Assembly: GCA_963837735.1 (NCBI GenBank)
Contig: CAWIOM010000010.1
Coordinates: 210,917-274,916, forward strand
Reading direction: 5' to 3'
Source: an uncultured Solirubrobacterales bacterium
GTDB lineage: Bacteria > Actinomycetota > Thermoleophilia > Solirubrobacterales > 70-9
Length of the DNA stretch: 64,000 bases
A program made the position numbers and the translations under genes. The notes beneath the pieces were generated by a model. The model ran no database searches and had not been told where the DNA came from. It saw nothing but the letters and a program-made list of their open reading frames with translations. Of the stretch, positions 1 through 64,000 are shown piece after piece. Position 1 is the first letter of the stretch; the number at the start of each line of letters is the position of its first letter.

Positions 1-292
1 CGGCTCGGCGACGTCGCTGCGCAGGCTGGTCGGCGCGGTGCTCGAGTACGAGACCCTGGAGCGCGGGGTGCGGGTGCTGTGCGGCGACCCGGCGGCGGAG
101 GTCGCCCGGCGCTTCGAGCTCGACCCCGAAAGGGTCCGCATCCTCGCCACCGGCGTGCTGCTGCTCGAGAAGCTCTCCGAGTTGCTCGGCCAGCCGCTGC
201 AGATCGGCAAGGGCGGGTTGCGCGAGGGGGTCATCCTCGACCTCCTCAACGGCAGCGCCAACGGCTCCTCGCCGGAGCGAATGGCCGCCTAG
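1..292 (+). CDS. ppx: Ppx/GppA-family exopolyphosphatase, C-terminal fragment (5' end upstream of window)
   Basis: Frame is open from the window edge to TAG at 290-292. The tail ...RILATGVLLLEKLSELLGQPLQIGKGGLREGVILDLL resembles the C-terminal region of Ppx/GppA phosphatases. Neighbours are CHAD and ppk1. Confidence 0.55.
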   Translation, partial: GSATSLRRLVGAVLEYETLERGVRVLCGDPAAEVARRFELDPERVRILATGVLLLEKLSELLGQPLQIGKGGLREGVILDLLNGSANGSSPERMAA

Positions 293-333
293 GCGCTTTT
301 CCCTGGAAACGGACGATCATCTAGCCTCCATCC

Positions 334-1235
334 GTGGCGCGCGCCCGCGAAGTGCCGGGGTTGGACCCCGAGGAGAGGTTCGACCAGGCGGCCGCCCGGG
401 TCGTCGAGGCCCGCGCGGCCGAGGTCTTCGAGCACTCGGCCGGCGTGCTCGACCTCGACGACGTCGAGCCGGTCCACGACATGCGGGTCGCGACCAGGCG
501 CCTGCGGGCGGCGCTGGAGATGTTCCGGCCCTGCTTTCCACGCAAGCGCTACCGGGCGGCTCTGAAGCCGCTGAAGGAGCTCGCCGACGCGCTCGGCGAG
601 CGCCGCGACCGCGACGTCTCGATCGAGCTCCTGGGGGCGTTCCTCGGCGAGACCCCGGCCGCCGACCGCGGACGCCTCGAGATCCTCGTCGCCAGGCTTC
701 GCGCCGAGCAGCTCGCCGCCAACGAGGAGCTCGCGGGCTTTCTCACCAAGGAGCGTCTCGGCTCGTTGCGGGGCGCCCTCGAGGACCTGGTCGAGGGGGC
801 GCGGCGGTGAAGGCGCGCAAGGTGAGGGGGCTGAAGCGCGGCCGGCCGCTGCGCCGGAACCTCGGGCGGATCGTCACCACCCGGCTCGATGAGATGCGCG
901 AGCTCGCCGAGCGGGCGGTCGACCCCTGTGCGGAGACCGCGCAGCACGACATGCGGATCGCCGCCAAGCGGCTGCGCTACGCGCTCGAGATCGCCGAGGC
1001 CTGCTTCGGGGTGGCTGCCGCCGACGGGCGTCGCGTCGCGAGGGAGCTGCAGGGCGTCCTCGGGGAAATCCACGACTGCGACGTGATGTTGCCAAAGGTC
1101 GAGGGGATCGACTCCCTGGAGGCCTCCCTGCGGGCGAGGCGCGAGCTGCTCTTCGCCCGCTTCGGCGAGCTCTGGGCCGCACAGGAGACCCAGAGGGCGC
1201 TGGAGGCGCTCAGCCGCGCCTGCCGAGCCGCCTGA
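334..1235 (+). pseudogene. CHAD-domain protein, split as sequenced into ORFs 334-810 and 807-1235 (probable frameshift)
   Basis: ORF1 carries HDMRVATRRLRAALEMF...LGERRDRDV and ORF2 carries HDMRIAAKRLRYALEIAE...LGEIHDCDV. Together these are the two halves of one canonical CHAD domain. The frames differ by one nt at a G5 run (795-799). A GTGA overlap at 807-810 is an alternative explanation (coupled split genes). Confidence 0.6.
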
Positions 1236-1695
1236 GCGCCTCGCCCTCGAGGCGCAGCATCTGCCACTCCTCCAGGCGCCGGGCGCCGAGCCCGTCGTAG
1301 AAGCCGAGCGCCAGCTCGTTCCAGTTCAGCGCCGCCCATTCGACCCGGGGGAAGCCGCGCTCGACCGCGAGCGCCGCGACGCGCTCGAACAGCGCCCGCC
1401 CGATCCCCGCCGCGCGGCGCTCGGGCCGCACGAAGATGTCCTCGATCCAGATCCCGCCCCTGCACTCGAAGCTCGAGAAGGTGCCGCAGAGGATCGCGTA
1501 GCCGACCGCCTCGCCGCCGAGCTCGGCGAGCAGCGCCTCGGCCGTCCGCGCCTCGAACAGCGAGTGGGCCAGCACCTCGGGGTCGCCGCTGACCTCGTCG
1601 CTCAGTTTCTCGTAGGCGGCCAGCTCGAGGATCAACCCGAAGAGCGTCTCGACGTCCTCCTCGGTCACCGCTCTGATCGTCAGCTCGCCGGCCAT
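1210..1695 (-). CDS. GNAT-family N-acetyltransferase (diamine acetyltransferase-like)
   Basis: ORF 1210-1743. The likely start is Met at 1693-1695 (MAGELTIRAVTEED...). Acetyl-CoA binding region is IFVRPERRAAGIGRALF. Confidence 0.7.
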   Translation of the reverse strand: MAGELTIRAVTEEDVETLFGLILELAAYEKLSDEVSGDPEVLAHSLFEARTAEALLAELGGEAVGYAILCGTFSSFECRGGIWIEDIFVRPERRAAGIGRALFERVAALAVERGFPRVEWAALNWNELALGFYDGLGARRLEEWQMLRLEGEALRRLGRRG

Positions 1696-1806
1696 CAGGG
1701 CACGGTACACAGGATCTTCACGGCGCCTTCCCCGGCGGTTCACAAGTTTTCCCTGCTAATAGCGAATTCTTCAGTGGAAGAGAAGAACGAGATCAGGGAG
1801 ACGCCG

Positions 1807-4071
1807 ATGACTTCCCGAGTTGACATGCACTGCCATTCCACCGCTTCGCAGCTCTCGCGGCTCGGGGTACAGCGGAGCCTCGGGCTGCCCGAGTGCGCGA
1901 CGCCGCCCGATCAGGTCTACGAGCTGGCCAGGCGCCGGGGGATGGACTTCGTGACGATCACCGACCACGACACGATCGACGGCTGCCTGGAGCTGGCGGA
2001 CCGTCCCGACTGCTTCGTCTCCGAGGAGCTGACCGCCCGCTTTGCCGGCGAGGCCCAGGCGGTACACGTCCTCTGTTACGGGATCACTCCCGGGGACCAT
2101 GAGTGGCTGCAGGCGAACTCCGGCGACGTCGAGGCCTGCGCCGCATACCTCCACGAGAACGAGATCGCCTCTGCGCTCGCGCACCCGTTCTACAACGTCG
2201 AGGCGCCGCTCACCCGGCGCCACCGCCGCCGCCTGGCGGAGCTCTTCCCGGTCTGGGAGGTCCGCAACGGATCCCGCGCCGCGGAGCTCAACATGCCGGC
2301 GGTCATCTACATCGAGACCCACGGCGGCACCGGCATCGGCGGCTCCGACGATCACGCCGGCGTGGACATCGGCCGCACCTTCACCGAGGGGCCGGCCGCG
2401 TCTACGCCGGAAGAGTTTCTGCGCCGGCTCCGCGAAGGCCGGGCCGATCCCGGCGGCGAGCAGGGTAGCGCCGCCAAGTGGGCGCACGCCGCGATGGCGC
2501 TGGCGACCCGGGCCCTGGCACCCGACGGTGCGAGCGGGGGGGAGGGCGCGCCCGACCCCGCCGCGGTCCTGAAGATGGCCCAGCGGGTGATCGGAGAGGG
2601 CGCCGCCCGCGAGGGCAGGGTCGCCGCCGACATCGGCCCCGACGACGCCCGCACGCTGCTCGAGGCCTGGCTGGGCTCGGTCGGCGTCGAGCAGCGCGGC
2701 CGCGAGCTGATCGAGTACATGCAGGCGGACGGCTTCGCCCACGCCGACCTCTACCGCCGCGCCCGGCGCACCCACGAGCGGCGGCTCCGGGCCGCCGTCG
2801 AGCAGGGCGGGGCGGCGGCGTCCGCCGGTGACCTCGGCGCCGCCTTCGGCGGCCTCTTCGAGGCGATCCTGCCGGCCGTCCCCTACGCGCCCGCCACCGC
2901 CTTCCTCGGCGCCGAGAAGGCGAAGCTCGCCGGCGCCGGCGAGCGGCCCCGGGTGGCGCTGATAGCCGACGGGATCGAGGCGATGCACGGCGTCACGCGG
3001 ACGATCGAGCAGATCCGCGAGCGCGGCGTCCCCGGCTTCGACGTCGAGGTCGTCGGCACCGACCCGGGGGTCGACCGCAGGCTGCCGGCCGCAGCCGACC
3101 TCGAGGTGCCGTTCTACGACGGAATGCGGCTCGGGGTTCCCGGCCTCCCCGATCTGGTCGAGACCCTGGCCGAGGGTCGCTACGACCTCGTCCACGTCAC
3201 CGCGCCGGGCCCGGCGGGCGTCGCCGCGACCCTGCTCGGCAGGGTGACCGGGATGCCGCTGGTCGGCAGCTACCACACCGAGCTGGGTGCCTACGCCGGC
3301 ATGCGCAGCGGCGAGGCCGGCATCGAGGCGATGGCGCGGCTGGCGCTCGGCGCCTTCTACGGGGCGCCCTCCGTGGTCCTCTCGCCGAGCCCGTCAGCCG
3401 ACCGCTCGCTGGTCGCCCTCGGCACGGACCCGGCCCGGATCGGCCGCTGGGAGCGCGGCGTCGACGTTTCCCGGTTCGATCCCGGTATGGCCGACCGCGA
3501 TGCCTTCCCGGGCGAGATCAAGGTCCTCTACGCCGGGCGCCTGACCCGCGAGAAGGGGGTCGATCTGCTCGCCGAGAGCTTCGTCCGTGCCCAGACCGTC
3601 GACCCGCGCCTGCACCTGCTGCTCGCCGGCGGCGGGCCGGAGGAGGAGGAGCTGAGGGCGAAGCTCGGAGAGCGCGCCACCCTCCTCGGCTGGCTCGACG
3701 GCGAGGACCTGGCCCGCGCCTACGCCAGCGCCGACCTCTTCCTCTTCTGTTCGCGCACGGACACCTACGGCCAGGTCGTCGTCGAGGCCGGGGCAAGCGG
3801 CCTGCCCGTGGTCGCCGTCGCCGAGGGCGGCCCCGCCTCGCTGATCGAGAACCGCCACACGGGGATGCTCTGCAAGCCCGATGCCGACCACATCGCCGGC
3901 ACCGTCCTGCAGCTCGCCTCATCGCCGCTGCTGCGCCGGCACCTGGGCGCCTCGGCCCTGCGCGCCGCCCGCCGGCGCACCTGGGAGGGGGCGCTCGAGC
4001 AGCTCGCCCGCGGCTACCGGCGGGCGCTCGAGCCGGGCGCCGGGCGAAAAGAATCAACCCGCGCAGCCTGA
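1807..4071 (+). CDS. PHP-domain phosphoesterase fused to GT4-family (GT-B) glycosyltransferase
   Basis: ATG at 1807 lies inside ORF 1564-4071. The N-terminus has PHP signatures (VDMHCHSTAS, VTITDHDTIDG, GGSDDHAG). The C-terminus has GT4 signatures (YAGRLTREKGVDLL, TDTYGQVVVEAGASGLPVVA). The gene ends 9 nt before ppk1. Confidence 0.8.
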   Translation: MTSRVDMHCHSTASQLSRLGVQRSLGLPECATPPDQVYELARRRGMDFVTITDHDTIDGCLELADRPDCFVSEELTARFAGEAQAVHVLCYGITPGDHEWLQANSGDVEACAAYLHENEIASALAHPFYNVEAPLTRRHRRRLAELFPVWEVRNGSRAAELNMPAVIYIETHGGTGIGGSDDHAGVDIGRTFTEGPAASTPEEFLRRLREGRADPGGEQGSAAKWAHAAMALATRALAPDGASGGEGAPDPAAVLKMAQRVIGEGAAREGRVAADIGPDDARTLLEAWLGSVGVEQRGRELIEYMQADGFAHADLYRRARRTHERRLRAAVEQGGAAASAGDLGAAFGGLFEAILPAVPYAPATAFLGAEKAKLAGAGERPRVALIADGIEAMHGVTRTIEQIRERGVPGFDVEVVGTDPGVDRRLPAAADLEVPFYDGMRLGVPGLPDLVETLAEGRYDLVHVTAPGPAGVAATLLGRVTGMPLVGSYHTELGAYAGMRSGEAGIEAMARLALGAFYGAPSVVLSPSPSADRSLVALGTDPARIGRWERGVDVSRFDPGMADRDAFPGEIKVLYAGRLTREKGVDLLAESFVRAQTVDPRLHLLLAGGGPEEEELRAKLGERATLLGWLDGEDLARAYASADLFLFCSRTDTYGQVVVEAGASGLPVVAVAEGGPASLIENRHTGMLCKPDADHIAGTVLQLASSPLLRRHLGASALRAARRRTWEGALEQLARGYRRALEPGAGRKESTRAA

Positions 4072-4079
4072 GCGAGGGG

Positions 4080-6191
4080 ATGGCCAATTCGCCGGGGTAC
4101 GATTGCCCGATCGACGATCCGGCCCTCTACTTCAACCGCGAGCTCTCCTGGCTCGACTTCAACCAGCGCGTCCTCGAGCTCGCCGAGGACCCCTCCGTTC
4201 CGCTGCTCGAACGGCTGCGCTTCTGCGCGATCTATGCCTCCAACCTCGACGAGTTCTTCATGGTCAGGGTCGCCGGGCTCTTCGACCAGCTCGACGCCGG
4301 GATCGACGCCCGCGGCCCCGACGGTCTGGCTCCCGGGGAGCAGATCGACGCCATCCAGGCCCGGGTCCTGGAGCTCGACCGGCGCCTGCACCGCTGCTTC
4401 GACGGCGTGCTGCGGCCCGCTCTCGCCGAGGAGGAGATCAGGATCGTCTCGCTCGACTCCGCGACCGAGCAGGAGCGGCGAGAAATCGACAGCCGCTTCC
4501 ACGAGCAGGTCTTCCCGGCGCTGACGCCGCTGGTGATCGGGCTCGGCCGGCCGTTTCCCTACATCTCGAACCTCTCGCTCAGCCTCGGCGTCCTGCTTCG
4601 CGACCCCGAGAGCGGCACCGAGATCATCGCCCGCGTCAAGGTGCCGAAGGAGCTGCTCGGCCGCTTCATGCCGCTCGGCGAGGAAGGCACCGACTTCGTC
4701 CCGTTGGAGGAGGCGATCGCGGGCAACCTCGACGCCCTGTTCCCCGGCACCGAGGTCGTCGATTACGGATATTTCCGCGTCACCCGCGACGCCGACTTCA
4801 ACATCTCCGACGAGGCCGACGATCTCCTCCAGGCGGTCCAGGACGAGATCCGCCGCCGCCGCTTCGGCGAGGTCGTGCGGCTCGAGATCGCCGCCGGGAT
4901 GAACCCGAAGCTGCGCGAGCAGCTGATCGACGCGCTGCGCCTCGAGGAGCGCGAGGTCTACGACGTCGACGGGCTGATCGACCTCGGCGACCTCGGCAAC
5001 GTCGCCGACGTCCCCGGGCACGGCGAGCTTCGGTACCAGCCCTGGACCCCGGTCACTCAGGCGCGCCTGCAGGGCGAGGACGAGGAGCCGGTCGACATCT
5101 TCGCCGCCATCCGCCAGGGGGACATTCTCGTCCATCACCCGTACGACTCCTTTGCGAGCTCGGTCGAGCGCTTCGTCGAGCAGGCGGTCGCCGACCCCGA
5201 CGTGCTGGCGATCAAGCAGACGGTCTACCGGACGAGCGACGACTCGGCGCTGGTCCCGTCGCTGATCCGCGCCTCCGAACGCGGCAAGCAGGCGGTCTGC
5301 ATGGTCGAGCTCAAAGCCCGCTTCGACGAGGAGGCCAACATCCACTGGGCCAAGTCCCTGGAGGAGGCCGGGGTCCACGTCGTCTACGGCATCCCCGGGC
5401 TCAAGACCCACGTCAAGTCGATCCTCGTCGCCCGCCGCGAGGGCGACAGGGTGCGCGAGTACGTCCACGTCGGGACCGGCAACTACAACCCGAAGACGGC
5501 CCGTCTCTACACCGACTTCGGGCTCTTCACCGCCGACCCGGAAATAGGCGCCGACGTCGCCGAGATGTTCAACTTCCTGACCGGGTACGGCCGCCCGGCC
5601 GAGTACCGCAAGATGCTCGTCTCGCCGACGACGATGCGCGACCGGGTGATCGAGGAGATCGAGGCGACCGTCGACGCCCACCGGGCCGGCGAGGAGGCGC
5701 GGATCGCCCTGAAGATGAACTCGCTCGTCGACGCCCGCTGCATCCAGGCCCTGTACGAGGCCTCGCGGGCGGGCGTCCGCGTCGACCTCAACGTGCGAGG
5801 CATCTGCTGTCTGCGGCCCGGAGTGGCGGGGATCTCGGAGAACATCCGGGTCGTCTCGATCGTCGGCCGCTTCCTCGAGCACTCGCGCGTCTACGCCTTC
5901 CAGCGCGGCGAGGAATCGAGCGTCTTCATGGGCTCGGCCGACCTGATGCCGCGCAACCTCGACAGCAGGGTCGAGCTGGTCGCGCCGGTCGAGGACCCCG
6001 ATCTGCGGGCCGACCTGCTCGACGTGCTCGAGCGCTGCTTCGCCGACAATGTCAACTCCTGGCTGCTCGACGCGAACGGCGTCTGGAGCCGGGTCGGGGT
6101 CGGCGAAGCGGAGCCGCGCAGCGTCCAGGAGGAGATGCGCGAGCGGCACCTGGCGCGCGCCGCCGAGCACCTCGCGGCCGCCGCGGGCTGA
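4080..6191 (+). CDS. ppk: polyphosphate kinase 1
   Basis: Uninterrupted 703-aa ORF. The N-terminus YFNRELSWLDFNQRVLELAED and the whole length are typical of PPK1. Confidence 0.95.
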   Translation: MANSPGYDCPIDDPALYFNRELSWLDFNQRVLELAEDPSVPLLERLRFCAIYASNLDEFFMVRVAGLFDQLDAGIDARGPDGLAPGEQIDAIQARVLELDRRLHRCFDGVLRPALAEEEIRIVSLDSATEQERREIDSRFHEQVFPALTPLVIGLGRPFPYISNLSLSLGVLLRDPESGTEIIARVKVPKELLGRFMPLGEEGTDFVPLEEAIAGNLDALFPGTEVVDYGYFRVTRDADFNISDEADDLLQAVQDEIRRRRFGEVVRLEIAAGMNPKLREQLIDALRLEEREVYDVDGLIDLGDLGNVADVPGHGELRYQPWTPVTQARLQGEDEEPVDIFAAIRQGDILVHHPYDSFASSVERFVEQAVADPDVLAIKQTVYRTSDDSALVPSLIRASERGKQAVCMVELKARFDEEANIHWAKSLEEAGVHVVYGIPGLKTHVKSILVARREGDRVREYVHVGTGNYNPKTARLYTDFGLFTADPEIGADVAEMFNFLTGYGRPAEYRKMLVSPTTMRDRVIEEIEATVDAHRAGEEARIALKMNSLVDARCIQALYEASRAGVRVDLNVRGICCLRPGVAGISENIRVVSIVGRFLEHSRVYAFQRGEESSVFMGSADLMPRNLDSRVELVAPVEDPDLRADLLDVLERCFADNVNSWLLDANGVWSRVGVGEAEPRSVQEEMRERHLARAAEHLAAAAG

Positions 6192-6217
6192 CGCTCGCGC
6201 CCGGGCCTATCACTAGG

Positions 6218-6850
6218 ATGGCGCCGATGCCGCGCCTTTCGCTACTGCCCCGGGACGACGGCTTCTTCGAGCTCTTCAGCGAGGCTGGCCAGAACACTCT
6301 GCATGCCGCGCGCCTGCTCGACGGAGATGATGGGCACCTGGCCCGACGATGCCGGTCTCGGCCGGGAGATCCTCAAGGCCGAGCAGGAGGGCGACAGGAT
6401 CACCCACGACATCATCCAGCGGCTCAACTCGACCTTCGTCACGCCGATCGACCGCGAGGACATCTACGGCCTCGCCACCCAGATGGACGACATCGTCGAC
6501 TACACCGAGGAGGCCGCCGACTTCCTCGCCCTCTACAAGATCGAGGCGCCGATGTCGCAGGCCCAGGACCTGACCGAGGTTCTGGTCAAGTCCTGCGAGC
6601 AGCTCGCCGAGGGGCTCGAGCACCTGCCGGACTTCAAGGGGCCTCGACAAGTACTGGATCGAGATCCACCGGCTCGAGAACGACGGCGACCGGATCTCCC
6701 GCGACGCGGTCGCCTCGCTCTTCTCCAACGGGATCGACCCGATGGTCGTGATCCGCTGGAAGGACATGTTCGCCGTGCTGGAGAACGCGATCGACGCCAC
6801 CGAGACCGCGGCCCAGATCCTCGAGGGCATCGTCATCAAGAACTGCGTGA
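6218..6850 (+). pseudogene. DUF47/PhoU-like phosphate-transport regulator (YkaA-type), frameshifted as sequenced
   Basis: A family-typical sequence is spread over three frames. Segment 1: MAPMPRLSLLPRDDGFFELFSEAGQNTLHAARLLD. Segment 2: EMMGTWPDD...AEQEGDRITHDIIQRLNSTFVTPIDREDIYGLATQMDDIVDYTEEAADF. Segment 3: LDKYWIEIHRLENDGDRISRDAV...ILEGIVIKN. Junctions are near 6321 and at the GGGG run 6638-6641. Confidence 0.7.
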
Positions 6851-7952
6851 GCTCGGACGTCATCATGGGCATCGTCGATCGCGCGGCGCTCGGCTTCGGA
6901 CTTCACCAACGGGTTCCACGACACCTGCGAACGTGATCTCGACCGTCGGTCTCGACCGGCGCGGCGCCGCCGCAGATGGCGATCGCGGTCGCGTCGATGC
7001 TCAACTTCGTCGGCGCCTTCATCTCGATCGCGGTCGCGGCGACGGTCGCCACGACGTCGTCGACGCGGGCGCGATCACCCCGACGGTCGTCTTTGCCGGG
7101 CTGGTCGGGGCGATCGCCTGGAACCTGATCGACCTGGTACTTCGGCCTCCCGTCGAGCTCTTCGCACGCGCTGATCGGCGGCGTGGTCGGCGCGGCCGTG
7201 GTCGGCCGACGGGACCGACGCGGTGTTCGGCCGAGGCCTGCTCGGCAGCGTCCTGATCCCGGCCCTGCTCGCCCCGCTCGCCGCCTTCGTCGTCGCCGGG
7301 ATGCTCGATCGTCGTCATCTACAGGATCGTCGGCCGCCGCCAGCCGGGTCGCGTGACCCGCGCCTTCCGCTACGGGCAGATCGTCTCCGGGGGCCTCCTG
7401 GCCCTCGCCCACGGCGCCAACGACGCGCAGAAGACGATCGGGGATCATGGCCCTGGCGCTGGTCGCCAACGGCACCCTCGGGCGGCAATGCCGATCCGCC
7501 CACCTGGATGATCGTCTCGGCCGCCGACGGCGATCGCGCTCGGGACCTACAGCGGCGGCTGGCGGATCATGCGCGACCGGCGGACGCGGATCATCAAGAT
7601 GGATGCGGCCCAGGGATTCTCGTCGCAGGGGGCGGGGGCGGCCGTGATCCTGCCTCGACCCATCTTCGGCTTCCCGATCTCGACCACCCACGCGATCAAC
7701 GGCGGCGTGATGGGGGCGGGCGCCGGCAAGCGGGTCTCCGCGGTGCGCTGGGGCGTTGCCGGCAACATCGTCTTCGCCTGGCTGCTGACTCTGCCGGCGG
7801 CGGCGGCGATCGGCGCGGCGACGTACGGGGTGACCGCGATCTTCGGCACGGGGCTTTGGGCCCGGTGCTGGTCAGCCTGCTCGGCCTCTCCGCTGATCGC
7901 CCTCGCCTTTGCCCGCCGCTCCAAGCAGGGGGCGCCGCTCCCGGCGAGCTGA
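6847..7952 (+). pseudogene. pit: PiT-family inorganic phosphate transporter, at least ten frameshifts as sequenced
   Basis: Conserved PiT blocks appear in alternating frames: FTNGFHDT / ANVISTV / MAIAVASMLNFVGAFISIAVAATVA / WYFGLPSSSSHALIGGVVGAAVV / LALAHGANDAQKT / GIMALALVANG / GFPISTTHAINGGVMGAGAGKRVSAVRWGVAGNIVFAWLLTLP. There are no stop codons within the conserved frames. Confidence 0.75.
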
Positions 7953-7983
7953 TGGCGCCCGTGCCTCAAAAACCCCCCGCCTG

Positions 7984-8223
7984 ATGCTCGCCGTCGTCGT
8001 CGAGACCAAGGAGCTGGCGGAGACCGTCGTCGCCTCGATCGTCGGCGGCGTCGGCGTCACCGTGGTCTTCTCGATCGCGATCTGGGGCGTGGCGCGTTTC
8101 GTCGACTTCAGCCGCAACGACCGGCCGCTCGCGGCCGGCGGGGCGGCGGCGGTGACGGTGCTGGCGCTGCTGTCGACGGCGGCCAGCGTCGTCCTCGGCA
8201 TCATCGTCATGACCAGCAAGTAG
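7984..8223 (+). CDS. small membrane protein (2 predicted TM helices), unknown function
   Basis: ATG at 7984 lies inside ORF 7909-8223. Two hydrophobic stretches: VVASIVGGVGVTVVFSIAIWGV and AAAVTVLALLSTAASVVLGIIVM. Confidence 0.4.
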   Translation: MLAVVVETKELAETVVASIVGGVGVTVVFSIAIWGVARFVDFSRNDRPLAAGGAAAVTVLALLSTAASVVLGIIVMTSK

Positions 8224-8253
8224 CGGGCGGCTGGCCGCCCGTAGAATCGACTC

Positions 8254-8616
8254 ATGCTCCGACTGCGAAACCTGCGCAACGCGGCGATCGTCCTGCTGCT
8301 CGCCGCCGCCGTCGCCTTCGCGCCGGCCGGTAGCAACGCGGCCGACGTCGTCCTGACCCTGATCACGATGGCCTTCCTTACCGCGATCGCCTGGACCGTC
8401 TACGTGCTCAGCCGAGAGAACCAGCTGACCCTGGCGACGCTCAGCGACCGGCGGCGGGCGATCCTCTACGGGGCTCTGGGGCTGATCGTGCTGCTGATCG
8501 CAGGCACGGATGAGCTCTTCTCGAGCGGCGGCGGGACGGTCGCCTGGGTCCTCCTGTTCGCCGCCGCGGTCGCCGCGATCTACATGGTCTGGAAAGAAGC
8601 GAACACCTACAGCTGA
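8254..8616 (+). CDS. membrane protein (about 4 TM helices), unknown function
   Basis: 120-aa ORF with four hydrophobic segments and codon usage like its neighbours. Confidence 0.5.
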   Translation: MLRLRNLRNAAIVLLLAAAVAFAPAGSNAADVVLTLITMAFLTAIAWTVYVLSRENQLTLATLSDRRRAILYGALGLIVLLIAGTDELFSSGGGTVAWVLLFAAAVAAIYMVWKEANTYS

Positions 8617-8690
8617 TCCGGGGCGATAAGGCCGCCCGATTGTTCGTTTGAGCGCGCAACCCGTGCGCCCGCTGCTGCCACGGTTGGGCG

Positions 8691-9047
8691 GTGCCGCCGA
8701 GAATTGCCAGAAGCCGCGTTCGGGGGGAGGAGGGGAGCGCCTCCCTGGAGCTCGTCGGCGTGCTGCCCTTTCTGCTCTTGGCGATCCTCGTCGCCGCGCA
8801 GCTGGCGATCGCCGGGGCCTCCCTGTGGTCGGCGAGCGTCGCGGCGCGGGCCGGTGCGCGGGCCTCGCTGGTCGGCGGCGCGGCCGGCGCGGCGGCGCGG
8901 CGCGCCCTGCCGCCCGGCCTGCGGGAGGATGCCCGGGTCGGCGCCGCGGGCGGCGGAGTCGCGGTCGAGGTATCCGTCCCGCGGCTGCTCCCGGGCCTGC
9001 CTGATCTGAACGTAGCCGCGAAGACGAGGCTCGGCCCCGGTGGTTAG
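8691..9047 (+). CDS. TadE-like pilus-assembly (pseudopilin) protein
   Basis: The N-terminus GSASLELVGVLPFLLLAILVAAQLAI matches the TadE/TadG N-terminal motif followed by a TM helix. Confidence 0.6.
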   Translation: MPPRIARSRVRGEEGSASLELVGVLPFLLLAILVAAQLAIAGASLWSASVAARAGARASLVGGAAGAAARRALPPGLREDARVGAAGGGVAVEVSVPRLLPGLPDLNVAAKTRLGPGG

Positions 9048-9369
9048 GGAGCAGGGACAGGCAACCGTCGAGCTCGTCGCCGCCCTGCCGGCGCTGCTGC
9101 TCGCCGGCTACGTCGCCTTCCAGCTGTTGGCGACCGGCTATGCGATGACCCTCGCCGACGGCGCCGCAGAGGCGGGCGCTCTGGCCCTCGCCTCCGGGCG
9201 GCCGGCGCTGCGGGCGGCCCGCGAGGCCCTTCCCGGGTGGGCGGCGGAGGACGCCGATGTCAGCGTGGCCGGCGGCCGGGTCACGGTGCGGCTGCGGCCG
9301 CCGGCCCTTTCCCCGGCGATCGCCGACGGCCTCGCGGTGACCGGGACGGCCTCGGCGAGGCCGCGGTGA
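9040..9369 (+). CDS. TadE-like pilus-assembly (pseudopilin) protein
   Basis: The N-terminus GQATVELVAALPALLLAGYVAFQLL is TadE-like. The gene overlaps the upstream gene by 8 nt. Confidence 0.65.
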   Translation: MVREQGQATVELVAALPALLLAGYVAFQLLATGYAMTLADGAAEAGALALASGRPALRAAREALPGWAAEDADVSVAGGRVTVRLRPPALSPAIADGLAVTGTASARPR

Positions 9370-9968
9370 ACGGGCGGGCGATCGTCGTTACCGGGGTCGG
9401 CGCGGCGGAGGGGGCCAGGCCGCTGGCCGCGGCGCTCGCCTGCGCGGGGACGGCCCCCGACCGGGCGGCGCTCCTGGTCGAGCTGACCGACGGGCGGCCG
9501 CCGCAGCCGACGTTGGTCGCCTCGGCCGCGGCGCGCGGCCTTGAGGAACGCCTCGCCGCTCACCTGCCGGAGGCGGCGGTGGCTTCTCGGGGGCGGATCT
9601 GCCACCTGGCGCTGCCCGCCGGATCGGAGGGGCTCGAGCGGGCGCCGTCGGCGCTGGCGCTCGTCCGCGACTCGCTCGGCGTCGTCTGCCTGCCGCCGGC
9701 GCTGCTCGGCGGCGCCGTCGCCTCGGGCCGGCTCGCGATCGCCGCCGCGTTGCTTCGCGCCGACCTCGATCGCGACCGCGCCCTGACCGCGCTCGCGGTC
9801 CGCGACCTGATCGGCCGCGGGGTGGCGGTCGCCGTCGCCAAGCGGCCGCTGGCCTGGATGCCCTCGCAGCGGGCGCTGTTCGGCGCCCTTCCGGCGGGGG
9901 CGGCCGGCGGCCTCGGCCCGCGCCTGCTGCGTCGGCTGGCGGTCGCGACCTCGGAGGCGGCGGCGTGA
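9366..9968 (+). CDS. hypothetical protein, weak resemblance to a P-loop-less ParA/CpaE-like fold
   Basis: GTG at 9366 overlaps the upstream stop (GTGA). AIVVTGVGAAEGARPLAAALACAG occupies the position of a deviant Walker A but lacks GK[ST]. The gene lies between Tad-like genes. Confidence 0.45.
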   Translation: MNGRAIVVTGVGAAEGARPLAAALACAGTAPDRAALLVELTDGRPPQPTLVASAAARGLEERLAAHLPEAAVASRGRICHLALPAGSEGLERAPSALALVRDSLGVVCLPPALLGGAVASGRLAIAAALLRADLDRDRALTALAVRDLIGRGVAVAVAKRPLAWMPSQRALFGALPAGAAGGLGPRLLRRLAVATSEAAA

Positions 9969-11321
9969 GCCGCGGGCGGCAGAGCGGCCAGGCGCTGCCG
10001 CTGGCGCTGGGCGGCTGCTTCGTCCTGATCGCCGGTGCCCTGGCCCTGGTCGCGATCGCCGGGGCGGTGACCGGCAAGGGCAGGGTCCAGCGGGCGGCCG
10101 ACCTCGTCGCGATCTCCGCCGCCCGCTCGATGCGCGACGACCTACCCCGCCTGCTGGCGCCGCCGACGCTTCCCAACGGTCTCCCCAATCCCGCTCACAT
10201 GGAGAAGGCGGTCTACCTCTGGCGCGCCCGCGGGGCCGCGTATCTCGCCGCCCGCGCCAACCGGGTCGGGCTCGGGCGGCTGCGGGTGTCGTTCCCGGAC
10301 GTCCTCTCGTTCGCCCCCGTTCGGGCCAGGGCGACCGTGCTCGGCGAATTGACCGCGGGCCGCCGGCCGCCTGTGGTCGCCTCCGCGGTTGCCGAAGCGG
10401 CGGCCCCGGCCGTGTCGCTCGGGGCATTCGGCTCATTGCCGGCGGTGGCGAGCGGCGGCGGTTACTCGGGCGCGCTCGCCTATCGCAACGGCGAGGGAAT
10501 GCGCCCGGACGTCGCCTCCGCCTTCGACCGCATGGCGGCGGCCGCCTCGCGTTCCGGGCTCACCCTGCTCGTCAACTCCGGCTTCCGGTCGGACGCGGAA
10601 CAGGCGAAGCTGTTCGCCGCGCACCCGGACCCGCAATGGGTCGCTCCCCCCGGGCAATCCCTCCACCGCTGCGCCACCGAGCTCGACCTCGGGCCCGAAT
10701 CCGCCTACGGCTGGCTGGCCGCGAACGCCTCCGCCTTCGGCTTCCTCCAGCGCTACTCCTGGGAGCCCTGGCACTTCGGCTTCGACGCCGGGCCGCCGCC
10801 GTGCTCGGACGCCGGCGACACCGTCGGCGTGGCCGCCGGAGGGGGCCGGGGCGGGGAGGACGGAGCGCTGTCGGGAGGCGCGGGGCTGCCGGGGTTCGTC
10901 CCGCCGCGCTTCCGGGCGCCGCTGCTGCGGGCGGCGGCGCACTGGAACATCTCCGCCTCCCTGCTCGCCGCCCAGCTGATGGCCGAGTCGAACTTCAACC
11001 CCTTCGCCACCTCATCGGCCGGCGCCCAGGGCATTGCCCAATTCATTCCCGGGGACGGCAGCCGCCTACGGCCTCGACGACCCCTTCGACCCGGTTGCCG
11101 CGATCGAGGCGCAGGCCCACCTGATGCACGACCTGATCTCCCAGCTCGGCTCGCCCCAGCTCGCCCTCGCCGCCTACAACGCCGGCCCCGCGCCGGTCGA
11201 AGCCTGCGGCTGCGTTCCCTCGATCCCGGAGACGGCGGCCTACGTCAGCCGCATCCTCGGCCTGCTCGGCGGCGCCGGCGCCCTGGCGCTGCCGGCCTTC
11301 GAGGTGCGGCTGGTCTCCTGA
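9965..11321 (+). pseudogene. TadG-like membrane anchor + VanY/M15B D,D-carboxypeptidase + SLT lytic transglycosylase fusion (one frameshift near 11051)
   Basis: TadG-type N-terminus: GQALPLALGG...RVQRAADLVAISAARS. M15B motifs: SGFRSDAEQAKLF, SLHRCATELD, WEPWHF. SLT motifs: MAESNFNP, GAQGIAQFIPG|TAAAYG, ALAAYNAGP. The frame changes at CCCGGGG (11048-11054). The GTGA start overlaps the upstream stop. Confidence 0.75.
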
Positions 11322-11338
11322 TCGGGCGAGCGGCGGTC

Positions 11339-12586
11339 TTACGAAACCGCAGGCCGGCGACGCTGAGGAGCGCTGGGTCGGTCCCGGTGCATGGTGTGGC
11401 GCTTGCGATGGTGGCGCTTGCGATGGTGGTGCCTGCGAATCCTGACGCAGCGCTTCCTGCCGTGGACGGTCTTGCGCTTTGTGCCTTTTCGGCACCTCTT
11501 CCGTTTCGGAGCCGCACTTGGTGGGCGTTGCGCGAGGTCCGCGCATTCGGGCGGCGCCAGCCCGATCGACGTCGACGGGAACAGCCCGGCGTCGATTCCC
11601 GGGGTGAGAGCGCCGGCTGCCACCGTCACCGCAACCGGGTCATTGCCGCAGATGCCTGTGTAATCGCGCTCGCGTGTAGCCGCCCGGCACCGATTCACCG
11701 GTGAAGTAGTGGACGGTGTAGACGCCGGCGGGTACGCGCCTGATCAGGTACCGACCGTCGGCGCCCGACTCCCCACAGGCGCCGATCCTTACCCGGCCGA
11801 GCGTCGTGAAGGTGCAGGCGCCGACCCCGGCCACCGGAGCGTGGGTGACCGCGTCGGTCACCTGGCCGGCGATCCGGCCCCCTTCGATCAGGGTGGCGTT
11901 GACGTTCGGCGTCAACTGTCCCGCCTGCACCCCGACGGAGTCGGCCTGCAGGAGGCCGGGCTCGCCGTCGAAGTACTGGTCGAAGAATTCGAGTTGTTCG
12001 GGCGGCCGGAATTCGACGGCGTAGCCGCCGCCCGCCAGGCCGAGGATCGTGTACTGGCCGGCGCCGCCGGTGGTCGCGCAGACGGTTACCGCATAGAGGC
12101 TCCTCGGTTCCGCACAGACTTCGACTCCAGCGATCGGGCCGCCGCCGGAGTAACCGGTGACGCGACCGCCGATCATGCCGCCTTCGTCGAGCGCGGCGTC
12201 AATCCCGGCGAACTTCGCCGGTCGTGACTTTGACCAGGTTCGCAAGCGAAGGGGTCGGGCTTGCCGTTCCACGCCTGGTAGGCGTAGTTGAGGCCCTCGA
12301 CGGCCGAGAGGAATTCGACCGCGTACCTCGCTTCCGGTAGTTCGCCGATCGAGTAGCTGCCGTCAGCCGCTGAGTGAGCGCAGAATTCGACGACTTCTTC
12401 GAGATGGTTTTCGGACGTCGCGCACACCCGCACCCCGGCGATCGGCACATGAGTGGCGGCGGCGGTGACCGTTCCCGCGATCGAGCCGGTCGTAGCGGCC
12501 GGGGCGGTGCCAGGGGCCGCCAGCATCGCGAGACCCGCGAGCGCGAGCGCGAGCAGAGCCCGGCCTGAGCGCGCGATGTCGCACAC
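11339..12586 (-). pseudogene. secreted CarboxypepD_reg-like repeat protein with Cys-bracketed polybasic C-terminal tail (three frameshifts as sequenced)
   Basis: Signal peptide: RSGRALLALALAGLAMLAAPGTAPA. Repeats look like GSIAGTVT..PIAGVRVCA...DGSYSIGELP..YAVEF. The pieces lie in ORFs 12173-12586, 11640-12272 and 11339-11698. The tail is KRKRCRKGTKRKTVHGRKRCVRIRRHHHRKRHHRKRH. Confidence 0.65.
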
Positions 12587-12587
12587 C

Positions 12588-13725
12588 TCAGCCCCGCCGC
12601 TTCCTGTGGATCTTCACGCAGCGCTGCTTGCCCCGCACCCTCTTCTTCCTGAAGCCGCGGCGGCAGTGCAGGCGCCTCTTCTGCCGACGCACCTGCGGCG
12701 GCAGCACCGGCACCACGGGGGGCGGCACCGCGGTCGAGGGATTCGACTGGAACAGGCGGGCGCCGATGCCGGTGACGGCGCCGGGCGCGAGGAGGTCGAT
12801 CGTGCTCGCCGCGGCGAGGCTCGTCTGTTCGTCGTAGTAGCGGGTCTGGAAGCCGTCGTTTTCGCCGAGGAAGAGCTCTTCGCCGAAGAATTCGCGGCCC
12901 AATTCGACCGAGAAGCCGATCTTGTAGGAGCCGGAGGCGAGCGGGCCGACGGAGTACTGGCCGAAGACGCCGGTTTCATCGCAGGCCTCCGGTTCGAGGC
13001 CGAGCGCTTCGACTGCGCAGACGAGGATTTCCTGCAGCGGCTCACCTGTGTTCGCTCGCACCGTTCCCTGCACCCGACCACCGGCTTCCAGGGAGGCGTC
13101 GACCCCGGAGTGGACGGCGCCCAGCGTCGCGGAGACCGCCTCCGCTTCCGGGCCGTGCCGCTTGTGGTCGAAGTACTGGGTCGCGAAGCTGCCGGTGGCC
13201 TGAAATTCGACCCGGAAGCTGCCGGGAGTCGCGAACCTGATCGCGTAGCGACCGTCTTCGCCGGTCCAATTGCAAAGGCCTTTTTCGGCGTCGGGCAGAC
13301 GCCAGGCGCAGACCCGGTCTTCCTGGGCCGGCGGTCCGCCGGCGGTGACCGTGCCGGCGATCACCGCCGCCGGTGTCAGCTCGCCGTCGACACCGCTGAC
13401 CGGGCCGCCGGCGATGGTGACCCGTTCTTCCCGGTACTGACCGAAGTAAGGCAGCTCGCCGGGCCGGAACTCAATTTCGTATTCGCCGTCCTCGAGTGCT
13501 TCGATCGAGTAGGCGCCGCCCGTGCCGGTTTCGTCGCAGCTCTGTTCGCGTTCGCCTTCGCCTTCTTCGCTTTCGACAAAACGGGAAGCGCAGACCTCTG
13601 CGCCTTCGAGGCCGAGGTGGGTATCGGCGCCGATCACGTTGCCGGCGATCGAGCCGGGCGCCGCCGCCGGCGCCGCAGACCGGTGCCAGAAGCGCGCAGA
13701 ACGCCGAGGCGACTGCGGCCACCAA
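12588..13725 (-). pseudogene. secreted CarboxypepD_reg-like repeat protein with Cys-bracketed polybasic C-terminal tail (frameshift in the signal-peptide region; start uncertain)
   Basis: ORF 12588-13637 contains three CarboxypepD_reg-like repeats and the tail QKRRLHCRRGFRKKRVRGKQRCVKIHRKRRG. The hydrophobic leader WLVAAVASAFCALLAPVCGAGG lies in another frame upstream (about 13660-13725). Confidence 0.6.
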
Positions 13726-13803
13726 CCAGCTCTTCCCCCACCTGTATGGCCCCTGAGAGGTCAGGTGGCGGAGGATAGAGCTCCTCCGGCTAGACTGGCG
13801 CCG

Positions 13804-14277
13804 ATGGCAACCGTCGAGGTAGAGGGCGTCGAGGGGATGCAGGGGCTGCTCGGGCAGACGATCGGCCCGAGCGAGTGGCGCACCGTCAGCCAGGCGGACA
13901 TCGACACCTTTGCCGAGCTCTCCGGCGACGACCAGTGGATCCACGTCGACGTCGAGCGGGCCAAGAGCGAGAGCCCCTTCGGCACGACGATCGCCCACGG
14001 CAACCTCACCCTCTCGCTGGTCGACGGCTTCCGCAAGGAGCTGATCTCCTCGACCGGGTTCGCGCTCGGGGTCAACTACGGCTGGAACAAGATCCGCTTC
14101 CCGGCCCCGGTGCCGGTCGACGGCAGGGTCCGGGGCAGCGCCGAGGTCGTCTCGATCGACGAGAAGGGCGGCGGTTGGTATGAGGTCGTCACCCGCTTCA
14201 CCCTCGAGGTCGAGGGCAACGAGAAGCCCTGCTTCGTCGGCGACTCGGTCACCCGGGTGATGGCGCCCGGCGACTGA
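13804..14277 (+). CDS. MaoC-like (R)-specific enoyl-CoA hydratase/dehydratase
   Basis: ATG at 13804. Hot-dog/MaoC signatures: FAELSGDDQWIHVDVERAKSESPFGTTIAHGNLTLSL. Confidence 0.8.
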   Translation: MATVEVEGVEGMQGLLGQTIGPSEWRTVSQADIDTFAELSGDDQWIHVDVERAKSESPFGTTIAHGNLTLSLVDGFRKELISSTGFALGVNYGWNKIRFPAPVPVDGRVRGSAEVVSIDEKGGGWYEVVTRFTLEVEGNEKPCFVGDSVTRVMAPGD

Positions 14278-14299
14278 CGGCAGGCCGGTCGACCCGGGC

Positions 14300-15556
14300 A
14301 TGGGCGATGTCCTGAGCACGATCGGAGAAGGCTTCAAGCAGTCGTTCCTGATGGCGTATGAGGTCTGGTGGGCGCTGGTCCTGGGCTTTGCGATCTCGGC
14401 GATCGTGCAGGCGTGGGTGCCGCGGGAGCGGATCGAGGGGGCGCTCTCGGGCAGCGGTCCCGGCCCGCTCGCCAAGGCCACCGGGCTGGGCGCCGCTTCC
14501 TCCTCGTGCTCCTACGCCGCGATCGCGATCGCCAAGTCCCTCTTCCAGAAGGGCGCCTCGGCGGCGACGGCGCTCGCCTTCCAGTTCGCCTCGACCAATC
14601 TGGTCTGGGAGCTCGGCCTGGTGCTCTGGGTCCTGCTCGGCTGGCAGTTCACGCTCGCCGAGTACCTGGGCGGGATCGCGATGATCGTGCTGATGGCGCT
14701 GATGCTGCGCCTCTTCGTCTCACCCGAGCTCGAGCGGCGGGCGCGCAAGCACGCCCAGGACGCCCAGGCGGGCCACCAGCACCACACCGCGGGCGAGCGC
14801 ACGAGCTGGCGGCAGCGACTGACCTCGGCCTCCTCGTGGTCCGACGTCGCCCACAACTTCCGCGGCGACTGGCAGATGCTCTACAAGGAGATCGCGATCG
14901 GCTTCCTGCTCGCCGGCTTCATCGGACTGCTCGGCAACGACTTCTTCAACGTCCTCTTCATCGAGGACGCGCCGCCGCTGTTGAGGACGATCGAGAACGT
15001 CCTCGTCGGGCCGCTCATCGCCGTGCTCAGCTTCGTCTGCTCGGTGGGCAACGTGCCGCTCGCCGCCGTGCTCTGGTCGGGCGGGATCAGCTTCGCCGGC
15101 GTCATGGCCTTCATCTTCGCCGACCTGATCGTCCTGCCGATCATCCTCGCCTACCGCAAGTACTACGGCTGGGCCTTCGCCCTGCGGATAACCGCGCTGA
15201 TGTTCGTGACGATGGTGATCGCGGCGCTGCTCGTCGACGGCCTCTTCGGCGTCGCCGGCCTGATCCCGACCGCGCGCCCGACACGCGGCGAGATCTTCGC
15301 CTCCGTGCAGGTCGACTACAAGCTCTTCCTCAACATCCTCGGGCTCGCCGTCTTCGCGGCGCTGTTCTGGGTCACCATGCGCCGCGGGACCACCGATCCG
15401 GTCTGCGGGATGAAGGTCGACAGGGCGAAGGCGGTCCGCCGGGACTTTGACGGCGAGACCTTCTATTTCTGCTCCGAGCACTGCCTGCATGCCTACGAGG
15501 CCGACCGTCGGGTCGAGGTCGACGAAGGCCGTGCTTCGTCGGCGACTCAGGCCTGA
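14300..15556 (+). CDS. UPF0718/ArsP-like permease with C-terminal YHS (TRASH-like) metal-binding domain
   Basis: Multi-TM 418-aa ORF. The C-terminus DPVCGMKVDRAKAVRRDFDGETFYFCSEHCLHAYE is a YHS motif. Confidence 0.8.
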   Translation: MGDVLSTIGEGFKQSFLMAYEVWWALVLGFAISAIVQAWVPRERIEGALSGSGPGPLAKATGLGAASSSCSYAAIAIAKSLFQKGASAATALAFQFASTNLVWELGLVLWVLLGWQFTLAEYLGGIAMIVLMALMLRLFVSPELERRARKHAQDAQAGHQHHTAGERTSWRQRLTSASSWSDVAHNFRGDWQMLYKEIAIGFLLAGFIGLLGNDFFNVLFIEDAPPLLRTIENVLVGPLIAVLSFVCSVGNVPLAAVLWSGGISFAGVMAFIFADLIVLPIILAYRKYYGWAFALRITALMFVTMVIAALLVDGLFGVAGLIPTARPTRGEIFASVQVDYKLFLNILGLAVFAALFWVTMRRGTTDPVCGMKVDRAKAVRRDFDGETFYFCSEHCLHAYEADRRVEVDEGRASSATQA

Positions 15557-16263
15557 CGGACTTCGACCAGCATCGCCAGCGCCACCGCCAGGGTCTCCCC
15601 GTCGGCCGAGAGCACCGCGGCGCCGGCATGGTGCTTGCGGCCTTCGCTGCCGATCGGCCAGGCGACGACGACGTGCTCCTCACCGGCGTGGATCGGCGTT
15701 CTGACCTCGGCGCTATGGCGGACCAGCATGCTGAGCGGCAGATCCTCGCCGGAGTGGACGGCGAAGTAGGTCGGGCAGTCGAGGACCGCCCAGGCGAACT
15801 CCGGCCTCACCGCGCCGGATCCGTCGGCGGCCCACTGCGGCGGCGTCCAGGGCGAGGCGACCAGCTCGCGACCGGCGACGGGGCCGGCGAAGACCTCGAA
15901 GCTGCCCTCGCGGGCCGGCCCGCAGACGAAGCACCTGCTGAACAGGCCCTCACGCGGTGCCGCGTAGTGCTCGGACGCCTGCCGCGCTTCCTCGACGCCG
16001 ACCGGTGCCGGGACCTCGGCGTCCACGGTGTCGATCGCTTGCGCCTCGGCAATCAGCGTCTCCCCGTGGAGGATGCGCAGCGCGCCGGCGCCGGCCCTGT
16101 CGACCTCGAGCTCGGTGTCCAGCGGCACCGGGCTCCTCAGGCTGACATCGGCGACGCCGCCGAGGTGGGCGGCGATCACACCGGCGCTGTAGCCGCCGTT
16201 TCCGCTCTCCAGCGGCCCGTTGAAGCGGCCCGGGATCGTGATCGTGTCGGTCAGGGTGCTCAT
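15547..16263 (-). CDS. hot-dog fold thioesterase (PaaI-like)
   Basis: 238-aa ORF with CFVCG and a C-terminal hot-dog-like region. Confidence 0.6.
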   Translation of the reverse strand: MSTLTDTITIPGRFNGPLESGNGGYSAGVIAAHLGGVADVSLRSPVPLDTELEVDRAGAGALRILHGETLIAEAQAIDTVDAEVPAPVGVEEARQASEHYAAPREGLFSRCFVCGPAREGSFEVFAGPVAGRELVASPWTPPQWAADGSGAVRPEFAWAVLDCPTYFAVHSGEDLPLSMLVRHSAEVRTPIHAGEEHVVVAWPIGSEGRKHHAGAAVLSADGETLAVALAMLVEVRQA

Positions 16264-16318
16264 CTGGTTTCCACCTTTCGTTGACTATCTCCTTGACGAT
16301 CGACTTGACGCCCCGGAG

Positions 16319-16997
16319 TCACGTCGCCACCGCCTGCCCGACGACCAGCGGCTTGACCAGCGCCGGCATGCCGCGCCAGCGCGCGCCGGCGACCGTCTCG
16401 ACTCGCATCCGGGCGCCGATCGTCTCCAGGGTGGGCCGGTCGCACCGGCAGCCGTCGGCGAACGCCGCCCAGGGCCCGGCGAGCCGCTCCTGCCAGCGCC
16501 GCAGTCGCGGCGAGTCGGCGCGGACGTGCTCGCAGAACAGGAGGCGACCGCCGGGACGCAGGACCCGGCTCACCTCGGCCACGGCCCGCTCCGCGTCCGC
16601 CACGGTGCAGAGCACCATCGTCGAGACGACCGTGTCGAACGAGTCCTCCGCGAAGGGAAGCTCCTCGGCCGGCGCCCTCACCGTGCTGACCGGCGCCTCG
16701 CCGGGAAAGCGTGAGGCATCGATCCGGGCGGCCATCCCGGCCGCCGGCTCGACCAGGACCAGCTCCTCGATCGACCTCGGGTAGTGACGAAGGTTGAGGC
16801 CGGTGCCGGCGCCGATCTCCAGCACCCGCCCTCGGGACTCGGCGAGCAGCTCGGCGGCGGCGCTCGGCCATGCCCAGCTTCTCCCCGGCCCACAGGAACG
16901 GGTCGTAGACGGTCGCGCCAAAGGCGCTGTCGGGGATCGACTCGACATCGATTTGGAGGGGGGGCGGATTCGGGTGCGTCTGGACGGCCTGGGGCAT
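16319..16997 (-). pseudogene. class I SAM-dependent methyltransferase (one frameshift near 16860)
   Basis: The N-terminus MPQAVQ...YDPFLWAGEKLGMAERRR is in one frame. ELLAESRGRVLEIGAGTGLNL...LRPGGRLLFCEHV is in another. Confidence 0.7.
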
Positions 16998-17119
16998 GAC
17001 AGCTCCTTCGTTGGATGTGCGCCATCCATACTGGCCCCGCGCCGAGCCGCCCGGCTTCGCCTCTTCCGGCCAACTCGAGTGGCCGGAATCGGCCATCCGC
17101 CGGGCTACCCTGTGCGGCG

Positions 17120-18179
17120 ATGGACGAGCAATCGATCCGCTTCACCACGGTGGGTGGTCGCCGTGTCGCCTGGGCGACCGTCGGCGAGGGTCCACCGCTG
17201 GTCATCGGTGGCTGGTGGATGAGCCACCTCGAGTTGAACTGGAACGACCCCACCTTTCACGCCTTCATCGAGGCCCTCGCGAGGCAGCGGACCGTGATCC
17301 GCTACGACTCGCCCGGCCTCGGTGTCTCCGACTCCGAGGAGGCGCCGCTCGGCCTCAGTGAGGAGGCGGCGGTGCTCGCCGGCGTGATCGAGGCCTCGGG
17401 GGCTGAAGAGGTCGACCTGTTTGCCGGCTCGGCCGGAGGGCCGGTGGCCGTCGCCTACGCGGCGGCCTGCCCCGGTCGGATCCGGCGCGCTCGTCCTCTA
17501 CGGCACCTATGCGAAGGGGTCGGAGATCGCCGAGAAGGCCGCGCGGGAGTCGATTCTCGCCGCGGTCCGCCGTCACTGGGGCCTGGGGTCCCGGATCCTC
17601 GCCGACATCTTCATGCCCGCAGCGACCGCCGACCAGCGCGAGGAGTTCATCTCCTTCCAGCGGCAGGCGGCAACGGCCGCGCGGGCGGCGCAATCGCTGG
17701 AAGCCGCCTACCGGTTCGACGTCGCCGATCGGACCGGCTCGATCGCCGCGCCGGTCCGCGTTCTGCACCGGCGCGAGGATCGTGCGATCCCGTTCCGGCT
17801 CGGGCAGGACCTGGCCGCACGCCTTCCGGACGCGACCTTCCTGGGCCTGCGCGGCGCCGACCACTTTCCCTGGCTGGGCGACCTCGCCGAAACGGCGCGG
17901 GCGATCCTCGAGGGGATCGGGGTGGACCGCTCCGAGATCGACCTCCCGCCCGCCCGCCGGCCCGAGCAGACGGGAAGCGACGCCGATGCCGATCTATCCG
18001 AGCGCGAGCTGGAGGTTCTGCGACTGGTCGCGGCCGGGCTCAGCGACCGCGAGATCGCCGAGCGCCTGGTGCTCAGCCCGCACACCGTCCACCGCCATGT
18101 CGCCAACATCCGCACCAAGCTTCGGCTGCCGTCGCGGACCGCGGCTGCGGCATATGCGACCCGCGTCGGCCTGCTCTGA
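17120..18179 (+). pseudogene. alpha/beta-hydrolase domain fused to LuxR-type HTH regulator (one frameshift near 17480)
   Basis: N-terminal hydrolase-like part: [29 protein letters not shown]. After a frame change comes ALVLYGTYA... The C-terminus [43 protein letters not shown] is a LuxR HTH. Confidence 0.75.
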
Positions 18180-18182
18180 CCC

Positions 18183-18629
18183 CTATTCGACGGTCAGCGT
18201 GCCTTCCATGCCGGCTTCGCGGTGACCCGGGACCGTGCAGTAGAAGGTGTATTCGCCCGGTTTGAGGTCGCCGATCGTCGCCGTGGCTGTGCCGTCGGCG
18301 ACCAGGTCGGTGGCGCCGACCTCTTCGCCGCTGGAGTTTTCGACCGCGACGTCGTGGCTGAGGCTCTGCGGGTTGCTGAATTCGATCGAGACCTGCCCCG
18401 CCTTCGCCGTTGCGTCCTTCTGCACGAAGGCGAGGTCGCTGCCTTCGACGGCTTCGATCTTGACGACCGAGCCGCTCGCTTCGCTGCCGGCTTCGCCGGC
18501 GCCGGCGCCGGCGGATTCGGCGGTCGTTTCAGTCGTCGCGGCGGTCGAGTCGCTGCCGCTGTCGCTTCCGCAGGCGACGAGCGCGACGGCTGCCAGGACG
18601 ACTAGGAGGAGAGCGGCGACCTTCTTCAT
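18183..18629 (-). CDS. cupredoxin (plastocyanin/azurin-like) lipoprotein
   Basis: MKKVAALLLVVLAAVALVACGS contains a lipobox. Type-1 copper ligand pattern: SHDV...YCTVPGHREAGM. Confidence 0.8.
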   Translation of the reverse strand: MKKVAALLLVVLAAVALVACGSDSGSDSTAATTETTAESAGAGAGEAGSEASGSVVKIEAVEGSDLAFVQKDATAKAGQVSIEFSNPQSLSHDVAVENSSGEEVGATDLVADGTATATIGDLKPGEYTFYCTVPGHREAGMEGTLTVE

Positions 18630-18722
18630 GCGGGGGTCCTTTCCTGGGGGAGGAGCTGGGAAGACTCTATTGCGGATACGAATGGCCGGGGAGGCGGGTT
18701 CACCCGCTCCGGGCACGACTCG

Positions 18723-19547
18723 TCAGCGGCCCTGGAACTCCGCCTTGTCGCCGCCGAAGAAGGCCTCGACGCCGGACCGCAGGTCCTCGGTCGCCATGCT
18801 GTCGGCGATCCCGTGGCGCTCGAGCTGCAGGTGCTCGGTGAGGCTGTTCTCGATGCTCACCCCGGTCAGCTTTTTCGCCATCCGCACGTAGAAGGGGGCC
18901 TTGGCCGCCAACTGCTCGGCCCGCTCGCGGGCCGAGTCCATCAGCGCCTCCGGAGCAACCACGTCGGTGACGATGCGCTCGGCAAGGGCGTCGGCGGGCG
19001 TCATGTTCGGATCCTCGAGCAGCAGCTCCAGCGCCCGGCTCGGGCCGACGATGCGAGGCAGGAAGTAGGTCATTCCGCCGTCCGGCGAGGCGCCGATCCG
19101 CCCGTAGGCGCAGGCGAAGAAGGCGCTCTCGGAGGCGATCCGCGTGTCGCAGGCAAGCGCCAGCGAGAAGCCGGCGCCGGCGGCAGGCCCGTTGACGGCA
19201 GCGATCACCGGGAACGGGATCCGCCGCAGGTCGACGATCGCCTGGTGCAGAGCCTCGGCGCCGCGACGCACCTCGGAGGGGAGGTCGATCTCATCGGACT
19301 GGACGCCGTCCTTGAAGGTATTGACGTCGCCGCCCGCGCAGAACGCCTTGCCGGACCCGGTGACGATCAGTCCCCGCAGGCCTGAGCGGTCGGCGAGCCA
19401 GGCGAAGATCGTCGTCATCTCGAGGATCATCTGCGGGCTCATCGCGTTGAAGGCGTCGGGCCGGTCGAGGGTGAGCGTGCCGATTTCACCGTCGATCTCG
19501 AGCTTCATCGTCTCCATCTCGGGCGGGCTCAGGGTCTGGGTGCTCAT
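18723..19547 (-). CDS. enoyl-CoA hydratase/isomerase (crotonase) family protein
   Basis: 274-aa ORF with LDRPDAFNAMS, GSGKAFCAGGDV and AAVNGPAAGAGFSLALACD. Confidence 0.85.
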   Translation of the reverse strand: MSTQTLSPPEMETMKLEIDGEIGTLTLDRPDAFNAMSPQMILEMTTIFAWLADRSGLRGLIVTGSGKAFCAGGDVNTFKDGVQSDEIDLPSEVRRGAEALHQAIVDLRRIPFPVIAAVNGPAAGAGFSLALACDTRIASESAFFACAYGRIGASPDGGMTYFLPRIVGPSRALELLLEDPNMTPADALAERIVTDVVAPEALMDSARERAEQLAAKAPFYVRMAKKLTGVSIENSLTEHLQLERHGIADSMATEDLRSGVEAFFGGDKAEFQGR

Positions 19548-19549
19548 TC

Positions 19550-21499
19550 GTGCGCTCTCTCCGTCTCTGGGTGAAGGTTTGGCCGAGTGGCCCGGAGCCT
19601 ACTCTTTGGTCGGTGACCGACGACGAGACCGAGAACGACGCCCGCCGCGCCGAGCGGGTCGCCCAGCAGCGCCGCGAGCTGCCCGACTCGGCGGGTGTCT
19701 ACCTCTTCTACGACAGCGCGGGCGAGCTTCTCTACGTCGGCAAGGCGCGCTCGATCCGCAAGCGCGTCGCCTCTCACTTCTCCGGCGGCGAGACCCGGCT
19801 CACCTCGCGGGTCGACCGCTTCGACGTCCTCGTCACCGCCAACGAGGCGGAGGCGCTGCTCGCCGAGCAGAGCTTCATCAAGCGCCACCGGCCGCGCTTC
19901 AACATCCGCCTCCGCGACGACAAGTCCTATCCCTATGTCGCGGTCAGCCTCGACGAGGACTACCCGCGCGTCTACTTCACCCGCGAGAAGCATCGCTCCG
20001 GCCGCGCCTACTTCGGCCCCTTCTCGAGCGCCAAGCGGGTCCGCGAGACGCTCGACCTGCTCGGCAAGCTCTTCCAGTTCCGCACCTGCGAGGGCGTGGA
20101 GCCGGGCCGCCGCTCCGGCAACCCCTGCCTCGACTACTACATCAAGCGCTGCGGGGCCCCCTGCGTGGGCTACGTCAGCCGCGAGGAGTACCGGCGCAAC
20201 ATCGAGGCGATCGTCGACTTCCTCTCCGGCCGCTACCGGCAGGTCGAGGCCGGCGAGCAGGACAAGATGGACGAGGCCGCCGCCGCCCGCGAATTCGAGC
20301 GCGCCGCGATCCACCGCGACCGGCTGGCGGCGATCAAGTCCCTGTTCGAGCGCCAGCGGATCGCCGGCGGCACGGTCGGCACCGCCGACCTGATCGGCGT
20401 CGCCGCCGAGGGCGCCGACGCCAACGTCCAGGTCTTTCAGGTCCGCGACGGGATCCTCGCCGAGCGCCAGAGCTTCTATCTCGAGAACCAGGCGGAGCGC
20501 GACCTCGCCGAGGTCGCCGAGGAGTTCGTCGGCCAGTACTACTCGGCCTCTCCCTCGATCCCGAAGACGATCGTCGTCGGCCCCTACGTCAGCCGCGAGC
20601 GCGCCGAGCTGCTCGCCGAGGCGCTCGGCGAGCGCCGCGGCGCCCCGGTCGAGGTCCGGATCGCCGAGCGCGGCGACAAACGCCGCCTGCGCGAGCTCGC
20701 CGAGCGCAACGCGCGCCTCGCCCTCGACCAGGACAGGCTGCGCCGCGAGCACCGCCGCCAGCGCCGGGTCGAGTCGCTCGCCGACCTCCGCGACGCGCTC
20801 GGGATGGAGGAGCTGCCGGTGCGGATCGAGGGCTTCGACATCTCCAACATCGGCGGCGAGCACACCGTCGCCTCGATGGTCGTGTTCCAGGGAGGTGCGA
20901 CGAAGAAGGCCGACTACCGCCGCTTCCGCGTCCGCGGCGAGCGAGACTCGGGCCCCGACGACTTCGCCTCGATGGAAGAGGTTCTGGGCCGGCGCATGAG
21001 CCGCTACCTCGAGCAGGTCGACCTCTCGCCCCACGACGGCAAGCGCGACGAGAGCTTCGCGGCGCTGCCGGGACTGGTCGTGATCGACGGCGGCAAGGGC
21101 CAGCTGGCCGCTGGGACGCGCGTGCTGCGCCCGTTCATCGAGCGTGGAGTGACCGTGATCAGCCTCGCCAAGCGGCTCGAGGAGGTCTATGTGCCGGACC
21201 GCGCCGCGCCGATCGACCTGCCGGCCGACTCCGAGGCCTCGAAGCTCCTGCAACGGGTCCGCGACGAGGCCCATCGGTTCGCGATCGAGCACCACAGGGG
21301 CCGCCGCGACCGGGCGATGACGAGCTCGGTGCTCGACGAGCTCAAGGGCGTCGGCCCGGTCCGCAAGCGCGCCCTGCTCCAACACTTCGGGTCCCCGGAG
21401 CGGTTTCTGGCGGCGACCCGGGAGGAGCTCGAGGCGGTGCCCGACCTGCCTGGCAAAGTGGCTCGCGAGATCCACGAGCAGCTCAACCGGACGGGCTAG
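19550..21499 (+). CDS. uvrC: excinuclease ABC subunit C (alternative GTG start at 19613)
   Basis: GIY-YIG motif (GVYLFYDSAGELLYVGKARSIRKRV), UvrBC and Endo-V-like regions, and a C-terminal HhH. The ORF is uninterrupted. Confidence 0.95.
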   Translation: MRSLRLWVKVWPSGPEPTLWSVTDDETENDARRAERVAQQRRELPDSAGVYLFYDSAGELLYVGKARSIRKRVASHFSGGETRLTSRVDRFDVLVTANEAEALLAEQSFIKRHRPRFNIRLRDDKSYPYVAVSLDEDYPRVYFTREKHRSGRAYFGPFSSAKRVRETLDLLGKLFQFRTCEGVEPGRRSGNPCLDYYIKRCGAPCVGYVSREEYRRNIEAIVDFLSGRYRQVEAGEQDKMDEAAAAREFERAAIHRDRLAAIKSLFERQRIAGGTVGTADLIGVAAEGADANVQVFQVRDGILAERQSFYLENQAERDLAEVAEEFVGQYYSASPSIPKTIVVGPYVSRERAELLAEALGERRGAPVEVRIAERGDKRRLRELAERNARLALDQDRLRREHRRQRRVESLADLRDALGMEELPVRIEGFDISNIGGEHTVASMVVFQGGATKKADYRRFRVRGERDSGPDDFASMEEVLGRRMSRYLEQVDLSPHDGKRDESFAALPGLVVIDGGKGQLAAGTRVLRPFIERGVTVISLAKRLEEVYVPDRAAPIDLPADSEASKLLQRVRDEAHRFAIEHHRGRRDRAMTSSVLDELKGVGPVRKRALLQHFGSPERFLAATREELEAVPDLPGKVAREIHEQLNRTG

Positions 21500-21506
21500 G
21501 AGAGAG

Positions 21507-22394
21507 ATGGTGAACGGTCTCGAGAACGACGTCACGCTGGTCGTCATCACCGGCCACTCGGGAGCCGGCAAGTCGGAAGCGATCGCCGCCTTCGAGGACG
21601 GTGGCTACTTCTGCGTCGACAACCTGCCGCCGCGGATGCTGGGCGGCCTCGGCGAGCTCTTCCGCCTCCCCGGCAGCGGCGTCCAGCGCGCCGCGGTCGT
21701 GTCCGACGTCCGCGGCGGCGACTACTTCGACGACCTGCTTCAGGTCCTCGACGAGCTCGAGGCGGACGGGCTGAAGACGAAGGTGCTCTTCCTCGAGGCC
21801 GACGAGGAGACACTGGTCGACCGCTACAAGGAGACCCGCCGCCGTCATCCGCTCGCCGCCGAAGGCAGCATCACGGAGGGGATCCGGGCAGAGCGCGAGC
21901 TGCTCGGGCCGCTGCGCGAGCGCGCCGACATCGTGATCTCGACCAGCGACCTGACCGGCGCGATGCTGAGGCGGCGGATCGGCGAGGAGCTGCTCGGCCA
22001 GGAGGGCGCGCCGAAGCTCGCCCTCACCCTGCTCACCTTCGGCTTCAAGAACGGCCCGCCACGCGACGCCGATCTCACTCTCGACGTCCGTTTCCTGCCC
22101 AACCCGCACTACGTCGACGAGCTGCGGCCGCTGACCGGGCACGACCTCGCGGTGCGCGAATACGTCGAGTCGGGGACGCAGGCGGGCGAGTTCTACGGGC
22201 GGCTGCTGCCGCTGCTCGAATTCCTCGTCCCCGCCTACGTCGCCGAGGGAAAGAGCCACCTGACGATCGCGATCGGGTGCACCGGCGGGCGCCATCGCTC
22301 GGTGACCGTCGCCGACCGCATCCGGCGCGATCTCGAAGGCCGCGAGGACGTCGTCGTCAGGGTCAAGCACCGCGACGCCGGCCTGGAATCGTAA
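21507..22394 (+). CDS. rapZ: RNase adapter / nucleotide-binding protein RapZ (YvcJ)
   Basis: VVITGHSGAGKSEAIAAFEDGGYFCVDNLPP and the C-terminal GCTGGRHRSV motif. Confidence 0.9.
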   Translation: MVNGLENDVTLVVITGHSGAGKSEAIAAFEDGGYFCVDNLPPRMLGGLGELFRLPGSGVQRAAVVSDVRGGDYFDDLLQVLDELEADGLKTKVLFLEADEETLVDRYKETRRRHPLAAEGSITEGIRAERELLGPLRERADIVISTSDLTGAMLRRRIGEELLGQEGAPKLALTLLTFGFKNGPPRDADLTLDVRFLPNPHYVDELRPLTGHDLAVREYVESGTQAGEFYGRLLPLLEFLVPAYVAEGKSHLTIAIGCTGGRHRSVTVADRIRRDLEGREDVVVRVKHRDAGLES

Positions 22395-22408
22395 GAATCC
22401 AGGCCGCG

Positions 22409-23281
22409 ATGCCCGAAGACACCCAGCCAGTCATCACCGTTAGCGGCCTGCGCAAGGAGTACGGCGACCTCGAGGCCGTGCGCGGAATCGACCTCGAGGT
22501 CCGTCGCGGCGAGGTGTTCGCCTTCCTCGGCCCCAACGGTGCCGGCAAGACGACGACGGTCGAGATCCTCGAGGGCTACCGGGAGCGCAGCAGCGGCGAG
22601 GTCTCGGTGCTCGGCGAGGACCCGGAGCGCGCCGGCCGCGGCTGGCGGGAGCGGATCGGGATCGTCCTGCAGAGCTGCCGCCTCGATCCGTACCTGACGG
22701 TGGCCGAGTCGCTCGCGCTGTTTGCGGGCTATTACCGCTCGCCGCGCCCGGTCGACGAGGTGATCGAGGCGGTCGGGCTCGAGGGCAAGGCGGCCACGCG
22801 GACAGGCAAGCTCTCCGGCGGCCAGCAGCGCCGGCTCGACGTCGGCCTCGCCCTGGTCGGCGACCCCGAGCTGCTCTTCCTCGACGAGCCGACCACCGGG
22901 TTCGACCCCTCGGCCCGCCGTCACGCGTGGGAGGCGATCTCCGGCCTGCGGGCGCTCGGCAAGACCGTCTTCCTGACCACCCACTACATGGACGAGGCGC
23001 AGCGCCTCGCCGACCGGGTGGCGGTGATCGCCGGCGGCGAGGTCGTGGCTCGGGGGACGCCCGAGGACCTCGGCGACCGCGACAGCCAGCCGGCGACGAT
23101 CTCCTACCGTCTCGACGGCGAGGAGGTCAGGGTCGAGACGGCGACCCCGGTGAGGGCCCTCAACGAGCTCACCGGCCGGGCGCTCGCCGAGGGCCTGGAG
23201 CTCGAGAACCTCGAAGTCAGCCGGCCCAGCCTCGAGGACGTCTACCTCGAACTGACCGCGGCGGAGGCCGACCCGGGATGA
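22409..23281 (+). CDS. ABC transporter ATP-binding protein (ABC-2/DrrA-like exporter)
   Basis: Walker A GPNGAGKTTT, signature LSGGQQRRL and Walker B LLFLDEPT. Confidence 0.9.
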   Translation: MPEDTQPVITVSGLRKEYGDLEAVRGIDLEVRRGEVFAFLGPNGAGKTTTVEILEGYRERSSGEVSVLGEDPERAGRGWRERIGIVLQSCRLDPYLTVAESLALFAGYYRSPRPVDEVIEAVGLEGKAATRTGKLSGGQQRRLDVGLALVGDPELLFLDEPTTGFDPSARRHAWEAISGLRALGKTVFLTTHYMDEAQRLADRVAVIAGGEVVARGTPEDLGDRDSQPATISYRLDGEEVRVETATPVRALNELTGRALAEGLELENLEVSRPSLEDVYLELTAAEADPG

Positions 23282-24039
23282 GCCTTCTCCTCCACCAGCT
23301 GCGCTACGACCAGAAGGTCTTCTGGCGCAACCCGCCCGCGGTCTTCTTCACCGTCATGTTCCCCGTTCTGCTGCTCGTCATCTTCTCGGCGATATTCGGA
23401 GACAAGACGATCGGCGGCAAGGGCGGGATCAAGGTCACCACCTACTACGTTCCGGCGATCATCACCCTGGCGGTCGTCTCGGCGACGATGCAGACGCTGG
23501 CGATGTCGCTGGTTATCGCCCGCGAGGACGGCCGCCTCAAGCGTGGGCGGGGGACTCCGATGCCCGCCTGGGTGTTCATCGCCGGGCGGATCGGCAACTC
23601 GGTGGTCGTCGCCGTCGTCATGCTCGCCCTGGTGTCAGGGCTCGGCAGGCTCCTCTACGGCGTCCCGATCCCCTGGCGCCAGGCACCGGACCTGCTCGTC
23701 GTCCTCGCCGTCGGCGCGGCCTCCTTCTGCTGCCTGGGCATCGCCCTGACCGCGCTGATCCCCTCGCAGGACGCGGCGGCGCCGATCGTCAACGCGATGC
23801 TGCTGCCGCTCTATTTCCTCTCTGGCGTCTTCGTCCCCGAAGACGAGCTCCCCAGCGGCGTCATCGACTTCGCCAACCACTTTCCGATCCGCCCCTTCTT
23901 CCAGGCGGTCTACGACGCCTACCTGCCGGGCGGCGGGCCGGCACTCGCCTGGGATCATCTGGCCGCGGTCGCGATCTGGGGCGTGGCCGGCCTGATCCTC
24001 GCGATTCGCTTCTTCCGCTGGACCCCCCGCGGCGGCTGA
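23278..24039 (+). CDS. ABC-2 type transporter permease
   Basis: An ATGA overlap joins it to the ATPase gene. Six hydrophobic segments. Confidence 0.8.
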   Translation: MSLLLHQLRYDQKVFWRNPPAVFFTVMFPVLLLVIFSAIFGDKTIGGKGGIKVTTYYVPAIITLAVVSATMQTLAMSLVIAREDGRLKRGRGTPMPAWVFIAGRIGNSVVVAVVMLALVSGLGRLLYGVPIPWRQAPDLLVVLAVGAASFCCLGIALTALIPSQDAAAPIVNAMLLPLYFLSGVFVPEDELPSGVIDFANHFPIRPFFQAVYDAYLPGGGPALAWDHLAAVAIWGVAGLILAIRFFRWTPRGG

Positions 24040-24090
24040 GCCGCACCCGCCCGACTTTCCGCGTCACGCACATATAGCCTCTCGCCCCCG

Positions 24091-24450
24091 ATGTTGCACC
24101 ACGTTCTCCTGGAGGTCTCCGACCTTGAGCGGAGCGCCTCGTTCTACGACGCGCTGCTCGCGCCCCTTGGCTGGCGGCGCCATTTCGAGGAGGACGGAAC
24201 GATCGGATGGGGCATCGCCAAGCCGGTCTTCTTCATCGCCGACCACCATGACCCCAAGCCCGGTTTCGGATTGCTGTCGTTCTCAGGCCTTGGAATCGTC
24301 GCGGTCAAGGCATCGTGGGAACAGGGCGTCGGGGCGGGCGGCACCAGCGTCTCCGAGCCGGGTGAAACCCGCTCCTACGGCTCCGGCTCCTACTCGGCCT
24401 TCCTCAAGGATCCGGACGGGTACGAGATCGAAGTCACGATCGGCGAGTAG
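24091..24450 (+). CDS. VOC/glyoxalase-family protein
   Basis: MLHHVLLEVSDLERSASFYDALLAPLGW...FLKDPDGYEIEV. Confidence 0.75.
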   Translation: MLHHVLLEVSDLERSASFYDALLAPLGWRRHFEEDGTIGWGIAKPVFFIADHHDPKPGFGLLSFSGLGIVAVKASWEQGVGAGGTSVSEPGETRSYGSGSYSAFLKDPDGYEIEVTIGE

Positions 24451-24479
24451 CGGTCACTAGCATCGACATGCCAAGCTAA

Positions 24480-25505
<1,026 letters not shown>

Positions 25506-25559
25506 AACACCAAACGCCGAGCGGGCCAATCGCCACGATTCGAATACCCGGAGACCACC

Positions 25560-26768
25560 GTGACGACTGACCCGCTCGGCGGCGGCTTCTCCAAGGCAAG
25601 TGTCCGGGATGCCGAGCCGGCGGGTCGTCGGGTGCTCGTCCGCGTCGACTTCAACGTCCCGCTGGAGGGCGGGCGAGTCGCCGACGACACCCGCATCCGG
25701 GCGGCGCTGCCGACGATCGAACTGCTGCGCGAGAGCGGCGCCGCGGTCGTCCTCATCTCCCACCTCGGCAGGCCGGGCGGCAAGGTCGACCCGGCGCTCT
25801 CGATGCGGCCCGTCGGCGACCGCCTGGCCGAACTGCTGGGCGTCGAGGTGCGCCGGGCGCCGGCCGTGGTCGGCTCAGAGGTCGAGGCGATGGCACGGGC
25901 GCTCGGGCCCGGCGAGGTGCTGCTGCTCGAGAACGCCCGCTTCGAGCCGGGGGAGACCGGGAACGACCCGGGTCTGGCCGAAGCGCTCGCCGGGCTGGCG
26001 GACCTCTACGTGAACGACGCCTTCGGCGCCGCGCACCGGGCCCACGCCAGCACCGAGGGAGTGGCCCACATCCTTCCCGCTTACGCCGGCCTGCTGCTCG
26101 AGCGCGAGGTGACCGAACTGACCCGCGTCGTCGAATCGCCCGAGCGGCCGCTGGTCGTCGTTCTCGGCGGCTCCAAGGTCACCGACAAGATCGGCGTCAT
26201 CGACCGTTTTCTGGATATCGCCGACCGGATCGCGATCGGCGGCGCGATGGCCTTCAGCTTCTTCAGGGCGCAGGGGATCCCGACCGGCGACTCGCTGGTC
26301 GAGGAGGAGGGCGTGAAGCTTGCCGAGGCGGCGCTGGCCCGGGCCGGCGAGGGTGGCTGCGAGCTCGACCTGCCGGTCGACCTCGTCCTCGGCAGGAGCT
26401 TCGATGCCGACACCGAGGTGCGCGACGGCGACGGGGTGGCCGTCCCCGACGGCTGGATGGGCCTCGATATCGGCCCGGGCACCGCCGCCGGCTACGCGGC
26501 TGCGATCGCCGCCGCCGGGACGATTCTCTGGAACGGCCCGATGGGCGCCTTCGAGCTCGAGCCCTTCGCCGCCGGCACCCGCACGGTTGCCGAGGCGGTG
26601 GCGGCGGCGGCGGGGACGACGGTTCTCGGCGGCGGCGACTCGGTCGCCGCGATGCAGCAGTTCGGGCTCGGTGAGAAGGTGGACTGGCTGTCGACAGGAG
26701 GAGGAGCGTCGTTGGAGCTGTTGGAGGGAAAGAAGCTGCCGGGAGTGGAGGCTCTTCTCGATGCCTGA
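25560..26768 (+). CDS. pgk: phosphoglycerate kinase
   Basis: GTG start. Motifs: RVDFNVPL, ISHLGRP and GGGDS. Confidence 0.97.
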   Translation: MTTDPLGGGFSKASVRDAEPAGRRVLVRVDFNVPLEGGRVADDTRIRAALPTIELLRESGAAVVLISHLGRPGGKVDPALSMRPVGDRLAELLGVEVRRAPAVVGSEVEAMARALGPGEVLLLENARFEPGETGNDPGLAEALAGLADLYVNDAFGAAHRAHASTEGVAHILPAYAGLLLEREVTELTRVVESPERPLVVVLGGSKVTDKIGVIDRFLDIADRIAIGGAMAFSFFRAQGIPTGDSLVEEEGVKLAEAALARAGEGGCELDLPVDLVLGRSFDADTEVRDGDGVAVPDGWMGLDIGPGTAAGYAAAIAAAGTILWNGPMGAFELEPFAAGTRTVAEAVAAAAGTTVLGGGDSVAAMQQFGLGEKVDWLSTGGGASLELLEGKKLPGVEALLDA

Positions 26769-27519
26769 GCGCCCGCGCACGCCCTACCTGGCCGCCAACT
26801 GGAAGATGCACAAGACGGTCGCCGAGGCGGCCGCGTACGTCGATGCGCTGCTTCCGCGGATTGCCGCGACCCAGCACGATGTCGTCATCTGCCCGCCCTT
26901 CACGGCGCTCGGCGCGGTGGTCGAGCGGCGCTACGGGACGGCCGTAAGGGTCGCCGCGCAGAACATGCACGAGGACGATTCCGGCGCCTTCACCGGCGAG
27001 GTCTCGGCCCAGATGTTGGTCGAGCTCGACGTCGAGGCGGTGATCCTTGGCCACTCCGAGCGGCGCCTGTACTTCGGCGAGACCGACGAGGCGCTGGCCC
27101 GTAAGGTCCCGGCCGCCCTCGCCGCCGGCCTCGAGCCGATCCTCTGCGTCGGCGAGAGCGAGGAGGCGCGCGACGGCGGCCGGACCGAGGCCGTGCTCGA
27201 CGCCCAGCTGCAGGCCGACCTCGCTGAGGTCGCCACGGCCGACCTGGCTCGGGTGGTGATCGCCTACGAGCCGATCTGGGCGATCGGAACCGGCCGCACC
27301 GCGAGCCCGGAGCAGGCCGAGGAGGCGATCGGGTTCATCCGCGAGGTGGTCCGGCAGCGCGGCGCGGCGGCCGACGAGTTGCGGATCCTCTACGGCGGCT
27401 CGGTGAAGCCGGGCAACGCCGCCGAGCTGCTCGGCCGCGAGCAGATCGACGGTGCGCTGGTCGGCGGCGCCGCCCTGGACCCTGACGACTTCGCCGCGAT
27501 CGTCGAGGCCGCGGGCTAG
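26761..27519 (+). CDS. tpiA: triose-phosphate isomerase
   Basis: ATG at 26761 overlaps the pgk end by 8 nt. Motifs: ANWKMHKT, GHSERR, AYEPIWAIGTG and YGGSV. Confidence 0.95.
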   Translation: MPERPRTPYLAANWKMHKTVAEAAAYVDALLPRIAATQHDVVICPPFTALGAVVERRYGTAVRVAAQNMHEDDSGAFTGEVSAQMLVELDVEAVILGHSERRLYFGETDEALARKVPAALAAGLEPILCVGESEEARDGGRTEAVLDAQLQADLAEVATADLARVVIAYEPIWAIGTGRTASPEQAEEAIGFIREVVRQRGAAADELRILYGGSVKPGNAAELLGREQIDGALVGGAALDPDDFAAIVEAAG

Positions 27520-27524
27520 GCGCC

Positions 27525-29063
27525 GTGGCGGAGGAGCTGAACGTGGCCGGCCCGCACGTGCCCTCGGTCGCCCTCGTCATTCTCGACGGCTGGGGCCTCG
27601 CCGAGGCCGGCCCGGGCAACGCAATATCGCTTGCCGAGACACCCGTCTTCGACGATCTCTGGACGCGCTTTCCCCACACCCAGCTCTCCGCACAGGGCCG
27701 CGACGTCGGCCTCCCGGACGGCCAGATGGGCAACTCGGAGGTAGGCCATCTCAATCTCGGTGCCGGGGCGATCGTCAAGCAGGATCTGGCCCGGATCGAC
27801 GACTCGATCGCCGACGGCTCCTTCTTCGACAATGAGGTCCTGCTCGAGGCCTGCGCCCGCGCCCGGCGCAGCCCGCGCGGCCGCCTCCACCTGTTGGGCC
27901 TGGTCTCCGACGGGGGCGTCCACTCCGGCTGGGACCACATCGAGGCGGTGATCGAGCTCGCCTCCCAGGAGGGGGTGCCCGACGTCGTCTTCCACGCCTT
28001 CACGGACGGGCGCGACACGCTTCCCCACGGCGGCCGCGAGTACCTGGGCCGGCTCGAACGATGGCTGCGGCAGGCGGGCCGGATCGCGACCGTCAGCGGC
28101 CGCTACTACGCGATGGACCGCGACACGCGATGGGAGCGGACCAAGCTCGCCTACGACGCGATCGTCCACGGCCAGGGCCTGCGCGCCGACAGCGCCCCGG
28201 ACGCGATCGAGTCCTCCTACGTCCGCGACGAGACCGACGAGTTCGTCAGGCCGACGGTGATCGGCGACTACGACGGCGCGGCTGCCGGCGACGTCGCCGT
28301 CTTCGTCAACTTCCGTCCCGACCGGGCGCGGCAGATGACCCGGGCGCTTGCCGACCCCGACTTCGACGAGTTCCCGCGCGCCGGCGGCCCGCTCCTCGAC
28401 CTGACGACGATGGCCTCCTACCGCAAGGGCTGGCCATACCCCGTCGCCTTCCCCGAGGCACGGCCCAGCACGACGCTCGCCGAGGTGGTCTCCGAGGCCG
28501 GCGGTCGCCAGCTCCACGTCGCCGAGACCGAGAAGTACGCCCATGTCACCTACTTCTTCAACGGTGGCCGCGAGCAGGAGTGGGAGGGCGAGGAGCGCAG
28601 CCTGGTCGACTCGCCGCGCGATGTGCCCACCTACGACCACAGGCCGGAGATGAGCGCCCGCGCCGCCGCCGCCGCCTTCACCGGGCCCTGGTCGGAGGGT
28701 GGCTACCGCTTCGGGATCATCAACTTCGCCAACCCCGACATGGTCGGGCACACGGGCGTCATCCCCGCTGCGGTCGAGGCGGTCGAGGCGGTCGACTCCT
28801 GCCTCGGCGAGGTCGTCGCCGCGGTCGAGGCCCAGGGCGGCGCCTGCATCGTCACCGCCGATCACGGCAACTGCGACCACATGCTCGAGCCCGACGGCTC
28901 CCCCAACACCGCCCACTCGCTCAACCCCGTGCCCCTGATCGTCACCGTCGAGGGCCTCGCCCTGCGCGACCGCGGCATCCTCGCCGACGTCGCTCCCACC
29001 GTCCTCGATCTCCTCGGCATCGCCCAGCCCGAGGCGATGACCGGCAGGTCGCTGATCGAATGA
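27525..29063 (+). CDS. gpmI: 2,3-bisphosphoglycerate-independent phosphoglycerate mutase
   Basis: ILDGWG, SEVGHLNLGAG and TADHGN, across the full length. Confidence 0.95.
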   Translation: MAEELNVAGPHVPSVALVILDGWGLAEAGPGNAISLAETPVFDDLWTRFPHTQLSAQGRDVGLPDGQMGNSEVGHLNLGAGAIVKQDLARIDDSIADGSFFDNEVLLEACARARRSPRGRLHLLGLVSDGGVHSGWDHIEAVIELASQEGVPDVVFHAFTDGRDTLPHGGREYLGRLERWLRQAGRIATVSGRYYAMDRDTRWERTKLAYDAIVHGQGLRADSAPDAIESSYVRDETDEFVRPTVIGDYDGAAAGDVAVFVNFRPDRARQMTRALADPDFDEFPRAGGPLLDLTTMASYRKGWPYPVAFPEARPSTTLAEVVSEAGGRQLHVAETEKYAHVTYFFNGGREQEWEGEERSLVDSPRDVPTYDHRPEMSARAAAAAFTGPWSEGGYRFGIINFANPDMVGHTGVIPAAVEAVEAVDSCLGEVVAAVEAQGGACIVTADHGNCDHMLEPDGSPNTAHSLNPVPLIVTVEGLALRDRGILADVAPTVLDLLGIAQPEAMTGRSLIE

Positions 29064-30322
29064 CCGAGTGCTGCATTAGCGCCCCCTATGGCGGGCATCG
29101 AGCAGCACTCGACGAGATGAGGGACGCTCGGGAGAGGTTGCGGTTCGAGGTGGTGGCGCGGGATGGGGTCGCACGGGCCGGCGTCCTCCAAACCGCGCAC
29201 GGGCCGATCGAGACGCCCGCCTTCATCCCGCTTGCCACCAAGGGGACGGTGCGCGGGCTGGAGTCCGCCGAGGTGGCGGCGCTCGGCTACGAGCTGATCC
29301 TCGGCAACACCTACCACCTGTTCGTATCGCCTGGGCCCGAGCGGATCGCAGCGGCCGGGGGCCTGCACTCGTTCATGGGTTGGGAGGGGGCGCTGATCAC
29401 CGACTCGGGCGGGTTCCAGGTCTTCTCGCTGGCCCACGGCGGCGTCGCCGACGAGGTCAAGGGCAGCGGCCGCCCCGGGGGCGACCACGGCTCGGTGATC
29501 TCGATCGACGAGGAGGGGGTGCGCTTTCGCTCCTACCGCGATGGCACCGAGCTCTTCATCTCGCCCGAGGTCTCGATGCGGGTCCAGGCCGCCCTCGGCA
29601 GCGACATCGCGCTCGTCTTCGACGAGTGCACGCCATACCACGCCGATCGCGAGTACACGGCCCGTTCGATGGAGCGAACCCACCGCTGGCTCGACCGCTG
29701 CCTTGCGTGGCACGCGGCGGAGGGTCCCGAGCGCCAGGCGGTCTTCGGCATCGTCCAGGGGGGCGTTCACGAAGACCTGCGCCGCGAGTCGGCGGAGGCG
29801 GTCTGCGCCGCCGGGGTCGACGGGATCGCGATCGGCGGCACCCTCGGGCGCGACAAGGAGGAGATGGCCGGCGTGCTGGCGATGACCGCGCCCCTGCTGC
29901 CCGCCGGTGCCCCAAAGCACCTGCTCGGGATCGGCGAGGTCGACGACCTGCTCGGCGGAATCGGCCTCGGCCTCGACGTCTTCGACTGCGCCGTGCCGAC
30001 GCGGCTGGCGCGCCACGGCGGCGCCCTTGTCCCCGACCCCGAGCGCCGCTTCCGCATCGACCTGCGCAAGGCCGGCTGGGTCGGGGACCGCCGGCCGCTG
30101 GTCGAGGGCTGCCCCTGTCCGGCGTGCCGCAATCACGACCGTGACTACCTCAGCTACCTCTCGCGCGCCGAGGAGTTGACCGCCGTCCGCCTCCTCTGCC
30201 TCCACAACCTCGCCTACATGCAGGAACTGGTCGCCCGAGCGCGCACCGCAATCGTCGCCGGCGAACTGGCCGCCTACTCCGCGGCGATCCTGGATGGCGC
30301 AGCCCCCTGGACCGCCGTCTAG
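29060..30322 (+). CDS. tgt: tRNA-guanine(34) transglycosylase (alternative start 29117)
   Basis: ETPAFIPLATKGTV, GGLHSFMGW.., TDSGGFQV and the zinc motif CPCPACRNH..YL. An ATGA overlap joins it to gpmI. Confidence 0.9.
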   Translation: MTECCISAPYGGHRAALDEMRDARERLRFEVVARDGVARAGVLQTAHGPIETPAFIPLATKGTVRGLESAEVAALGYELILGNTYHLFVSPGPERIAAAGGLHSFMGWEGALITDSGGFQVFSLAHGGVADEVKGSGRPGGDHGSVISIDEEGVRFRSYRDGTELFISPEVSMRVQAALGSDIALVFDECTPYHADREYTARSMERTHRWLDRCLAWHAAEGPERQAVFGIVQGGVHEDLRRESAEAVCAAGVDGIAIGGTLGRDKEEMAGVLAMTAPLLPAGAPKHLLGIGEVDDLLGGIGLGLDVFDCAVPTRLARHGGALVPDPERRFRIDLRKAGWVGDRRPLVEGCPCPACRNHDRDYLSYLSRAEELTAVRLLCLHNLAYMQELVARARTAIVAGELAAYSAAILDGAAPWTAV

Positions 30323-30488
30323 CAGCCACCCACCCTGGGGACCCTCGGTCAGCTCCCGGCTCCAGAAGCTCCGACTGGGCCGTCCCTCGCGCGGGTGGCG
30401 CAGGTTGAGGGGGCCGAGAACGGACGTCAGTTCGCGCCCGCCCGCAGGCCCCCTCGAACCACGTCGGGCCCCGGCGCCGCCGGCCCGC

Positions 30489-30656
30489 CTATTCGGTGTT
30501 CTTGGAGACCAGGTCCTTGAATTCTTCAACCACCTTGTCGACCGTTTCGCCGGCGACTTCGGTCGCCCGCACCCCGGTCGCCTTGTCGGTGGTGACGATC
30601 ACGGCGGTGGCGACGGCGGCGGCGATCAGGACGAGGGCGACCAGCGCCAGCATCAT
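30489..30656 (-). CDS. 55-aa single-TM ORF (MMLALVALVLIAAAVATAVIV...); may be the detached C-terminal anchor of the upstream kinase
   Basis: I translated this by hand (it is below the ORF-track cutoff). Its ATG overlaps the kinase TGA (ATGA). The frame stays open and Arg-rich far upstream of the Met. Confidence 0.35.
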   Translation of the reverse strand: MMLALVALVLIAAAVATAVIVTTDKATGVRATEVAGETVDKVVEEFKDLVSKNTE

Positions 30657-31717
30657 TCGCACGAAGCGCGAGAAGGCGCTGCGCCTGGCCGGCTTTCGCC
30701 GGCGGCGCGACGGGCGGCGGCGCCTGGCGCTGCGCAGCCCGCGCGGCCGGGCGCCGGGTCTGCGAGGGCGCCGGCCTGAACTCGGTCTGGCCGGTGCCGG
30801 GGTCGAGGCGCCGAGTCGGCGGTCTCGCCGCCGATGACGCTGGTCGGGGTCGCCCCCTCCTCCAGCGGCAGGGTCACGTCCTCGCCCTGCAGGCCTCGCT
30901 GCAGGCCGCCGGCGAGTTCGTCGGCGCTGGCGTAGCGCCGCGAAGGGTCTCCCTCCAGCGCTCGCAGGACAGCGGCGCCGAGGGTCTCCGGGACCTCGTC
31001 GTTGTAGGTGGTGGGCGGAAGAGGCCGGTCGTTCTGCTGGCGCACTGCAAGCTCGGCGAGCGTCGACCCCTCGTAGGGAAGCCGCCCGGTGAGGAACTGG
31101 TAGAGGACGACGCCGAGCGCGTAGACGTCGGTCGCCGGCGTCGCCTCCTCGCCCCGCACCTGCTCGGGCGCCAGATAGGCGGCGGTGCCGACCACCGAGC
31201 CGACCTGCGTTATCCGCGTCTGCTCGAGTGCGCGTGCGATCCCGAAGTCGGTCAGCTTCACCGTCATCTCGCCGCCACCCACCGGGCCGCCGACGATCAT
31301 CAGGTTGCCGGGCTTTACGTCGCGGTGGATGATCCCGCGACGGTGCGCATAGTCGAGGCCGGCACAGGCCTGGGCGCCGGCCTCGGCCGCCGTCTGCGGG
31401 CCGATCGGCCCCTGGCGCTGGAGGATCTGCGCCCCCGAGCGGCCCTCGACGTACTCCATGACGATGTAGTGGCGGTGCTCGTCGATGCCGGTGTCGTAGA
31501 CCTGGACGATGTTGGGGTGGATCAGCTTCGCCACCGCCAGCGCCTCGCGGCGGAAGCGGGCAACGAAGCGCTCGTCGTCAGAGAGGTGCTCGGCGAGGAT
31601 CTTGACGGCGACCGTCCGCTCCAGTGTCAGGTCGGTCGCCTTGTAGACGTTCGACATCCCCCCGGAGCCGAGCCGGTCGCCGAGCTCGTAGCGGCCAGAG
31701 AGGGTCCCGCCCGCCAT
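30653..31717 (-). CDS. Ser/Thr protein kinase (PknB-like catalytic domain)
   Basis: ATG at 31715-31717. Motifs: GSGGMSNVYKA, VAVK, HRDVKPGN, DFGIA and APE. Confidence 0.9.
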   Translation of the reverse strand: MAGGTLSGRYELGDRLGSGGMSNVYKATDLTLERTVAVKILAEHLSDDERFVARFRREALAVAKLIHPNIVQVYDTGIDEHRHYIVMEYVEGRSGAQILQRQGPIGPQTAAEAGAQACAGLDYAHRRGIIHRDVKPGNLMIVGGPVGGGEMTVKLTDFGIARALEQTRITQVGSVVGTAAYLAPEQVRGEEATPATDVYALGVVLYQFLTGRLPYEGSTLAELAVRQQNDRPLPPTTYNDEVPETLGAAVLRALEGDPSRRYASADELAGGLQRGLQGEDVTLPLEEGATPTSVIGGETADSAPRPRHRPDRVQAGALADPAPGRAGCAAPGAAARRAAGESRPGAAPSRASCE

Positions 31718-32275
31718 CAGCCGCCTTCTCCCGTCGCGGCGCCGGGGCCGATCCCGCCCGAGGGGCCGCCTTCTTCTTCGGCGGGTGGGGCTTCTTCGTT
31801 GCCTTTGCCTTCGCCCGACGGTTCCGGAGGTTTGACCTGTTCTTCTTCCGCGGGCGGCGTTGCTTCGGGCTCGACCTTCTTCGGCTTCTTTTCCTTCTTG
31901 CTCTTCTTTTCCGACTCTTCTTCGCTGCCTTCGGTCGTTTCCGGCAGGGTTTCTTCGGCGCTGGTGACTTCGCTTTCCTGGCAGTCGGCGACGACTTCGT
32001 TGAGGCGGGCCGCCCCGTCTCGCAGCAGTTCCTTCAGCTTCGGGTCGATTCCCTGCAGCGCTTCCACCTCGGTGGCGACCTGGAGCGCCGCGTCCTGGGC
32101 GTCGATGCATTCGCCTTCGTCGACGAGCTCTCGGACCGTGTCGAGGTTTTCGCCGATTTCCTGCGCCGTGTTGCCCGGCAGCAGCTTTGCGTCGCTCCCC
32201 CCGCAGGAGGCGAGGGCGAGGGACGCGGACGAGGCCGATCGCGAGCGCGATCGCGGCTGCGGCTAGGCGGGCCAT
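31717..32275 (-). pseudogene. acidic, Glu/Lys/Pro-rich lipoprotein (frameshift between the signal n-region and the lipobox, near 32225)
   Basis: MARLAAAAIALAIGLV is in one frame. ASLALASCGGSDAKLLPGNTAQEIGENLD...EEESEKKSKKEKKPKK is in the next. The stop overlaps the kinase start (ATGA). Confidence 0.55.
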
Positions 32276-32327
32276 AGGGCGAGTCTAGAGAACGGGTCCG
32301 GGCGCACGTTTTGCCTGCATTTGAGCG

Positions 32328-33071
32328 TCACTGTCCGATGTAGAGCCGGTCCGCGAGGCGCTTCGGCAGCCCCGCCTCGACGATCGCAGAGGCGGCCCGG
32401 TCGATGTCGTACTCGACGCGGTGATAGCGGGCGGCCTCCTTGCCGGTGTCGATCTCCATCCAGGCGGCGCGGGGGTCGCCGTCGCGCGGCTGGCCGACGC
32501 TGCCCGGGTTGAGGAGCCAGCGCCCCTCGGAGAGGTCGAGCTTGAGGCCGTCCTCGGCCTGGCCGCCGCGGGTCTCGCCGCGCCCGCCGGCGGCGGAGAG
32601 ACGGGCGAAGAAGAGGGCGACGTGCGAATGGCCGATCAGCGAGAGGCGCTCGGGCTGCACCTCCAGGCAGGCATCGGCCTGCTCGAGCGAGAGGACGTAC
32701 TCCCAGACCGGGTCGCGGGGGGAGGCGTGGAAGAGGCCGATGCCGCGTTGCTGGGAGGTGGGGTGGAGGCCGCCGAGGAACTCGAGCGCCGGCTCGCCGA
32801 TCCGCTCCCTCGTCCACTCGACCGCCGCCGCGGCGGCCTCCGAGAAGGCCTCGATGTCGAGCCGGCCGAGCACCGCCAGGTCGTGGTTGCCGATCAGGCA
32901 CGTGTCGCAGCGCTCGGCGGCCAGCTCGGCGCAGGCATCCGGGTCGGCCCCGTAGCCGACGATGTCCCCCAAGCACCAGATCTGCTCGACCCGGCGCTTC
33001 TCTGCGCTTGCCAGGACGGCCTCGAAGGCGGGAAGATTGGCGTGGATGTCGGTGATTACGGCGACTTTCAC
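32328..33071 (-). CDS. metallophosphoesterase (YfcE/MJ0936-like)
   Basis: VITDIHAN, GDIVGYG, GNHD and GHSH motifs. Confidence 0.85.
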   Translation of the reverse strand: MKVAVITDIHANLPAFEAVLASAEKRRVEQIWCLGDIVGYGADPDACAELAAERCDTCLIGNHDLAVLGRLDIEAFSEAAAAAVEWTRERIGEPALEFLGGLHPTSQQRGIGLFHASPRDPVWEYVLSLEQADACLEVQPERLSLIGHSHVALFFARLSAAGGRGETRGGQAEDGLKLDLSEGRWLLNPGSVGQPRDGDPRAAWMEIDTGKEAARYHRVEYDIDRAASAIVEAGLPKRLADRLYIGQ

Positions 33072-33110
33072 GGCGGCCCAGAGTACTCACACGCCCGTGC
33101 GCTCCATACG

Positions 33111-34778
33111 ATGAGGCCCGATCTGGCGATTTCGATGACAACCGACTCGGTAACAGAGCTGCGCGAAGCGGTCAGCCGCGCGACCCGGGCCCTCCGCGAG
33201 GGGGAGCCGAGCGGGCCCGTGCCGTCACTCGACCGGCCGCCGAAGCCGGAGTTGGGCGATTACAGCTCCAATGCCGCGATGCTGCTCGCGGCGCCACTCG
33301 GGGAAAACCCGCGCGACGTCGCCGGCCGCCTCGGCGCGGAGCTCGAGCGCGACCTCGGAGAGAGCGACAGCCTCGAGCGGATCGAGGTCGCCGGCCCCGG
33401 CTTCGTCAACCTCTTCCTCGCCGACTCCTGGTATCGGCGGGCGATGACGCGCCTGGCCGAGTCCGGCCAGGCGCTCGGGCCCGCTCGCACCGACTCGCCC
33501 GAACGGATCCTGGTCGAGTTCGTCTCCGCCAACCCGACCGGACCGCTGCACGTCGGCGGCGGCCGCCACGCCGCCTACGGCGACGCGCTCGTGCGCCTGC
33601 TCGAGGCGGTCGGCCACGACGTCGGGCGCGAGTACTACGTCAACGACGGTGGCGGACAGATCGAGCGCTTCGCGCTCTCGATCGCAGCCCGCATGACCGG
33701 CGGCGAGCCCCCCGACGACGGGTACACGGGCGACTACGTCGCCGAGCTGGCCGCCGAGCTGGCCGCCGCCGGCATCGACCCGGGTGACACAGAGGCGGTC
33801 GGCGCCCGTGGGGTCGAGCTGGTCCTCGACCGCGTCCGCGCAACCCTCGATCGCTTCGGCGTCCACTTCGACACCTGGTTCCACGAGCGCGACCTCTATC
33901 GCAGGGGCGAGGTCGAGAAGGCGCTGGCACGGCTCGAGGAAGGGGGCCATTCCTACCGGAGCGACGACGCCCTCTGGCTGCGGACGACGGACTTCGGCGA
34001 CGACAAGGATCGGGTTCTCGTCCGCGCCAACGGCGAGCCGACCTACCTCGCCGCGGACGTCGCCTATCACTGGGACAAGCTCGAGCGCGGCTTCGGCAGG
34101 CTGGTCGACGTGCTCGGCGCCGATCACCACGGCTACGCCACCCGGGTGCGCGCCGCGATCGCCGGCCTCGGCGCCGACCCCGATTCCTTCGAGGCTCTGA
34201 TCATGCGCCTCGTCCACATCGTCGAAGGCGGCGAGCGCTCGCAGATGTCGAAGCGCAGCGGCGACTTCGTCTCTCTCGACGAGCTGCTCGACGACATCGG
34301 CGTCGACGCGAGTCGCTGGTTCATGCTCTGGCGCAGCCACGACACGACCGTGGACCTCGACCTCGACCTCGCCCGCCGCGAGTCGAGCGACAACCCCGTC
34401 TACTACGTCCAGTACGCCCACGCCCGGATCGCGAGCATCCTCCGCAAGGCCGGCGGCGAGGCCCCCGACGCAGCCCTCGCGGCCGGGGCAGCGACCCCCG
34501 ACACGCCTCTCGAGCCCGCCGAGAAGGCGCTGGTCAAGCGCCTGCTCGAGTTCCCCGATGAGGTGCGCGAGGCCGCCGAGCGTCGCGCCCCGCACCGGAT
34601 CTGCGCCTACTCGACGGCGGTCGCCGCCGACTTCCACGCCTTCTACCGGGACTGCCAGGTGGTCGGCGCCGAGGGCGAGGGCGTCGAGGGCTCGCGGGTC
34701 GCCCTCTGCCTGCTGACCAAGAGAACCATCGCCAACGCCCTCGGCCTGCTGGGCATCTCGGCGCCGGAGCAGATGTGA
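33111..34778 (+). CDS. argS: arginine--tRNA ligase (alternative start 33135)
   Basis: SANPTGPLHVGGGRH (HIGH region), MSKRSG (KMSK-like) and a C-terminal anticodon-binding domain. Confidence 0.95.
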   Translation: MRPDLAISMTTDSVTELREAVSRATRALREGEPSGPVPSLDRPPKPELGDYSSNAAMLLAAPLGENPRDVAGRLGAELERDLGESDSLERIEVAGPGFVNLFLADSWYRRAMTRLAESGQALGPARTDSPERILVEFVSANPTGPLHVGGGRHAAYGDALVRLLEAVGHDVGREYYVNDGGGQIERFALSIAARMTGGEPPDDGYTGDYVAELAAELAAAGIDPGDTEAVGARGVELVLDRVRATLDRFGVHFDTWFHERDLYRRGEVEKALARLEEGGHSYRSDDALWLRTTDFGDDKDRVLVRANGEPTYLAADVAYHWDKLERGFGRLVDVLGADHHGYATRVRAAIAGLGADPDSFEALIMRLVHIVEGGERSQMSKRSGDFVSLDELLDDIGVDASRWFMLWRSHDTTVDLDLDLARRESSDNPVYYVQYAHARIASILRKAGGEAPDAALAAGAATPDTPLEPAEKALVKRLLEFPDEVREAAERRAPHRICAYSTAVAADFHAFYRDCQVVGAEGEGVEGSRVALCLLTKRTIANALGLLGISAPEQM

Positions 34779-35425
34779 AGCCGATCGCCGAGATCAGAGG
34801 GCGATCCCGCGACAGGGTCCGGGCCGGAACCCTGGGCCGCGGCGACCTCGATGCCTTCGCCGGCATGCTCGAGAGGATCGGCGACGGCGCGATCGTCGTC
34901 ACCGGGGCCGGCGAGGGTCGCCTCGCGGTCTCGACGGGGCTGGCCACCGTCGCCGCCGCCTCGGGGTCGCGCACCGCGGTGGTCGACTGCGACCTCGAGG
35001 AGCCGACCCTCGCCGGCGCCCTCGGCCTCGCCGAGCAGCCGGGGCTGCACGAGTACCTGCGGGCGGAAGCGAAGGCCGGCGAGATCCTCCAGCCACTCGT
35101 GCTCGCCGGGCCCGCATCCGAGGGGGCGAGCGACCCTCTCGTCTGCATCGCCGCCGGCTCCCCGGCTCCCGAGGGCAAGGTGCCGATCGATTCGCCGGAC
35201 TTCAGCCATGCGGTGGCAAAACTGCGCAGCGGCTACGACCTCGTCGTCCTCCACGGCCCGCCGCTCGGGGACGACACCGGCGCCCTGCAGGCCGCGACGG
35301 CCCGCGCCGATCTGGTGCTGGCCTGCGTCGGGCCCTCGCTGACCTCGGGCCGCGCCGGGCGCCGGCTGAAGAAGTCGCTCGGCCGCCTCCCGGGCGGCAC
35401 CGTCGAGGTCGTCGTCTACGGCTGA
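34775..35425 (+). CDS. BY-kinase/ParA-like P-loop fold protein with degenerate Walker motifs
   Basis: GTG overlaps the argS stop (GTGA). VVTGAGEGRLAVSTGLA replaces GEGKST, DCDLEEP resembles Walker A', and LVVLHGPP replaces the Walker B Dxxp. Confidence 0.55.
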   Translation: MKPIAEIRGRSRDRVRAGTLGRGDLDAFAGMLERIGDGAIVVTGAGEGRLAVSTGLATVAAASGSRTAVVDCDLEEPTLAGALGLAEQPGLHEYLRAEAKAGEILQPLVLAGPASEGASDPLVCIAAGSPAPEGKVPIDSPDFSHAVAKLRSGYDLVVLHGPPLGDDTGALQAATARADLVLACVGPSLTSGRAGRRLKKSLGRLPGGTVEVVVYG

Positions 35426-35442
35426 GCCGGAGCCGCCGCAGC

Positions 35443-35928
35443 TCAGAGGTCGTAGCGGGCGATGTCGGCGTCGAGCCGTTCGGCGTCCTCGGCCGCCGGC
35501 GTCGCTGCCGCCGTCGAGCCGCCGGAGCCGCCGCCGCCCCTGCGGCGCCAGCGAGCGACGCCGATCGCCAGGGCCGCCGCGCCGAGCAGGAAGGCGATCG
35601 CCGGCACCAGATAGGCGGAGAGGTTGAAGCCCGAGCCCTCGGGCAGCGCCAGCACCTGGGGGCCGTATTCCTCGACGAGCGCGTCCTTGATCTCCGCCTT
35701 GCTCCTGCCGGCCGCGATCATCTCGGCGATGAAGGCCTTCTCGCGACGTGCCTGGGGCGAGTCGGAGAGCTCGAGCAGGGTGCCGCAGATCGTGCACATG
35801 ACCTCGTCTTCGACGTCGGCGATGTTGACCCGCGGGGTCGGGGAGGCGGGCTGCGCGGCGGCGGGCGCGGCGCAGGCGGCCGACGCCGCCGCCAGCAGAC
35901 AGGCGAGGACCGCGGCTCTCGCCTTCAC
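35443..35928 (-). CDS. ccmH: cytochrome c-type biogenesis protein CcmH
   Basis: GTG start at 35926-35928, then a signal peptide. MCTICGTLLELSDSPQA (CXXC) is followed by a TM helix. Confidence 0.75.
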   Translation of the reverse strand: MKARAAVLACLLAAASAACAAPAAAQPASPTPRVNIADVEDEVMCTICGTLLELSDSPQARREKAFIAEMIAAGRSKAEIKDALVEEYGPQVLALPEGSGFNLSAYLVPAIAFLLGAAALAIGVARWRRRGGGGSGGSTAAATPAAEDAERLDADIARYDL

Positions 35929-36443
35929 GATCCTTCGACGATCGGGTCGACGCTTTCGTGGAGGAAGCGTTCGTCGACCACCCCGCGCCAGATCAGCGCC
36001 AGCCTGCCCCGCGGGTTGACGAGGAAGTTCTCCGGCACGCCGCTCGAGCCGAAGGCGTCGCTGCGCTCGTTGCCGACCGAGCGGAGCTGCGGGTAGGTGA
36101 TCTTGAGCTCGTCGACGAAGGCGAGCGCGTCCTCGCTGTTGTCCTGGACGTTGATCCCGAGCACCGTCGCCCCGTCGTCGCGGTGCTCGCGCCACCAGCG
36201 CTCGAGCGCCGGCGCCTCCTCGCGGCAGGGCAGGCACCAGGAGGCCCAGAGGTTGACCAGCACCCATTCGCCGCGATAGTCGGCGATCTCGCCCTCGCCC
36301 TCGCCGCCGAGAACGGGCAGTGGCGTGTCGGGGACCGGGTCGCCGACGGCGATCGTGGCCGTGCCCTTGCTGAGCAGCCCGAAAACGAGCAGGCCGATCA
36401 CGGCGCAGACGGCGAGGAAGACGAAGAAGGTTCGGGCGCTCAC
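35925..36443 (-). CDS. ccmG: thiol:disulfide oxidoreductase of the TlpA/ResA/DsbE (CcmG) family
   Basis: N-terminal TM anchor. WASWCLPCREE is a thioredoxin CXXC motif. Overlaps the ccmH start by 4 nt. Confidence 0.8.
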   Translation of the reverse strand: MSARTFFVFLAVCAVIGLLVFGLLSKGTATIAVGDPVPDTPLPVLGGEGEGEIADYRGEWVLVNLWASWCLPCREEAPALERWWREHRDDGATVLGINVQDNSEDALAFVDELKITYPQLRSVGNERSDAFGSSGVPENFLVNPRGRLALIWRGVVDERFLHESVDPIVEGS

Positions 36444-36494
36444 GGCCCGGGAAGGTTAGATCCCGGGGCCTCGCGGCCGTAGAATGGCCGCCGC

Positions 36495-36567
36495 GCGGAC
36501 GTAGCTCAGTTGGTAGAGCGCGAGCTTCCCAAGCTCGAGGTCGCGGGTTCGACCCCCGTCGTCCGCT
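36495..36567 (+). tRNA. tRNA-Gly (anticodon CCC)
   Basis: I folded the cloverleaf by hand. Acceptor GCGGACG/CGTCCGC, D arm GCTC..GAGC, anticodon stem CGAGC/GCTCG with loop TTCCCAA, and T loop GGTTCGACC. Confidence 0.9.
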
Positions 36568-36856
36568 TATCGGGGCGATCCCCGTTGGGGCCACGGCCGT
36601 TGCCGTGGTCGACGAGGCTGTAGAAGTGCTCGGTGGCGCCGCGGACCTGGCGCTGTCTGGTCAGCTCGATCAGGTCGGACCTGACCAGCTCGGTGACGTG
36701 GTAGTTGACGTTGCTGAGCGGGACGCGGAGCTCGTAGCTGAGGTCGCTGGGGGAGAGGGTGCGCCCGCCGTCGATCGCAAGCGCTTCCAGGACTGAGATT
36801 CGAAGGGGGTGCGTGTTTGCCCGAGCCAGTCGCTGCCAATCCATTCGTGCCTCCAT
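36506..36856 (-). CDS. ArsR-like winged-helix transcriptional regulator
   Basis: THPLRISVLEALAIDGGRTLSPSDLSYELRVPLSNVNYHVTELVRSDLIE. The 3' 60 nt run antisense through tRNA-Gly. Confidence 0.6.
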   Translation of the reverse strand: MEARMDWQRLARANTHPLRISVLEALAIDGGRTLSPSDLSYELRVPLSNVNYHVTELVRSDLIELTRQRQVRGATEHFYSLVDHGNGRGPNGDRPDKRTTGVEPATSSLGSSRSTN

Positions 36857-36867
36857 CGATGCGTGGT

Positions 36868-37002
36868 TACCCGATCCGGTGCCTAGCTACCCCGATACCT
36901 AAAAATTCTACCGCAACTCATTAAAATCGGGTACAGTCCCGCATCAGGGATTTAGGAAAGGGTTCCAGATGGGTAGGCAAACCGACATCCGCAATGGGTA
37001 GG
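36868..37002. promoter_or_regulatory. cluster of GGGTA/TACCC motifs in the AT-richer ArsR/giant-paralogue divergent promoter
   Basis: TACCCGAT (36868-36875), TACCCCGAT (36888-36896), ATCGGGTA (36926-36933), and ATGGGTAGG at 36969-36977 and 36994-37002. Confidence 0.3.
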
Positions 37003-37010
37003 AGATCGAC

Positions 37011-39897
37011 ATGAACGCAGGCCCCCGGCGCCTCCTCGCCGCCTTGACCGCAGTGCTCGCCGCGGCCGTCCTCGCCCCCTCTGCTGCGGCCAACACCGAA
37101 GACATCATCGCTCCCTCGAGCCCTCCCTACACCCCCTCGAGCGGCTGGCAGGCGGGGACCTGCACGGCCGACGCGCCGGTCTGCTCCGTCGCGACCCCGG
37201 GCCAGTTCTTCGAAAACGCCGCCGGCCACCCGCAGGTCGGCTTCACCCAGTTCATCGTCCGCAATCATCCAGGCTCGCTCGGGCCGATCCTCTCGCCCGA
37301 AGAACCGATCGGCGAACTGAAGACCGTCCACGTCGACCTCCCGGTGGGCCTCAGCGTCAACCCGCAGGCGACCCCCCAGTGCCCGACCGCAACCGGCGAA
37401 TCGAACCCCGGATCCTGCCCGGCGAACACCAAAGTCGGCCAGAGTCAGATCACGGGCTCCGTACTCGGGGTGGTCTCGCCGACGACGATCGACGCCGACG
37501 TCTACAACATCGAACCGCCGGCGGGCGAGCCGGCGCTGTTCGGCTTCAGCATCGCGGGAGCGGCCAACGTCTTCCTGCGCGCCGAGGTTTCCTGGGACGG
37601 CGACTATCACGAGGGGTTCACGATCGCCGTGCCGCCGCTGCCGATATCGGGGATCCTCCCCGGCGGCCTGATCCTCAAGAACCGCCTCGTCTTCGACGGC
37701 CGCTCCGGCGACGGCACCTTCATCACCACGCCCTCGACCTGCTTCGACCCGGAAACCGACGCGGGCAAGGAACAGGTCTACTCGACATGGCTCCAGGCCT
37801 CCTCGATCGAAGAAGAGGAAGACCCCGGATACCAGTTCCCGGCCAGTGCCGAACCGCGGCTCGAGTCGCCTCTGCCGCCGGGCAAAAAGCCGATCGACTG
37901 CGCCAACATCCCCTACGAGCCCTCGGCGGACGTCGACCCCGGCAACTCACGGCAACCGACTCGCCTTCGGGGGCCACCACCGAAGTCGAGGTGCCCCACA
38001 TCCTCGGCGGCGGCGAAAGCGAGAGCTCGAACACCCGAGAGGCGCGGGTCGCCCTGCCGGCCGGGCTCGGTCTCAACCCCGCGGCGGGCGCCGGGCTCGT
38101 CGCCTGCACCGACTCGGAGTTCGGCAAGGGCACGAAGGCTCCGGTCGCCTGCCCGCCGGGCTCGAAGATCGGCACGGTCGAGATCAAGACCCCGCCGCTG
38201 CGCGAATCCGACGGGACCCTCGAAGGAGACGTCTTCGTCGGCACCCAGCTCAGCCGCGACCCCGCCTCCGGGCGACGAGTACCGGATCTTCGTCGACGCC
38301 GAGTCGGCGCGCTACGGAATCTCCGTGCGGCTTCTCGGCCGGGTCAGCGCCGACCCGGTCAGCGGGCAGCTGACGACCCGCTTCGAAGGTCTGCCGCAGG
38401 TCCCCTTCAGCTCCTTCGTGCTGAAGCTGGACGGCGGCCCGCGGGCGACGCTGACCAGTCCCGCGACCTGCGGCCCGCACCGCATGGTCGCGACAATGAC
38501 CCCCTGGTCGGGAAACCCGGCCGCGACCCCGTCGAGCGAGTTCACCCTGACCTCGGCGCCCGGGGGAGGCGCATGTCCGCCGACGCTCGGCGAGCGGCCC
38601 TTCGCACCGGGGTTCGAAGCGCGCGCGTCCGATACCCGGGCCGGCGGCTTCACCGACCTCGGCATAGACGTCGCCCGCAGCGAGGGCGACCAGGAGCTGA
38701 AGGGGGTCGAGGTCACGCTGCCGCCGGGGATGACCGCGAAGCTCGCCGGCCTGCGCTACTGCCCGGAGGAGGCGATCGCCGCCGCGGCCGCCAACGGCGG
38801 GCTCGCCGAGGCCGCGGCCCCAGCTGTCCCGGCGACAGCCTCGTCGGCAGCGCGGCGATCACAGCCGGAAGCGGCCCCGAGCCCCTTCACATCGACTCCG
38901 GCAAGGCCTTCCTCGCAGGCCCCTACCACGGGGCGCCGCTGTCCCTGGCGGTGATCACCCCCGCCACGGCCGGGCCGTTCGACCTCGGCACGGTCGTGGT
39001 GCGGGTGGCGCTGTTCGTGGACCCGGCGACAGCCCAGGTGAGGACGGTGACCGACCCGCTTCCCCACGTCTACGGCGGCGCTCCTTCTCGACGTGCGCAC
39101 GGTCGCGGTTGAAGATCGACCGCCCCGGCTTCTCGCTGAACGGGACCAACTGCGACCCGTCGGCGTTCGCCGGCACCCTGCACGGCGGCGGCTCGAACCC
39201 CGACGACCCGGCGTCGTTCAGCTCCGTCACCGCCTCCTCGCCCTATCAGGCGTCGGGCTGTGACGCGCTTCCCTTCGGCCCGCGGCTGTACCTCAGGTTC
39301 TTCGGCGCGACGAAGCGGGCGAAGAACCCGAAACTGCGGGCGATCCTGCTCGCCAGGCCCGGCGACGCGAACATCTCGCGCGCCGCGGTGACTCTGCCGA
39401 AGTCGGTGATCCTCGATCAGGCGAGCATCGGCCGCGTCTGCACGCGGGTCCAGTTCGACGCCGGCGAGTGCCCGTCGAACTCGGTCTACGGCTTCGCCGA
39501 AGCCGACTCGCCACTGCTCGACGGGCCGCTCAAAGGGCCGGTCTACCTGCGCTCCTCGAACAACACCCTGCCGGACCTCGTCGCCGCCCTGCACGGCCAG
39601 GTCGACATCGAGCTGGCGGGCCGCACCGACACCGTCCGCGGCCGGATCCGCAACACCTTCGACACCGTGCCCGACGTCCCGGTCTCGCGCTTCGTGCTGA
39701 CGATCAGGGGCGGCAAGAGGAGAGGCCTGCTCGTCAACACGCAGAACCTCTGCGCCCGCAGGCAGTTCGCGAGGCTCGACCTCAACGCGCAGAACGGCAG
39801 GAGCCTGACCAAGAAGCGGTTGAAGATCCGCAAGCCCTGCCGGAGGAAGCGCCGCCACGGCCGCCGCACCCACCACAGCCGCCACCGGGCCGGCTAG
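37011..39897 (+). pseudogene. large secreted Cys-rich four-repeat protein, unknown family, paralogue 1 (five frameshifts as sequenced)
   Basis: Signal peptide: RRLLAALTAVLAAAVLAPSAAA. The pieces lie in ORFs 37011-38954, 37379-39112 and 39109-39897 and align end to end with paralogue 2. Junctions are near 37948, 38271, 38818, 39078 and 39105. Confidence 0.7.
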
Positions 39898-39906
39898 GCA
39901 GATTCG

Positions 39907-42752
39907 ATGACAGGCAGGATGGGTAGACGCCCAGACATGGCGAGGAAGCTCCTATGTGCGGGGATCACCTGCCTCTGCTTCGCAGGGGTTGGGGGGCCGG
40001 CGTCCGCGGCGGCCGACACCGGCGACATCATCGCGCCGCAGAACGACCCCGCCGACTCGGCCGACGGCTGGCAGGCGGGGACCTGCAAATCCGAACCGTG
40101 CTCGCCCGAAACTCCGGAAGCGTTCTTCACCCAGGCTGCCGGGCACCCGCCGATCGGCTTCACCCAGTTCATCACCAAGGACGGCGCCGGCATCGGCATC
40201 GACCCGGTCGGCGTCCTCAAGGACATCAGGGTCGATCTCCCCACCGGCCTCAGCGTCAACCCGCAGGCCACGCCGCAGTGCGACCTCGGCACCTTCCAGG
40301 AAGGGGCCGCGGGCTGTCCCGGCCGGCTCTGTCGTCGGCCTCAGCCTGATCACGCTCGCCGTCGCCGGGCTGCCGGTCGGACCGGTCCCTGCCCAGGTCT
40401 ACAACTTGGTCCCGAGCCAGGGGGAACCGGCCCTCTTCGGCTTCGAAGCGGCCGGCGCCGAGGTCTACCTGAAGGCCGACGTGGCGTGGAGCGGCGACTA
40501 CCACGAGGGCTTCACGATCGCCGTGCCGGAACCGCCGGCCGGGCGGCTCTACGTCAACCGGCTGGTATTCACCGGGGTCGCCGGCAACGGAACCTTCCTG
40601 ACCACTCCCAGCACCTGCCGCAACCCCGCCGAGGCGGAGTTCGCCCACACATACTCGACCTTTCTCCGGGCCGACTCGGTCGAGGTCCCCGACTCGGGCT
40701 TCCCGAGCGGCTCGACCCCGTTCGAGGCGTTGCTGCCGCCGGGCGTCAAGCCGACCGGCTGCGACGCGGTGCCGTTCAAACCGAAGCTCACCGTCTCGCC
40801 CGGGACCGACCGCACCGACTCTCCGGCCGCCGCCGTCGTCGCGGTCGACGTCCCCTTCGAGCCGCCCGAACCGCTCGCCAACTCCAACGTGAGGACGGCG
40901 CGGACGGCCCTGCCGGCGGGGATGGGCCTCAATCCCTCGGCGGCCGAGGGCCTGGTTGCCTGCACCGACGCCCAGCTGGGCAAGGGGAAGACGGCTCCCG
41001 TCGCCTGCCCGGCGGCCTCGAAGATCGGCACGGCCTCAATCGAGACCCCGCCCCTTCCCTCCGGCTCGCTCAGCGGCGACGTCTATCTCGGTCAGCAGCT
41101 CAGCCGCGACCCCGCCTCCGGCGACGAGTACCGGATCTTCGTCGACGCCGAGTCCGCTCGGTACGGGGTCTCCGTGCGGCAGATCGGCCATGTCAGCGCC
41201 GATCCCGTCACCGGGCAGCTGACGGCGACCTTCGCCGAAGCGCCCCAGGTCCCGTTCAGCTCGTTCGTGCTGCGCTTCGACGGCGGTGACCGGGCGCCGC
41301 TGACGAGCCCGGGGCTCTGCGGGCCGAGCCGGTCGAACCTCGCCGCCGATCCCTATACCGAGACGGCGACCGCCGAATCCTTCAACGACTTCACCCTGAC
41401 CAGCGCCCCCGGCGGCGGCTCCTGCCCGGCCACGCTCGCCCAGCGGCCGTTCAACCCCGGGTTCACCGCCAAGGCGAAGAGCGCCAAGGCCGGCGCCTAC
41501 AGCCCCTTCTCGGTGTACCTGCACCGCAGCGACGGCCAGCAGGAGTTGAAGGTGGTCGACGTGACGCTGCCCGCCGGCGTCAGCGGCAAGCTCAAGGGAG
41601 TTCCCTACTGCCCGGCCGGGAAGATCGCCGCCGCCGCCGACCGCGCCGGCGAAGCCGAGGCGAAGAACCCCAGTTGCCCCTCGAAGAGCCGTGTCGGAGC
41701 GGCGACGATCCGCGCCGGCAGTGGCGGCTCGCCGATCAAGATCACCGGCAAGGCGTACCTGTCGGGGCCCTACAAAGGCGCTCCTCTTTCCCTGGCGGTG
41801 ATCACCCCGGCCGTCACCGGGCCGTTCGACCTTGGCACCGTCGTCGTCCGCGTCGCCCTCTTCGTCGACCCGGACACGGCGCGGATCCGGCCGTACTCGG
41901 ACGTCATCCCCGACGTCTACGGCGGCGCCAAGCTCGACATCCGCTCGATCTTCGTCAACGCCAACAAGGGGCGCTTCACGGTCAACCCGACCAGCTGCGG
42001 GGCCCTGCGTAGCGAAGGGCGTGTCCTGGGAGGCGGCGGCGACCCGGCGAGGGAATCCCATTTCAGCTCCCATCCGGTCAGCGACGGGTTCCAAACCTCG
42101 GACTGTCGCTCGCCCGGCTTCCGGCCGCGCCTCTTCACCCGCATCCTCGGCCGCCGCGGAGCCGCTCGCCGGACGAGGAACCCCAAGTTCCGGGCCGTGC
42201 TGCTCGGCCGCGACGGCGACGCCAACCTGCGCCGGGCGACCGTGGTCCTGCCGCGCGCGGTGATCCTCGACCAAAGCCACATCAAGACGATCTGCACCCG
42301 CCCCCAACAGGCAACCGGCAGCTGCCCGAAGGGCTCGATCTACGGTCATGCCGCCGCCTTCTCGCCACTGCTCGGCAAGCCCCTGCGAGGCCGCGTCTAC
42401 CTCGTCCCGTCAACCCACACGCTGCCCGACCTGCTCGTCGACCTCGGTGGTCAGGTCCACGTCCGGCTGCACGCGTCGGTCGACGCGGTCCGGGGCCGGA
42501 TGCGGACGACCTTCTACGCGGTCCCCCGACGTCCCGGTGAGCAAGTTCGTGCTGACGATGAAGGGCGGCGGCCGGGGCCTGCTCACCAACACCGCCGACC
42601 TCTGCGCGCGACGCCTGCGCTCGAAGGCGGTACTGCACGCGCAGAACGGGCGCCGCATCCAAAACAAGCACCTGAAGCTGCGGGTCCCCGCCTGCCGGCA
42701 CAAGGCGCGGCAGAGCCACAGGGCGGCGCGAGGCGGTCGGGCCGGGGCCTAG
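39907..42752 (+). pseudogene. large secreted Cys-rich four-repeat protein, unknown family, paralogue 2 (two frameshifts as sequenced)
   Basis: Signal peptide: KLLCAGITCLCFAGVGGPASAA. The bulk lies in the frame of ORF 39956-43579. Junctions are near 40320 and at the C5 run 42523-42527. The C-terminus is in ORF 42348-42752. Confidence 0.7.
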
Positions 42753-43462
42753 ATCGGCTGCTGCGTCGGCCGGATCAGGATCTCGTTGACGTCCACCCCC
42801 GGCGGCTGCTCGAGGGCGAACATCACCGCCCGGGCAATGTCGTCGTCGCGCAGCGCCCACTCGCCGGGCCGATTGTCGAAGAACGGCGTGTCGGTCATCC
42901 CCGGCTCGATCAGCGTGACCTTGATCTCGTTGCTGTCGTGCATCTGGCGCAGCTCCGCGCGCAGCGCCTCGCCGATTGCCGTCGTTGCCCACTTGGTCGC
43001 CGAGTAGAGCGACCCCGGCAGCACCCGGCGGCCGGCGATCGAGCTGGTGACGATGAAATGGCCGTCGCCGCGCTCGAGCAGGTGGGGGAGGGTGGCGCGG
43101 ATCGTCAGGGCGACGCCGTAGACGTTCGTCAGGACCATCGAGCGCCAGTGCTCGACCGACTCCTCGAGGAAGCCCCGGGTGGCGCCGAAGCCGGCATTGG
43201 CGAAGACGGCGTCGATGCGCCCGAAGCGCTCGATCCCGGTCGCCGCCATCGCCTCGACCTCGTCCCACTCGGTGACGTCGCAGCGGACGGCGATCGCCCG
43301 CTCCTCGCCGCCGAGCTCAGCGGCGAGCTGCTCGAGGGCGTCGAGGCTGCGCGCGGCCAGAACCAGCCGATAGCTCCCGGCAGCCGCGCGCGCAGTCGCG
43401 GCGCCGATGCCACTGCTCGCCCCGGTGATCAGCAGCACAGGACTGTTTGCGCTCGGGGTCAT
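42749..43462 (-). CDS. short-chain dehydrogenase/reductase (SDR)
   Basis: TGASSGIG, NAG and YSATKWA motifs. ATG at 43460-43462. Confidence 0.9.
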   Translation of the reverse strand: MTPSANSPVLLITGASSGIGAATARAAAGSYRLVLAARSLDALEQLAAELGGEERAIAVRCDVTEWDEVEAMAATGIERFGRIDAVFANAGFGATRGFLEESVEHWRSMVLTNVYGVALTIRATLPHLLERGDGHFIVTSSIAGRRVLPGSLYSATKWATTAIGEALRAELRQMHDSNEIKVTLIEPGMTDTPFFDNRPGEWALRDDDIARAVMFALEQPPGVDVNEILIRPTQQPI

Positions 43463-43490
43463 TCGTCGATTCTTCCAGCTGGACCGAGTC

Positions 43491-43558
43491 GGGCGGTTGT
43501 TCGGGGGTCGCCGGACACTCAGCGCGAAGCGCGTCCGCCGACCCCCGAACAACCGCCC
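43491..43558. repeat. 68-nt inverted repeat (perfect 20-nt arms) in the SDR/ccmE divergent intergenic region
   Basis: GGGCGGTTGTTCGGGGGTCG (43491-43510) is the exact reverse complement of CGACCCCCGAACAACCGCCC (43539-43558). Confidence 0.8.
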
Positions 43559-43579
43559 CTCACGCCCACCTTGCGATAA

Positions 43580-43982
43580 TTGGCGACCGTGGACCCGCAG
43601 CGCAAACGCAAGATCCGACTGGTCGTCGCCCTCAGCGTCGCGGTGCTGCTCGCCGTGGCACTCGTATACACGTCGTTCAGCGCTTCGACCGAGGCGAAGG
43701 AGCCCTCGGAACTGGTCAATGCGACCCCCGGCACCAGCGCCGAGATGACCGGCAAGGTCGTCAAGGGGTCGGTCGAGCGCGAAGGCAGCGACCTCTCCTT
43801 CGAGGTCGCCGATCGCGACGGCCACGGCGAGAGCATCCCGGTCACATACAGCGGCATCGTCCCCGACCCCTTCCGCGGGGGTCGCGAGATCGTTCTCAGC
43901 GGCGAGGTCGAGCACGGAACCTTCGTCGGCGAGCGGGACACGCTCGTCACCAAGTGCCCGTCGAAGTTCACGACGACGACGA

Positions 43983-43993
<11 letters not shown>
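43580..43993 (+). CDS. ccmE: cytochrome c maturation haem chaperone CcmE, Cys-type variant
   Basis: TTG start (GTG at 43589 is also possible), then an N-terminal TM anchor. IVPDPFRGGREIVLSGEV aligns with E. coli ILPDLFREGQGVVVQGEL. The haem-binding HDENY position reads CPSKF. Confidence 0.85.
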
Positions 43994-46339
<2,346 letters not shown>

Positions 46340-46343
<4 letters not shown>

Positions 46344-46558
46344 ATCTTCAGCAGGACCACGGTGTTGACGACGAAGAGGACCGCGAAGAAGACCGTCGCC
46401 CGGTCGAGGTTGCGCTCGACCATCGAGCCGCCGCCGACACCGCCGCCGCCGATCCCGAAGGCGCCGGAGAGGCCCGCGTCTTTCCCCGAGTGCAGGAGGA
46501 TCAGAAAGATCAGGACGGCGGAGATGATCACCTGGATGACTGCCAAGAACGTGTACAT
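46340..46558 (-). CDS. secG: preprotein translocase subunit SecG
   Basis: Met at 46556-46558. MYTFLAVIQVIISAVLIFLILLHSGKDAGLSGAFG is typical of SecG. Confidence 0.85.
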
Positions 46559-46617
46559 CGACGGCGGAGTGTAGCGCGGCAAGCTCGGTTTACACGTCAG
46601 AATCTGGTGTTGCACAG

Positions 46618-46671
46618 ATTGACAAAGTGCGTTAGGTTGTCAATCGACAGGACGTCAACAGTCAATTTGAC
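46618..46671. promoter_or_regulatory. operator-like palindromes upstream of alkB
   Basis: ATTGACAA (46618-46625) pairs with TTGTCAAT (46637-46644). A second palindrome is GTCAATTTGAC (46661-46671). AAGGAGG follows 9 nt before the alkB ATG. Confidence 0.4.
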
Positions 46672-46687
46672 AAGGAGGAGCGCGCCC

Positions 46688-47911
46688 ATGGAGGCAGCTG
46701 CACACTCGCACCACGAGCACCACGAGCACCATCACCACGATCACGGGCCCGAGGTCGAGCTCAACCCGGCGACCTGGCGCGACGCCAAGCGCTACGCCTG
46801 GCTGATGGGCCTGATCATCCCCTTCGCTCCCTTCATCGCCTGGGGAACGGTCGAGCTGACGGGCTTCGAGGCCTTCTGGTTCTTCGGCCCGTTGCTCGTC
46901 TTCGGCTTCTTCCCGCTGCTCGACATCGCGATCGGCGTCGACCCGACCAACCCGCCCGACAGCGTCCTCAAATGGCTCGAGCAGGACCGCTACTACCGCT
47001 GGTGCACCTACCTCTTCATCCCGGTGCAGTACGCGGGCCTGGTCTTCGCCTGCTACCTGTGGTCGAGCGGCGACCTCAGCGTCCTCGAGAGCCTCGGGCT
47101 GGCGGTGACGATGGGCGTCGTCGGCGGGATCGCGATCAACACCGCCCATGAGCTCGGCCACAAGCGGGCCAGCTCCGAGCGCTGGCTGAGCCGCGTCGCC
47201 CTCGCCCAGACGGGCTACGGGCACTTCTTCATCGAGCACAACCGCGGCCACCACGTCCGCGTCGCGACCCCCGAGGACCCGGCCAGCGCGAGGTTCGGGG
47301 AGAGCTTCTGGGCCTTCCTGCCCCGCACCGTCTACGGCAGCCTCACCTCGGCCTGGGGGATCGAGTCCGCCCGCCTCGACCGGATGGGCAAGTCGCACTG
47401 GACGCTGCGCAACGACATCCTCGGCGCCTGGGCGATGACCGTCGGGCTGTTCGCGGCCCTGGCGATCGCCTTCGGCCCCGTGGTCCTTCCCTACCTGGTC
47501 ATCCAGGCGATCCTCGGCTTCGCGCTGCTCGAGGTCGTCAACTACCTCGAGCACTACGGCCTGCGTCGCCAGATGAAGGACGACGGTCGCTACGAGCGCT
47601 GCCTGCCCGAGCACAGCTGGAACAGCAACAACGTCGCCTCCAACGTCCTCCTCTACCACCTCCAGCGCCACTCCGACCATCACGCCAACCCGACCCGCCG
47701 CTACCAGGCGCTGCGCCACGTCAAGGAGGCGCCGCAGCTGCCCACCGGCTATGCCGGGATGATCGTGCTCGCCTGGTTCCCGCCGATCTGGCGCCGGGTG
47801 ATGGACCCACGCCTGGTCGAGCACTACGAGGGCGAGGTCGAGCTCGCCAACATCCAGCCGCGCAAGCGCGAGAAGCTCCTCGCCCGCTACGGCAGGGAGG
47901 CGTGCGCGTGA
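46688..47911 (+). CDS. alkB: alkane 1-monooxygenase (integral-membrane di-iron hydroxylase)
   Basis: His boxes HELGHK, EHNRGHH and LQRHSDHH, plus NYLEHYG. The N-terminus is His-rich (HSHHEHHEHHHHDH). Confidence 0.92.
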   Translation: MEAAAHSHHEHHEHHHHDHGPEVELNPATWRDAKRYAWLMGLIIPFAPFIAWGTVELTGFEAFWFFGPLLVFGFFPLLDIAIGVDPTNPPDSVLKWLEQDRYYRWCTYLFIPVQYAGLVFACYLWSSGDLSVLESLGLAVTMGVVGGIAINTAHELGHKRASSERWLSRVALAQTGYGHFFIEHNRGHHVRVATPEDPASARFGESFWAFLPRTVYGSLTSAWGIESARLDRMGKSHWTLRNDILGAWAMTVGLFAALAIAFGPVVLPYLVIQAILGFALLEVVNYLEHYGLRRQMKDDGRYERCLPEHSWNSNNVASNVLLYHLQRHSDHHANPTRRYQALRHVKEAPQLPTGYAGMIVLAWFPPIWRRVMDPRLVEHYEGEVELANIQPRKREKLLARYGREACA

Positions 47912-47942
47912 GCATGGGGAGCGCGAGCCGAAGGAGATCGTG

Positions 47943-48116
47943 ATGGCTGCCTATCGCTGCCCCAGCTGCGGCTACGTCTATGACGAGGAGGCCGGCCACG
48001 CACGGGAGGGATTCCCTCCCGGGACGCCCTGGAGCGAGGTGCCCGACGACTGGGCCTGCCCCGACTGCGGCGTGCGCGACAAGGTCGACTTCGTGTCCGA
48101 CGGCGGCGGCGAGTGA
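47943..48116 (+). CDS. rubA: rubredoxin
   Basis: I translated this by hand (57 aa, below the ORF-track cutoff). YRCPSCGYVYDE...WACPDCGV gives two CxxCG knuckles. Confidence 0.9.
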   Translation: MAAYRCPSCGYVYDEEAGHAREGFPPGTPWSEVPDDWACPDCGVRDKVDFVSDGGGE

Positions 48117-48763
48117 GCGGCCCGGCCGCCGCGCCCGAGGCCGGGAACGGCAACGGAAACGGCGCGACGACGCCTTACCCGGAGGCCGCCCGCAACCTGC
48201 TGCGCGAGACCTTCTTCGGCGCCGCCCGCGACGAGCTCGAACGGCGCACCTGGTCGGAGATCACGATGTCCGACATCGCCCGCACAGCGGGCGTCAGCCG
48301 CCAGACCCTCTACAAGGAGTTCGGCAGCCGCGACGAGTTCGCCCAGGCCTTCGTCATCAACGTCGGCGAGCGCTTCCTCGACGAAGTCGACGCCGCCGTG
48401 CGCGAGCACCTCGACGACCCCCGCGCGGCGATCGGAGCAGCCCTCGAGACCTTCCTGCGCACAGCCGGCGAGGACCCGCTCGTCCGCATCCTGCTCAGCG
48501 ACGACGGCACCGGCGGCATGCTGCCGTTCGTCACAACGCAGGGAATGCCGGTTGTCGTCTTCGCCACCGCGAGGCTCTTCGAGACGATCCGTGCGGGCTG
48601 GCCCGAGGCGCCCCCGGACAAGGCGCAGCTGCTCGCCGAGTCGCTGGTGCGGCTGGCGATCAGCTACATCACCGCGCCCAGCGCCGAGCCCGACAGGACC
48701 GCGGCCCAGGCGGGGGAGCTGCTCGGCCCGTTCATCGACCGCGCGCTCGGCGTCGCCGGCTGA
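48113..48763 (+). CDS. TetR-family transcriptional regulator (AlkU-like position)
   Basis: GTGA overlap with rubredoxin. The HTH is ITMSDIARTAGVSRQTLYKEFGSRDE. Confidence 0.85.
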   Translation: MSGPAAAPEAGNGNGNGATTPYPEAARNLLRETFFGAARDELERRTWSEITMSDIARTAGVSRQTLYKEFGSRDEFAQAFVINVGERFLDEVDAAVREHLDDPRAAIGAALETFLRTAGEDPLVRILLSDDGTGGMLPFVTTQGMPVVVFATARLFETIRAGWPEAPPDKAQLLAESLVRLAISYITAPSAEPDRTAAQAGELLGPFIDRALGVAG

Positions 48764-48797
48764 CGGCGGGTCGCCGGGGCTGCGAAAGTCCTGCCCG

Positions 48798-49550
48798 GTG
48801 ACCACCTACGACCGGACCGGAATCGGCTACGCCCAGGTGCGGCGCGGCGACCCGCGGATCGCGGCCTTCGTCGAACGCGGCCTCGGCGATGCCCGGACGG
48901 TGCTCAACGTCGGCGCCGGGACCGGCTCCTATGAGCCGGCCGGGCGCGAGGTGACCGCGGTCGAGCCCTCGGCGACGATGATCTCCCAGCGCGCGGCCGG
49001 CGCCGCGCCCGTGATCCAGGCGAGCGCCGAGGACCTGCCCTTCGACGACGACAGCTTCGACGCCGCGATGGCGATGATCACCGTCCACCACTGGGCCGAC
49101 CTCGAGGCGGGGGTGGGGGAGATGGCACGCGTCGCCCGTGAGCGCGTCGTCATCCTCACCTTCGACCCGCAGCCGCTCGCCGACTTCTGGCTGCTCGACT
49201 ACTTCCCCCAGGCCTTCGACATCCACGCCGACTTCATGCCGCCGATCGAGGAGCTGACGGCGATCCTGGGCGGCGCCGGGGTGGCGGTCGAGGCCGTGCC
49301 GATCCCGCGTCAGTGCACGGACGGATTCTTCATCGCGCTCTGGGACAGGCCGGAGCTGCACCTCGACCCCGAGGTTCGCCGCGGCAGCACCGTCTGGCAC
49401 GAGATGGAGCCCGAGCAGATCGCCCGCGGCCTCGCCGCCCTCACCGCCGACCTCGAGAGCGGCCGCTGGGACGAGCGCCACGGCCACCTGCGCGACGACA
49501 CGCCGGAGCTCGAGCTCGGCCTGCGCCTCCTGGTCGCCGAGCAAGCCTGA
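48798..49550 (+). CDS. class I SAM-dependent methyltransferase
   Basis: GTG at 48798. Motifs: VLNVGAGTGSY and FDAAMAMITVHHW. Confidence 0.75.
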   Translation: MTTYDRTGIGYAQVRRGDPRIAAFVERGLGDARTVLNVGAGTGSYEPAGREVTAVEPSATMISQRAAGAAPVIQASAEDLPFDDDSFDAAMAMITVHHWADLEAGVGEMARVARERVVILTFDPQPLADFWLLDYFPQAFDIHADFMPPIEELTAILGGAGVAVEAVPIPRQCTDGFFIALWDRPELHLDPEVRRGSTVWHEMEPEQIARGLAALTADLESGRWDERHGHLRDDTPELELGLRLLVAEQA

Positions 49551-49560
49551 GCGGCCGGCG

Positions 49561-50205
49561 TCAGCCCTCGCGCCGGCCCTGGAAGAAGAAGTAGAGCCCC
49601 GAGCGACTGGTCTCGCCGACCGCGATGCCGGCCCCGGCGAGCCACCCGAGCAGCTCCGGTTCCGTGCACATCGGGCCGAAGCCACCCCTGTGGGGTCGCA
49701 GCAGCAGGCGCTGGCGGAGGCTGTCGCCGCGCACGAACGAGGCGCCGACGAGCCGCCCCCCGGGCTTCAGTACGCGGCCGATCTCGGCCACCGCCGCTTG
49801 CGGGTCGGGGAAGCAGTGGATCCCCCAGAGGGAAAGGAAGAGGTCGGCGCTGGCCGGCTCGAGCGGGAGGTCTTCGGCCCTCGTTTCGACGAACTCGATT
49901 CGGTCGAGCGCGCGCTTGCGAGCCCGCTCGCGCACCCGGCGGAGCATCGCCGGAGAGAGGTCGGCGGCGACGTAGCGGACGTCGCGGCCCGGGTTGAGCG
50001 CGCGCAGTGCCGGCCCGGCACCGCAGGGGCAGTCGACGATCGTCGCCCCGTCGGTGACCTCGCCGACCGCCGCCATGCTCTCGTAGTAGGGCTTGGTGTC
50101 CCCGCCCCAGATCAGCCTGCCGATCCGGCGGCTGAGTCGCGGTCGCTCCATGTAGGCGCTGTAGGCCGCGCCGAGGGGAGAGGCGTAGAAGTCGTCGCGC
50201 GACAT
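49561..50205 (-). CDS. class I SAM-dependent methyltransferase
   Basis: ATG at 50203-50205. Motifs: IVDCPCGAGPA and LKPGGRLVG. Confidence 0.75.
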   Translation of the reverse strand: MSRDDFYASPLGAAYSAYMERPRLSRRIGRLIWGGDTKPYYESMAAVGEVTDGATIVDCPCGAGPALRALNPGRDVRYVAADLSPAMLRRVRERARKRALDRIEFVETRAEDLPLEPASADLFLSLWGIHCFPDPQAAVAEIGRVLKPGGRLVGASFVRGDSLRQRLLLRPHRGGFGPMCTEPELLGWLAGAGIAVGETSRSGLYFFFQGRREG

Positions 50206-50241
50206 CCGGCCGCACTCTACGCCCGGGGCCGGGCCGCGATT

Positions 50242-50841
50242 GTGATTTCTTTCACGCGATGGCCGCCGCCGCCCGATCCCCTCCGCGTCCTTGGCGAGTG
50301 GATCGAGGAGGCCGGTGAGGCCGGCCTCGCACAGCCCGGATCCGTCGCCTTCGTCACCGTCGGCGAGGACGGGCGCCCCTCGGCCCGGACCGTCAACCTG
50401 AAGCGGCTGGAGGACGACGCTCTGCTCTTCACCTCGGCGCTCTGGACGCGCAAGGCCCGGGAGGCGGAGGCCAACCCGAACGTGGCGCTGCTCTTCCACT
50501 GGCCGTCGCTGGGCCGTCAGGTTCACGTGATGGGGACCGCGGAGCTCACCGACCGGGCCCTGGCCGAGGAGCTCTTCGCCGAGCGCGACCTCTTCCACCA
50601 GCTGCAGACCGTCGTCTCCCGGCAGGGCGAGCCGATCGAGGACCTTGGCGAGATCCGCGGCCGTCTCTCGCACCTGGCCCAGGTTCAGGAGACGGCGCCC
50701 GACTGCCCGCCCGACTGGGGCGCGCTGCGGGTGCGGCCGGAGGTCGTCGAGCTATGGAGCGAAGCAGACGACCGAATCCACGAGCGGCGGCTATTCGCCC
50801 GACGCGGCGACGGCTGGGACGTCACCCTGCTCGCGCCGTAG
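50242..50841 (+). CDS. pdxH: pyridoxamine 5'-phosphate oxidase family protein (PdxH-like)
   Basis: NPNVALLFHWPSLGRQVHVMG and the C-terminal WGALRVRPEVVELWSEADDRIHERRLF...LLAP resemble PdxH. The start is uncertain (GTG at 50242). Confidence 0.65.
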   Translation: MISFTRWPPPPDPLRVLGEWIEEAGEAGLAQPGSVAFVTVGEDGRPSARTVNLKRLEDDALLFTSALWTRKAREAEANPNVALLFHWPSLGRQVHVMGTAELTDRALAEELFAERDLFHQLQTVVSRQGEPIEDLGEIRGRLSHLAQVQETAPDCPPDWGALRVRPEVVELWSEADDRIHERRLFARRGDGWDVTLLAP

Positions 50842-52389
50842 GGGGGTCGCGCCCCTGATCAGGTCGGCGGCGCGCTCGGCGAGGGCGATCACCGGCGCGT
50901 TGGTGTTGCCGCGCGGCACCTTCGGCATCACCGAGCAGTCGACGACCCGTATGCCCTCGAGGCCCTCGACCGCGAGGTTCTCGTCGACCACGGAGCCGAT
51001 CGCGCAGGTCCCGACCGGGTGGTAGATCGGGAAGGTGGTGCGGGCGACGTGGGCGGCGATCGCCTCGTCGGAGTCGCCGTCCGGCGCCCAGTGCGGCTCC
51101 GAGCAGAAGCCCTTCAGCGCGGGCCGGCCGCAGATGTCCAGGGTCAGCCTCATGCCCGCGACCATCCGCTCCAGGTCGGACCCGGCGGTGTAGAAGGCGT
51201 TGTGGATCACCGGCTGCGCGGTCGGGTCGTTGGAGGCGAGGGTCACGGATCCGCGGCTCTCGGGCGTGAGCAGGCAGACCGAGGCCAGCATTCCGTGGCC
51301 CTCGGGGTCGGAGAAGCCCTCGTCGACGAGCTGTAGCGGCACGGTGTGGAACTGGACGTCCGGGGCCTCGGCGCCGGCTCCGACCCTGGCGAAGCCTCCC
51401 GACTCGGCGAAGTTCGAAGTGAACACCCCGGTCCTGGAGGCTTCGTACTGCTCCAGCGCTGCCGGCTCCATCGCGTCGAGCAGGCTGCTCTGCTCGGTGG
51501 CCGTCCAGACCCCGTAGGCGCAGGCGTGGTCGCTGAGGTTCTGGCCGACGCCGGGCTGGTCCAGCAGGACCTCGACTTCGCGCATCGCCAGGTGCTCGGC
51601 CGGGCCGACGCCGGAGAGCATCAGCAGCTGCGGCGAGTTGAAGGTTCCCCCGCAGAGGATCACCTCGCGCTCGGCACGCAGCTCCTGTGCCTCGCCGAGC
51701 TGGGTCGCCTCGACCCCGACCGCGCGCTTGCCCTCGAAGAGCACACGGTCGACGTGCATGAACGGCATCACGGTCAGGTTTGGCCGCTGGGCCATCGCCG
51801 GGTGCAGGTAGGCGACGGCGGCACTCGCCCGCATCCCCTCGCGCTGGGTCACCTGGTAGATGCCGACGCCGTCCTGCTCGGCGCCGTTGAAGTCCTCGTT
51901 CCGCTCGAGGCCCGCTTCGGCGCCGGCCTCGACCCAGGCGGAGGCGAGGGGCTGTCCGGAGCGCTGCTCGGAGACCGGGAGCGGCCCGCCGACGGCGTGC
52001 CACTCGGACTCGCCGCGCTCGTTGTCCTCGGATTTGAGGAAGTAGGGGAAGAGGTCGTCCCAGGCCCAGCCGTCGACGCCCCATTCGTCGTAGTCGCGGT
52101 GGTTGCCGCGGATGTAGACCATCGCGTTGATCGAGGAGGAGCCGCCGAGCACCTTGCCGCGCGGCAGCGCGATCCGGCGGCCGCCGCAGTTGGGCTCCGG
52201 CGCCGAGACGTAGTCCCAGTCGACGTCGGTCCGCTGCAGCTGCAGGTAGCCGAGCGGGACGTGGATGTTCTCCTTCGTGTCGGGGCCGCCGGCCTCGAGC
52301 AGCAGGACCTTTGTGTCGGGGTCCTCGGAAAGGCGAGCGGCGAGCACGCACCCGGCCGATCCGGCTCCGACGATCACGTAGTCGTACAT
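50791..52389 (-). CDS. GMC-family FAD oxidoreductase (choline/alcohol dehydrogenase, AlkJ-like)
   Basis: MYDYVIVGAGSAGCVLAARLSED and GGSSSINAMVY, with a C-terminal HPVGTCAIG. Confidence 0.9.
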   Translation of the reverse strand: MYDYVIVGAGSAGCVLAARLSEDPDTKVLLLEAGGPDTKENIHVPLGYLQLQRTDVDWDYVSAPEPNCGGRRIALPRGKVLGGSSSINAMVYIRGNHRDYDEWGVDGWAWDDLFPYFLKSEDNERGESEWHAVGGPLPVSEQRSGQPLASAWVEAGAEAGLERNEDFNGAEQDGVGIYQVTQREGMRASAAVAYLHPAMAQRPNLTVMPFMHVDRVLFEGKRAVGVEATQLGEAQELRAEREVILCGGTFNSPQLLMLSGVGPAEHLAMREVEVLLDQPGVGQNLSDHACAYGVWTATEQSSLLDAMEPAALEQYEASRTGVFTSNFAESGGFARVGAGAEAPDVQFHTVPLQLVDEGFSDPEGHGMLASVCLLTPESRGSVTLASNDPTAQPVIHNAFYTAGSDLERMVAGMRLTLDICGRPALKGFCSEPHWAPDGDSDEAIAAHVARTTFPIYHPVGTCAIGSVVDENLAVEGLEGIRVVDCSVMPKVPRGNTNAPVIALAERAADLIRGATPLRREQGDVPAVAASGE

Positions 52390-52439
52390 CGGATCCTCCT
52401 CCTGGCCGGTTCCACCCGGCCGGTTCGCGTCAGTCCACC

Positions 52440-52931
52440 CTACCCCTGTTTGCCGTAGTAGACGACGAATCGCTGCCCGAAGCCGTGGCGCTCGTAGAAG
52501 CGCTGGGAGTCGACGTTGCTCGTCGTCGTGGTGATCGCGATCTCGTCGACGCCGATCTCCGCGAGGCGTCCCCGGACCGCGCCGAGCAGGGCGCTGCCCA
52601 CACCGGAGCCCCGACTTTCCGGGAGGACGGAGAGCGTCTCCAGCTCGGCCAGGCGATCCCCGGTCGCCCAGGACGCGTAACCGGGCCCGACTGTGACGAA
52701 CGCATACCCGACCTGTCCCTCGTCCTCTTCCGCGAGGGCGAAGAAGGAGTCGGGCTCGAGCAGCCATCGCTCGTATTTCGTCCGCCGCCTGGCCCATGCC
52801 TCCGACGGGGCACGCGCCGGGGTCCCGGCGGCGAGGCTCGGGGTGATCCGCGCGTGGTGCTCCTGGAGCGCGTTCCAGAGGGGCTCGAGCAGGTCGAGCT
52901 CGCCGGCGTCGGAGCTGAGACGGACGATCAC
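52440..52931 (-). CDS. GNAT-family N-acetyltransferase
   Basis: GTG start overlaps the upstream stop (GTGA). LSVLPESRGSGVGSALL. Confidence 0.75.
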   Translation of the reverse strand: MIVRLSSDAGELDLLEPLWNALQEHHARITPSLAAGTPARAPSEAWARRRTKYERWLLEPDSFFALAEEDEGQVGYAFVTVGPGYASWATGDRLAELETLSVLPESRGSGVGSALLGAVRGRLAEIGVDEIAITTTTSNVDSQRFYERHGFGQRFVVYYGKQG

Positions 52932-53509
52932 CGATCGAGCCGGCGGCGAAGGTTGTCGCGCACGGCGGGCCACTCGGCGTCGATCACGCTGTAGTAGGCG
53001 GAGTCGCGCAGGCCGACGTCGGGGAGGATCATGTGGTTGCGGAGCACACCCTCGAACTGGGCCGGGATCGCGGCCAGCGCCGCCCGCGAGCGCTCGTTGC
53101 GGGCGTCGGTCTTGAACTCGACCCGGACGCACTCGAGCGTCTCGAAGGCGTGCTCGAGCATCAGCAGCTTGGCCTCGACGTTGGCGCCCGTCCGCCAGGC
53201 CCGGGGGTTGAGCCAGGTCCAGCCGATCTCGACGACCCTGTCGGCGGGGCGGACGTTGAGGTAGCGGCTGCTGCCGACCGCCGCCCCGGAGGCGCGCTCG
53301 CGGGTCAGGAACGGGCCCTCGGTGCCCGCCCGAACCGCCTCGAAGGTCAGCTCGAGCCAGAGATCGAAGCGCTCGGGCTCGTTGAGGTTTGCCAGCCAGT
53401 CCCAGATCTCGGGCGCCTGGGCCGGCTCGCGGAGCTGATCGGCGTTCTCCTCGGTGAGCGGCTCGAGGACGACGATCGATCCCTCGAGCCGTTTGGTCAG
53501 CGGCTGCAT
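52928..53509 (-). CDS. GNAT-family N-acetyltransferase (RimJ/RimL-like)
   Basis: 193-aa ORF with IGWTWLNPRAWRTGANVEAKLLMLEHAFE. Confidence 0.8.
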   Translation of the reverse strand: MQPLTKRLEGSIVVLEPLTEENADQLREPAQAPEIWDWLANLNEPERFDLWLELTFEAVRAGTEGPFLTRERASGAAVGSSRYLNVRPADRVVEIGWTWLNPRAWRTGANVEAKLLMLEHAFETLECVRVEFKTDARNERSRAALAAIPAQFEGVLRNHMILPDVGLRDSAYYSVIDAEWPAVRDNLRRRLDR

Positions 53510-53516
53510 GAGGCGA

Positions 53517-53951
53517 TCAATCGTAGGCCGACAGGGGGAGCTCCAGCATCAGGGTCACCGGCCCGTCGTTGACCAGGGCGACGCCCATGCAGGCGCCGAA
53601 GACTCCCTTCTTCGCCCCCAGCCGCTCGCAGAAGCGGTCATACAGCGGCTCGGCCTCCTCTCCGGGGGCCGCCTGCAAATAGCTCGGCCGGTTGCCGTGG
53701 CGGGCGTCTCCGTAGAGGGTGAACTGGCTGACGCAGAGGACCTCGCGGTCGCCGAGCGGCTCGTTGAGGCGCCCCTCGGCGTCGTCGAAGATCCGCAGAG
53801 CGCGGACCTTGTCGGCGAGCCGGTCCGCCTGCTCGGTGTCGTCTTCGACCGAGACGCCGAGCAGGACCAGCAGCCCCGGGCCGATCTGGGCGACGCGCTC
53901 GCCCTCGACGTCGACGGCCGCCTGGCTGACCCGTTGGACCAATGCCCTCAC
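53517..53951 (-). CDS. dtd: D-aminoacyl-tRNA deacylase
   Basis: MRALVQRV...LLVLLGV...SQFTLYGD...GNRPS. Confidence 0.92.
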   Translation of the reverse strand: MRALVQRVSQAAVDVEGERVAQIGPGLLVLLGVSVEDDTEQADRLADKVRALRIFDDAEGRLNEPLGDREVLCVSQFTLYGDARHGNRPSYLQAAPGEEAEPLYDRFCERLGAKKGVFGACMGVALVNDGPVTLMLELPLSAYD

Positions 53952-54034
53952 AGGCTCAGCGTAATCTCGTCGGCGTGGAGACGCAGCTGACCGAGATGGG
54001 GGAGATGGTCTGCGCCCGTCACTGAGTACCGCCG

Positions 54035-54409
54035 CTAGGCGGCGTCGAACAGTGCGCAGTCCTCGATCGCCTGACAGCTGCAGGCGGTTGCCGCGGCGAG
54101 CCAGCCCCGCATCGCCTCGGTCCGCTCGATCAGGGCCTCGACTTCAGGCAGCTTGCGCTCGGCGAGCTCGCGGAGCTGCTCGTGCGCCGGCGCTCCGGCG
54201 TCCGTCGAGGCAAGCAGGGTGCGTACCTGGGCGAGCGAGAACCCGGCCTGCTTGGCTACGTCGATCGTCCCCAGCCGCCGGACCGTCTCGGAGGTGTAGC
54301 GGCGCCGGCCGGACTCCCGCTCCGGCTCCGGCAGCAGCCCATGGCGCTCGTAGTACCGGATTGCCGACACGTTGACGCCGGCCCGCTCCGCGACCTCCCC
54401 GATGCTCAG
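54035..54409 (-). CDS. MerR-family transcriptional regulator (apparent CTG start)
   Basis: The HTH LSIGEVAERAGVNVSAIRYYERHGLL starts upstream of the first GTG (54370). The only in-frame candidates after the TAG are CTG (54407-54409) or ATC (54422-54424). The C-terminus has Cys-x-Cys. Confidence 0.75.
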   Translation of the reverse strand: MSIGEVAERAGVNVSAIRYYERHGLLPEPERESGRRRYTSETVRRLGTIDVAKQAGFSLAQVRTLLASTDAGAPAHEQLRELAERKLPEVEALIERTEAMRGWLAAATACSCQAIEDCALFDAA

Positions 54410-54437
54410 CGTTGCTTCCGTGATCTCGAATCGCCCC

Positions 54438-54464
54438 TTGACCTAAACCTCGGTTCAGGGTCAA
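54438..54464. promoter_or_regulatory. MerR-type operator-like inverted repeat TTGACC-N15-GGTCAA in the divergent promoter
   Basis: TTGACCTAAACCTCGGTTCAGGGTCAA lies between the MerR start and ATG 54476. Confidence 0.45.
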
Positions 54465-54475
54465 CAGTAGCCCCG

Positions 54476-54813
54476 ATGGCCAAGAAAGCCGAAACGCCCG
54501 AGGAGCTGCCGATCGCCTGCAGCCTCGACGCGGCCGCCCTCGGGGATCGGCTGGCGCGCTTGGCAGGCCTCGGCGCCGCGAGCCTGCTCGGTGCCGAGGG
54601 GAGGAGCGGCAGCCACACGCTCCGCTTCTCCGACGACCCTGCCACCCGGGCCGCGCTCGAGGAGGCGCTCGCCGCGAGGCGGAGTGCTGTCCGTTCCTCG
54701 GGCTCTCGCTGGCTCGCGCCGGGGGCGAGCTGGTCCTCGACATCGATGCTCCGGCGGGCGGCGAGGCGATCGCCGACGAGCTCGCCGCGGCGTTCCGAAC
54801 CGCCTGGATCTAG
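54476..54813 (+). pseudogene. small Cys-motif protein divergent from MerR (one frameshift near 54675)
   Basis: MAKKAETPEELPIACSLDAAALGDRL... is followed, after a frame change, by EAECCPFLGLSLARAGGELVLDIDAP...AAFRTAWI. Confidence 0.5.
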
Positions 54814-57800
54814 CGGACGCGGCCGCCGGCCGACCTCGAGCTGCCGCTGGGGAGCGGGTCGGCAACCGTGGCCGAGATCACCGCCTCCACCGTCAGCCGG
54901 CCGCCGGCCGACTTCAGCTTCGTCGGGATGACGATGCCCCGGGCCAGCCGGCGGGCCGACCTGCGCCCGGGGGGCAGCTGCTTGCTCGCCTGGCCGACGA
55001 CCTTCCTGCCGCGGCGGACCTCGACGCCGACGACGAGCGCGTCGAGCTTGCCGACCCTGCCGGCGAGCCTGGCTCGGACCCGGGCCAGCACCCGCTTGCC
55101 CTTCGTCTTCGCGCTCACCCGGATCTGCTTCACACGCACCTGCGGCCGCAGGTGGTTGCGCAAAACCCTTCGCCTCCCGTTGACCCTGGCGGGGAGGCTG
55201 CGGCCGAGCCGCTTCCAGCGCGGCGCCAGGGTCACCCTGGCGCCCGACCCGAGGCGCAGCTTCGTCTTCAGTCGGGCCGCGACGTCGCGTTTGCCGTAGC
55301 TCGCCAGCTCGACCGTGACGTTACTCGCGGGGCCGGCGTGGGTGAGCTTGACGGCGTCGCCCTTGCCGGCGAGCTTGAGCTGCGTCCTGCCCCCGCGGGC
55401 GCCGCTGACCCGGACCAGGTGCCCGGATTTGTCGGAGATCACGGTCAGGTCGACGTCGGTCGAGCCCGACCCCGCCTTGAAGCCGATCCCCTGGGTGCTC
55501 CCCTTCGGCAGCAGCGCTGTGTTGCCGCCGCCCCTCCTGGCGCTCGCCTTCGCACCGGGGCCGTCGGCATGGATCTCGGCGCTCGCGCCTTCGCCGAAGA
55601 CGCCGGCGTCGATGTTCCCCTTCGAGTTCGTCGGCAAGGGGATCGAGTGCGCCTTGCCCGAGTCGGCCGCGATCACCGATCCGTCGCCGTCGGGGTAGCC
55701 GAGGCTCATCACCCCCGATTTGACTTCGGCCGAGACGCTCGCCGCCGTCGGCGAGCTCGCCGAGGCCGAGGCGGTGGAATTGAGGCCGGGAGTCGCCAGC
55801 GCCCGCAGGCCCTCGAGGCTGGCCAGTGAGCCTGGCACGACCGGCAGCTCTTTCTCGACCGAGAACCAGGAGAGGTCCCCGGTCGGCCCGCTCCGCGGCC
55901 CGCGGATTTCTTCGCCGGCGTCGTTTTTCCCAGCCGGCACCGAGATTCCGGGCATCGTCCAGCCGCCGCCCGGCGAGACCTCGATCCGGCTCAGGTTCTG
56001 ATCGAGGCTCTGATGGAAGAGGCCGTTGCCGTTCTCGGCGGGCTGGAACGGGTAGTTGTTGTCGTAGACGCGGATGAAGAAGCCGCCGTCGGAGCGGCCT
56101 TCGATGTCGTAGACGTCGACCGCGTGTCCGCTTCCGTCCCAGCTGATCACCAGCATCGGCCGCCTGCCGGCCCGCAGTTCTCGTTCCAGCGCCGCGCGCA
56201 TCGTGCCCGGCCCGGTGACGGCGTTGAGCGAGCGCCGCGCGACCCAGAGTTGGATGAACTCGGCGGTCATCTGGATCGGGTGCTGGATCGCCGCGTACTT
56301 GATCGGCGAGTACTCGGCCCGCCCCTCGAGCGGGATGTCACCCCGGCCGGGAATCGTCTCGCGCCCGGTCCGCTGCAGGGACCAGACCGGCGCGGCCGCG
56401 GGGGCAGGCCCCGGAGGCCGGCCGTGCACGGTCACCTGGCCCGCCGCGATCCGCCGGCTGGCGACCGCGAGGCCCACGCAGGTGCCGCCGCGGTGGTAAA
56501 ACGCGGACTCGCCGAGGATCGTCTGCATCAGGCCCTGTTGCGGGGTCGGAATCGGGGTCACGACGTCCCAGCAGCCGGGGAAGAAGAGGCCGATGTCGCA
56601 GGCGGTCAGGTTCGTCTGGCGCGGGCCGAGCAGCTCCTGCCAGTCGCGCAGCGAGCCGGCTCCGACCGGTTTCGGCTCGTCGCGTTCGTCGACGGTGCCG
56701 TCTTCGTTGACGTCGTCCCAGTCGCCGTCCTCGTTTTCGAAGTTGAAGCCGAAGCGGTTGCGGTAGGAGGCGACGATCGCGTCAGGGAGGACCCCGGCCC
56801 CGGATATGACCGTGCCGGACGGGTTGACGACCGCGATCGCGCCGCTGGTCGCGAGGCGGGGTGTCGCGGCCCCCGCCGAGACGCGGTTCGGGTCCTCGGC
56901 CGTCGGGCTCGGGTTCACGGTGGCGGGCACCGTCGCCTGGTCGTTGCCGAAGCGCACCTGGGCTCCCGGGCAGAGCCCGTCGCCGGCGACCGTCACCCCG
57001 GTGCCTGCGAAGAGCCCCTGGGGGGTCGTCAGCCCGGTCGGTGAGAACGAGGTGAGGCGGGGCGCCGCTCGCACGACGTCGAATGGCAGCGTGCGCTCGA
57101 CCCCGCCGTTGCTGGCGACGACCTTCAGCGGCACGGGAGCATCGAACTCGGGGTCGTCGCCGCGCGTGACGCTGACCGTCCCTTCGCCGAACTGGCCGGA
57201 GCCGATCGTCGGCGGCGAGACCGAGACGCCGAGGTCGCTCGGGATCGCCCCGGTCGAGAACCGGTACTCGACCCTCAGGTCGACGTCGCCTCCGTAGTAG
57301 ACGTTGCGGTCGACGTAGAAGTGGAACCGGGTGGTCGCGCAGCGCTCCGGGCGCACCGGCAGCGGGTCGGTGGCGCGCAGCCCGAATGGCGACTCGATCC
57401 GGAAGTCGATGTCGAGCGTCGCGGGTGGGCAGCGAGGAGAACCCGGTGACCGTGAGCGTCTGTTTGGCGCTGTCGGCCGCGCTCGTCGGCAGGGTCAGCG
57501 TCGCAGTTGTCGCGTTGCCGGTCGTCGGGTTCGGGCTGAAGGAGACGCCCTCGCCCGTGACGCCGGGCACGTTGCCGCTGAGGGTGACCGAGCCCGTGAA
57601 CCCGTTGAGCCGCTGGATCCCGATTTTGTACTGCTTGGACGCGCCCGGGAAGACGATGCCGCCCAGGTCTTCGGTGACCAGCTGGTAGTCCTGTTCGGCC
57701 GCCGGGTCGAGCGTGTATTCGAGGTCGTCGACCCTGGTTTCCTCGTATGCAGTCGGTGCCGTGAGCCGGAAGAGGTAGAAGGAGGCGCCGCTTTCGGCAT

Positions 57801-58293
57801 GGGCGCTGAGCGACGTCCAGGCGCCGGACCCGACCGTGGCGCTGGTGTGCACCGTGCCGCCTCCGCTGCGGTAGGCGTCGAGGCCGAACGTCGCCGAGCC
57901 GGAGGCCGTGCGGACCCAGATCGTCATGTCGGTGACGACGCTGGTGAAGCGACCCTCGAGCCCCGGGTGGGGGAACTCTTCGCCGATCGCGGCGGTCGTC
58001 ACGTTGAGGCTGTGGGTGCCGGAGCGGGCGGGAGCGCCGGTCTTGGCGACCGGCAGGTAGGCGCCCGAGGCGGGGTTTTCGGTGAAGTAGACGCCGTTCG
58101 ATTGGAACTGCGTGTTGACCTGGGTGCCGTCGGTTTGGGCCGGCGACTCGAAGTCCTCGGTGACGGTGACCGCCTGCGCCGCGGCCGGCCCGGCGAGGGC
58201 AAGGGCCACGCCGCCCGCGAGGGTCGCTGCCAGTCTACGGACGCGCAGCCTGTGGGTGCCCCGGTCGCCCTGCTGCCGGTATTGCGAAGACAC
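54810..58293 (-). pseudogene. ~1160-aa secreted multidomain protein with jelly-roll-like N-domain, IPT/TIG-like repeats, putative papain/C39-like cysteine peptidase core and polybasic C-terminal region (one frameshift near 57420)
   Basis: Signal peptide: RRLAATLAGGVALALAGPAAAQA. ORF 56782-58293 joins ORF 54810-57356 at ...TVTGFSSLPT|ATLDIDFRIESPF. Candidate catalytic motifs are GGTCVGLAVAS, SGHAVDVYDI and RVYDNNYP. Confidence 0.65.
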
Positions 58294-58367
58294 GATTTGA
58301 GGATAGCGCTCGCTTCGAGGCCCTCATATGGGCGTCCGCCGCGGGGCAGCCGGGGCGGGGCCGAGCC

Positions 58368-59000
58368 TCAGCGGCGCTCGCCCTTCCGGCGCCCGCGCGT
58401 CGCGATCCCGACCGATGCGGCCACTCCGAGCGCCAGCGTGGCGACGGCCAGGGCGGCGATCGCGATCCCCTTGGCGTTGCTCGCCTCGTCGCTGGCCTCT
58501 TCCACGCGCTGCCCTTCGCGGGCGAGCCGTTGAACGATTTCCCCGGTCGTCGGGTCTTTGACCGGGAACTCGACATCGGAGCTTTCGCCCACGCACTGAA
58601 AGGTCGCTTCCGAACAGGTGGCGCTCGCGTCGAGCGTTCGGCCGTCCACCGACCCCGTGACGTGGAAGGAGTATGTGCCGGGTCTCGCGGGAACGATCTG
58701 TGCGTGGAGCCGGCCGGGCTGCTGGTCGGGTATGAGCGGCAGCGTCACCACCGCGTCGCCGTAGGCGACTTCCACCGAAAGCGCTCCCGCGGGGACCTCG
58801 ACCGGGGCGCCCGAGGAATCGGACACGTTCACGTTCACGGAGTTGTCCAGGTTGGCGAGCGGGGGCTCGCTTTCCCACCCCATCTCGACGAGAAACGGCC
58901 CCGAAGCCTTGATCACGTGCCCCGACGCCCCGGGCGCCAGGACCAGGATGAGCAGCGTGATCGGGACGATCACTCGCCCCCCTCGCCCCGCCTTGAGCAT
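58368..59000 (-). CDS. secreted protein with N-terminal His after the signal peptide and a C-terminal TM anchor (YcnI/DUF1775-like, tentative)
   Basis: VPITLLILVLAPGASG|HVIK... The C-terminus is IAIAALAVATLALGVAASVGIATRGRRKGERR. Confidence 0.45.
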   Translation of the reverse strand: MLKAGRGGRVIVPITLLILVLAPGASGHVIKASGPFLVEMGWESEPPLANLDNSVNVNVSDSSGAPVEVPAGALSVEVAYGDAVVTLPLIPDQQPGRLHAQIVPARPGTYSFHVTGSVDGRTLDASATCSEATFQCVGESSDVEFPVKDPTTGEIVQRLAREGQRVEEASDEASNAKGIAIAALAVATLALGVAASVGIATRGRRKGERR

Positions 59001-59111
59001 TTCTTCTCCTCGATCCGTGGACAGGCGACCGCCGTCCGGCGATCCACCTGGAATCTACCTTCGGCCGGGGTCCCGATCTCCGTTGGAACGCAAAAACCGC
59101 GCCGGAACGGC

Positions 59112-59225
59112 TCAGCCGGCGCCGATCTCGCGATAGCGGTCCGCCAGCTGGAGGATGTGCTCGCGCATCAGCGTGGCGGCGCGCTCGGAGTTCTGGTCGC
59201 GCACCGCCTCGGAGCATCGCGGCAT
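59112..59225 (-). pseudogene. remnant of a GntR/FadR-type regulator (FCD-domain C-terminus only)
   Basis: Hand translation gives MPRCSEAVRDQNSERAATLMREHILQLADRYREIGAG*. There is no upstream DNA-binding domain. Confidence 0.4.
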
Positions 59226-59334
59226 CTGCCCGCAACCCCGCCCTCGCATCATGCATACGCTCACCTTCTGACCCCTTCCACGTCCGCAGCCAATTCGCTC
59301 CTTCCGCCCTTGCCCGAATCCGCTTCAGGAGTTC

Positions 59335-59451
59335 ATGGGATACGCGACCATCGAGGAGACCTTCTCGCGTTACGGGCATCTGATGCCCGGAGCACGGGCG
59401 AAGGCCCGCACGCTGGTCGACGCCTACATGGCGTCGGCGCTGGCCGCGTAG
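59335..59451 (+). pseudogene. remnant of a tyrosine recombinase/integrase (C-terminal ~38 codons)
   Basis: QEFMGYATIEETFSRYGHLMPG... resembles the conserved integrase end (LGH..I..T...YgH with the catalytic Tyr). No N-terminal part is present. Confidence 0.5.
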
Positions 59452-59504
59452 GGATTGACTTGAGTCGCTCCCGCGGCGCCGTCAGCCGTCGATAGGTTCA
59501 GTCG

Positions 59505-59954
59505 ATGCCGACCCAGGCTGTCTTCTACCGAGCCCCTGACGGCAGCGAGCCCGTTGCCGAGTTCCTCGATCGCGAGTTTCCGGTCGAGCCGAGCAAGAAG
59601 AAGCCGAGCACGCGGGAGCTGCAGGCGGCCGCGACCAAGCGAGTGACGATCGACCTGCAGATCGACCGCCTGAATGGACTGGCAAGCGACGATCCGCCGC
59701 TGCCTTTCCCGCACACCTCTCAGATTGATGGTCCGCTGCGCGAGCTTCGGTGCCACTACGGTCGCGCGCACTATCGAGTCCTCTACCGGAGGTCGGGAAA
59801 TCTCTTCGTTCTGCTGCACATGATCCGCAAGACGAGCAAGGCCGTCCCTCGCGCGGAGATCGAGATCGCCAAGGAGCGCTGGCAGGATTTCAAGGATCGG
59901 ATGGGGGCCCGCCCCCGCAAGCCGCCTCGTGCGGCGGGTGGGGATGCGCCTTGA
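59505..59954 (+). CDS. RelE/HigB-like toxin (phage Gp49/DUF891-type)
   Basis: VFYRAPDGSEPVAEFLD...LRELRCHYGRAHYRVLYRRSGNLFVLLHMIRKTSKAVPRAEIEIA. It is followed by an XRE antitoxin. Confidence 0.7.
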   Translation: MPTQAVFYRAPDGSEPVAEFLDREFPVEPSKKKPSTRELQAAATKRVTIDLQIDRLNGLASDDPPLPFPHTSQIDGPLRELRCHYGRAHYRVLYRRSGNLFVLLHMIRKTSKAVPRAEIEIAKERWQDFKDRMGARPRKPPRAAGGDAP

Positions 59955-60016
59955 TCCGTCCGACTGACTTAGCAGTTTTGCTACATTGACTATCAAATGA
60001 GAGTCAAAGGAATCGG

Positions 60017-60385
60017 ATGGAAATGGCTCGTAAGAACGACTCGCCAATCGGAAGCGCCCACGCGGAGGGCATGGAGAAGAGGGCTGGCAAGAGCGTCGCG
60101 TACAAGGCTGCCCTCGAAGAGCAGAAGCCCTATGAGGACTTTGCCCGGCTGGTTATCCACAAGCGGATGCAGCTCGGCCTCACCCAGCAGGAGCTGGCTC
60201 AGAGGATGGGGACGAGCCATTCCGTTGTCTCACGCCTGGAGAGCGGGCAGCACCGATTCAGCTTCGCGACGATGCGCAAACTCGCCAAGGCGCTCGACAC
60301 CCATCTCGTCTACGGCTTTCAGGACGAGGCGCCCAGCTCGAAGTCTCGGCGGACGCCGAAGCGCGAGCTGGTCGTCTCCGCCTGA
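60017..60385 (+). CDS. XRE-family HTH antitoxin (HigA-like)
   Basis: LGLTQQELAQRMGTSHSVVSRLESG is a Cro/C1-type HTH. Confidence 0.75.
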   Translation: MEMARKNDSPIGSAHAEGMEKRAGKSVAYKAALEEQKPYEDFARLVIHKRMQLGLTQQELAQRMGTSHSVVSRLESGQHRFSFATMRKLAKALDTHLVYGFQDEAPSSKSRRTPKRELVVSA

Positions 60386-60415
60386 CGGTCCCGCCCTGCG
60401 GGCAGGACGCGCGAG

Positions 60416-60775
60416 GTGTCTTGTCCGAGACGTTCGGTGGGGCCGAGATACGATGCCGCCCCATGCGGGCAATTCCTGGCGGCAGCGGCAATGGCGGCGA
60501 CTCTGGCTCTAGCCAGCTGCGGCAGCGACGACGACAAGGACCTAAGCCCTGGGCGCGTCGCATTTGAAGGGGCCGAAGTGATCCAAGCAGGGCCGAATGC
60601 CTTCCTGCTGAGGCTTGACACCGGCGAGTTGAGCGCCAAACAGCGGAAGGACATCGGCCTCGTCAGTGGCGGGAAGTGGGTCGAGAGCGGACTGGTCGTC
60701 ACGCCGAACAAGCTCGACGGAATGTGCGATGTGCGGATGCTGTCGCGGGAGTCCTGCAAGGCAGTCGGCCGTTGA
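60416..60775 (+). CDS. putative lipoprotein (start uncertain)
   Basis: The lipobox is MAATLALASCGSDDD. Alternative starts are GTG at 60437 or ATG at 60491. Confidence 0.5.
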   Translation: MSCPRRSVGPRYDAAPCGQFLAAAAMAATLALASCGSDDDKDLSPGRVAFEGAEVIQAGPNAFLLRLDTGELSAKQRKDIGLVSGGKWVESGLVVTPNKLDGMCDVRMLSRESCKAVGR

Positions 60776-61099
60776 AATCTGAGCGCGGTGTCTTCCGCTC
60801 ATTCCCCACCGTGCTTCTTCTCAGCTTCGCGGTGTTGTTCGCGGGGTGTGGAAGCAGCGATGAAGAACCCATTTCAGTCGGGATCGACACGAACGGGGAA
60901 GCGATCACGATGCCCAGAGGACGAGGCCCTCGAATACGCCTTCGATCACGGAGGGGTTTCGAAGCAAACGATCGAGCAGATCTGCCGGGAAGTTGACCGG
61001 TACGGCCTGGAAAAGACCCGCGAACGCTACGCGGGAGGAGAGGGAGACAACGAGTTCTCGCCAAGGGAACTCGTGAACGAGGCTGCGAGCCGCTGCTAG
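60772..61099 (+). pseudogene. putative lipoprotein (one frameshift near 60912)
   Basis: TTG start overlaps the upstream stop. MKSERGVFRSFPTVLLLSFAVLFAGCGSSDEE...ITMP changes frame to EDEALEYAFDHGGVSKQTIEQICREVDRYG... Confidence 0.45.
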
Positions 61100-61200
61100 C
61101 GGGCTGTCCCACCGGCTATCGCATCATCCCTGTCCCACTGGCGCACGAACTGGCGCACCGCGGAATCGGGCGAGGCCGCTCCAGAAGCAGCCTCGAACGC

Positions 61201-61226
61201 AAAAGCCCCGCCGTAGCGGGGCTTTC
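61201..61226 (-). terminator. intrinsic terminator hairpin after tRNA-Leu (A/T tracts on both sides, possibly bidirectional)
   Basis: AAAA GCCCCGC CGTA GCGGGGC TTT. Confidence 0.6.
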
Positions 61227-61231
61227 GTCCA

Positions 61232-61317
<86 letters not shown>

Positions 61318-61396
61318 TCGCGGGCGGGGGATTCTAGATGTTCCGCGCCCGGAGGCCCGGCCGCGGTTGCGGGCGTCCTGGGGAGCAGGTAGCCTC

Positions 61397-61410
61397 CGAA
61401 CAGGTGTTCG
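61397..61410. promoter_or_regulatory. LexA (SOS/Cheo-type) box
   Basis: CGAACAGGTGTTCG matches CGAAC-N4-GTTCG and lies 23 nt upstream of the lexA start. Confidence 0.75.
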
Positions 61411-61432
61411 AACGCAAATTGGAGGAATCGAC

Positions 61433-62044
61433 TTGGATCTGGACCTGACCAAACGGCAGAAGGAGATCTTCGACTTCATCGGCAAGTACGCCGCCAAGAC
61501 CGGCTACCCGCCCACCGTGCGGGAGATCGGCAAAGCGGTGGGCCTGCATTCCTCTTCGACGGTTCACGCTCATCTCGCCAACCTCGAGAAGATCGGCCTG
61601 CTGCGTCGCGACCCCTCCAAACCACGGGCGATCGAGCTGCTCTTCGACCGCGCCAAGAAGACGATTCTTCCGGGCAAGGGCCTGCCCCTGGTCGGCCACG
61701 TCGCCGCCGGAGAGCCGATCCTCGCCGAGGAGAACGTCGAGGAGTACATCGAGATCCCCGACGTGATCGGCGGCGAGGACGGCGACTACATCCTCCGGGT
61801 CCGCGGCGAGAGCATGAAGAACGCCGGGATCTTCGAGGGCGACTACGTCGTCGTCCGCCCGGCCGACGATGCGGCCGATGGGGAGATCGTCGTCGCCCTG
61901 ATCGGCGAGGAGGCCACGGTCAAGCGCTTCTTCCGCGAGGCCGACCACGTCCGCCTGCAGCCCGAGAACGACGCCATGGAGCCGATCCGCACCACCGAGG
62001 CCCGCGTCCTCGGCCGCGTCGTCGGCGTCTTCCGCAAGGTCTGA
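61433..62044 (+). CDS. lexA: LexA repressor (TTG start)
   Basis: LTKRQKEIFDFI...YPPTVREIG, cleavage site VAAGEP and catalytic GESM...VKR. Confidence 0.92.
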   Translation: MDLDLTKRQKEIFDFIGKYAAKTGYPPTVREIGKAVGLHSSSTVHAHLANLEKIGLLRRDPSKPRAIELLFDRAKKTILPGKGLPLVGHVAAGEPILAEENVEEYIEIPDVIGGEDGDYILRVRGESMKNAGIFEGDYVVVRPADDAADGEIVVALIGEEATVKRFFREADHVRLQPENDAMEPIRTTEARVLGRVVGVFRKV

Positions 62045-62139
62045 CGCGGCCGCCGGCGCCCGGTGCCGGCGTGCTGCAAGGCGGCGGCCGTCGGCTGCCC
62101 GGGGTTGCGGTCGCAGGGACAGGAGCTACCATCGGCGAT

Positions 62140-62465
62140 GCGGGCCGAGCGACCGCGGGGGGAGAGAAAACCCCTCGAGGAAAGTCCGGACACCGAAGGG
62201 CGAGGCGGTGGGTAACGCCCACCCGGGGAAACCCGCGGGAAAGTGCCACAGAAACACACGGCCGATGGCGCGGTTGCACGTGCGTCGCGCACAGGCAAAG
62301 GTGAAATGGTGCGGTAAGAGCGCACCGGCGCCGCGGTGACGCGGCGGCCAGGCAAACCCCGCCCGGTGCAAGGCCAAGCAGGACCGTCGACCCTGCCCGG
62401 CGAGGTCCAGGTAGGCCGCATAGATAGATGGCCGCTCACGACAGGATCCGGCTTACAGGCCCGCT
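62140..62465 (+). ncRNA. rnpB: RNase P RNA, bacterial class A (ends approximate)
   Basis: GAGGAAAGTCCGGAC, ACAGAAACACACGGC, GGTAAGAGCGCACC, GCAAACCCCGCCCGGTGCAAG and ACAGGATCCGGCTTAC. P1 pairs GCGGGCC with GGCCCGC. Confidence 0.9.
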
Positions 62466-62470
62466 AAAGG

Positions 62471-62494
62471 AAAGGCCCCGAGAGGGGCCTTTCC
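62471..62494 (+). terminator. hairpin immediately after rnpB
   Basis: GAAAGGCCCC GAGA GGGGCCTTTC. Confidence 0.5.
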
Positions 62495-62569
62495 CATGTC
62501 CGGGGACCGCTCAAGCGTCGCCACCCGCGACCACTGCACCGTTTTCTGTCTTAGCGTTTGCTAACGTGC

Positions 62570-62705
62570 CGCCCTTCGCTGAATCTTCGCTCCTATGGCG
62601 CGGAGATCGGGGGACCCAATTCGTTGGGGCGAATCGCAGGCATCTGCCGCGTAGCGCAGCTCTTTCAGCGCGAGCCCGTCAGCTAACCCCGTAAGCGTCG
62701 CAAAG
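62570..62705 (+). promoter_or_regulatory. cyclic-di-AMP riboswitch (ydaO/yuaA class)
   Basis: CGCTGAATC, GGAGATCGGGGGACCCA, GGGGCGAATC and GCCCGTCAGCTAACCCCGTAAGCGT match the conserved ydaO blocks, directly upstream of ATG 62711. Confidence 0.85.
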
Positions 62706-62710
62706 AGAAG

Positions 62711-63175
62711 ATGAAGGAACGCACACACAGACGAGCATTCTTCGGCGCGCGCTGGGCGGCAATCCTCGCTGCCTGCGCCCTCGGCTTGGCCGTCTTCTCG
62801 GTGCCCGCCCAGGCTGAAACCGGCGGCGCCTCCAGCGGCGCGTCGTTCGAAGCGAATGCCGGCGGCGGATTCGCCTTCGCGGCCTTCCGTTCGGCCGGGG
62901 CCACCTGGTACGGCCCGGGCTTCTACGGCAAGAAGACGGCCTGCGGCCAGACCCTGCGCCGCGGCACGCTCGGCGTCGCCCACCGAAGGCTTCCCTGCGG
63001 CACGCCGGTCAAGTTCGTCTACCACGGGCGCCTGATCGTCACCCGTGTGATCGACCGCGGCCCCTACGCGAAAGGATTTGCCTGGGATCTGACCAACGGC
63101 GCCCGTGAGGCGCTCGGGTTCGAAGGCTCGGGCCGGATCCGCTTTGCAGTGGCGATGCGGTACGCGCGTCCTTAG
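62711..63175 (+). CDS. RlpA-like double-psi beta-barrel (DPBB) lytic transglycosylase-type secreted protein
   Basis: A signal peptide is followed by ATWYGPGFYGKKTACGQTL...VAHRRLPCGTPVKFVYHGRLIVTRVIDRGPY. Confidence 0.8.
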   Translation: MKERTHRRAFFGARWAAILAACALGLAVFSVPAQAETGGASSGASFEANAGGGFAFAAFRSAGATWYGPGFYGKKTACGQTLRRGTLGVAHRRLPCGTPVKFVYHGRLIVTRVIDRGPYAKGFAWDLTNGAREALGFEGSGRIRFAVAMRYARP

Positions 63176-63254
63176 CTCGTTTCCGGTGTTATAGCCGTCG
63201 CGGTGGCTAACCTGCGATCCGCGCAGTTGGCCAATGGACGAGAGGAGCACGGGC

Positions 63255-63987
63255 ATGTCGCTGTCTTCGCATGGAGTTGATCCGCTTAACCGCGGGATGG
63301 GCCGCCTCAGGGCGGTGGTCGCGATCCTCGGCGCGGCACTCCTGGTGCTGGCGGTCTCGTTGCTCGGCTCGAGTGCCGGCGCTGCGACGACCTCGAAGAC
63401 GACGGTCGTGCTGGGCTCCACCTCGACCGTCCCCGACCCCTCGTGCCCGGCGCTTCCCTGCCAGGCGGTGGGCAGCGTCACCGGCTTCCAGGTCAGCAAC
63501 AACCAGACCCAGCTCCCGTTCCGCGTCGCGCGCAAGGGCAACGGTCAAGTCCTGGACCCTGACCCTGGCCCAGCCGACGAACAGCCAGCGCTCGTTCTTC
63601 AACGGCTTCTTCGGCACGCCGCCGGAGGCGCGCCTCGCGATCCTGCGCCGGGTCGCCGGCACCAACCCGCCCCGGTACAACCTCGCCGGCCAGGGCTCTG
63701 TCCACGTGCTCTCGCCCTACCTGGGGCAGACGGTGAAGTTTGGAGCCAACCTGGCGGTCCGCAAGGGCGACATCATCGGCATCACCGTCCCGACCTGGGC
63801 GCCGGCCTTCTCCCAGGGCCTCAACGCGAAGAACGTCTGGCGCGCCAGCCGCGAGCCGGGCAAGTGCACCAACTCGACCGACGTCCGCCAGGGCGAGCCG
63901 CAGCAGAAGGTCGGGAAGCGGGCGACCTACGCGTGCAAGTACGGGACGGCGCGCCTGCTCTACACGGTCACGGTTGTCGAGGATTGA
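63255..63987 (+). pseudogene. secreted hypothetical protein (one frameshift near 63540)
   Basis: MSLSSHGV...LRAVVAILGAALLVLAVSLLGSSAGAA...PFRVARKGN changes frame to VKSWTLTLAQPTNSQRSFFNGFFG...YTVTVVED. Confidence 0.5.
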
Positions 63988-64000
63988 GGGCGGGGGTTCG

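Follow-up and report, generated by a model that had tools for sequence, protein, structure and literature searches.

A two-cysteine, polybasic C-terminal tail on exported proteins of Solirubrobacterales: a candidate retention or sorting tag

What is the purpose of a short, strongly basic tail that ends the products of two adjacent genes in an uncultured member of the Solirubrobacterales, and is it peculiar to them? In soil, the Solirubrobacterales rank with the commonest Actinomycetota, but very few of them have been cultured and, to our knowledge, their cell surface is essentially unstudied. In the 64,000-nucleotide stretch of DNA analysed here (the window), a first-pass annotation had pointed to two head-to-tail genes whose products end in a Cys-x14-Cys tail, and had proposed this tail as a candidate new C-terminal retention or sorting tag, a proposal that the evidence assembled below supports.

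Both tails are encoded on the minus strand, and when the window is translated in all six frames the strict form of the motif occurs at exactly two sites (12609-12665 and 11438-11494), the cores occupying 12612-12665 in gene 1 (C325-K342) and 11441-11494 in gene 2. The genes are 1 nt apart, as had been noted (gene 1 stop at 12588, gene 2 GTG at 12586; other features are listed in Table 1), and the CarboxypepD_reg-like repeats ascribed to both were recovered with Pfam PF13620, at E = 2.3e-12 for gene 1 and E = 2.9e-10 and 7.7e-7 for pieces of gene 2. The AF2 model of gene 1 is all-beta (mean pLDDT 84.5), and in Foldseek searches its body matched the TIE protein, SdrD B domains and the SpaA, GBS52 and BcpA pilins. 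Alignment revealed an invariant Cys pair in every repeat of this body (C16/C34, C110/C122 and C207/C219), a sign of extracellular, oxidative folding. Each tail does indeed follow a Pro-rich spacer, in frame with the last repeat, but to call the two tails 'near-identical' was too strong: their 18-residue cores have eight identical residues, and most of the others are K/R-similar. The gene 1 tail is kept in all full-length homologues, at identities down to 30%, and the gene 2 orthologues at three metagenomic loci (L001, L123 and L125) retain the pattern C-x2-G-T...V-H-G-[KR]-[KR]-R-C.

Table 1. Features of the two tail-bearing genes, in window coordinates
Feature	Positions	Strand	Basis
Gene 1 leader, signal-peptide-like, RWGKSWLVAAVASAFCALLAP	13681..13743	-	Three-frame translation; matches leaders of orthologues P0005 and P0007
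Gene 1 frameshift, one extra G (CCG[G]TCT), at leader/mature-protein boundary	13680..13680	-	Removal gives ...ALLAPSAAPAAAPGSIAG..., as in orthologues
Gene 1 mature body, three CarboxypepD_reg / Cna-B-like beta-sandwich repeats, invariant Cys pair in each	12738..13679	-	Pfam PF13620, AF2, Foldseek
Gene 1 Pro-rich linker, residues 301-320 of 349-aa ORF	12678..12737	-	AF2 pLDDT <50, no secondary structure
Gene 1 tail and stop codon, RRQKRRLHCRRGFRKKRVRGKQRCVKIHRKRRG*	12588..12677	-	Translation; AF2 hairpin
Gene 2 start GTG 12586 and signal peptide MCDIARSGRALLALALAGLAMLAAPGTAPA	12497..12586	-	Aligns with L001 gene 2 orthologue
Gene 2 body, three CarboxypepD_reg-like repeats, interrupted by single-base insertions	11582..12496	-	Pfam; tblastn
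Gene 2 linker FPSTSIGLAPPECADLAQRPPSAA	11510..11581	-	Translation
Gene 2 tail and stop codon, PKRKRCRKGTKRKTVHGRKRCVRIRRHHHRKRHHRKRHTMHRDRPSAPQRRRPAVS*, Thr(+4) subtype	11339..11509	-	Translation

The tail is far from being limited to these two paralogues. A tail profile matched 273 protein clusters (50% identity; E<=1e-3) among 1.84 billion, and an IUPAC DNA pattern of the core, with TGC/TWC fixed, found at least 120 genome loci, the bodies of the proteins concerned being very different. Since only about 0.01 loci are expected by chance for this pattern in the genome collection, the motif is far beyond chance. It was the index-free search of cluster representatives that revealed the breadth of the family; word-indexed protein searches with tail profiles returned short fragments only, and no names of cultured species. 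Solirubrobacterales or Conexibacteraceae account for 104 of the at least 120 loci, and nearly all of the remainder are in Thermoleophilia or Actinomycetota MAGs; some genomes have at least four to six copies. The consensus is P-K-P-L-K-C-[KR]-K-G-F-[KR]-K-K-x-V-x-G-K-x-[KR]-C-V-[KR], followed by a K/R/H-rich end, and among 299 unique tails there is strong conservation at positions that the search left free (F+4, 94%; V+9, 92%; K+12, 91%; V+16, 98%; K/R+17, 100%). We propose as a family, under the name 'Solirubrobacterales polybasic Cys-hairpin C-terminal tail', those proteins with a signal peptide that carry C-x2-G-[FYT]-x4-[VI]-x-G-x3-C-[VI]-[KR] no more than about 45 residues from the stop, after a Pro/Gly-rich linker, a definition that takes in both window genes.

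The carriers, the window pair included, are acidic proteins of the Sec-exported type, in which beta-sandwich and beta-propeller domains abound and the tail stands at the extreme C-terminus. Of 127 genomic occurrences, 124 had the motif close to the end of the protein, with 7-45 residues left before the stop codon, and the domains of the carriers are of extracellular types, so that there was no sign of its being equally at home in internal positions or cytosolic proteins. Signal-peptide-like N-termini, as judged by a home-made and rather crude heuristic, were found in 69 of 89 carriers and in 95 of 231 neighbouring ORFs (Fisher p = 5e-9), an enrichment that accords with the first-pass expectation. 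Among 99 carriers, Pfam recognised CarboxypepD_reg (39), InlB B-repeat (27) and SpaA (17) domains, as well as NHL, fn3, TIG and PKD domains, while NCBIfam models picked out choice-of-anchor Z and Q domains and there was similarity to the MSCRAMM SdrD and to S-layer proteins. With a tag common to dozens of protein architectures, the surface proteome of Solirubrobacterales could be listed from sequence alone. The tail is best read as a modular mini-domain at the C-terminus, specific to the Solirubrobacterales/Thermoleophilia lineage and made up of a flexible Pro/Gly-rich linker (27% Pro across the 299 tails), a core of about 23 residues and a K/R/H-rich end.

Does the tail correspond to any device already described? 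No Pfam or NCBIfam model covered it in the window proteins or the 99 carriers, there was no precomputed Pfam match to tail-only ORFs, and our literature search (covering Solirubrobacterales/Thermoleophilia anchors, polybasic tails and the motif itself) brought to light no earlier account of it. The family is new to these databases, and with a model for it hundreds of proteins at present labelled 'hypothetical' or 'carboxypeptidase regulatory-like' would be better annotated. The nearest parallel in layout is with LPXTG/sortase signals, which are likewise C-terminal on signal-peptide proteins with Cna-B/SdrD-B/SpaA-like beta-sandwich repeats, come after a Pro-rich wall-spanning linker and have basic residues at their end; the bodies of carriers, too, have folds resembling those of sortase-anchored adhesins and pilins (SdrD, SpaA, GBS52 and BcpA). 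The basic cluster at the extreme C-terminus, one of the marks of an LPXTG signal, does not by itself define that family, however, and the tail has neither LPXTG pentapeptide nor hydrophobic helix, having a two-Cys hairpin instead, and no sortase-like partner was seen. The lack of both elements from the two window tails, already remarked on in the first-pass annotation, was matched in the wider material: there were no LPXTG-type signals in 1.04 Mb of scanned DNA, and a Kyte-Doolittle search for a hydrophobic segment in 299 tails gave none (15-residue maximum over the last c. 75 residues: median 0.6, highest 1.65). Nor did NCBIfam sorting-domain models (including the PEP-CTERM/exosortase and GlyGly-CTERM/rhombosortase types) give any match. 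The C-terminal sorting domain of the T9SS is a beta-sandwich of about 80-100 residues (TIGR04183-type) belonging to Bacteroidota, whereas the tail matches no such model, has a core of about 23 residues and is found in Actinomycetota.

AF2 predicts the gene 1 tail to be a beta-hairpin (strands F329-V334 and K337-K342, pLDDT 80-91) after a disordered linker, with the first Cys four residues ahead of strand 1 and the second within strand 2; the suggestion of a basic hairpin, made at the outset from sequence, is borne out at the level of this model, and a weak profile match to CREMP/EGF-type modules points the same way. The CREMP (truncated-EGF) module is a two-disulfide hairpin with the pattern Cx4Cx5Cx8C and bonds C1-C3 and C2-C4 (PDB 9pgb; PMC12723725). 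The match to it had E = 1.2e-4 summed over four repeats, no single module being significant, and the two Cys residues of the tail aligned with C2 and C4, which are a disulfide-bonded pair (PMC12723725). The spacing C-x2-G-[FT]-x4-[VIM]-x-G-x3-C-V is common to both, a loop at the N-terminal side lying over a small beta-hairpin may be another shared feature, and the 'CRKGT' of gene 2 recalls the 'CPKGT' of CREMP. The tail differs, however, in having the Cys residues for only one of the two disulfides (two Cys rather than four) and in being polybasic, bacterial, single-copy and C-terminal. It is not a member of the CREMP or EGF-like families; the similarity is structural only, and has probably come about by convergence. 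A Foldseek search with the tail alone gave nothing significant (E >4). A Cys-Cys disulfide probably joins the N-terminal loop of the tail to its second strand.

How might such a tail act? Its charge is extreme (median net +17, with K/R/H making up 55% of residues), and the bodies to which it is attached are of the opposite character (94% net negative, median -25). Lys is favoured over Arg (K/R ratio 1.76 in tails vs 0.27 in neighbouring genes), which indicates that lysine has been selected. We infer, with confidence somewhat better than even, that the tail, cationic and stapled by a disulfide, anchors the protein to anionic polymers or lipids of the envelope without a covalent bond. The protein would first be exported, and the cationic hairpin and tail would then adhere, by non-covalent contacts, to something anionic in the envelope of the cell that made it. 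Candidates for this component are anionic lipids of the membrane and a wall glycopolymer, either teichoic-acid-like or acidic or sulfated. The linker would cross the wall, leaving the acidic body exposed outside, and the tail would occupy the place taken elsewhere by LPXTG or other anchors. At about 35 residues, the tag is compact and could also be put to use for display or immobilisation.

There are partial precedents for such binding. Lactoferricin B, arenicin, tachyplesin and thanatin are short, amphipathic, cationic hairpins closed by disulfides, which bind anionic lipids, LPS/LTA, heparin or DNA. The tail is similarly a short, strongly cationic hairpin, but those are free antimicrobial peptides rather than the ends of large secreted proteins, and no sequence relationship is known. 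Mycobacterial HBHA is an actinobacterial surface protein that binds sulfated glycans through a Lys/Pro/Ala-rich C-terminal domain, and its Lys-rich tail may be compared with some of the present tails, such as that of P0029, which run on into KKPAKKK repeats; HBHA, though, is not known to have a Cys hairpin or a signal peptide, and is a single protein, not a modular tag. GW/SH3b (InlB, Ami), CWB2, SLH, LysM and choline-binding repeats have a C-terminal, non-covalent hold on anionic wall polymers such as we propose for the tail, but each of these is a folded unit 40-80 residues long or longer, usually repeated in tandem and with a Pfam model of its own, in contrast to a single hairpin of about 20 residues with a basic extension. 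No model for the known non-covalent wall-binding domains (SLH, LysM, GW/SH3_8, CWB2, choline-binding, PG_binding, WxL) fell on the tails of the window proteins or the 99 carriers. A scan of IMG/VR for the tail on phage proteins, endolysin-type or other, gave 0 matches, so that an independent pointer to wall binding from this source is missing. It should also be difficult for so polybasic a tail to pass through Sec against the membrane potential, which counts against an anchoring role.

The same electrostatics would apply if the tail bound anionic material outside the cell (extracellular DNA, an acidic exopolysaccharide matrix, clay or silica, or humic matter), the carriers then being released to serve in the matrix or in adhesion and to stick cells to a biofilm or to particles of soil. 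We consider this possible but unlikely. It would suit the adhesin-like, repetitive nature of the carriers and the fact that the sources of tail-bearing sequences are all soil MAGs and metagenomes, and two orthologous pairs adjoin genes for exopolysaccharide synthesis: that at L001 lies beside a sulfotransferase/WecG cluster, and that at L125 beside a gene for a BcsA-like synthase. Such genes for anionic polysaccharides are absent beside the L123 pair and in the window, and the neighbourhood link to them, which might also be cited for an envelope anchor, is anecdotal. Set against binding to external material are the lack of any other retention device in the carriers (no TM segment and no LPXTG), the combination of Pro-rich linker and terminal tag, which is the layout of wall-anchored proteins, and the invariant G, F, V and C of the folded core, which suggest a specific ligand rather than general stickiness. 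A tie to the Tad pilus genes of the window was considered and rejected, since at L001, L123 and L125 the orthologous pairs lie among other genes.

The tail might instead be a sorting signal or recognition tag, read by some undiscovered machinery of Solirubrobacterales/Thermoleophilia that cleaves it or attaches the protein covalently (e.g. through a selected lysine to peptidoglycan or a glycopolymer) and that replaces sortase and LPXTG. Were this so, it would amount to a general surface-display route substituting for the sortase-LPXTG pathway in abundant, almost uncultured soil bacteria. The sharpness of the motif, its strict C-terminal position on many unrelated secreted proteins per genome, the preference for Lys over Arg in spite of genomic bias, the choice-of-anchor domains of some carriers and the lack of LPXTG-type signals in the scanned DNA are all in keeping with this. 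We nevertheless regard it as distinctly unlikely, for the tail has no counterpart of the hydrophobic helix common to all known sortase, exosortase and rhombosortase signals, and when the ORFs of 120 loci were clustered no dedicated enzyme was found to recur beside the carriers. The recurrent neighbours (Na+/H+ antiporter, dtd, thrC, purF, purH, pyrE, and genes for an SPFH protein and a LuxR regulator) are housekeeping genes, and their recurrence reflects synteny rather than a sorting enzyme. The tail points to an undescribed anionic component of the envelope or to an undescribed sorting route. In 14 other genomes carriers lie next to dtd; the corresponding place in the window was searched for a third carrier, but a MerR-family regulator occupies it.

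It is very improbable that the Cys pair and nearby His residues bind a metal in the manner of a zinc knuckle, or that the His-rich end scavenges metal, without a disulfide. His residues are not scarce (median three per tail) and are frequent at +10, +19, +21 and +22, but at no position do they exceed c. 34%, and the only invariant Cys residues are two, rather than the four conserved Cys/His ligands that characterise zinc ribbons and zinc knuckles. Moreover, the proteins are exported and have paired Cys in other domains too, and in the nearest structural match, CREMP, the equivalent pair is a disulfide.

There remains the state of the genes themselves. Both had been described as encoding a leader and repeats, but neither is an intact ORF: gene 1 has one frameshift and gene 2 three, all four looking like 1-nt insertions. 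Three-frame translation shows that the gene 1 leader WGKSWLVAAVASAFCALLAP and the body are read in different frames, and the start codon of the gene is uncertain (TTG 13725, which would give a leader without a charged n-region, or further upstream). In gene 2 the insertions are at 12244 (T), 12210 (C) and 11666 (C), and the intact 400-aa L001 orthologue aligns (tblastn) successively in frames -1, -2, -3 and -1. Deletion of the bases at 13680, 12244, 12210 and 11666 yields two full ORFs, and the corrected reading does not alter the frame of either tail. That the tails are an artefact of out-of-frame, GC-rich translation, or belong to pseudogenes in decay, so that the genome would have no working tail, is scarcely credible, even with five single-base frameshifts at 11.0-13.7 kb, the fifth being an insertion at about 11043, and a density of frame switches at 6.2-13.7 kb, when they are Lys-rich with AAG codons (unlike out-of-frame GC-rich DNA), are in frame with the last repeat and are conserved in intact orthologues and hundreds of other proteins. 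The window copies, being frameshifted, might be pseudogenes in this genome, but the broken pieces of gene 2 are as similar to their orthologues (67-70%) as is unbroken gene 1 (68%), and errors in the consensus therefore fit better than decay. On JGI metagenome contigs, orthologous pairs are intact and carry the same paralogue-specific tails, with synonymous changes.

The element at the ends of the two tandem minus-strand genes of the window (gene 1 and gene 2, each encoding a leader, three repeats, a Pro-rich linker and a polybasic tail with two cysteines, Cys1 and Cys2) is a real and conserved module, found strictly at the C-terminus. All full-length gene 1 homologues keep it, down to 30% identity, and in an alignment of 22 tails the residues C, G, G and C never vary. 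The first-pass annotation had proposed a candidate C-terminal retention or sorting tag on the strength of two copies, and the proposal holds up well; what chiefly needs correcting, as taken up below, is the described condition of both genes in the present assembly. A strict regular expression for the shared motif gave exactly two matches in a six-frame translation of the 64 kb. In an index-free search of 1.84 billion cluster representatives, a profile of the 22 tails matched 273 clusters at E<=1e-3; among the 150 matches listed, nearly all had the tail as the extreme C-terminus, and these proteins ranged from 47 to 2469 aa, with very different N-terminal parts. The core was also sought as a degenerate DNA pattern (47 bits; chance expectation about 0.01 matches) among the GTDB species-representative genomes, which yielded at least 120 loci, so the tail extends well beyond two paralogues.

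The 120 loci listed all come from MAGs, and nearly all belong to one actinobacterial lineage: 104 are labelled Solirubrobacterales or Conexibacteraceae, two Thermoleophilia or Thermoleophilaceae, and 13 only Actinomycetota, Actinomycetes or Actinobacteria. The remaining one, a 2.5-kb contig (L014) from an Alphaproteobacteria bin, is likely to be a binning error. Some single genomes have at least 4-6 tail loci each. The motif occurs 127 times in these 120 loci, and in 124 cases the stop codon is 7-45 residues away (median 13 residues after Cys2); the three exceptions (L014, L022 and L096) are clear tails for which the next stop codon comes only 236-442 residues later, and may reflect read-through, ORF fusion or genuine internal copies. 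A few proteins (P0094, P0119, P0128 and the L061 and L086 carriers) have tandem double tails, e.g. ...CRKGFKRRNVRGRIRCVKVCRRGFRSVRVQGRARCVKRK...

Composition was determined from 299 unique tails. Numbered from Cys1, the upstream positions are P-5 (52%), K-4 (60%), P-3 (53%), L-2 (60%) and K/R/H-1 (88%), and the core is C0, [KR]+1, K+2, G+3, F+4 (94%), [KR]+5, K+6 (84%), K+7 (81%), V+9 (92%), G+11, K+12 (91%), [KR]+14 (98%), C+15, V+16 (98%) and [KR]+17 (100%), followed by a K/R/H-rich run. The regular expression used to collect tails required nothing beyond the residues C, G, G and C, and the search therefore did not impose the conservation seen at the F, V, K, V and K/R positions. From position -6 to the end the median length is 35 residues, the median net charge +17 and the K/R/H content 55%; the preceding 30 residues are 27% Pro, with Ala, Gly, Thr and Ser, and the bodies are net acidic in 94% of cases (median -25). 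There is no hydrophobic segment: hydropathy over 15 residues peaks at 1.65. Lysine is preferred in tails, where the K/R ratio is 1.76, as against 0.59 in bodies and 0.27 in neighbouring genes, and the composition is therefore selected rather than a by-product of GC bias (the window has about 71% G+C). The tail subtype, defined by the residue at +4 (F or T), is kept within gene 1 and gene 2 orthologues, respectively, with synonymous substitutions. The Thr subtype (C-x-x-G-T) is that of window gene 2 (11441-11494) and of gene 2 in three other contigs (L001, L123 and L125).

The proteins that bear the tail are exported, acidic and adhesin-like. Pfam domains in 99 carriers were CarboxypepD_reg (39, and also both window genes, as annotated), divergent InlB B-repeat (27), SpaA (17) and NHL (13), with fn3, TIG, PKD, beta-helix or beta-propeller domains in others; with NCBIfam, choice-of-anchor Z and Q domains were also identified, and there were similarities to MSCRAMM SdrD and to S-layer proteins. 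Signal peptides were scored, by a crude heuristic, in 69 of the 89 carriers complete at the 5' end versus 95 of 231 other ORFs of the same loci (p = 5e-9), and gene 2 has a clear one (MCDIARSGRALLALALAGLAMLAAPGTAPA). The fold of gene 1 matches sortase-anchored Gram-positive adhesins and pilins (TIE protein, SdrD, SpaA, GBS52, BcpA). In the AlphaFold2 model of gene 1 with 24 homologues (mean pLDDT 84.5), three beta-sandwich domains precede a linker (residues 301-320) predicted to be disordered (pLDDT below 50) and a tail predicted as a cationic beta-hairpin (strands F329-V334 and K337-K342, pLDDT 80-84), which was also predicted from the tail alone (core pLDDT about 91); Cys1 is placed four residues ahead of strand 1, and Cys2 within strand 2.

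No tail-covering model was present in Pfam (2025) or NCBIfam (June 2026) when the window proteins and carriers were scanned, nor did we find a description in the searchable literature; the source names on record are generic. The tail belongs to a known class, that of C-terminal surface-retention or sorting elements, and the novelty is a sequence family built in an unusual way, from one short Cys hairpin and a polybasic run, without a hydrophobic helix. The sole PDB-sequence profile match was a weak one to the four-module cysteine-rich eggshell membrane protein (CREMP) of 9pgb, whose modules (CPKGTTCKMIDGHPQCV) have the spacing of the tail, C-x2-G-x5-[VIM]-x-G-x3-C-V. In each of them a loop covers a small beta-hairpin, disulfides join C1 to C3 and C2 to C4, and the whole resembles a truncated EGF domain (PMC12723725). 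The tail cysteines align with C2 and C4, and Thr+4 of the gene 2 subtype is the residue in the CREMP module 'CPKGT'. No single module was significant, and a Foldseek search with the tail alone gave no significant match; we set homology aside and treat the likeness as a structural analogy supporting a disulfide-stapled hairpin. Invariant Cys pairs are likewise present in all the body repeats, in line with oxidative folding after export.

On balance we lean towards a scheme in which the two tail cysteines would be paired as a disulfide, the tag would hold the protein by binding an anionic component of the envelope, either a wall glycopolymer or a membrane lipid, non-covalently and mainly electrostatically, and the Pro-rich linker would span the wall. 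It is rather unlikely that the partner is external anionic material (eDNA, EPS or minerals). A somewhat smaller chance attaches to the tail being a genuine signal by which undescribed machinery sorts or attaches the protein, possibly via the selected lysines: the tail shares a basic end with CTERM and LPXTG signals but lacks every other defining feature of these, and no candidate processing enzyme recurs beside carriers in the 120 listed loci, where the recurrent neighbours are housekeeping genes reflecting synteny. Metal binding by the cysteine-bearing tail seems very improbable, and an artefact or pseudogene, despite the broken genes described next, hardly credible for an element found at so many loci.

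Features of the window and of contigs carrying the same gene pair
Feature	Position	Strand	Remarks
835-aa protein, PHP-associated segment + GT4 glycosyltransferase	1564-4071	+	farther from pair; unrelated context
Ppk1 polyphosphate kinase	4080-6191	+	farther from pair; unrelated context
TadE-like genes	8691-9369		one side of pair, then the fusion gene
Fusion gene: TadE/G-like N-terminal segment, VanY D,D-carboxypeptidase, SLT lytic transglycosylase	9965-11321	+	convergent with gene 2
Gene 2	GTG start 12586; stop codon 11339-11341	-	1 nt past gene 1 stop codon; tail ...PKRKRCRKGTKRKTVHGRKRCVRIRRHHHRKRHHRKRH...
Gene 1, body and tail	13637..12588	-	single ORF, 349 aa, ending ...PPQVRRQKRRLHCRRGFRKKRVRGKQRCVKIHRKRRG
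MaoC-like and permease-like ORFs			other side of pair; named by eye from translations
dtd (D-tyrosyl-tRNA deacylase) and adjacent MerR-family regulator	53537-53950 and 54038-54442	-	
L001	1-9864		pair directly after polysaccharide (EPS) cluster: Wzz, Wzy/Wzy_C, flippase, sulfotransferase, GT2, GT4, WecG/TagA-like
L125	7953-9887		pair adjoins BcsA-like GT2-PilZ synthase
L123			pair adjoins NHL/Vgb-lyase-like propeller

The head-to-tail layout of the pair, 1 nt apart, is as first described, and the pair is conserved and intact in L001, L123 and L125, with varying neighbours. The polysaccharide genes beside it in L001 and L125 may point to an anionic glycan as partner, but this arrangement is not conserved in L123 or the window. 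The two genes are not, however, continuous ORFs in the window: reading frames had been joined silently in the first-pass annotation. The gene 1 leader (RWGKSWLVAAVASAFCALLAP) lies in a different frame from the body, and gene 2, when an intact 400-aa orthologue is mapped onto the window, covers frames -1, -2, -3 and -1. A single extra base accounts for each break (13680 in gene 1; 12244, 12210 and 11666 in gene 2), and deletion of the four restores two full-length ORFs. The tail frame itself is sound, being shared with the last repeat in both genes. The fusion gene has a similar defect, an extra G (CCCGGG[G]) near 11043 that splits the SLT domain. By codon-model Viterbi segmentation, same-strand frame switches are dense at 6187-13700, and the remaining window has long intact ORFs; the five breaks examined all look like single-base insertions. 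Real gene decay is possible, but these are probably local consensus errors in the MAG, since the broken pieces of gene 2 match their orthologue (67-70%) as well as unbroken gene 1 matches its own (68%), and 'MFD' MAGs, which we take to be long-read assemblies, are numerous among the related genomes scanned. The affected region comprises PhoU_div with a probable phosphate-transporter region (6303-8220), the fusion gene and both tail genes.

Window dtd is 82-87% identical in DNA to copies in many compared loci, and in 14 of these, clustering of ORFs places dtd next to a carrier gene; here a MerR-family regulator adjoins it, so the dtd-adjacent carrier is absent. Elsewhere, a family of carriers of about 1300 aa, in which some nine copies of an 'NDDFA...GEPxHAG...SVWY.WTP...LAVYTGS' module precede an InlB B-repeat and the tail, is conserved beside purF and purH (L008, L009, L045, L049, L077, L092, L105 and L117).

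Follow-up and report, generated by a model that had tools for sequence, protein, structure and literature searches.

Tandem secreted proteins of a large unnamed family, candidate cell-envelope stalk or coat elements, at a core locus of Solirubrobacterales

The window, a stretch of 64,000 nucleotides from a soil actinobacterium of the order Solirubrobacterales (Thermoleophilia, Actinomycetota), contains two tandem genes on the + strand, P1 and P2 (paralogues 1 and 2). They had been described in a sequence-only reading as secreted paralogues of ~950 aa, and that observation was confirmed as a whole. The corrected products, of 961 and 947 aa, align end to end with 56% identity, carry Sec-type signal peptides and have a pI of ~9. 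P1 was obtained by three-frame reading and reconstruction. The length of P2 was counted from the ATG at 39907, but homologues suggest that its true start is the ATG at 39937 (MARKLLCAG...). The features of the locus were as follows:

36506..36856, − strand: winged-helix regulator gene (ArsR-type), divergent; Pfam HTH_20 E 1.5e-11, MarR_2 E 1.2e-6
36857..37010, + strand: AT-rich intergenic promoter and P1 leader; 154 bp, 52% G+C versus ~71% for the window
36897-36937, + strand: motif ACC(T)AAAA-N22-TCGGG-TACAGT, conserved across relatives
36932-36937, + strand: -10-like TANNNT within the conserved promoter motif
36969 and 36994, + strand: direct repeat ATGGGTAGG, two occurrences versus 0.11 expected
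37000-37004, + strand: Shine-Dalgarno GGAGA
37011..39897, + strand: P1, 961 aa after correction
37011-37091, + strand: P1 signal peptide, predicted cleavage between AAA and NTED
37092-37904, + strand: P1 unit 1
37905-38579, + strand: P1 unit 2
38580-39264, + strand: P1 unit 3
39265-39843, + strand: P1 unit 4
39844-39894, + strand: P1 polybasic tail
39907..42752, + strand: P2, 947 aa
ending at 40014, + strand: P2 signal peptide, cleavage between AAA and DTGD
40015-40765, + strand: P2 unit 1
40766-41428, + strand: P2 unit 2
41429-42109, + strand: P2 unit 3
42110-42698, + strand: P2 unit 4
42699-42749, + strand: P2 polybasic tail

Neither gene was a single open reading frame in the window. Frame correction had been anticipated, and five frame-shifting indels were found in P1 and two in P2:

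37945..37954, + strand: P1 break 1, insertion of two bases or loss of one when set against the intact orthologue
38268..38273, + strand: P1 break 2, a single surplus base within CCTCCGGGC, from alignment with P2 and the sister genome L003
38817, + strand: P1 break 3, one base missing, GCG-GCCCC versus GCGAGCCCC
39082..39083, + strand: P1 break 4, one extra base
39109..39111, + strand: P1 break 5, one extra T, GGTTGAAG versus GG-TGAAG
40317..40324, + strand: P2 break 1, one extra base; the hairpin after correction reads CPAGSVVG
42523..42527, + strand: P2 break 2, a C run one base too long, CCCCC versus CCCC

Could the two genes be genuine, recently inactivated pseudogenes, a surface pair lost through frameshift decay in the lineage of the window? 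The breaks are clustered, with seven of the nine detected falling within 5.7 of the 21.9 kb checked (binomial p 0.002); the other two lie in unrelated genes in the remaining ~16 kb of coding sequence. Random sequencing error alone would not be expected to concentrate breaks in P1 and P2. A frameshifted product of 647 aa was found in a public protein collection, so the deposited assembly itself carries the breaks, and this lineage has already lost a third copy and a GT2 gene that most relatives have. Against decay, no in-frame stops, deletions or conserved-residue loss were found in either gene, and family-invariant residues were kept (139/140 in P1, 138/140 in P2) at the level of intact homologues (median 99.3%). 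Both genes have intact orthologues in L003, sharing 79–89% identity per segment with P1 and 83% with P2, which is the identity seen for neighbouring housekeeping genes. All but one of the seven breaks are single-base indels, the exception being the two-base insertion or one-base deletion at 37945-37954, and short homopolymer runs hold two of them. Within the family, broken copies occurred only in long-read MAGs (4/92 copies in long-read loci versus 0/90 in short-read loci), and related MAGs are Nanopore-only assemblies with one polishing round (PMC12313526). Because the L003 orthologues are intact and nearly all invariant residues are kept, the seven breaks most likely reflect errors in the assembly consensus rather than decay, and pseudogenes are considered unlikely.

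The corrected proteins retained the repeat periodicity, and the four-fold cysteine-framed repeat noticed in the sequence-only reading was borne out. Each protein consists of four homologous units of ~200–250 aa. Profile–profile comparison gave probabilities of 97% for units 2 and 4 (E 3.5e-11), 92% for units 1 and 2, 88% for units 2 and 3 and 60% for units 1 and 3, and all alignments were co-linear and nearly full length. The repeat starts just past one closing cysteine and ends at the next. Each protein has 18 cysteines, invariant or nearly so. The same two pairs recur in every unit, assigned to a hairpin disulfide (C...CP..S.[IV]G) and a closing disulfide, and one additional pair in unit 1 brings the total to nine. 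Across 150 divergent relatives, with 323 domain copies between them, the cysteines are likewise conserved in pairs. The quoted motifs were all present (DIIAP, GWQAGTC, AAGHP.GFTQF, the LPxG starts, the CP..S.[IV]G hairpins, VP.VP.S.F.L..GG and APLSLAVITPA..GPFDLGTVVVRVALFVDP), and the internal LPxG motifs mark strand starts of units and not sorting signals. The conserved head exists too, but as the opening third of unit 1 rather than a domain of its own. Gene conversion as the source of the near-identical stretches of P1 and P2 was rejected in favour of protein-level constraint.

At the N-terminus, the first 34 residues showed low model confidence, low conservation and the n-h-c layout of a signal peptide; conservation begins at the predicted mature end, with a conserved (D/N)TGDIIAP. 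At the other end, a Lys/Arg/Gly-rich tail of ~10–20 residues directly follows the last cysteine. Most close homologues have a tail with a net charge of +5 to +8, and in divergent homologues the median tail length and charge are 16 aa and +7. No LPXTG sorting signal, SLH domain, lipobox or transmembrane segment was found in P1 or P2.

Searches of Pfam, NCBIfam and PDB by sequence and profile returned nothing, even when 52 family members were searched at E<=10; the repeats were thus placed in no well-characterised family, in agreement with the earlier failure to assign a catalytic or adhesin domain. The family is very large, comprising 8,657 cluster representatives at 50% identity, all "hypothetical", and at least 4,695 hits to intact homologues of ~930 aa. 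It had been proposed as new, and it is indeed named in no database, yet thousands of "hypothetical" members are already deposited. The family region forms the C-terminal end of the protein in 127 of 138 relatives, and 80 of 150 relatives carry >150 extra N-terminal residues with FN3, Ig_2, NHL-propeller or DUF11-type modules; P1 and P2 themselves have no such N-terminal head. In giant relatives up to 15 matched stretches are chained within 7,161 aa.

The AlphaFold2 model of P2 was all-beta (pLDDT 86.9, pTM 0.76). Its best Foldseek match was the PrgB stalk (8beg, E 5e-11, probability 1.0), and integrin alpha legs and alpha2-macroglobulin (a2M) MG domains followed at E 1e-6 to 1e-5. A single unit had no match to PDB structures at E<=0.001 (best TM-score 0.35), which makes the stalk analogy weak at the domain level. 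On this model, the fold resembles Ig-like arrays only generically.

Several known systems share features with the pair. Like PrgB (Enterococcus pCF10) and antigen I/II-type C-terminal domains, P1 and P2 are secreted multi-beta-sandwich arrays, here a putative stalk, and in relatives the family module separates the variable N-terminal heads from the cell. Nevertheless, sequence similarity to PrgB is absent (7–8% identity, TM 0.16–0.19), no LPXTG signal or nearby sortase is found, the unit of ~220 aa has its own cysteine framework, and stabilisation comes from conserved disulfides, not from isopeptide bonds. Sortase-assembled pilins and MSCRAMM collagen adhesins (CppA, LrpA, CNA/CNM N2) are likewise Gram-positive extracellular proteins with all-beta IgG-rev-like sandwiches, but their faint matches to single units (TM 0.28–0.35, E ~1e-2) were not significant, and P1 and P2 have neither a pilin motif nor a C-terminal sorting signal, at a locus without a sortase gene. 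The DUF11/TIGR01451 proteins of Actinobacteria are also repetitive, secreted, all-beta and of unknown function, and DUF11-type repeats sit N-terminally in one distant relative; however, none of the 52 members matched Pfam DUF11 at E<=10, and unit length and cysteine framework differ. With Gram-positive S-layer proteins (SLH-anchored, Corynebacterium PS2 type) the pair shares large size, Sec export and the lack of a catalytic domain; its genes occupy a constant core locus behind a conserved promoter, and where there are three copies a GT2 gene is adjacent. In contrast to them, P1 and P2 carry neither an SLH domain nor any other recognised anchoring domain, and their C-termini lack a hydrophobic anchor. 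S-layer proteins are in many cases acidic, unlike this pair. Integrin legs and a2M MG domains share the serial beta-sandwiches, but at TM of at most 0.16, with no thioester CGEQ, beta-propeller or sequence relation, and they belong to eukaryotic or periplasmic systems with other functions. The earlier interpretation was partly supported: secreted, cysteine-framed paralogues are confirmed, and an S-layer, adhesin or fibre identity stays a candidate.

A phylogenetic survey located one to three family copies at the same locus in 79 Solirubrobacterales genomes, in the order ArgS, CcmH, TlpA, HTH_20, the family copies, SDR, CcmE, CcmF. Copies 1, 2 and 3 were more similar to the same position in other genomes (0.60–0.68) than to other positions (0.41–0.46). 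Both the ArsR-like regulator and the AT-rich promoter, noticed earlier, proved to be conserved across the order: in 68 of the 79 loci the gene directly preceding the array encodes a regulator homologue, and the promoter motif with its fixed 22-nt spacing occurs in 47 of 69 intergenic regions, including that of the window. A -35 element (TTGAC/TT) is present in most relatives but not in the window lineage, and a consensus sigma-70 scan of the intergenic region found nothing. The last ~20 codons of the regulator gene overlap a tRNA-Gly(CCC) at 36495-36567 on the opposite strand.

Other functions were weighed. It is conceivable, though doubtful, that P1 and P2 are released soluble extracellular binding proteins or enzymes: they have a signal peptide and no canonical anchor, invariant polar residues cluster in unit 1 (W55-Q56, H80, H199-E200), where an active site might lie, and there are relatives in which the module is joined to NHL propellers, a fold that frequently binds ligands. 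But invariant positions are mostly Gly, Pro, Cys and hydrophobic, as in a scaffold, the four units are all homologous sandwiches, the chained giants are fibre-like rather than enzyme-like, the polybasic tail is kept across the family, and neither the whole model nor the unit resembled any catalytic fold among its structure matches. It is very improbable that the cassette is linked in function to the cytochrome c maturation genes on either side of it, for instance as a redox or haem-related scaffold outside the cell. The position between ccmH-tlpA and ccmE-ccmF is kept in dozens of genomes, and single units faintly matched MtrC and OmcA beta-barrel domains (E 4e-3 to 1e-2); these matches were not significant, however, no CXXCH haem-binding motif occurs in either protein, every cysteine is accounted for in conserved pairs, and a separate promoter and regulator serve the array, with an oppositely oriented SDR gene lying between it and ccmE. 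Least credible is an origin as tail-fibre or receptor-binding genes of a prophage or mobile element. The viral library gave weak matches to phage fibre/FN3/DUF11-type proteins (the best, to a DUF11 protein, at E 3e-7 and TM 0.10), but the core locus shared across the order with argS, ccm genes and secG effectively refutes it; integrase and phage genes are absent nearby, the composition is that of the genome, and signal peptides and disulfides indicate a host-exported protein.

P1 and P2 most likely sit on the cell surface, to judge from the signal peptide, the disulfides, the polybasic tail and the placement of the module at the C-terminus in relatives. Because the module lies there below variable FN3, Ig or NHL heads, an envelope stalk or coat is the preferred reading; the explanation as a whole, exported proteins of an unnamed family forming such a structure on a basic tail, with breaks due to assembly error, is regarded as evenly balanced. 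Transcription would start from the conserved promoter, which has an A-tract upstream, and the HTH_20 regulator encoded divergently would control it. Cleavage of the Sec-type signal peptide at Ala-X-Ala would expose the (D/N)TGDIIAP N-terminus, and extracellular folding would give four all-beta Ig-like sandwich units stapled by their hairpin and closing disulfides. The four-unit body might form a rigid, cell-proximal stalk or coat element, and the tail, judging by charge alone, may act as a wall or membrane tether that holds the protein on the anionic Gram-positive envelope. As ancient, positionally conserved tandem paralogues, P1 and P2 may be non-redundant subunits that act together.

Three-frame translation showed that neither P1 nor P2, the two tandem paralogue genes on the + strand of the window, is a single open reading frame there. 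The frame breaks were placed by this translation together with a GC3 frame plot and a DNA alignment of P1 against P2.

37011-39897, + strand: P1, five frame changes, corrected product of 961 aa
39907-42752, + strand: P2, two frame changes, corrected product of 947 aa

The corrected products could be aligned end to end with 56% identity (521/932 positions), and all the motifs cited in the sequence-only reading of the two paralogues were found in them. Homologues point to the ATG at 39937 (MARKLLCAG...), rather than 39907, as the true start of P2.

At L003, the locus of a sister genome (MAG MFD05684.bin.2.67) that shares the gene order of the window and is 83-89% identical to it in DNA, both genes were intact ORFs, of 970 and 939 aa. 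Compared with these orthologues, six of the seven breaks in the window were single-base indels and the remaining one, at 37945-37954, was a two-base insertion or a one-base deletion; two of the seven lay in short homopolymer runs. The breaks are most likely assembly errors, perhaps worsened by strain heterogeneity in P1 and P2. It seems quite unlikely that P1 and P2 are genuine recent pseudogenes in the window organism, even though they concentrate the breaks: 21.9 kb were open to checking, and 5.7 kb of these contain 7 of the 9 (binomial p 0.002). Besides the intact L003 orthologues, the retention of invariant residues argued against decay: of the 140 alignment columns without variation among 51 database homologues, P1 kept 139 and P2 138, the median of intact family members being 99.3%. 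The identity of P1 and P2 to the L003 orthologues (79-89%) was also like that of the flanking housekeeping genes. In addition, two unrelated minus-strand genes of the window (~30492-31747 and ~52449-53509), each of which corresponds to one ORF in related genomes, were split over two frames around 30.7 kb and 52.95 kb; indels that break the frame are thus not limited to P1 and P2.

NCBI and ENA contain the thioredoxin-like protein of the window and a chimeric 647-aa ORF, so the breaks are present in the deposited assembly. Automatic annotation of the indel-split genes of the window thus yields fragments, this already public chimera included. The closest relatives of the window were genomes of the Microflora Danica project, whose MAGs are Nanopore-only assemblies with one Medaka polishing round (PMC12313526). 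At related loci, 4 of 92 complete copies in long-read MAGs were frame-broken, vs 0 of 90 in short-read MAGs, a difference that was suggestive, not significant. At L002 (3388-5860), a related locus in a different metagenome assembly from ENA, fragments of 515 and 318 aa were called for the first paralogue and the second was intact, which fits recurring frame errors of the family in long-read assemblies. Two exact-match scans of metagenome contigs, made for an indel check, found no independent assembly of the window's population.

In A1, the alignment of P2 with 51 homologues, 18 cysteines were invariant or nearly so, and all of them were at aligned positions in both P1 and P2. Their spacing suggested nine pairs (60/65, 125/137, 237/285, 352/367, 471/506, 568/590, 697/733, 796/806 and 899/929). 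Across 323 copies of the domain, taken from 150 divergent relatives, both members of a pair were nearly always present together, and Cys 60/65 were either both kept or both missing. The sequence-only reading had described a four-fold Cys-framed repeat behind a conserved head. With its module boundaries, profile-profile comparison gave 96% support for one module pair and at most 72% for the others. The unit was then redefined as running from just past one closing cysteine up to the next.

u1: residues 36-286
u2: residues 287-507
u3: residues 508-734
u4: residues 735-930

Profile-profile alignment (hhalign) of the redefined units
u2-u4: probability 97%, E 3.5e-11
u1-u2: probability 92%, E 7e-7
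u2-u3: probability 88%, E 3e-6
u1-u3: probability 60%, E 8.5e-5

The four alignments were co-linear and near full length, which indicates that the four-fold repeat is real. The repeat thus stood, with hhalign probabilities of 60-97%, and the head did not stand as a part of its own: it is the first third of u1 and was rejected as a separate domain because it aligned with inter-unit segments. Gene conversion was likewise rejected as an explanation for the peptide stretches that are near-identical in P1 and P2, since their third-codon-position identity (~0.55) was that of the background. It was observed that GC skew on the P1/P2 coding strand (window 37000-43000) was -0.05 to -0.16, strongly negative relative to the remainder of the window, presumably because of the Pro/Ala/Thr/Ser-rich composition.

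A basic n-region and a hydrophobic core at the N-terminus lead to an Ala-X-Ala site and, behind it, a conserved (D/N)TGDIIAP; residues 1-34 were weakly conserved and modelled with pLDDT <50. After the last cysteine, most close homologues had a Lys/Arg/Gly-rich tail of 8-15 aa with a net charge of +5 to +8, and the pI of the mature protein was ~9. The two proteins end in ...KLRVPACRHKARQSHRAARGGRAGA and ...KIRKPCRRKRRHGRRTHHSRHRAG, with the charged tail only. Both P1 and P2 thus showed all elements of the working family definition, namely a signal peptide, four units with hairpin and closing Cys pair, and a polybasic tail.

No Pfam family was obtained for P1 or P2, and no NCBIfam family for P2, at E<=1, and no Pfam family recurred across the 52 aligned members even at E<=10. 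Among PDB chains, the best E values were 0.38 (single sequence, phmmer) and 0.17 (profile), both at chance level. The earlier statement that no known catalytic or adhesin domain could be assigned was borne out by these empty searches. A C-terminal LPXTG motif with a hydrophobic stretch was found neither in P1 and P2 nor in their homologues, and sortase anchoring was rejected because the motif is absent; the internal LPTG and LPAG motifs are at unit starts. No sortase gene was seen among the called genes and Pfam matches around three related loci and in the window, and Pfam detected no SLH (PF00395) or other recognised wall-binding domain in P1, P2 or the 52 members. If a polybasic tail is indeed what anchors the proteins, this mode of anchoring is unlike both sortase and SLH systems. 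A thioester protein of the alpha2-macroglobulin type was rejected, as no cysteine context in P1 or P2 is CGEQ. The literature searched contained nothing relevant on an S-layer or fimbriae of Thermoleophilia or Conexibacter.

The AlphaFold2 model made with A1 was all-beta, with a mean pLDDT of 86.9 and a pTM of 0.76. When the whole model was compared with the PDB by Foldseek, the matches were serial Ig-like arrays with a TM of only 0.1-0.19, including the PrgB Ig-like domains (8beg), integrin alpha legs, alpha2-macroglobulin MG domains and mastigonemes. The match to 8beg had an E of 5e-11, a probability of 1.0 and an rmsd of 18.6; the PrgB and integrin matches together gave TM 0.16-0.19 and rmsd 18-36. 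Against the viral library BFVD, the whole model matched generic DUF11 and FN3 arrays only, with TM<0.2. Unit 2 modelled alone was also all-beta (pLDDT 76, pTM 0.76), and Foldseek found no PDB match for it at E<=0.001; its best matches were the p53/p73 core, MtrC barrels, Gram-positive pilins and CNA N2, with TM <=0.35. Judged from these models, the predicted secreted beta-sandwich repeat protein is of a familiar kind, and its unit appears to be without a close solved relative. A multihaem c-type cytochrome, raised by the MtrC matches and by neighbouring ccm genes, was rejected, because CXXCH is absent and the cysteines are in conserved pairs.

The homologues returned by a word-indexed search numbered at least 4,695. 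Among the best 120 were intact proteins of ~930 aa with 55-75% identity to P2; all named ones among the 120 were 'hypothetical', none had a precomputed Pfam domain, and the taxon, where stated, was a Solirubrobacterales MAG. By exhaustive profile search of 1.84 billion cluster representatives (50% identity), 8,657 family members were found at E<=0.001, the largest reaching 7,161 aa, with 15 matched stretches. Giant relatives (P0121-P0130, and P0271, MBI4897769.1) of 3,400-7,167 aa matched the units 2-4 region in 7-15 stretches, indicating that the unit can be strung into very long fibres in other Actinomycetota. The family region ran to the C-terminus in 127 of 138 divergent relatives, whose basic tail had a median of 16 aa and a net charge of +7. 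More than 150 extra N-terminal residues were present in 80 of 150 divergent relatives, and where such extensions could be identified they were FN3, Ig_2, NHL-propeller or DUF11-type repeats. A homologue search from the NHL-fused relative P0207 was flooded by NHL-repeat proteins and was taxonomically uninformative.

The array was found at one locus in 79 GTDB species representatives, in the conserved order ArgS - orf216 - CcmH(-) - TlpA-like(-) - variable - HTH_20(-) - [1 to 3 copies] - (GT2) - SDR(-) - CcmE - CcmF. In the window, its surroundings are as follows.

34775-35425, + strand: 216-aa ORF between argS and ccmH, in 41/79 related loci, no Pfam match
35443-36443, - strand: System I ccm genes, CcmH and TlpA/ResA-like thioredoxin
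36495-36567, + strand: tRNA-Gly(CCC), overlapping the 3' end (~20 codons) of the HTH_20 ORF
36506-36856, - strand: HTH_20 gene, divergent regulator upstream of P1
43580-46343, + strand: System I ccm genes, CcmE and CcmF

The split of the ccm genes around the cassette was conserved across Solirubrobacterales, and an HTH_20 gene was immediately upstream of the array in 68 of the 79 loci. The product of gene 36506-36856, previously called ArsR-like, matched Pfam HTH_20 with an E of 1.5e-11, above the gathering score, and by this sequence match it belongs to the ArsR/SmtB-type HTH regulators (HTH_20 winged helix). Owing to the overlap with the tRNA, its C-terminal peptide ...GVEPATSSLGSSRSTN is probably antisense tRNA sequence, which in all probability owes its conservation to that of the tRNA alone; the regulator may in truth stop earlier, or its stop may be mis-assembled. 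At the related locus L001, a signal peptidase S26 gene was directly upstream of the regulator. Other RNA features of the window were a further tRNA (61232-61317, - strand), a class A bacterial RNase P RNA (62137-62468, + strand, 198 bits) and, 100 nt past the latter, a c-di-AMP (ydaO-type) riboswitch (62567-62712, + strand, 89 bits).

Most related genomes had a third paralogue, of ~1,000 aa and conserved in position, and behind it a gene for a family-2 glycosyltransferase (e.g. L001 12950-17047). Both were missing in the two-copy window lineage and at L003, L004, L006, L007 and L010. Among three-copy loci, similarity across genomes was 0.60-0.68 for the same position vs 0.41-0.46 for other positions, which implies that the paralogues are old and non-redundant.

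The 154-bp intergenic region between the regulator and P1 had 52% G+C compared with ~71% for the window, in agreement with the AT-rich promoter proposed in the sequence-only reading. By comparing 69 such intergenic regions, the motif ACC(A/T)AAAA, separated by exactly 22 nt from TCGGG-TAnnnT, was found in 47 of them, including that of the window. Most relatives also had a -35 TTGAC/TT, 18 nt upstream of the -10 and inside the inverted repeat TTGAT-N7-ATCAA; the window lineage was without this -35. From general knowledge of bacterial promoters, we liken the upstream A-tract to an UP element and regard the inverted repeat as a possible HTH_20 operator. A scan for the sigma-70 consensus and terminators gave 0 sites, and Rfam gave no RNA element in the P1 leader. 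The leader contained a nonamer twice, 25 nt apart (0.11 expected by chance), and the second copy ran into the Shine-Dalgarno sequence.

36897-36937: promoter motif, with -10-like TACAGT at 36932-36937
36969-36977 and 36994-37002, + strand: direct repeat ATGGGTAGG
39918-39926, + strand: one-mismatch copy ATGGGTAGA, shortly before the probable P2 start (39937)

These results show P1 and P2 to be genuine genes. They belong to a large, unnamed family of exported proteins whose predicted architecture is a four-fold repeat of disulfide-framed beta-sandwich units ending in a polybasic tail, and the family occupies a conserved core locus that has a regulator gene and a promoter of its own. Among the surface proteins of Gram-positives, secreted ones with several beta-sandwiches are known; what is new is an undescribed family whose unit has no solved match at E<=0.001. 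As to function, we see close to an even chance that the body of four units serves as a stalk or coat element close to the cell, kept on the anionic envelope by the tail, that the paralogues cooperate and that relatives display variable N-terminal heads on the same module. There is only a small chance that the one to three paralogues form the main cell coat (S-layer-like or fibrillar) of small-genome soil Solirubrobacterales. Such a coat would add a new kind to the surface layers of Gram-positives: its building block would be a beta-sandwich unit of ~220 aa, stapled by disulfides, and a polybasic tail at the C-terminus would tether the layer in place of SLH domains or sortase. Relatives would reuse the module universally, to anchor FN3, Ig or NHL heads and to serve as their stalk. 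The hints at an S-layer are indirect: the conserved promoter with its A-tract, and the glycosyltransferase gene next to three-copy arrays.

That P1 and P2 are a released soluble binding protein or enzyme is, in our estimate, equally improbable. The position between ccm genes might tie the cassette functionally to cytochrome c maturation, but this is very doubtful, given that the proteins have no CXXCH and the array has its own promoter. A prophage origin of the genes is contradicted by synteny, the locus being syntenic core genome, and its likelihood is close to nil.

Solirubrobacterales are among the commonest soil Actinomycetota and are mostly uncultured, and to our knowledge nothing is known of their cell surface. 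The size of the family, its fixed locus, the promoter conserved in about two thirds of cases and the lack of a Pfam or NCBIfam entry mark it as a sizeable part of the 'dark' exported proteome. The family can now be defined by its unit boundaries, predicted nine-disulfide framework and polybasic tail. Should it turn out to form the coat of the envelope, or a stalk for display in general, it would provide a handle on the surface biology, the phage receptors and the cell isolation of this group.
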